In this document: one piece after another, positions 1 through 3,801 of the stretch
Numbering within the stretch: position 1 is the first letter of the stretch
Layout of the letters: every line of letters begins with the position of its first letter
Virus record (IMG/VR): IMGVR_UViG_2706794664_000016
DNA length: 3,801 bases
Strand: one strand, 5' to 3'
Source: a virus
Taxonomy: Duplodnaviria; Heunggongvirae; Uroviricota; Caudoviricetes
Notes under the pieces: model-generated
What the model saw: only the letters and a program-made list of their open reading frames with translations
What the model was told of the DNA's origin: nothing
The model's database searches: none
Program-made: the position numbers and the translations under genes

Positions 1-111
1 CCAATGACTAGTCTAAAAACTAGTATTAAGACTATCACTTATTTAAGTGATACTGGTTGTCTGGAGATTCAGGGGGCCAGTCTAATGCGTATTCCTTTAT
101 ACTATCTTTAG
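1..111 (+). CDS. 3' end of an upstream gene of unknown function (frame 1, open from the window edge; C-terminal peptide ...[35 protein letters not shown], stop TAG 109-111); may instead start at ATG 4-6
   Basis: Frame 1 is the only + frame open from position 1. All three minus-strand frames carry stops within 1-110, so no minus-strand gene crosses this region. Too short to assign a function. Confidence 0.35.
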
Positions 112-220
112 AGATAATACAAAGGATACGAATGATCTATTAACTCGCGTTGCTACTCTTGAAACTACCATTGCTGTACTGGAAAGTAGTATTTCCCGTA
201 TTGAGGATGATCAGGATAAG

Positions 221-319
221 ATGAGAGATACACTAAGTAAACTGGAAACACAAATCCATGAACTTGATGTTAAGATTGAAAGGATTATTGCAATTCTTCA
301 GCAGAAACAACGACCATAA
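221..319 (+). CDS. Small coiled-coil peptide, minimal ATG-initiated version (MRDTLSKLETQIHELDVKIERIIAILQQKQRP); the same frame is open from 86 and may be reached by recoding from the upstream gene
   Basis: Frame 2 is stop-free for 78 codons (86-319), unusual in AT-rich DNA, and translates to a heptad-patterned peptide ([55 protein letters not shown]). The only in-frame ATG is at 221, preceded by AGGA. Stop TAA 317-319. Confidence 0.3.
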   Translation: MRDTLSKLETQIHELDVKIERIIAILQQKQRP

Positions 320-357
320 AAAAAGGCATAGTATGTCATTCGTACTATGCCTTTTCT
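318..357. terminator. Bidirectional rho-independent terminator between the small + ORF and the convergent lysozyme gene
   Basis: A-run 318-324; stem GGCATAGTA (325-333) pairs with TACTATGCC (343-351), extendable to about 11 bp with a 5-nt loop; T-rich tract 352-357 continuing beyond. Reads as hairpin plus U-run on both strands. Confidence 0.6.
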
Positions 358-807
358 TTATTTGTTTTTAAGTACTGCAATCATGGAATTCACACGGTTT
401 GGTGTCTGCCTGTACCATAGAGAACACTTAGCCTGTTTAATTGCTTCAAGGTAATCATGTGCTTTCAGGGCTGCTAACATCTTACGGAATTTCTTCACCC
501 CGCCAATACCTAACTGGAAGGTCATGATAATAATAAAATCATTCCAGTCATCGGGAAGATTTAACCCTAATGTCTGTACCTGCATAATTGTTTTGGCTAA
601 ATCGCGAGATAGTAACTTGTCTGCTTCGCTTTCAGTAATGCCAGTACTAAAATCTTCTCCCGCCTGAATTAAGTGACCATATCCAATAGTACTACATCCT
701 AAACTATCAGCATATGGATAGAATTTCCCATTTCTGAAGTACTTCAAATTTGCCTGATACTCTTTAGTACCTTCATATTCTTTTAATCGTGTTTTTAAAT
801 CGCTCAT
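358..807 (-). CDS. T4-type lysozyme (GH24 family endolysin / N-acetylmuramidase), soluble, no signal or SAR sequence
   Basis: 149 aa. TIGYGHL matches T4 lysozyme YTIGIGHL; ITESEADKLLSRDL matches ITKDEAEKLFNQDV; FQLGIGGV matches FQMGETGV; SLWYRQTPNRVNSMI matches SRWYNQTPNRAKRVI. No N-terminal hydrophobic segment. Terminator immediately downstream. Confidence 0.9.
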   Translation of the reverse strand: MSDLKTRLKEYEGTKEYQANLKYFRNGKFYPYADSLGCSTIGYGHLIQAGEDFSTGITESEADKLLSRDLAKTIMQVQTLGLNLPDDWNDFIIIMTFQLGIGGVKKFRKMLAALKAHDYLEAIKQAKCSLWYRQTPNRVNSMIAVLKNK

Positions 808-817
808 TTACTAAATA

Positions 818-836
818 CCTATAATGAATTTATAGG
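818..836. promoter_or_regulatory. Perfect 7-bp inverted repeat CCTATAA-N5-TTATAGG in the 36-bp divergent intergenic region; candidate operator and/or back-to-back -10 elements
   Basis: The left arm contains TATAAT (820-825) on the + strand and the right arm gives TATAAA on the minus strand, each 10-20 nt upstream of the respective start codon (ATG 844 on +, ATG at 807 on -). SD AGGA 834-837 for the + gene. Confidence 0.35.
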
Positions 837-843
837 AATATTT

Positions 844-1278
844 ATGATGAGTGAATGGAAATACTCGGATGATTGGAGCGAGGAGGAAATGTTATCCGGT
901 GAATATGCTGGTTTCGTTTATATCTTTCAGTTTGAGGATGGTTCTAATTATGTCGGTGCTAAGCAAATCTATCAGCGGGTTAAGGATGCGAGAAAGCTAA
1001 AGCCCACTTCAAAGGAAAATGGCTGGCGTGAGTACCTCAGTAGTTCCAATGTCGTTAAAAACAAAATTGAAAATGGTGAACAGTACTCAAAAACGATTCT
1101 ATGGTGCTTCGCAACTATGCGAGAGGTAATGATTGTAGAGGCAATACTGATCCTTCATCAGATGCTTAAACCGGAATGTTTGAATCTGGCAATGATGAGT
1201 AAGATTAGATCACCAAATGCAAAGGATAAAAAAAGACTACTCGGAATAGTACAGGAACTATTGGAGTACTTGAATTGA
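844..1278 (+). CDS. Small acidic-N-terminus protein with a GIY-YIG-like motif (putative GIY-YIG fold nuclease, T4 endonuclease II-like in size); function unproven
   Basis: 144 aa. Motif GFVYIFQFEDGSNYVGAKQ fits the GIY-x(9-11)-YIG pattern, with Arg about 7 residues downstream (R45) and Glu at 94/99 as candidate catalytic residues. Good SD (AGGA, 6-nt spacer). No DNA-binding extension seen. Confidence 0.7.
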   Translation: MMSEWKYSDDWSEEEMLSGEYAGFVYIFQFEDGSNYVGAKQIYQRVKDARKLKPTSKENGWREYLSSSNVVKNKIENGEQYSKTILWCFATMREVMIVEAILILHQMLKPECLNLAMMSKIRSPNAKDKKRLLGIVQELLEYLN

Positions 1279-1287
1279 GGTAAATAT

Positions 1288-1788
1288 ATGGCAAGTGGAA
1301 TAAATGGGATTGGTAGTATAAGGAACTATATACAAACGCAGGGAGTTAGATTAAATAATCAATTCCAGAATGAAATAATTAAACGTTCCAAGCTACTATC
1401 CCAAAGAATGCAGGGTGATTTGAATAATAGCGTTGACCGTGGGGCAGTGGGCTTTACTCAACGTTCCATCCTTTTCTTCTATAGAAAGGTTGGGAGAAAT
1501 TCAGTTACATCGACCATCATGGTTAAAGATATTCAGGCTAAGTACCTTTATCAAGTACTGGTACAGCCAAAGGCAATTGATAAGTTTATACCTACTTCAT
1601 CTACAAGATTAACTAAGCAGGGCAACATTTCAGGACTGAAAAAGAATCTTTTAAGTGAACGATATAAGGTAGTGAAGGGTAAGAATGGTAAAGAACGATT
1701 AATTGATACCGCAAAGAAAGATACCAAGAAGAAAACCAAACGTGTAATTGGCTTACGTGAGAAGAAACAACGTCGCCTTATCTATTGA
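1288..1788 (+). CDS. Hypothetical basic protein with Lys/Arg-rich C-terminal tail (possible nucleic-acid-binding protein)
   Basis: 166 aa. GAGG SD 7 nt upstream of ATG; start lies 10 nt after the preceding stop. C-terminus KKDTKKKTKRVIGLREKKQRRLIY is strongly basic. No TM segment and no recognised motif. Confidence 0.7.
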   Translation: MASGINGIGSIRNYIQTQGVRLNNQFQNEIIKRSKLLSQRMQGDLNNSVDRGAVGFTQRSILFFYRKVGRNSVTSTIMVKDIQAKYLYQVLVQPKAIDKFIPTSSTRLTKQGNISGLKKNLLSERYKVVKGKNGKERLIDTAKKDTKKKTKRVIGLREKKQRRLIY

Positions 1789-1863
1789 CTTCTATAAGGA
1801 AGCCAATGATGGTGTAAGGGTAATTATGAGCGGTATTCAGGGAACATTCAGGATAAGTAGACA

Positions 1864-2175
1864 ATGAATTTTGAGCAACATTATGGTGATTTAATAAGCA
1901 AGATTAAGCTAAATGGCATGACACCAGATGGTAATAGTATGCCAATTAACAAATGTTTTCTTGATAAGAAATTTCAAAAGGTCGTTAAGAAAAGTAATTA
2001 TCAGATTGATAGCTATATGAACGTTATTTATGAGAAGAAGAAAGATTTCAAAGTTGGTGAAGTACTTGAATGGGAATTACAGGGTGAAAAGATGCCTGTA
2101 TTTCTAATTGAGAGTAAAAAGCTCTTTGTGAAGGGTAAACATTTTTGGGTATATGCCGTGGGGATTATTGAATGA
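1864..2175 (+). CDS. Hypothetical 103-aa soluble protein, translationally coupled to the downstream holin-like gene
   Basis: Stop overlaps the next start in an ATGA arrangement (ATG 2172-2174 / TGA 2173-2175). No TM or lipobox. Preceded by the only sizeable intergenic gap in the operon. Confidence 0.65.
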   Translation: MNFEQHYGDLISKIKLNGMTPDGNSMPINKCFLDKKFQKVVKKSNYQIDSYMNVIYEKKKDFKVGEVLEWELQGEKMPVFLIESKKLFVKGKHFWVYAVGIIE

Positions 2176-2465
2176 TTAGTATATTGATTGAGTTTCTGAA
2201 GTCAGGATTGGATTTTTTCATTAAGAAGAAAACTATTGAACAGGAAGTAAAGAAAACGAATGTAGAAGGGCAGATTGAAACGAATAAAGAAGAGATTGAA
2301 AAGGTAACATTCCACTGGCGTAATGCCCTCGGTTTTGTACTAACCCTTATCATTCTCTATAACTGGATCATAGTACCAGTACTTGATGCTTTTGGAATTA
2401 TTGTGATCCAAGTTCCATTAGGACAACTTTTGCAAGTGCTATTGATTATGGTTGGTGGAAGCTGA
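2172..2465 (+). CDS. Putative holin resembling the holin-of-3TMs / GTA-type holin family
   Basis: 97 aa. Charged coiled N-terminal region (EQEVKKTNVEGQIETNKEEIEK) followed by W-R-x3-G-x(8)-Y-N-W-x3-P-x-L-x2-F-G (FHWRNALGFVLTLIILYNWIIVPVLDAFG), which matches my recollection of the conserved core of that family, then a second hydrophobic segment. SD GGGGA 7 nt upstream. Confidence 0.55.
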   Translation: MISILIEFLKSGLDFFIKKKTIEQEVKKTNVEGQIETNKEEIEKVTFHWRNALGFVLTLIILYNWIIVPVLDAFGIIVIQVPLGQLLQVLLIMVGGS

Positions 2466-2525
2466 AAGATTTTTCCTTTAATATGTGTTTTGAGTTAATA
2501 AAATAGCAATCTAAGGATTTGATTT

Positions 2526-3320
2526 ATGAGTGATGCAATTACTACAGCAGCAATAAAAAAATTGTATGGACTATCCGCTGGGCAATGTAATATTTGCCGA
2601 ACTTCTCTTTTTAAAGAGCAGGTTCACATCGGACAAATGGCTCATGTAATAGCCAAAAGCCCAAAAGGACCAAGGGGCGATGACCTGTTAGCAAATGACA
2701 ATTCTTATGAAAATCTTATCCTGCTTTGTGCAAATGATCATATTCTTGTTGATAGAGATCCATTCACTTATACAGTAGAAAAATTGCATCAAATCAAAAG
2801 TGAACATGAGGCTTATATACAGGGTGCAACCGATAATACATTATTTTCAGATAAAAAAAGACAGTCAGATGTGGACTTTTTAAACGCTTACTTCCACTTT
2901 ACACCGTTTGCGAGGGTACGTTCATTAGTTGAAACTTTACCTAATTCTTTTCACATCAATCTTCTTATTTTTGGAGATCAGTTTGATAGTATTTTAAGGG
3001 ATTTTCCAGCGAGCTATCCTTTAAATGATAAATTACTCCACGGTCATTTCCAAAGTTTTATTGATTCGTATAAAAATATTGATTTTATCATATCTGGACA
3101 TTTGCCGATTTCCGATAATAGAAACATTCAGGTGTTTGGTGGTGCGAATCATAATCTTCTTTGTCATTTCAATTATGATGAGCTACCATCCGATAAAGCA
3201 CTGATAATAGAACAAGATTTGATTTCACATAAAATATCTCTTCTTAATGCTTATGAAGGTCTTATAAATTACCTTAGAGCTTATTACCCTGAGGTGGAAA
3301 TTTACTCTCCTATTCTATGA
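2526..3320 (+). CDS. HNH (His-Me finger) nuclease-domain protein with an uncharacterised C-terminal domain of about 185 aa
   Basis: 264 aa. C21-N-I-C24 ... A-H40-V-I ... N63-LILLC68-A-N-D-H72-ILVDRDPF has the spacing of an HNH zinc-finger nuclease motif (CxxC, catalytic His, structural Asn, C...H); the H-x-L-x-D-R tail resembles HNH_2-type domains. Residues 80-264 carry no motif I recognise. SD AAGGA; strong terminator downstream. Confidence 0.75.
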   Translation: MSDAITTAAIKKLYGLSAGQCNICRTSLFKEQVHIGQMAHVIAKSPKGPRGDDLLANDNSYENLILLCANDHILVDRDPFTYTVEKLHQIKSEHEAYIQGATDNTLFSDKKRQSDVDFLNAYFHFTPFARVRSLVETLPNSFHINLLIFGDQFDSILRDFPASYPLNDKLLHGHFQSFIDSYKNIDFIISGHLPISDNRNIQVFGGANHNLLCHFNYDELPSDKALIIEQDLISHKISLLNAYEGLINYLRAYYPEVEIYSPIL

Positions 3321-3336
3321 GTGTTATGAAATATAT

Positions 3337-3361
3337 AAAAGCCCCTTATGGGGCTTTTTTT
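3337..3361. terminator. Bidirectional rho-independent terminator between convergent genes
   Basis: Perfect stem AAAAGCCCC (3337-3345) / GGGGCTTTT (3350-3358), loop TTAT, followed by a T-run to 3361 on the + strand; an A-run precedes it, giving a U-tract on the minus strand. The minus-strand gene's stop codon (3346-3348) sits in the loop. Confidence 0.7.
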
Positions 3362-3801
3362 ATGGTTGTTGTAATAGTAATGGTTTCTTCGTTTTCTCTA
3401 AAAACCGAATGGCTTTGTTTTATTATTTCCCTAACATCTGGTTTCTTTATTTTTTTGTAATTTAATAAAGCCGAAACTAAAACAGAAACAAAAAGTATAA
3501 GTGATACTATACAAATAGTTAAACCTTCTAAAGGTGATAGTTGGGGGTCTATATATAATCCATACATAGAAACAGCGGAGATAGCAATACCGAAAACCAT
3601 CCACATATCTATAGGGCTTTTATTTGTCGATTTGACCGTAGTGTACTTTTTGACTAAGTCCGTACCTGATAGCACTGTTAAAATTAATGATAATATAGCG
3701 AGGGCAGTATTTACATTAAAATTTAGCTTAGCGAATAAAAGCAACATTAGTAAAATAAAAATAAGTAACGCTATGATTAAAAATATTCCTTTCTTGTCCA
3801 T
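3346..3801 (-). CDS. Predicted integral membrane protein with about 4 TM helices and a charged C-terminal tail; function unknown (candidate immunity, exclusion or holin-like protein)
   Basis: 151 aa from an ATG lying exactly at the window edge, so the true start may be further upstream. Four hydrophobic stretches (about residues 6-24, 33-46, 66-84, 94-113), then NYKKIKKPDVREIIKQSHSVFRENEETITITTTIKKAP. Confidence 0.65.
   Translation of the reverse strand: MDKKGIFLIIALLIFILLMLLLFAKLNFNVNTALAILSLILTVLSGTDLVKKYTTVKSTNKSPIDMWMVFGIAISAVSMYGLYIDPQLSPLEGLTICIVSLILFVSVLVSALLNYKKIKKPDVREIIKQSHSVFRENEETITITTTIKKAP

Follow-up and report, generated by a model that had tools for sequence, protein, structure and literature searches.

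The 36-bp gap between a T4-type lysozyme gene and a divergent operon of an enterobacterial prophage is built around a palindrome, which has, in our estimate, roughly an even chance of being a compact two-way gene-start module that resembles the control of T4 gene e and I-TevI, with one hairpin serving two divergent genes. The claim, made by analogy, is that the module would function like the T4 module and not that it belongs to the T4 late promoter class; such membership cannot be claimed because a gp55-type sigma factor was sought and not found. A preliminary description of this DNA had read the palindrome as two overlapping promoters and a possible regulator site. Judged from its sequence, the dyad is most likely also an RNA hairpin that sequesters the ribosome-binding sites of both genes, an aspect absent from that description.

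The prophage and its gene layout

The stretch of DNA that was analysed, hereafter the window, is 3,801 nucleotides long. Bases 85-3801 are 99.9% identical to a prophage present in many Shigella sonnei genomes, e.g. 53G (HE616528.1), in which the prophage copy adjoins mipA, while bases 1-85 are the terminal part of an IS3-family element. When phages, plasmids and E. coli genomes were searched with the window by megablast and blastn, nothing matched apart from the IS end, a single fragment of an E. coli prophage and some distant lysozyme domains. The prophage is a member of an AT-rich family of about 35 kb with a large serine recombinase. The family is without a cultured relative, the top lysozyme match in phage records being below 60% identity, and most of its early genes fall outside any PHROG family.

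The 3' part of a small coiled-coil gene lies upstream of a bidirectional intrinsic terminator at 321-355, a call of the terminator scan, at which the lysozyme unit ends and which insulates that unit from the + strand genes further upstream. An equivalent arrangement was found in the E. coli prophage L001. The lysozyme (endolysin) gene of the ORF list occupies 358-807 on the - strand, with its start codon at 805-807, and encodes a T4-type protein of 149 aa (PF00959, E=1e-11; PHROG lysozyme/endolysin families). The + operon begins with the gene of a 144-aa SegE-like GIY-YIG protein (844-1278; PF19835, E=2e-16), followed on the same strand by two ORFs of no assigned function, a holin-like protein with three TM segments (2172-2465) and an HNH-like protein (2526-3320), and is closed by a second bidirectional intrinsic terminator from the scan (3337-3358). 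The start codon of a divergent membrane ORF forms the final three bases of the window.

The divergent intergenic region at 808-843, between the lysozyme start codon and the start of the GIY-YIG ORF at 844, thus measures 36 bp, as had been described, and contains the whole element. Because this gap is the only non-coding DNA between the lysozyme unit and the + operon, both of which are bounded on the outside by terminators, the promoters of both units are expected in or next to the palindrome. We rejected the possibility that the element is an att, pac or cos site, since the integrase and terS lie elsewhere and the element stands between two start codons.

The palindrome and its fold

The palindrome reported earlier, CCTATAA-TGAAT-TTATAGG (CCTATAATGAATTTATAGG), was found at 818-836; its 7-bp arms are perfect and enclose a loop of 5 nt. 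It is the sole match in the window at up to two mismatches; in shuffled sequences a mean of 0.03 matches was obtained, and one match occurred in 6 of 200 shuffles. The dyad proved longer than had been stated, in that the outer left arm TAAATA (812-817) pairs with the outer right arm TATTTA (839-844), and a 2-nt bulge (AA, 837-838) separates the inner from the outer stem pairs. The extended stem has 13 pairs and reaches the A of the ATG at 844. Between the outer arms are the inner left arm CCTATAA (818-824), whose CC-T complements the lysozyme Shine-Dalgarno sequence AGG(T) at 817-820 on the - strand, the loop TGAAT (825-829), and the inner right arm TTATAGG (830-836), which includes the start of the Shine-Dalgarno sequence AGGA (834-837) of the first gene of the + operon. 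The outer left arm is part of a block conserved in the family, AAATA(n)CC, and the outer right arm is part of a conserved GG(n)TATTT block.

Folding of 800-850 gave -10.5 kcal/mol for the + strand (z -3.5; 0 of 200 shuffles as stable) and -9.1 kcal/mol for the - strand (z -2.9; 2 of 200 shuffles as stable). The stems are AT-rich, and their stability is only moderate. No Rfam covariance model matched 808-843, even at E<=1, and searching the literature for divergent endolysin genes with a hairpin in common gave no result.

The translation initiation regions of both genes fall largely within this fold. On the + strand AGGA at 834-837, the spacer AUAUUU and the AUG at 844 lie within the 3' arm, and the stem pairs AGGA together with A844. 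On the - strand the lysozyme initiation region consists of AGGU (820->817), the spacer AUUUAGUAA and the AUG (807->805), with the Shine-Dalgarno sequence in the 3' arm and paired in the stem (AGGT, 820->817). The internal genes of the operon in the window have no such hairpin at their start sites (z -0.2 and -0.5).

A palindromic stem between an A-run and a T-run, present on both strands, is also the form of bidirectional intrinsic terminators, of which real ones stand at 321-355 and 3337-3358. The dyad could on this ground be a weak bidirectional terminator or insulator against antisense or read-through transcription between the two units; the A-rich 5' flank and the U-rich 3' flank of the stem fit such a role, as do the strong terminator-like hairpins found directly before start codons in relatives (L116 terS, in a region of -27 kcal/mol; L134-L136). 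This role is nevertheless highly improbable. The stem is short and AT-rich with no more than 2 G-C pairs in its inner part, the U-rich run takes part in the pairing within the stem, the element lies between two gene starts and not between ends, and the terminator scan makes no call at the palindrome.

Conservation and covariation in relatives

Relatives were found by a scan with the lysozyme protein and comprise IMG/VR contigs, metagenomes, an E. coli prophage in ybhA and a Phytobacter genome; among the genome contigs the scan gave a single locus. The lysozyme/GIY-YIG junction is represented by about 30 distinct sequence types, in which lysozyme identity ranges from 44 to 100% and GIY-YIG identity goes down to about 41%. 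The junction is 35-49 nt long with the lysozyme gene facing the GIY-YIG gene, which is its divergent partner in all relatives except L053. Fixation at the same position in every family member that has it indicates that the GIY-YIG gene is not behaving as a mobile homing cassette.

The dyad is found at the junction in every one of the roughly 30 types, with RNAfold z-scores mostly between -2 and -7. Its base, with the outer ATAAATA/TATTTAT blocks as the most strongly conserved words, consists of (C/T)ATAAATA, 0-2 nt and CC on the left and of GG, 0-2 nt and TATTTAT on the right. The inner stems vary by type (CCTATAA/TTATAGG, CCTTAT/ATAAGG, CCTTT/AAAGG, CCTCA/TGAGG, TCCATA/TATGGA and others), and the loops range from 4 to 16 nt. 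At inner stem positions 2 and 3, A-T versus T-A pairs were counted in 7 versus 12 and in 9 versus 9 types. Since a MAFFT alignment of the hairpins was structurally inconsistent, pairing was tested by arm-chimera permutation and per-stem pair tallies in place of a column-based test. Native halves folded at a mean of -6.30 kcal/mol versus -4.31 kcal/mol for chimeras, and none of 2000 permutations attained the native stability, the sequence types in these statistics being phylogenetically related. Because the inner stems co-vary and no chimera permutation matches the native set, the dyad symmetry appears to be selected; as read from these sequences, it is neither passive inheritance nor a side effect of AT-richness. 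In L087, from a distant branch, the order of the blocks is inverted, so that ATAAATA/TATTTAT forms the inner stem and CC/GG lies outside it, the Shine-Dalgarno sequences likewise being nearer to the base of the hairpin.

The start codons and Shine-Dalgarno sequences of divergent genes are reverse-complementary by construction, and both genes here use AGG and a U/A-rich spacer. It could be argued from this that the dyad is a geometric by-product of two divergent genes with similar ribosome-binding regions (CAT/ATG, CCT/AGG, AT-rich spacers). The relatives largely contradict this explanation, which is very unlikely. GGTATTT or a near variant occurs at 6 of 55 gene starts in two family prophages, all six at such junctions, and the inner arms that co-vary lie upstream of the Shine-Dalgarno sequences. 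Unidirectional copies in L105 and L110 (in both directly after a terminator) and in L108 keep the 5' arm with no divergent gene, and in L024, L026 and L029 the dyad is kept with the lysozyme Shine-Dalgarno sequence outside it.

A second, degenerate copy of the element was found at the next divergent junction, between a methyltransferase gene and the membrane ORF (L002, 6974-7007), which starts one base past window base 3801. It reads CCATAAGATACC-N18-GGGGTATTTATGG, with the same outer words flanking it, and folds at -14.6 and -13.5 kcal/mol (z -4.9 and -4.0). Its late-promoter-like box is ATAAAATA or ATAAGATA, its inner hexamers are TACAAT, TACAGT and TATAAT, and other members of the family keep the junction with its own co-varying inner stem (GTAC/GTAC, CTA/TAG). 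The element is thus a module that recurs where transcription units of this prophage family begin.

Folded RNA or duplex-binding site

The same dyad symmetry had been proposed to bind a dimeric regulator of both units, a proposal that the relatives do not favor. The span from AAATA to TATTT varies between 23 and 38 bp across types, with loops as variable as described above, and the inner arms are compensatory rather than conserved. A rigid dimeric DNA-binding protein cannot follow such a span together with the inverted block order of L087, whereas a hairpin can.

The mismatches within the stems give a direction to this argument, as they are preferentially G-U on the operon (+) strand and hence C-A on the lysozyme strand. 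G-U pairs number 19 on the operon strand versus 9 on the lysozyme strand, and the mean hairpin energy is -11.3 versus -10.3 kcal/mol (Wilcoxon p=0.045, the types being phylogenetically related). In several types the operon strand is favored by 2-6 kcal/mol; the advantage of the lysozyme strand is at most 2.5 kcal/mol and is below 1 in all but two types. This modest asymmetry points to RNA, presumably on the strand with co-directional transcription of the upstream tail genes.

An operator controlling both units, bound by a phage repressor or activator or by the GIY-YIG protein as an autorepressor, would account for the conservation of the half-sites AAATACC/GGTATTT, for their recurrence at the second divergent junction and some unit starts, and for the 31-34 bp that separate the outer blocks in most types. 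A 49-aa protein that looks by eye like a ribbon-helix-helix protein is encoded beside the integrase in an E. coli relative, and I-TevI is an autorepressor that binds an operator overlapping its own late promoter (PMC2988022). An operator remains quite unlikely, in view of the span and block order already mentioned, and because the inner arms co-vary, including G-U pairs formed on one strand, which a protein reading the duplex would not select. The search for further copies of the palindrome that had been suggested as a sign of a regulon was only partly borne out: an exact second copy was absent from the window and from the complete related E. coli prophage, where half-sites occur at chance frequency only, while the outer arms do recur at junction 2. 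PHROGs and Pfam searches of the early regions of L073 and L131 (complete or near-complete) identified no regulator. Overlapping divergent bacterial promoters with one operator share with the prophage gap a very short, dyad-symmetric control region between two divergent units; the gap differs from them in having no recognisable -35, a variable spacing of the arms, and a covariation that suggests a folded nucleic acid.

If the element is read as a hairpin, it could act as RNA only, without internal promoters, in the form of a translational operator recognised by a phage protein, a thermolabile mask of the Shine-Dalgarno sequence, or a 5' stabilising or processing element of transcripts initiated within the neighbouring gene. 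The coat/replicase operator of MS2 is an example of the first kind. RNA hairpins that proteins recognise typically combine a conserved stem base and a variable top; RNA is also indicated by the covariation and the G-U asymmetry, and the stem includes the Shine-Dalgarno sequence and AUG. This role by itself is doubtful, since it needs promoters inside the neighbouring coding sequences, of which none is evident in the promoter scan, and leaves unexplained why ATAAATA boxes also stand at hairpin-free unit starts (those of L053, of terS and of the gene that comes first after the integrase); moreover, the Rfam comparison was empty and no candidate binding protein was found.

Promoter-like boxes in the arms

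The model preferred here places promoters within the hairpin, and promoter-like boxes were found in the 5' arm on both strands, an outer YATAAATA and an inner TAnnnT, which are candidate promoters by sequence. The -10-like hexamers of the preliminary description are present as noted, with TATAAT at 820-825 on the + strand, and TATAAA at 829-834 (834->829) on the - strand, in the lysozyme direction and without the final T. Most relatives have a TAnnnT-like hexamer directly inside the CC of each arm. The statement that the -35 regions are weak agrees with a two-hexamer sigma-70 scan, which found no promoter (no -35/-10 pair) at 808-843; nor does a TG of an extended -10 precede TATAAT. That both units start in the palindrome is plausible, since the terminators at 321-355 and 3337-3358 leave only the gap and relatives keep TAnnnT; the promoters themselves are putative.

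Two overlapping back-to-back sigma-70 promoters, with their -10 hexamers in the inner arms, could produce a symmetry that is incidental (TATA is self-complementary) and has no role in RNA. The hexamers found inside the CC in relatives, in both directions, are of the expected kind (TATAAT, TATATT, TATAGT, TATGAT, CATAGT, TACAAT, TATTAT, TAAAAT), as are those of junction 2, and the gap is the sole non-coding DNA between two terminators. Such a pair of promoters without more is rather unlikely. The scan was empty, -35 and TG extension are missing, the lysozyme-side hexamer lacks the critical final T, and AT-rich stems nearly always contain hexamers of this kind. Left unexplained are the conserved outer arms, a complementarity that extends beyond TATA (CCTTAT/ATAAGG, CCTCA/TGAGG, GTAC/GTAC), the result of the chimera test, and the unidirectional copies with both arms.

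The outer boxes resemble a different type of promoter. T4-type late promoters consist of an 8-bp box, TATAAATA, located about 20-40 nt before the start codon, and need no -35; they require gp55 and gp33, and their transcripts begin about 6-7 nt downstream of the box. In the window, ACTAAATA at 810-817 on the + strand matches this box at 6 of 8 positions and faces the + operon, and CATAAATA (the reverse complement of TATTTATG) at 839-846 on the - strand matches it at 7 of 8 and faces the lysozyme gene, both as putative promoters. The operon-facing box is C/T/A-ATAAATA in most relatives, and the match reaches 8 of 8 in some, e.g. L012, L015, L020, L037 and L052, although the invariant core across relatives is TAAATA only.

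Similar boxes were found at other unit starts of the family. In L053, where the lysozyme gene comes after a terminator and lacks a divergent partner, TATAAATA stands 31 nt ahead of the ATG without a hairpin. Upstream of terS, gATAAATAc or cccTATAAATA is present in two of four upstream sequence groups, and in a third group a terminator-like hairpin holds the box in its loop and has the terS Shine-Dalgarno sequence as its 3' arm. Two lineages have TATAAATA some 30 nt before the gene that comes first after the integrase terminator, where a -35 could not fit; in L131 a box stands 11 nt after a terminator, again with no space for a -35. In RaK2, the closest cultured source of a similar lysozyme, TATAAATA is located 33 nt upstream. 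Copies of YATAAATA on the gene-direction strand versus the other number 6:0 in L073 and 20:3 in L131-L138, and about half of the ATAAATA copies on the gene-direction strand are within the non-coding part of the prophage, which makes up some 10% of it. The total number of YATAAATA is not above chance (6 found versus 9 expected in L073), and a coding-strand effect could contribute to the strand bias. Some YATAAATA copies overlap TAA stop codons.

A phmmer search with T4 gp55 against all ORFs of the family of at least 60 aa gave no match at E<=10, and the PHROGs and Pfam searches of the early regions mentioned above found no sigma factor; a very remote gp55 homologue in the family is possible. 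The early proteins of L073 had no tblastn match in the other family loci compared. A promoter of a T7-type single-subunit polymerase, suggested by the resemblance that TAAATAC...TATAGG bears to one, was rejected because no such polymerase gene is present. Whether a late-type box or a sigma-70-like hexamer is used, transcripts would start inside the palindrome, with identical consequences for the structure.

Comparison with phage T4

In T4, a hairpin blocks translation of gene e from the long early transcript, while late transcripts start at TATAAATA inside the hairpin, lack its 5' strand and are translated (PMC3014915, in which the original work of McPheeters et al. 1986 on the gene e leader is reviewed). 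The same promoter-in-hairpin design is found at I-TevI, I-TevII, I-TevIII, segB and Aeh1 mobE, which are genes of GIY-YIG or HNH endonucleases (PMC2988022).

The T4 nudE-e spacer is 37 bp long, versus 36 bp in the prophage, and reads ttttaatttTATAAATACCttcTATAAATActtaggaGGTATTATG. As TATAAATACCttcTATAAATActtaggaGGTATTATG it folds at -14.9 kcal/mol, versus -9 to -10.5 kcal/mol for the prophage hairpin. A T4-type lysozyme gene follows in both cases. The layout is also alike: the 5' arm has the box at its base (in T4 the first late-promoter box), and the 3' arm contains the Shine-Dalgarno sequence, the spacer and the AUG. The resemblance extends to the words themselves, T4 having TATAAATACC...GGTATTATG and the family YATAAATA(n)CC...GG(n)TATTTA..ATG, with ATAAATACC...GGTATT common to both. 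In contrast, the T4 element is one-way and lies in a co-directional operon with documented early read-through, whereas the prophage hairpin is common to two divergent genes. The prophage, moreover, is a temperate element of 35 kb with a serine integrase and no detectable gp55 or gp33, and the boxes of the window match at only 7 of 8 and 6 of 8 positions, with start sites that are predicted from sequence.

The hairpins of the T-even homing endonuclease genes are alike in the SegE-like GIY-YIG gene, in the Shine-Dalgarno sequence and AUG in the 3' arm, and in the late-promoter-like box in the 5' arm; the G-U pairs of the prophage family favor the GIY-YIG strand. They differ from the prophage hairpin in that the latter is weaker.

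Proposed mechanism and implications

In the proposed model, the 3' arm on each strand would be the translation initiation region of the gene, composed of the Shine-Dalgarno sequence AGG(A/T), a U/A-rich spacer and the AUG, and the 5' arm, which is the complement of the initiation region of the other gene, would carry the outer YATAAATA box and the inner TATAAT-like hexamer as promoters. Transcripts from either box would start inside the palindrome without the 5' arm and, being unable to fold, would be translated. Transcripts entering from outside would carry both arms, fold, and be translated poorly. An example would be read-through of the terminator at 321-355 from the tail operon, which would run antisense across the lysozyme gene; its hairpin would have 13 pairs at -8 to -10 kcal/mol, bury the Shine-Dalgarno sequence and reach the start codon. 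We infer that such folding of the RNA takes place in vivo. A single element is able to serve the two genes because the reverse complement of a hairpin is a hairpin. Read-through past 321-355 on the + strand from the co-directional tail genes is plausible; in the lysozyme direction there is no evident upstream source of read-through, so that a sequestering hairpin seems unnecessary there.

If the model is true, some 33 nt hold a promoter and a ribosome-binding site for each of the two genes and, in addition, a single structure by which stray transcripts are silenced both ways. This would be an economical insulate-and-restart design for divergent genes and would help to annotate unit starts in AT-rich phages. 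It would also tie the control of lysis genes in an uncharacterised family of prophages of Shigella, E. coli and other enterobacteria to a mechanism whose descriptions have so far come from T4-like phages, and raises the question of what polymerase factor a phage that lacks gp55 would use to read boxes of the TATAAATA type.

A further, speculative extension, which we consider unlikely, is that the whole family is wired with -35-less boxes of the T4 late type, read either by a divergent gp55-like sigma factor in a temperate siphovirus-like phage or by the machinery of a superinfecting T4-like phage. Such wiring, if true, would extend to the boxes before terS and before the gene that comes first after the integrase terminator, as well as to those of the lysozyme gene and the lysis operon. 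With a superinfecting phage, the lysozyme/holin cassette would be a helper-triggered or abortive-infection device, and in both cases the palindrome would be the first two-way T4 e-type promoter-in-hairpin switch. The two genes that flank the palindrome, of a T4-type lysozyme and a Seg-type GIY-YIG protein, belong to the two classes for which T4-e-type control is known.

A second divergent junction and hairpins at other gene starts

A second divergent junction, lying between a DNA methyltransferase gene and a membrane ORF, starts one base past window position 3801, at 6974-7007 of the Shigella prophage locus L002, which extends past the window. The same outer words as in the 808-843 element were found there, CCATAAGATACC...GGGGTATTTATGG, and folding of the junction gave -14.6 and -13.5 kcal/mol. 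The methyltransferase/membrane ORF junction is kept in relatives, where it has its own co-varying inner stem.

Strong terminator-like hairpins are located immediately 5' of start codons in the related prophage loci L116 (1720-1760) and L134-L136 (about 200-4600), with a (T/G)ATAAATA box held in the loop. In L116, the 3' arm of the hairpin contains the terS Shine-Dalgarno sequence AGGAGG, which is followed by T6 and then by the ATG. These hairpins look like stop-and-restart elements. A separate conserved block, GCGnAGTTTCGGCACCG...TTTTAA(A/T)TnTATGTGA, was observed about 60-120 nt 5' of terS in one family group, composed of the prophage loci L092, L095, L105, L108, L110, L112 and L122; this block might act as a promoter, as a site for antitermination or as one related to pac.

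Coding content of the + operon

Compared with other S. sonnei copies, the window carries a one-base insertion (T) at position 1785, which introduces a premature stop. What is a single 192-aa ORF in the relatives is present in the window as two pieces, one of 166 aa (ORF 1288-1788) and the other of 39 aa (ORF 1748-1867). The final gene of the + operon, downstream of the holin-like gene, encodes an HNH-like protein of 264 aa (2526-3320), in which an N-terminal HNH-like motif, CxxC...H...N..H, is joined to a C-terminal part without a family. Its PHROG matches are to PHROGs of unknown function only, and the gene may be a cargo or defence gene.

The interrupted gene at the window start and the prophage family

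Window positions 1-85 correspond to one end of an insertion sequence of the IS3 family; S. sonnei genomes carry identical copies at other sites, as do Stx phages. The element sits inside the prophage 90-aa DUF2730/Rz-like gene, and because of this insertion only the 3' part of the gene (to 319) is left. Intact prophage copies contain a hexanucleotide repeat, AACAAT, of about seven copies just 5' of the DUF2730-like gene (L002 about 10770-10815), and this repeat could be prone to slippage; the window lacks it owing to the intervening IS insertion.

The prophage family with L073 1404-37023 (E. coli ESBLEC_MG48) and L131 is largely uncharacterised. Its G+C content is about 35%, and it has a serine integrase together with homing-endonuclease genes of T4-like type. 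Early genes are very few in this family: a PHROG family was found for none of those in L073, and the sole recognisable product of those in L131 is a NUMOD4-HNH endonuclease. The E. coli member of the family is inserted in ybhA and brings a replacement pyridoxal phosphatase gene.

Follow-up and report, generated by a model that had tools for sequence, protein, structure and literature searches.

The closest described relatives of the protein considered here are the SegE-like enzymes of T4-like phages (PF19835; Bp7 gp184, RB16p243 and T4 SegE), in which a GIY-YIG catalytic module is followed by 120–210 further C-terminal residues that are presumed to bind DNA. Their genes are free-standing, lie between conserved genes and occur sporadically in the variable nrdC/nrdD regions; RB16p243 (359 aa, between nrdC and nrdD) and Bp7 gp184 (271 aa) both occupy classic homing-endonuclease positions. 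I-TevI likewise carries, beside its catalytic domain (PDB: 1LN0), a linker, a zinc finger and an HTH DNA-binding domain. Other members of the superfamily are T4 endonuclease II (EndoII or DenA; PDB: 2WSH), a small stand-alone phage nuclease, and CMoRE (PD-T4-3; PDB: 9U75), a type IV restriction enzyme with a GIYxY-YIG motif and a C-terminal 5hmC-sensing domain (PMC12923530). Slx1-type GIY-YIG enzymes are structure-specific, minimal stand-alone forms included (PMC1564403), and catalytic roles have been assigned to the conserved Arg, Glu and Asn of GIY-YIG enzymes (PMC2988022).

The window analysed here, a stretch of 3,801 nucleotides from a virus of the Caudoviricetes (IMG/VR record IMGVR_UViG_2706794664_000016), encodes a protein of 144 residues that is a genuine GIY-YIG nuclease domain, belongs to the SegE (homing-endonuclease) family and is devoid of a DNA-targeting domain. 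That its reading frame stands far beyond chance is confirmed by the Pfam match, the homologs, the dN/dS values and the AlphaFold model, and by sequence and structure alike the protein belongs to PF19835 and to the GIY-YIG superfamily. PF19835 (SegE_GIY-YIG) is its sole Pfam match (E = 2.1e-16; 60.7 bits against a gathering cutoff of 25), with residues 5–104 aligned to positions 1–102 of the 123-position profile. The canonical GIY-YIG profile PF01541, which the initial annotation had proposed for a search, gave no match to the protein at E <= 1 and was touched only by a distant relative (P0136; E = 0.0025, under the cutoff). PHROGs and PADLOC both return 'homing endonuclease', and in PADLOC the generic 'HEase' model (E = 4e-5) was the only one matched, no other defence model among them; the label 'NAD synthetase' of the best PHROG match (PHROG 447) conflicts with all other evidence and was set aside as a mislabel. 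Phage relatives of the protein are all Seg-like endonucleases of T4-like phages (28–46% identity), and PDB sequences searched with the protein and with the family profile gave chance matches only. Short stand-alone relatives are common: among the best 150 clusters of an exhaustive search, about 73% are 100–199 aa long and 21% at least 200 aa, and several short phage relatives have already been named automatically as 'SegE-like GIY-YIG domain-containing protein'. The GIY-YIG annotation is sound but fairly ordinary, the kind being known already and experimentally uncharacterised.

The ORF is preceded by a Shine-Dalgarno sequence (AGGA, 834–837), and a second in-frame ATG at 847 gives the 143-aa MSEWKY... 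start found in relatives. The two peptides singled out in the initial annotation (SDDWSEEEMLSGE, residues 8–20, and GFVYIFQFEDGSNYVGAKQ, residues 23–41) are present exactly as described, the endolysin to which the gene was said to be divergently paired is a GH24 lysozyme 36 bp away, and the view of the protein as a minimal core without a DNA-binding extension is borne out by the PF19835 match, by a single-domain structural model and by superposition over the full length on the catalytic module of longer enzymes.

The AlphaFold model, built from a 42-sequence alignment, is a single compact domain (pLDDT 94, pTM 0.88) with the GIY-YIG core fold, a three-stranded antiparallel sheet with helices in the order strand, strand, helix, strand, helix (strands 23–30, 35–41 and 81–89; helices 69–76, 92–106 and 126–143). 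The values tabulated for this model against known structures were 7.1 for the I-TevI catalytic domain, 6.3 for CMoRE, 5.6 for the UvrC N-domain and 5.2 for T4 EndoII. The best predicted viral structures were Bp7 gp184 and a 357-aa relative (TM 0.80 over about 150 columns); all 144 residues, from the N-terminal strand to the C-terminal helix, superpose on the catalytic module of these long enzymes, so that no DNA-binding domain is left over. The protein shares 31–33% identity with the SegE-like T4-type enzymes, with W11, F24, Y26, F30, Y36, G38, K40, W61, Y64, S66–68, E99 and N114 in common, and its gene, like theirs, is free-standing between conserved genes; it differs in ending with the catalytic module and in occupying a fixed slot in a temperate prophage. 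With the I-TevI catalytic domain it shares 17% identity, sequence or profile similarity is undetectable, the alpha-1 region that bears R27 in I-TevI is replaced by a long insertion, and the linker, zinc finger and HTH domain are absent. Compared with CMoRE, it has no second domain and is the product of a conserved core gene rather than of variable cargo.

The active site can be followed through this fold at all but one position (Table 1). Y26, Y36, G38, E99 and N114 are unchanged in 33 of 33 orthologs and distant relatives, and the T4-like SegE-type enzymes keep the same core residues. Among 42 homologs (49–85% identity), the invariant residues are W5, G19, G23, Y26, F30, Y36, G38, K40, Q41, N59, W61, Y64, S67, S68, V71, G78, L86, F89, M92, E99, I103, N114, K120 and P124. 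The single uncertain position is the counterpart of the catalytic Arg (R27 of I-TevI), for which no residue is strictly conserved: position 47 is K or R in 33 of 33 orthologs and distant relatives, position 45 is R, K or G, and the segment containing both is not modelled as a helix. The equivalent of the I-TevI alpha-1 region is a 25-residue insertion, mostly non-helical in the model, with a W..Y.SSS signature. E99 and N114 are 15 residues apart, the same spacing as between E75 and N90 of I-TevI. Alignment of the family profile with the I-TevI catalytic domain using hhalign gave a probability of 0.5 and covered the alpha-2/beta-3 segment only, so the catalytic equivalences with I-TevI rest on fold, motif order and spacing. 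The initial annotation had placed a downstream Arg and Glu at plausible positions and looked to structure prediction for the fold and its Tyr, Arg and Glu residues; the fold, both tyrosines and an invariant Glu are there, but the Arg lacks a certain equivalent. It had also called the acidic N-terminus atypical. Residues 1–22 have a pI of 4.05 against 9.1 for the core, but this stretch falls inside the PF19835 match, is conserved in the family and keeps W11 even in the T4-like enzymes; so acidic an N-terminus is normal for this subfamily.

Table 1. Features of the window, residues of the 144-aa protein and long orthologs from related loci.
Feature	Position	Strand	Remarks
IS2 end	1–92		abuts DUF2730-like gene
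DUF2730-like coiled-coil gene, truncated	93–319
Terminator-like hairpin	321–355		15-bp stem
GH24 (T4 e-like) lysozyme/endolysin	358–807	-	PF00959, E = 1e-11; conserved upstream neighbour
Divergent lysozyme/GIY-YIG junction	808–843	.	36 bp between start codons
Stand-alone SegE-family GIY-YIG nuclease gene	844–1278	+	ATG start, 144 aa
g192	1288–1867	+	conserved downstream neighbour; starts 9 nt past GIY-YIG stop
g103	1864–2175	+	conserved 103-aa protein; syntenic in all relatives; 4-nt overlaps with g192 and g97
g97	2172–2465	+	holin-like membrane protein; PF11351 GTA_holin_3TM, 25.0 bits against cutoff 24.8
HNH-like gene	2526–3320	+	264 aa
Terminator-like hairpin	3337–3358		called on both strands
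Multi-pass membrane protein gene	3346–3801	-	151 aa
'GIY' motif	F24-V25-Y26		144-aa protein
'YIG' motif	Y36-V37-G38		144-aa protein; Y26 and Y36 about 10 residues apart
Conserved basic residue	K47		R45 variable
Family signature	W61/Y64/S66-S68
Catalytic Glu	E99		downstream N114; C-terminal helix 126–143
Long ortholog L018	32–748		238 aa
Long orthologs L019/L020	8001–8918
Long ortholog L021	1274–2191
Long ortholog L041	about 4503–5423		about 306 aa
Long ortholog P0123			305 aa
Long ortholog P0125			300 aa

An identical protein is encoded on the Shigella sonnei chromosomes HE616528.1 and CP026802.1, at the right end of a siphovirus-like prophage that is riddled with IS elements and adjoins mipA/gapA. 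The genes follow in the order tail tip, 98 aa, DUF8377, DUF2730, lysozyme (minus), GIY-YIG, g192, g103, g97 (holin-like), 264-aa HNH-like, 151 aa (minus) and 241 aa. Searched for at near-identity among GenBank phages, complete E. coli genomes and plasmids, the window DNA returned only the IS2 end and one 260-bp piece. The DUF2730-like gene that is truncated beside IS2 in the window is intact at 90 aa in L001–L004, and further IS insertions are found in the tail-tip gene of the S. sonnei copies L002 and L004. A 1-nt T insertion at position 1786 (ATCTATTGAC, where L001 has ATCTATGAC) frameshifts g192 in the window, leaving a 166-aa ORF (1288–1788) with the rest readable to 1867; the gene is intact (192 aa) in S. 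sonnei L001–L003, and L004 (CP026802.1) has the same frameshift. The S. sonnei prophage is decaying. A weak structural model of g192 resembles nothing like a DNA-binding fold. As to the lysozyme, its best PHROG is phrog_13211 (E = 2e-39), the C-terminal lysozyme domain of a 'baseplate hub subunit and tail lysozyme' family, with the generic endolysin family phrog_7 weaker (E = 3.5e-13).

The lysozyme and GIY-YIG genes lie head to head, and their junction contains a dyad spanning about 800–855 (CTCAT...AAATACCTATA...TATAGGnATATTT...ATGAG) that takes in both Shine-Dalgarno sequences and both start codons, being made of two near-identical initiation regions back to back (AGG, an A/T spacer and ATG on each strand). 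The junction RNA folds at about -17 to -20 kcal/mol, burying both Shine-Dalgarno sequences and both start codons (-19.6 kcal/mol in the window, z -6.5, 0 of 200 shuffles; -24.9 in L005). The core, ATAAATACCT...AGGTATTTAT, is found again in most divergent loci despite differing sequence, with dyads in the same place in L005, L008, L010, L012–L015, L019, L025, L029, L031, L033, L035 and L039. The dyad may be merely two identical initiation regions set back to back; alternatively, it may act as a hairpin or operator through which both genes are controlled together. A sigma-70 promoter scan gave 19 hits against 15.8 expected in shuffled sequence, none of them convincing, and comparison of the window with Rfam turned up no family. 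A strong terminator-like hairpin separates the convergent DUF2730-like and lysozyme genes; its A-run and T-run would suit both directions, and it would cut the GIY-YIG operon off from upstream late transcription unless antiterminated. A second strong hairpin of this kind lies between the convergent HNH-like and 151-aa genes.

More than 140 homologs were found at E <= 1e-3, nearly all of the 120 listed being 138–152 aa long and spread across the Enterobacterales (Shigella, E. coli, Enterobacter, Lelliottia, Phytobacter, Rahnella, Serratia, Klebsiella, Cronobacter, Salmonella, Citrobacter, Kosakonia and Pluralibacter). PF19835 is present in every listed homolog, and most are unnamed or 'hypothetical protein', with a few UniRef entries named 'Putative endonuclease SegE-like'. 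Every context examined had the same order of genes: lysozyme, GIY-YIG, a protein of 186–192 residues corresponding to g192, one of 103–108 residues and one of 96–99 residues, g97 being the last conserved gene of the module. In five loci (L036, L038, L040, L054 and L055) the lysozyme is co-directional with the nuclease and the downstream genes (lysozyme, GIY-YIG, g192, g103, g97), so the divergent pairing is not obligatory and the inverted lysozyme of the window is one of two arrangements. To avoid bias, three surveys of presence were anchored on g192 rather than on the nuclease. The gene was intact in 4 of 4 species-representative genomes, in 17 of 19 IMG/VR contigs (the other two deleted) and in 15 of 15 evaluable metagenome contigs; together, 36 of 38 loci were intact and 2 had an internal deletion, and the slot was empty or replaced in none of the 38. 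Identity to the Shigella copy is 83, 63, 63 and 58% for the nuclease and 81, 65, 64 and 62% for the lysozyme, and divergence of the nuclease keeps step with that of its neighbours from 97% down to about 40% identity. The nuclease is under purifying selection, with a dN/dS of 0.07–0.12, rough values given that synonymous sites are near saturation. Divergence in step with the neighbours and a low dN/dS show vertical inheritance of a functional protein and not the pattern of a sporadic invader. Since both the two-part architecture and the sporadic distribution are absent, we label the protein SegE-family, or homing-endonuclease-derived, and not a homing endonuclease.

The modules are also mosaic. 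In the Enterobacter-type prophages L010 and L011 (9508–11633), the lysozyme and GIY-YIG genes are identical (dN 0–0.003), g192 is divergent (dN 0.26, dS 1.2) and the g97 protein is identical again, which places a recombination breakpoint exactly at the border between the nuclease gene and g192. A similar swap is seen at g97 (L024 versus L001).

Two kinds of variant occur in the slot. The first comprises orthologs of 238–305 (about 306) residues (L018, L019–L021, L041/L042 and P0125), in which about 95–160 N-terminal residues with two Cys/His-rich, zinc-ribbon-like repeats precede the GIY-YIG core; the extension gives a weak DUF723 match (E = 0.006, under the Pfam cutoff). The locus is orthologous (lysozyme, nuclease, g186–192, g103–108, g97) and the 143-aa core is 46–56% identical to the window protein with all catalytic residues, but the window protein lacks the N-terminal extension. 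Long forms fall in at least two places of a neighbour-joining tree, so the extension was gained or lost more than once. P0111 (140 aa), considered as a short form amid long ones and hence as a recent domain loss, was ruled out by L041; the L041/L042 gene is called from an internal Met, and its open frame reaches about 165 codons farther upstream, for a real length of about 306 aa. The second kind is a natural deletion, in frame and about 95 codons long (residues ~18–112), in L027 (2847–2996), which removes the catalytic core and retains the first 16 and last ~33 codons; L028 (2848–2967) has the same deletion plus a 1-nt frameshift. The lysozyme and g192 are intact in both, which indicates that the prophage can do without the gene, at least as far as its persistence goes. 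L028 and the intact L007 come from a single metagenome (3300011818).

The reading that we favour, and regard as probable on balance, is that the gene encodes a complete SegE-type catalytic module standing alone, an active nuclease that derives from a homing endonuclease and has become a fixed, resident prophage gene. As predicted from its residues and modelled fold, the protein would be an active metal-dependent enzyme that nicks or cleaves DNA. Judging by its position, it would be made together with the late and lysis genes. Its origin would lie in a free-standing homing-endonuclease lineage, of which it would now be a fixed resident that is not currently mobile. Isolated GIY-YIG catalytic domains, that of I-TevI for example, bind DNA poorly, so a stand-alone core may need a partner. 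Without a targeting domain the protein probably either cuts with relaxed specificity, or self-associates, or acts with such a partner; EndoII and CMoRE, which act as tetramers, offer a model for self-association (PMC12923530). Candidate substrates are host DNA, the DNA of related phages that compete with this one, or intermediates of the phage's own replication.

Among isolated phages, only the T4-like DCP80 (L043, PQ671644.1) has a g192 homolog; its 3334–5708 cluster contains g192-like (28% identity, E = 1e-14), g103-like (E = 3e-5) and lysozyme (37% identity, E = 3e-23) genes. Directly upstream of its g192 homolog, in the slot held by the GIY-YIG gene in prophages, is a gene for recombination endonuclease VII; the correspondence is suggestive, as an analogy and no more. 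We consider it rather unlikely that the homing-endonuclease core has been domesticated as a fixed, selected part of a lysozyme–nuclease–g192–g103 late module, with the endonuclease VII of DCP80 a non-orthologous replacement for it; the DNA-processing step of benefit to the phage would then be debranching before packaging, or degradation of host or rival-phage DNA.

That the gene is still a mobile, Seg-like, free-standing homing endonuclease, which cuts the lysozyme/g192 region of phages without it and spreads by double-strand-break repair with co-conversion, we judge to be unlikely. SegE family membership agrees with it, as do the placement of a free-standing ORF between two conserved genes, like the seg genes of T4 (PMC2988022), the breakpoint at the border of the gene in L010/L011 (lysozyme and nuclease identical, g192 dN 0.26), the deleted and intact alleles in one metagenome, and the long orthologs with putative DNA-binding repeats. 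The short form, however, has no targeting domain, an empty site is found in 0 of 38 anchored loci, mosaic breakpoints also fall at other gene borders such as g97, and divergence that follows the neighbouring genes speaks for vertical descent rather than repeated invasion.

Two further alternatives are quite improbable, each to a like degree. The protein could be an analogue of EndoII, a small oligomeric GIY-YIG enzyme that nicks and degrades the host chromosome late in infection. EndoII is likewise a stand-alone phage nuclease of similar length, and the initial annotation had held the protein to be nearer to it than to Seg-type enzymes and proposed a comparison; yet sequence and structure both give SegE and I-TevI as the closest kin, the prophage is temperate, the window shows no sign of the DNA modification by which T4 tells its own DNA from that of the host, and one lineage has deleted the gene. 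Alternatively, its specificity could be for DNA structure, as in Slx1 or EndoVII, and it would debranch intermediates of replication and recombination before packaging, for which no sequence-reading domain is required; the endonuclease VII gene in the equivalent position of DCP80 is consistent with this, as is the precedent of the structure-specific, sometimes minimal, Slx1-type enzymes. Hardly credible, finally, is a catalytically dead remnant kept for the DNA signals of its neighbours (a lysozyme promoter, a shared initiation region) or for a non-nuclease role of the protein: with only 36 bp between the genes the lysozyme promoter must sit within the GIY-YIG coding sequence, embedded promoters stabilise the seg and mob genes of T4 (PMC2988022) and both ends of the gene survive in the deletion allele, but a dN/dS of about 0.1 shows selection on the protein sequence itself, the most strictly conserved residues are exactly the catalytic ones, and the five loci with a co-directional lysozyme need no embedded promoter for it, yet keep the gene intact.

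The initial annotation had further counted two nuclease-like genes in the operon. The HNH-like gene is present but found in the Shigella lineage only; after g97, other lineages hold a KAP NTPase, a serine recombinase region or other genes. The first ~105 residues of its product match the HNH module of CBASS-type SAVED-HNH effectors and the candidate system PDC-M68A (E = 4e-23 to 2e-21), and the remainder of the 264 residues gave no match. It is lineage-specific cargo, probably defence-related, and not a partner of the GIY-YIG gene. With the convergent gene for the 151-aa membrane protein it possibly forms an uncharacterised prophage defence pair. At the prophage end, just past the right end of the window (L001 12992–13717), a 241-aa protein conserved in several relatives (L012, L014 and L015) is weakly matched in PADLOC by a 'mad2' component (E = 2e-11) and by type II methyltransferases. 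Taken as a whole, the interpretation in the initial annotation is partly supported.

For annotation, hundreds of 'hypothetical protein' entries in prophages of Shigella, E. coli, Enterobacter, Klebsiella, Serratia, Salmonella and Cronobacter can be relabelled as GIY-YIG nucleases of the SegE family, and the HNH-like gene is best handled apart, as candidate defence cargo. The short and long isoforms in one orthologous locus provide a ready-made comparison for the gain or loss of nuclease specificity, of relevance to engineered I-TevI-type nucleases. An active stand-alone core would exemplify, in nature, how the catalytic module of a GIY-YIG homing endonuclease can work when its targeting domain is missing; it would also be a case of a selfish nuclease turned into a stably selected phage gene.

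Follow-up and report, generated by a model that had tools for sequence, protein, structure and literature searches.

The window, that is, the whole stretch of 3,801 nucleotides analysed here, holds the end of an insertion sequence, a GH24 lysozyme gene on the minus strand, and a run of plus-strand genes that leads through a holin-family protein to a nuclease-domain protein, followed by a membrane-protein gene facing back towards them (Table 1). These genes were assessed for their reality, synteny, family scores, hydropathy, co-divergence and pseudogenisation within the window. The window is best explained as the tail-distal end of a siphovirus-type prophage of about 34 kb that is widespread in Enterobacteriaceae, and the copy at hand as one that is decaying in a Shigella sonnei / E. 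coli lineage. Bases 1-85 are 95-100% identical to the IS ends of Stx phages and to the annotated IS2 of Shigella phage SfX, and homology with the intact prophage starts at window base 85. A whole-window megablast search of phage, plasmid and complete E. coli collections matched only the IS2 end and one holin stretch, 82% identical, in one E. coli genome. An Rfam scan of the window found no RNA family, and no promoter is claimed because a sigma-70 scan gave 19 candidates in the window against 15.8 expected, which is chance level.

Table 1. Features of the window, with coordinates counted from its first base.
Feature	Coordinates	Strand	Basis
IS2 copy, left end, reading out of the window	1..85	-	Identity to IS ends
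3' remnant of the 90-aa TM/coiled-coil gene, 77 codons, pseudogene	86..319	+	First 13 codons lost to IS2 insertion
Bidirectional intrinsic-terminator-like hairpin between the convergent TM/coiled-coil and lysozyme genes	321..355	.	15-bp stem, T run
GH24 (T4-lysozyme-type) endolysin, 149 aa, no signal or SAR domain	358..807	-	PF00959
Divergent intergenic region, 36 bp, inverted repeat	808..843	.	CCTATAA N5 TTATAGG, flanks AAATA/TATTT
Stand-alone GIY-YIG nuclease domain protein, 144 aa	844..1278	+	PF19835
192-aa gene, frameshifted copy; the ORF reads 166 aa to 1788	1288..1867	+	Extra T at 1785/1786
103-aa soluble protein, small uncharacterised family, predicted beta-barrel	1864..2175	+	Model, co-divergence
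97-aa holin-family protein, peripheral PF11351 member	2172..2465	+	Profiles, hydropathy
264-aa protein, N-terminal HNH nuclease domain, CBASS-effector / PDC-M68A type	2526..3320	+	PADLOC
Bidirectional terminator-like hairpin	3337..3358	.	Near-identical sequence directly 3' of the holin gene in locus L011
Multi-TM cargo protein, 151 aa, uncharacterised	3346..3801	-	ORF list, hydropathy

A six-gene module, in the order TM/coiled-coil gene, inverted GH24 lysozyme gene, GIY-YIG nuclease gene, 192-aa gene, 103-aa gene and holin gene, recurs across many genera of enterobacteria, at about 40 loci. An intact element is found, for example, in E. coli ESBLEC_MG48 (NZ_CM132639.1, 3124000-3158000), and Enterobacter and Klebsiella carriers exist too. 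The 103-aa and 97-aa frames are real genes and not chance ORFs, because about 40 loci retain them, at dN/dS values of 0.06-0.12. The first-pass annotation had described the lysis genes as split, and the separation of the holin from an inverted, signal-less GH24 lysozyme is indeed real and conserved across genera: the lysozyme (minus strand) and holin (plus strand) genes are divergent and about 1.4 kb apart, with 1364 nt from start to start. Three ORFs do lie between them, all on the plus strand (844-1278, 1288-1788 and 1864-2175), but they are not the unrelated accessory insertions they had been taken for. They are conserved in the module, and only the GIY-YIG gene is dispensable among the three, being absent from locus L034 and present as a fragment in L036. 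Its product matches PF19835 (SegE_GIY-YIG, 2e-16), phrog_7363 (homing endonuclease) and the PADLOC HEase model (4e-5), and it is probably a passenger of the homing-endonuclease type; the counterpart position in phage DCP80 is occupied by an endonuclease VII gene. If the main reading is right, a common enterobacterial prophage lineage with almost no cultured representative has a lysis module in which the endolysin is inverted, the spanin is absent and the holin is swapped as an independent cassette.

The lysozyme matches PF00959 (1e-11) and the PHROG lysozyme families, shows, on visual inspection of its translation, E-D-T at the catalytic positions of T4 lysozyme, and is the sole muralytic gene recognised in the annotation of a complete 34-kb relative. 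Its maximum 19-residue hydropathy is 0.85, and it is without an export signal. The holin can be paired with this signal-less endolysin in that a soluble GH24 lysozyme belongs to its conserved module, 1.4 kb off and on the other strand. The hairpin on the 3' side of the lysozyme gene has inverted-repeat arms of 16 nt. On the 5' side, the inverted repeat of the divergent intergenic region carries both Shine-Dalgarno regions; it is kept in about 19 of 22 distinct loci with covarying inner bases, and the RNAfold z-scores range from -2.4 to -7.4.

Spanins had been reported as absent from the window. Canonical ones are: the 103-aa and 166-aa products are without TM segments, all frames of the window are free of lipobox ORFs, and a search of the flanking genome, made on relatives, found no canonical spanin in the full 34-kb relative and no conserved lipobox ORF in any frame of L002, L006 or the 34-kb element. 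What had been overlooked is the remnant at 86-319 of a TM/coiled-coil gene, which aligns to L002 7915-8149 and shares 63% identity with an L001 protein of 89 aa. The intact 90-aa product combines an N-terminal TM helix with a coiled coil, and its gene is convergent with the lysozyme gene. It matches phrog_1009 (4.6e-6) and phrog_739 'Rz-like spanin' (2.7e-5), weakly and dominated by the coiled coil. A lipoprotein reading of this protein was rejected, as its 'ISGC' lies inside the TM helix and the cysteine is not conserved. It resembles Mu gp25 releasin and the Rz-type i-spanins in its N-terminal TM segment, its coiled coil and its place beside the endolysin; unlike those systems, its family matches are weak, it has no lipoprotein partner and the endolysin has no SAR domain. 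DUF2730, the family of the Mu gp25 releasin, maps near endolysins that include ones without SAR domains (PMC9239132). Since this gene has been cut by IS2 and the 192-aa gene is frameshifted, the module as a whole is probably nonfunctional in the window.

The coordinates first given for the downstream pair stand, with the 103-aa ORF at 1864-2175 (+), the 97-aa ORF at 2172-2465 (+), and an ATG (2172-2174) and a TGA (2173-2175) sharing the tetranucleotide ATGA. When the product of 2172-2465 was compared with PF11351, as had been proposed, it scored 25.0 bits against a gathering cut-off of 24.8 (E 2.9e-5), a marginal match, and it also matched phrog_3427 'holin' (1.9e-4). Relatives score similarly (L001 24.9 and L014 24.2 bits), and in a second, type-2 allele of the holin five of the seven sequences had no PF11351 match at E <=0.01, the remaining two scoring 20.6 and 17.7 bits. 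Positions 40-116 of the 123 in PF11351 align to residues 23-95, which correspond to a charged linker and both C-terminal TM segments. PF11351 is GTA_holin_3TM, described in Pfam as a holin for gene-transfer-agent release. On the Kyte-Doolittle scale, the only TM-grade block of the 97-aa protein covers about residues 50-96 and comprises two segments split at VPVLDAFG; the family name says 3TM. Residues 1-17 form an amphipathic helix (mean hydropathy 1.27, with E7, K10 and D14) that stays below TM-grade on the same scale, and residues 17-50 are charged (8 K/R, 7 D/E), with a K-rich linker. The N-terminal region had been singled out as unusually long and charged; a charged stretch does precede the TM pair, but it appears typical of the family from the PF11351 alignment and, by eye, from an ICP1 ORF. 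The N-terminal helix is conserved between both alleles.

The 97-aa protein is under strong purifying selection (dN/dS 0.06-0.08), is present in 28 of 28 viral contigs, one of which carries a nonsense codon in the gene, and has at least 199 homologue clusters in Enterobacteriaceae; a tblastn search of 50,697 phage records returned no match to it. Some sources already name its relatives '3TM-type holin', and the holin call repeats that name. The small membrane proteins of the complete 34-kb relative are only one of the 97-aa type and the 89-aa TM/coiled-coil protein. Holin activity has been demonstrated experimentally for ICP1 TeaA, a PF11351 member, and permeabilisation for TeaA only (PMC7182436). 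When a holin-family HMM was run against the ICP1 ORFs near the holin locus, ORF137 was reached at E 0.05 (7 sequences), which is not significant. The layout is the same as that of PF11351 and of ICP1 ORF137, a family member by eye: an N-terminal hydrophobic or amphipathic helix, a charged linker and two C-terminal TM helices. As in PF11351 systems, the gene is associated with a soluble muramidase, although at 97 aa the window protein is much shorter than ORF137 (182 aa, with a longer linker). It departs from the PF11351 norm in that its score is at the threshold and that of the type-2 allele below it, its first helix is below TM-grade and the endolysin gene is not adjacent. In the proposed mechanism, the two C-terminal TM helices would hold the 97-aa protein in the inner membrane as it accumulates there, the K-rich linker and the N-terminal amphipathic helix would lie on or in the cytoplasmic face, and holes that the protein forms at a set time would give the signal-less GH24 lysozyme (358-807) access to the wall.

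The 103-aa protein has no match in Pfam, PHROGs, NCBIfam or PADLOC, antiholin and lysis-regulator families included, or among PDB sequences, and none by tblastn in the 50,697 phage records. Its profile, run against 1.84 billion representative proteins, found 30 clusters, which are small stand-alone proteins except for one of 2045 aa, and nothing connects them to a named family. PilZ domains are the top fold matches of its model, at 3-14% sequence identity, and a Foldseek comparison of the model with predicted viral structures gave nothing below E 0.008 and TM-scores below 0.5. No intact locus lacks a member of the family immediately upstream of the holin gene; even L001 has one, a very divergent protein of 106 aa (HMM E 8e-7). 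The two genes overlap by four nucleotides (ATGA, or GTGA in L009) in 8 of the 10 loci read, an overlap seen by coordinates also in the 28 viral contigs.

The overlap had been taken to imply a fixed stoichiometry, as for an antiholin-like partner, and this part of the first-pass annotation is not supported. The end of the 192-aa gene overlaps the 103-aa start by ATGA in intact relatives; the 4-nt overlap is therefore generic in this operon. The holin gene is served by its own Shine-Dalgarno sequence and lies about 10 nt clear of the upstream stop in L001 and L014. In Mantel comparisons the divergence of the 103-aa protein follows that of the 192-aa protein closely (r 0.89, p 0.0005) and that of the holin not at all (r -0.09, p 0.73), while holin divergence is uncorrelated with that of every other module gene. 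In three pairs of loci (L021/L023, L027/L028 and L044/L045) 103-aa proteins of 95-96% identity adjoin holins that share only 45-46%. Relative to L008, synonymous divergence (pS) is saturated for the 103-aa gene (0.78) and is only 0.24 for the holin. The missing co-variation is also compatible with a 103-aa protein that binds the N-terminal helix of the holin, conserved in both alleles. In most relatives the holin gene is the last of the operon, and most have a terminator after it, placed directly behind the stop in several (e.g., L010, L011, L042). We infer a co-transcribed late operon in which successive genes would be chained by 4-nt overlaps, the ATGA at the 103-aa/holin junction reflecting compaction, and in which the holin would be a terminal cassette, exchanged independently as two alleles about 45% identical.

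The upstream neighbour of the 103-aa gene could explain what the protein does. The model of the 192-aa protein combines a beta domain with a C-terminal helix and a long N-terminal one, as in the tail-completion fold, and would resemble the 80alpha tail completion protein of the HK97 gp10 / lambda gpZ class. Tail completion proteins include lambda gpZ, HK97 gp10, SPP1 gp16.1 and 80alpha gp51 (PMC11661146). Sequence comparisons were not significant: PF04883 reached E 0.15, in 2 of 43 family members; hhalign of the 192-aa family against lambda gpZ gave E 0.062 over 25 columns; hhalign of both the 192-aa and 103-aa families against lambda gpZ, gpU and FII, and against a relative's 144-aa protein from the head-tail region, found nothing significant, and neither did a search of PDB sequences with the 192-aa protein. 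That 144-aa protein, without a family match, and a weakly FII-like one are encoded by the only two small genes between the capsid and tail genes of the 34-kb relative. The 192-aa gene itself is placed after the tail-tip gene and beside the lysozyme, not between the head-tail joining and tail terminator genes; unlike in lambda, it lies outside the head-tail connector block and is always trailed by the 103-aa gene, which has no lambda counterpart. The 192-aa protein matched one of the 50,697 phage records. In DCP80 a 192-aa homologue (30% identity, E 1e-13) is directly followed by a 103-aa homologue (BLAST 1e-4, HMM 1.9e-4), with no holin adjoining the pair, and the DCP80 homologue of the 192-aa protein finds only itself by tblastn in the same records. 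The endolysin is the neighbour of the pair in both lineages, a position that also fits a lysis role. The two proteins form a conserved pair that evolves as a unit, with the 103-aa protein as the product of its second gene, and most likely the 103-aa protein acts with the 192-aa protein in virion completion. That the 103-aa model has its top fold matches in PilZ domains and not in virion proteins, with nothing significant among predicted viral structures, counts against such a role. If the main reading is right, an unannotated two-gene family with confident predicted folds is tied to a testable role in tail completion.

Taken as one, the reading that the 97-aa protein is the holin, that the 103-aa protein is a partner of the 192-aa protein and not a holin regulator, that ATGA reflects operon compaction, and that the copy is decaying stands at slightly better than an even chance. 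Several alternatives bear on its parts. From its sequence and divergence, the 103-aa protein is probably not a holin regulator; that it is a cytoplasmic antiholin or lysis-timing regulator, held at a fixed ratio by translational coupling and binding the N-terminal region of the holin, we consider rather unlikely. Such a role would suit a soluble protein whose gene lies 5' of the holin gene in every intact locus, overlapping it in 8 of the 10 loci read, and whose C-terminus, AVGIIE, is almost invariant, the more so as the N-terminal helix and linker of the holin are conserved and probably cytoplasmic. It would also place the protein beside T4 RIII and RI, lambda S107 and ICP1 ArrA, which are likewise small proteins encoded next to a holin gene. 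T4 RIII is soluble and acts on the holin T, and the 103-aa protein, soluble as well, would similarly face a cytoplasmic holin domain. Against this, the 103-aa protein lacks the family match, TM segment or holin co-variation of those proteins, the window holin gene has no dual-start arrangement of the kind found among these antiholin systems, and none of the lysis-regulator families in Pfam, PHROGs or NCBIfam matches it. Near-identical 103-aa proteins adjoin holins only 45% identical, the 192-aa/103-aa junction has the identical overlap, the holin gene carries a separate Shine-Dalgarno sequence, with no coupling in L001 and L014, and DCP80 keeps the pair without an adjacent holin. The ribosome-binding site and start codon of the holin gene, which overlap the codons of AVGIIE, account equally well for its invariance. 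The fold matches would allow a further step, in which the 103-aa protein is a PilZ-type second-messenger receptor and holin triggering depends on c-di-GMP, but this is hardly credible. The window protein contains no arginine and therefore no RxxxR motif, the family alignments show neither RxxxR nor D/NxSxxG, identity to the PilZ fold matches is only 3-14%, and Pfam PilZ does not match. With the ligand motifs missing, a PilZ identity was rejected; the protein differs from a PilZ domain in both its ligand-binding motifs and its sequence profile.

Two other possibilities, each of which we hold to be improbable and a shade less credible than the antiholin role, redistribute the lysis functions. 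The 97-aa protein could be not the hole-former but an auxiliary, such as an antiholin, a superinfection-exclusion factor or another membrane protein; the part of holin or releasin-like factor would then fall to the 90-aa TM/coiled-coil protein. The gene for the latter keeps its position as faithfully as the holin gene does and is convergent with the lysozyme gene, its product has a precomputed weak match to DUF2730 (PF10805), the family of the Mu gp25 releasin, and the 97-aa protein scores just at the PF11351 threshold, with its second allele below it, while its gene assorts independently of the module in the manner of cargo genes. However, DUF2730 is not among the best 25 Pfam matches listed for the 90-aa protein, which are generic coiled coils. 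The Mu releasin works on a SAR endolysin (PMC9239132), and the window lysozyme is not one. Two independent holin profiles, PF11351 and phrog_3427, match the 97-aa protein, which is under strong purifying selection and occurs in all 28 viral contigs, a single nonsense codon apart. The other possibility is that the 192-aa and 103-aa proteins form a new accessory lysis device and not a virion pair, acting as a spanin substitute or as a cytoplasmic regulator of holin or endolysin, with the PilZ-like barrel docking on the helix common to both holin alleles. Its setting would be a widespread, essentially uncultured lineage of enterobacterial siphoviruses without a canonical spanin.

If the joint reading of holin, 192-aa/103-aa pair and compaction is true, what the window shows is the ordinary lysis end of a partly decayed prophage, and a cautionary case: two genes of a compact late operon cannot be called functional partners on the strength of a 4-nt start/stop overlap. 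Late region neighbours of this sort are familiar from P2, where R and S, the tail completion genes, directly adjoin the lysis genes Y, K, lysA, lysB and lysC, and where the spanins LysB/LysC accompany an adjacent holin-endolysin pair. The window resembles P2 in that lysis and tail-completion-type genes would be interleaved in one late transcription unit, and differs from it in its gene families, its inverted endolysin and a spanin that was not found. On the far side of the holin, the 264-aa protein matches PADLOC PDLC01997 (4e-23) and PDC-M68A (2e-21). Its gene is missing from the post-holin position in most relatives and is probably a defence moron inserted between the holin and the holin's terminator. 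The 151-aa multi-TM gene, whose start codon coincides with the end of the window, is variably present among relatives.

The 103-aa protein encoded directly upstream of the putative holin is probably not its partner. The first-pass annotation had taken the overlap of the two genes to imply fixed stoichiometry, as for a regulator of the holin, and that claim finds no support. The underlying observation stands, because the ORFs, the ATGA overlap, the hydropathy profiles and a lipobox scan all agree: ORF listing and translation bear out the coordinates, the 103-aa and 166-aa products are without TM segments by hydropathy, and no ORF with a lipobox is found in any frame.

Features of the window and their positions
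Feature	Position	Strand	Remarks
IS2 end	1-85		abuts base 85
Remnant of 90-aa TM/coiled-coil gene	86-319		first 13 codons removed by IS2
GH24 lysozyme, 149 aa	358-807	-	PF00959, 1e-11
Inverted-repeat spacer	808-843		likewise in related loci L001, L008-L017, L021-L048
First ORF past lysozyme	844-1278	+	
166-aa ORF	1288-1788	+	conserved 192-aa gene, frameshifted by an extra T at 1785/1786
103-aa ORF	1864-2175	+	
97-aa holin	2172-2465	+	compared with loci L023, L028-L030, L033-L036, L044, L048
103-aa/holin overlap	2172-2175	+	TGA and ATG share ATGA
264-aa gene	2526-3320		
Terminator	3337-3358		
151-aa gene	3346-3801	-	window stops exactly at its start codon

The ATGA overlap at the 103-aa/holin junction is generic. 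Two such overlaps link the 192-aa gene to the 103-aa gene and the latter to the 97-aa gene in intact relatives, the GIY-YIG and 192-aa genes overlap too in some of them, and the holin carries its own Shine-Dalgarno sequence, its start lying about 10 nt past the upstream stop in the related loci L001 and L014. Mantel tests on pairwise identity matrices from 21 loci tie the 103-aa protein to the 192-aa protein (r 0.89, p 0.0005) and not to the holin (r -0.09, p 0.73), which is not significantly correlated with any other module gene in the four pairs tested (r -0.15 to 0.10). Three pairs of loci have 103-aa proteins that are 95-96% identical beside holins that are just 45-46% identical, and in comparison with locus L008 synonymous sites have diverged to saturation in the 103-aa gene but only to 0.24 in the holin, which together place a recombination boundary at the junction and show the holin to be exchanged as a cassette. 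Two allelic types of holin replace each other in modules that otherwise are near-identical, the breakpoint lying at this junction, and many relatives have a terminator directly after the holin stop. The sole phage record with a 192-aa homologue, Escherichia phage DCP80 (PQ671644.1), has the order tail-tip, endonuclease VII, 192-aa homologue, 103-aa homologue, opposite-strand secreted protein and GH24 endolysin, and the pair has no holin next to it. Filed as a 141-kb T4-like Straboviridae genome, this record opens (bases 1-26000, ~26 kb) with a siphovirus-type structural module that is related to this prophage lineage and matches its architecture; T4-like genes, motA among them, come after it, and the record may be a chimeric assembly with a T4-like genome.

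With moderate confidence, the 192-aa and 103-aa proteins are suggested to act together in virion completion, a role favoured because of predicted fold, co-divergence and synteny. The 80alpha chain that the 192-aa model resembles is the tail completion protein gp51, the counterpart of lambda gpZ, HK97 gp10 and SPP1 gp16.1 (PMC11661146). PF04883 matches the 192-aa family below threshold only, and hhalign finds no significant match between that family and gpZ, a protein of 192 aa as well. The canonical head-tail region of the complete relative contains one gene like W, another with a weak likeness to FII and a 144-aa gene without assignment, and no recognisable Z-type gene. The pair may instead have a lysis-accessory role, because it adjoins the endolysin in both lineages. 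The 103-aa protein has no match in Pfam, PHROGs, NCBIfam, PADLOC or PDB sequences, and its family is small (33 clusters at 90% identity; 30 at 50% among 1.84 billion representatives). The family HMM also detects a very divergent 106-aa protein encoded at the corresponding place in L001 (E 8e-7), so that every intact locus has a family member ahead of the holin. AlphaFold2 models the 103-aa protein with confidence as a small beta-barrel (pLDDT 86). A PilZ identity was rejected, as arginine is absent from the protein and the PilZ motifs from the family.

That the 97-aa protein is a holin is marginally supported, at the level of family likeness. The proposed search against holin families returned PF11351 (GTA_holin_3TM) over residues 23-95 at 25.0 bits, E 2.9e-5, against a cut-off of 24.8, which would make it a peripheral member; phrog_3427 'holin' matched at 1.9e-4, and some sources call its relatives '3TM-type holin'. 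Holin activity has been demonstrated for one PF11351 member, ICP1 TeaA (PMC7182436). By hydropathy, the single hydrophobic block at about residues 50-96 comprises two segments split at VPVLDAFG, with a charged linker ahead of it and, at residues 1-17, an amphipathic helix. This pre-TM region, which had been called unusually long, is present, but it would be a family trait if ICP1 ORF137 (182 aa), which by eye has the same layout of hydrophobic N-terminal helix, charged linker and two C-terminal TM helices, is read as a family member, and it is shorter here; a family HMM built from the present holins does not detect ORF137. The second allelic type, ~45% identical and mostly under the PF11351 threshold, shares the N-terminal helix, WR motif and GG(S) end. 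What is new amounts to one further, peripheral member of a known holin family and an uncharacterised pair of genes, in a poorly sampled prophage lineage.

The separation of holin from endolysin, described as a split cassette, is real, but as a conserved arrangement it is not peculiar to this locus. One-genome-per-species collections gave 12 loci with relatives of the holin, eight of them with the whole module (Buttiauxella, Pseudocitrobacter, Pluralibacter, Phytobacter in two species, Kluyvera and two Enterobacter assignments), to which 28 IMG/VR viral contigs and one complete E. coli genome were added; 50,697 phage records held no close relatives of the holin or the 103-aa protein. All whole-module loci have a single order: tail-tip genes, TM/coiled-coil (+), lysozyme (-), GIY-YIG nuclease (+), 192-aa (+), 103-aa (+), holin (+) and variable cargo. 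The GIY-YIG gene is the sole dispensable member: L034 lacks it, and L036 retains a fragment of it. The divergent spacer between the lysozyme and the first (+) gene is an inverted repeat of 26-42 bp, AAATACCT...AGGTATTT, enclosing both Shine-Dalgarno regions; its inner bases vary by locus yet remain complementary (CTCA/TGAG, CTTT/AAAG, CTATAA/TTATAG), with RNAfold z scores of -2.4 to -7.4 in ~19 of 22 distinct sequences. The repeat could serve as a translation-controlling hairpin or as an operator.

L020, the E. coli ESBLEC_MG48 prophage, is a complete element of ~34 kb in ybhA, with lambda-like head and tail genes and, at one end, a large serine recombinase. It also has a fused protease-capsid gene, an ATP-dependent nuclease cargo gene and, encoded between the tube gene and the head-tail genes, two large tail proteins of 562 and 939 aa. 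The 97-aa protein and an 89-aa TM/coiled-coil protein are its sole small membrane proteins. The whole element has no conserved lipoprotein ORF; the reported absence of spanins from the window is therefore real for canonical spanins, and reaches beyond it. The intact TM/coiled-coil protein has a weak likeness to Rz-type i-spanins (phrog_739, 2.7e-5) and a weak precomputed match to DUF2730 (Mu gp25 releasin family).

The window copy is a decaying prophage end, partly pseudogenised. An identical 97-aa protein is found on 551 contigs, which sources assign to E. coli and Shigella sonnei, and such assemblies match window 85-3801 at 99.97% identity; in them the stretch is a prophage end adjoining mipA-yeaE-gapA (GC 35%, vs 50% in flanking host genes). 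The truncated 90-aa gene, whose product has an N-terminal TM helix and a coiled coil, converges on the lysozyme gene in every relative. The displaced 3' part of the 192-aa gene still terminates in an ATGA overlap with the 103-aa start, and other Shigella copies have the tail-tip gene also broken by IS elements. The 264-aa gene looks like an inserted defence moron, because it separates the holin stop from a terminator near-identical to that directly after the holin in locus L011. Its N-terminal ~105 residues form an HNH domain matching CBASS SAVED-HNH effectors and the PADLOC candidate PDC-M68A (E 4e-23 to 2e-21); no domain is assigned to the 160 C-terminal residues. The 151-aa protein has about four TM segments and no family match; its gene is variably present among relatives, where a DNA methyltransferase gene comes next (phrog_3820, 3e-103).
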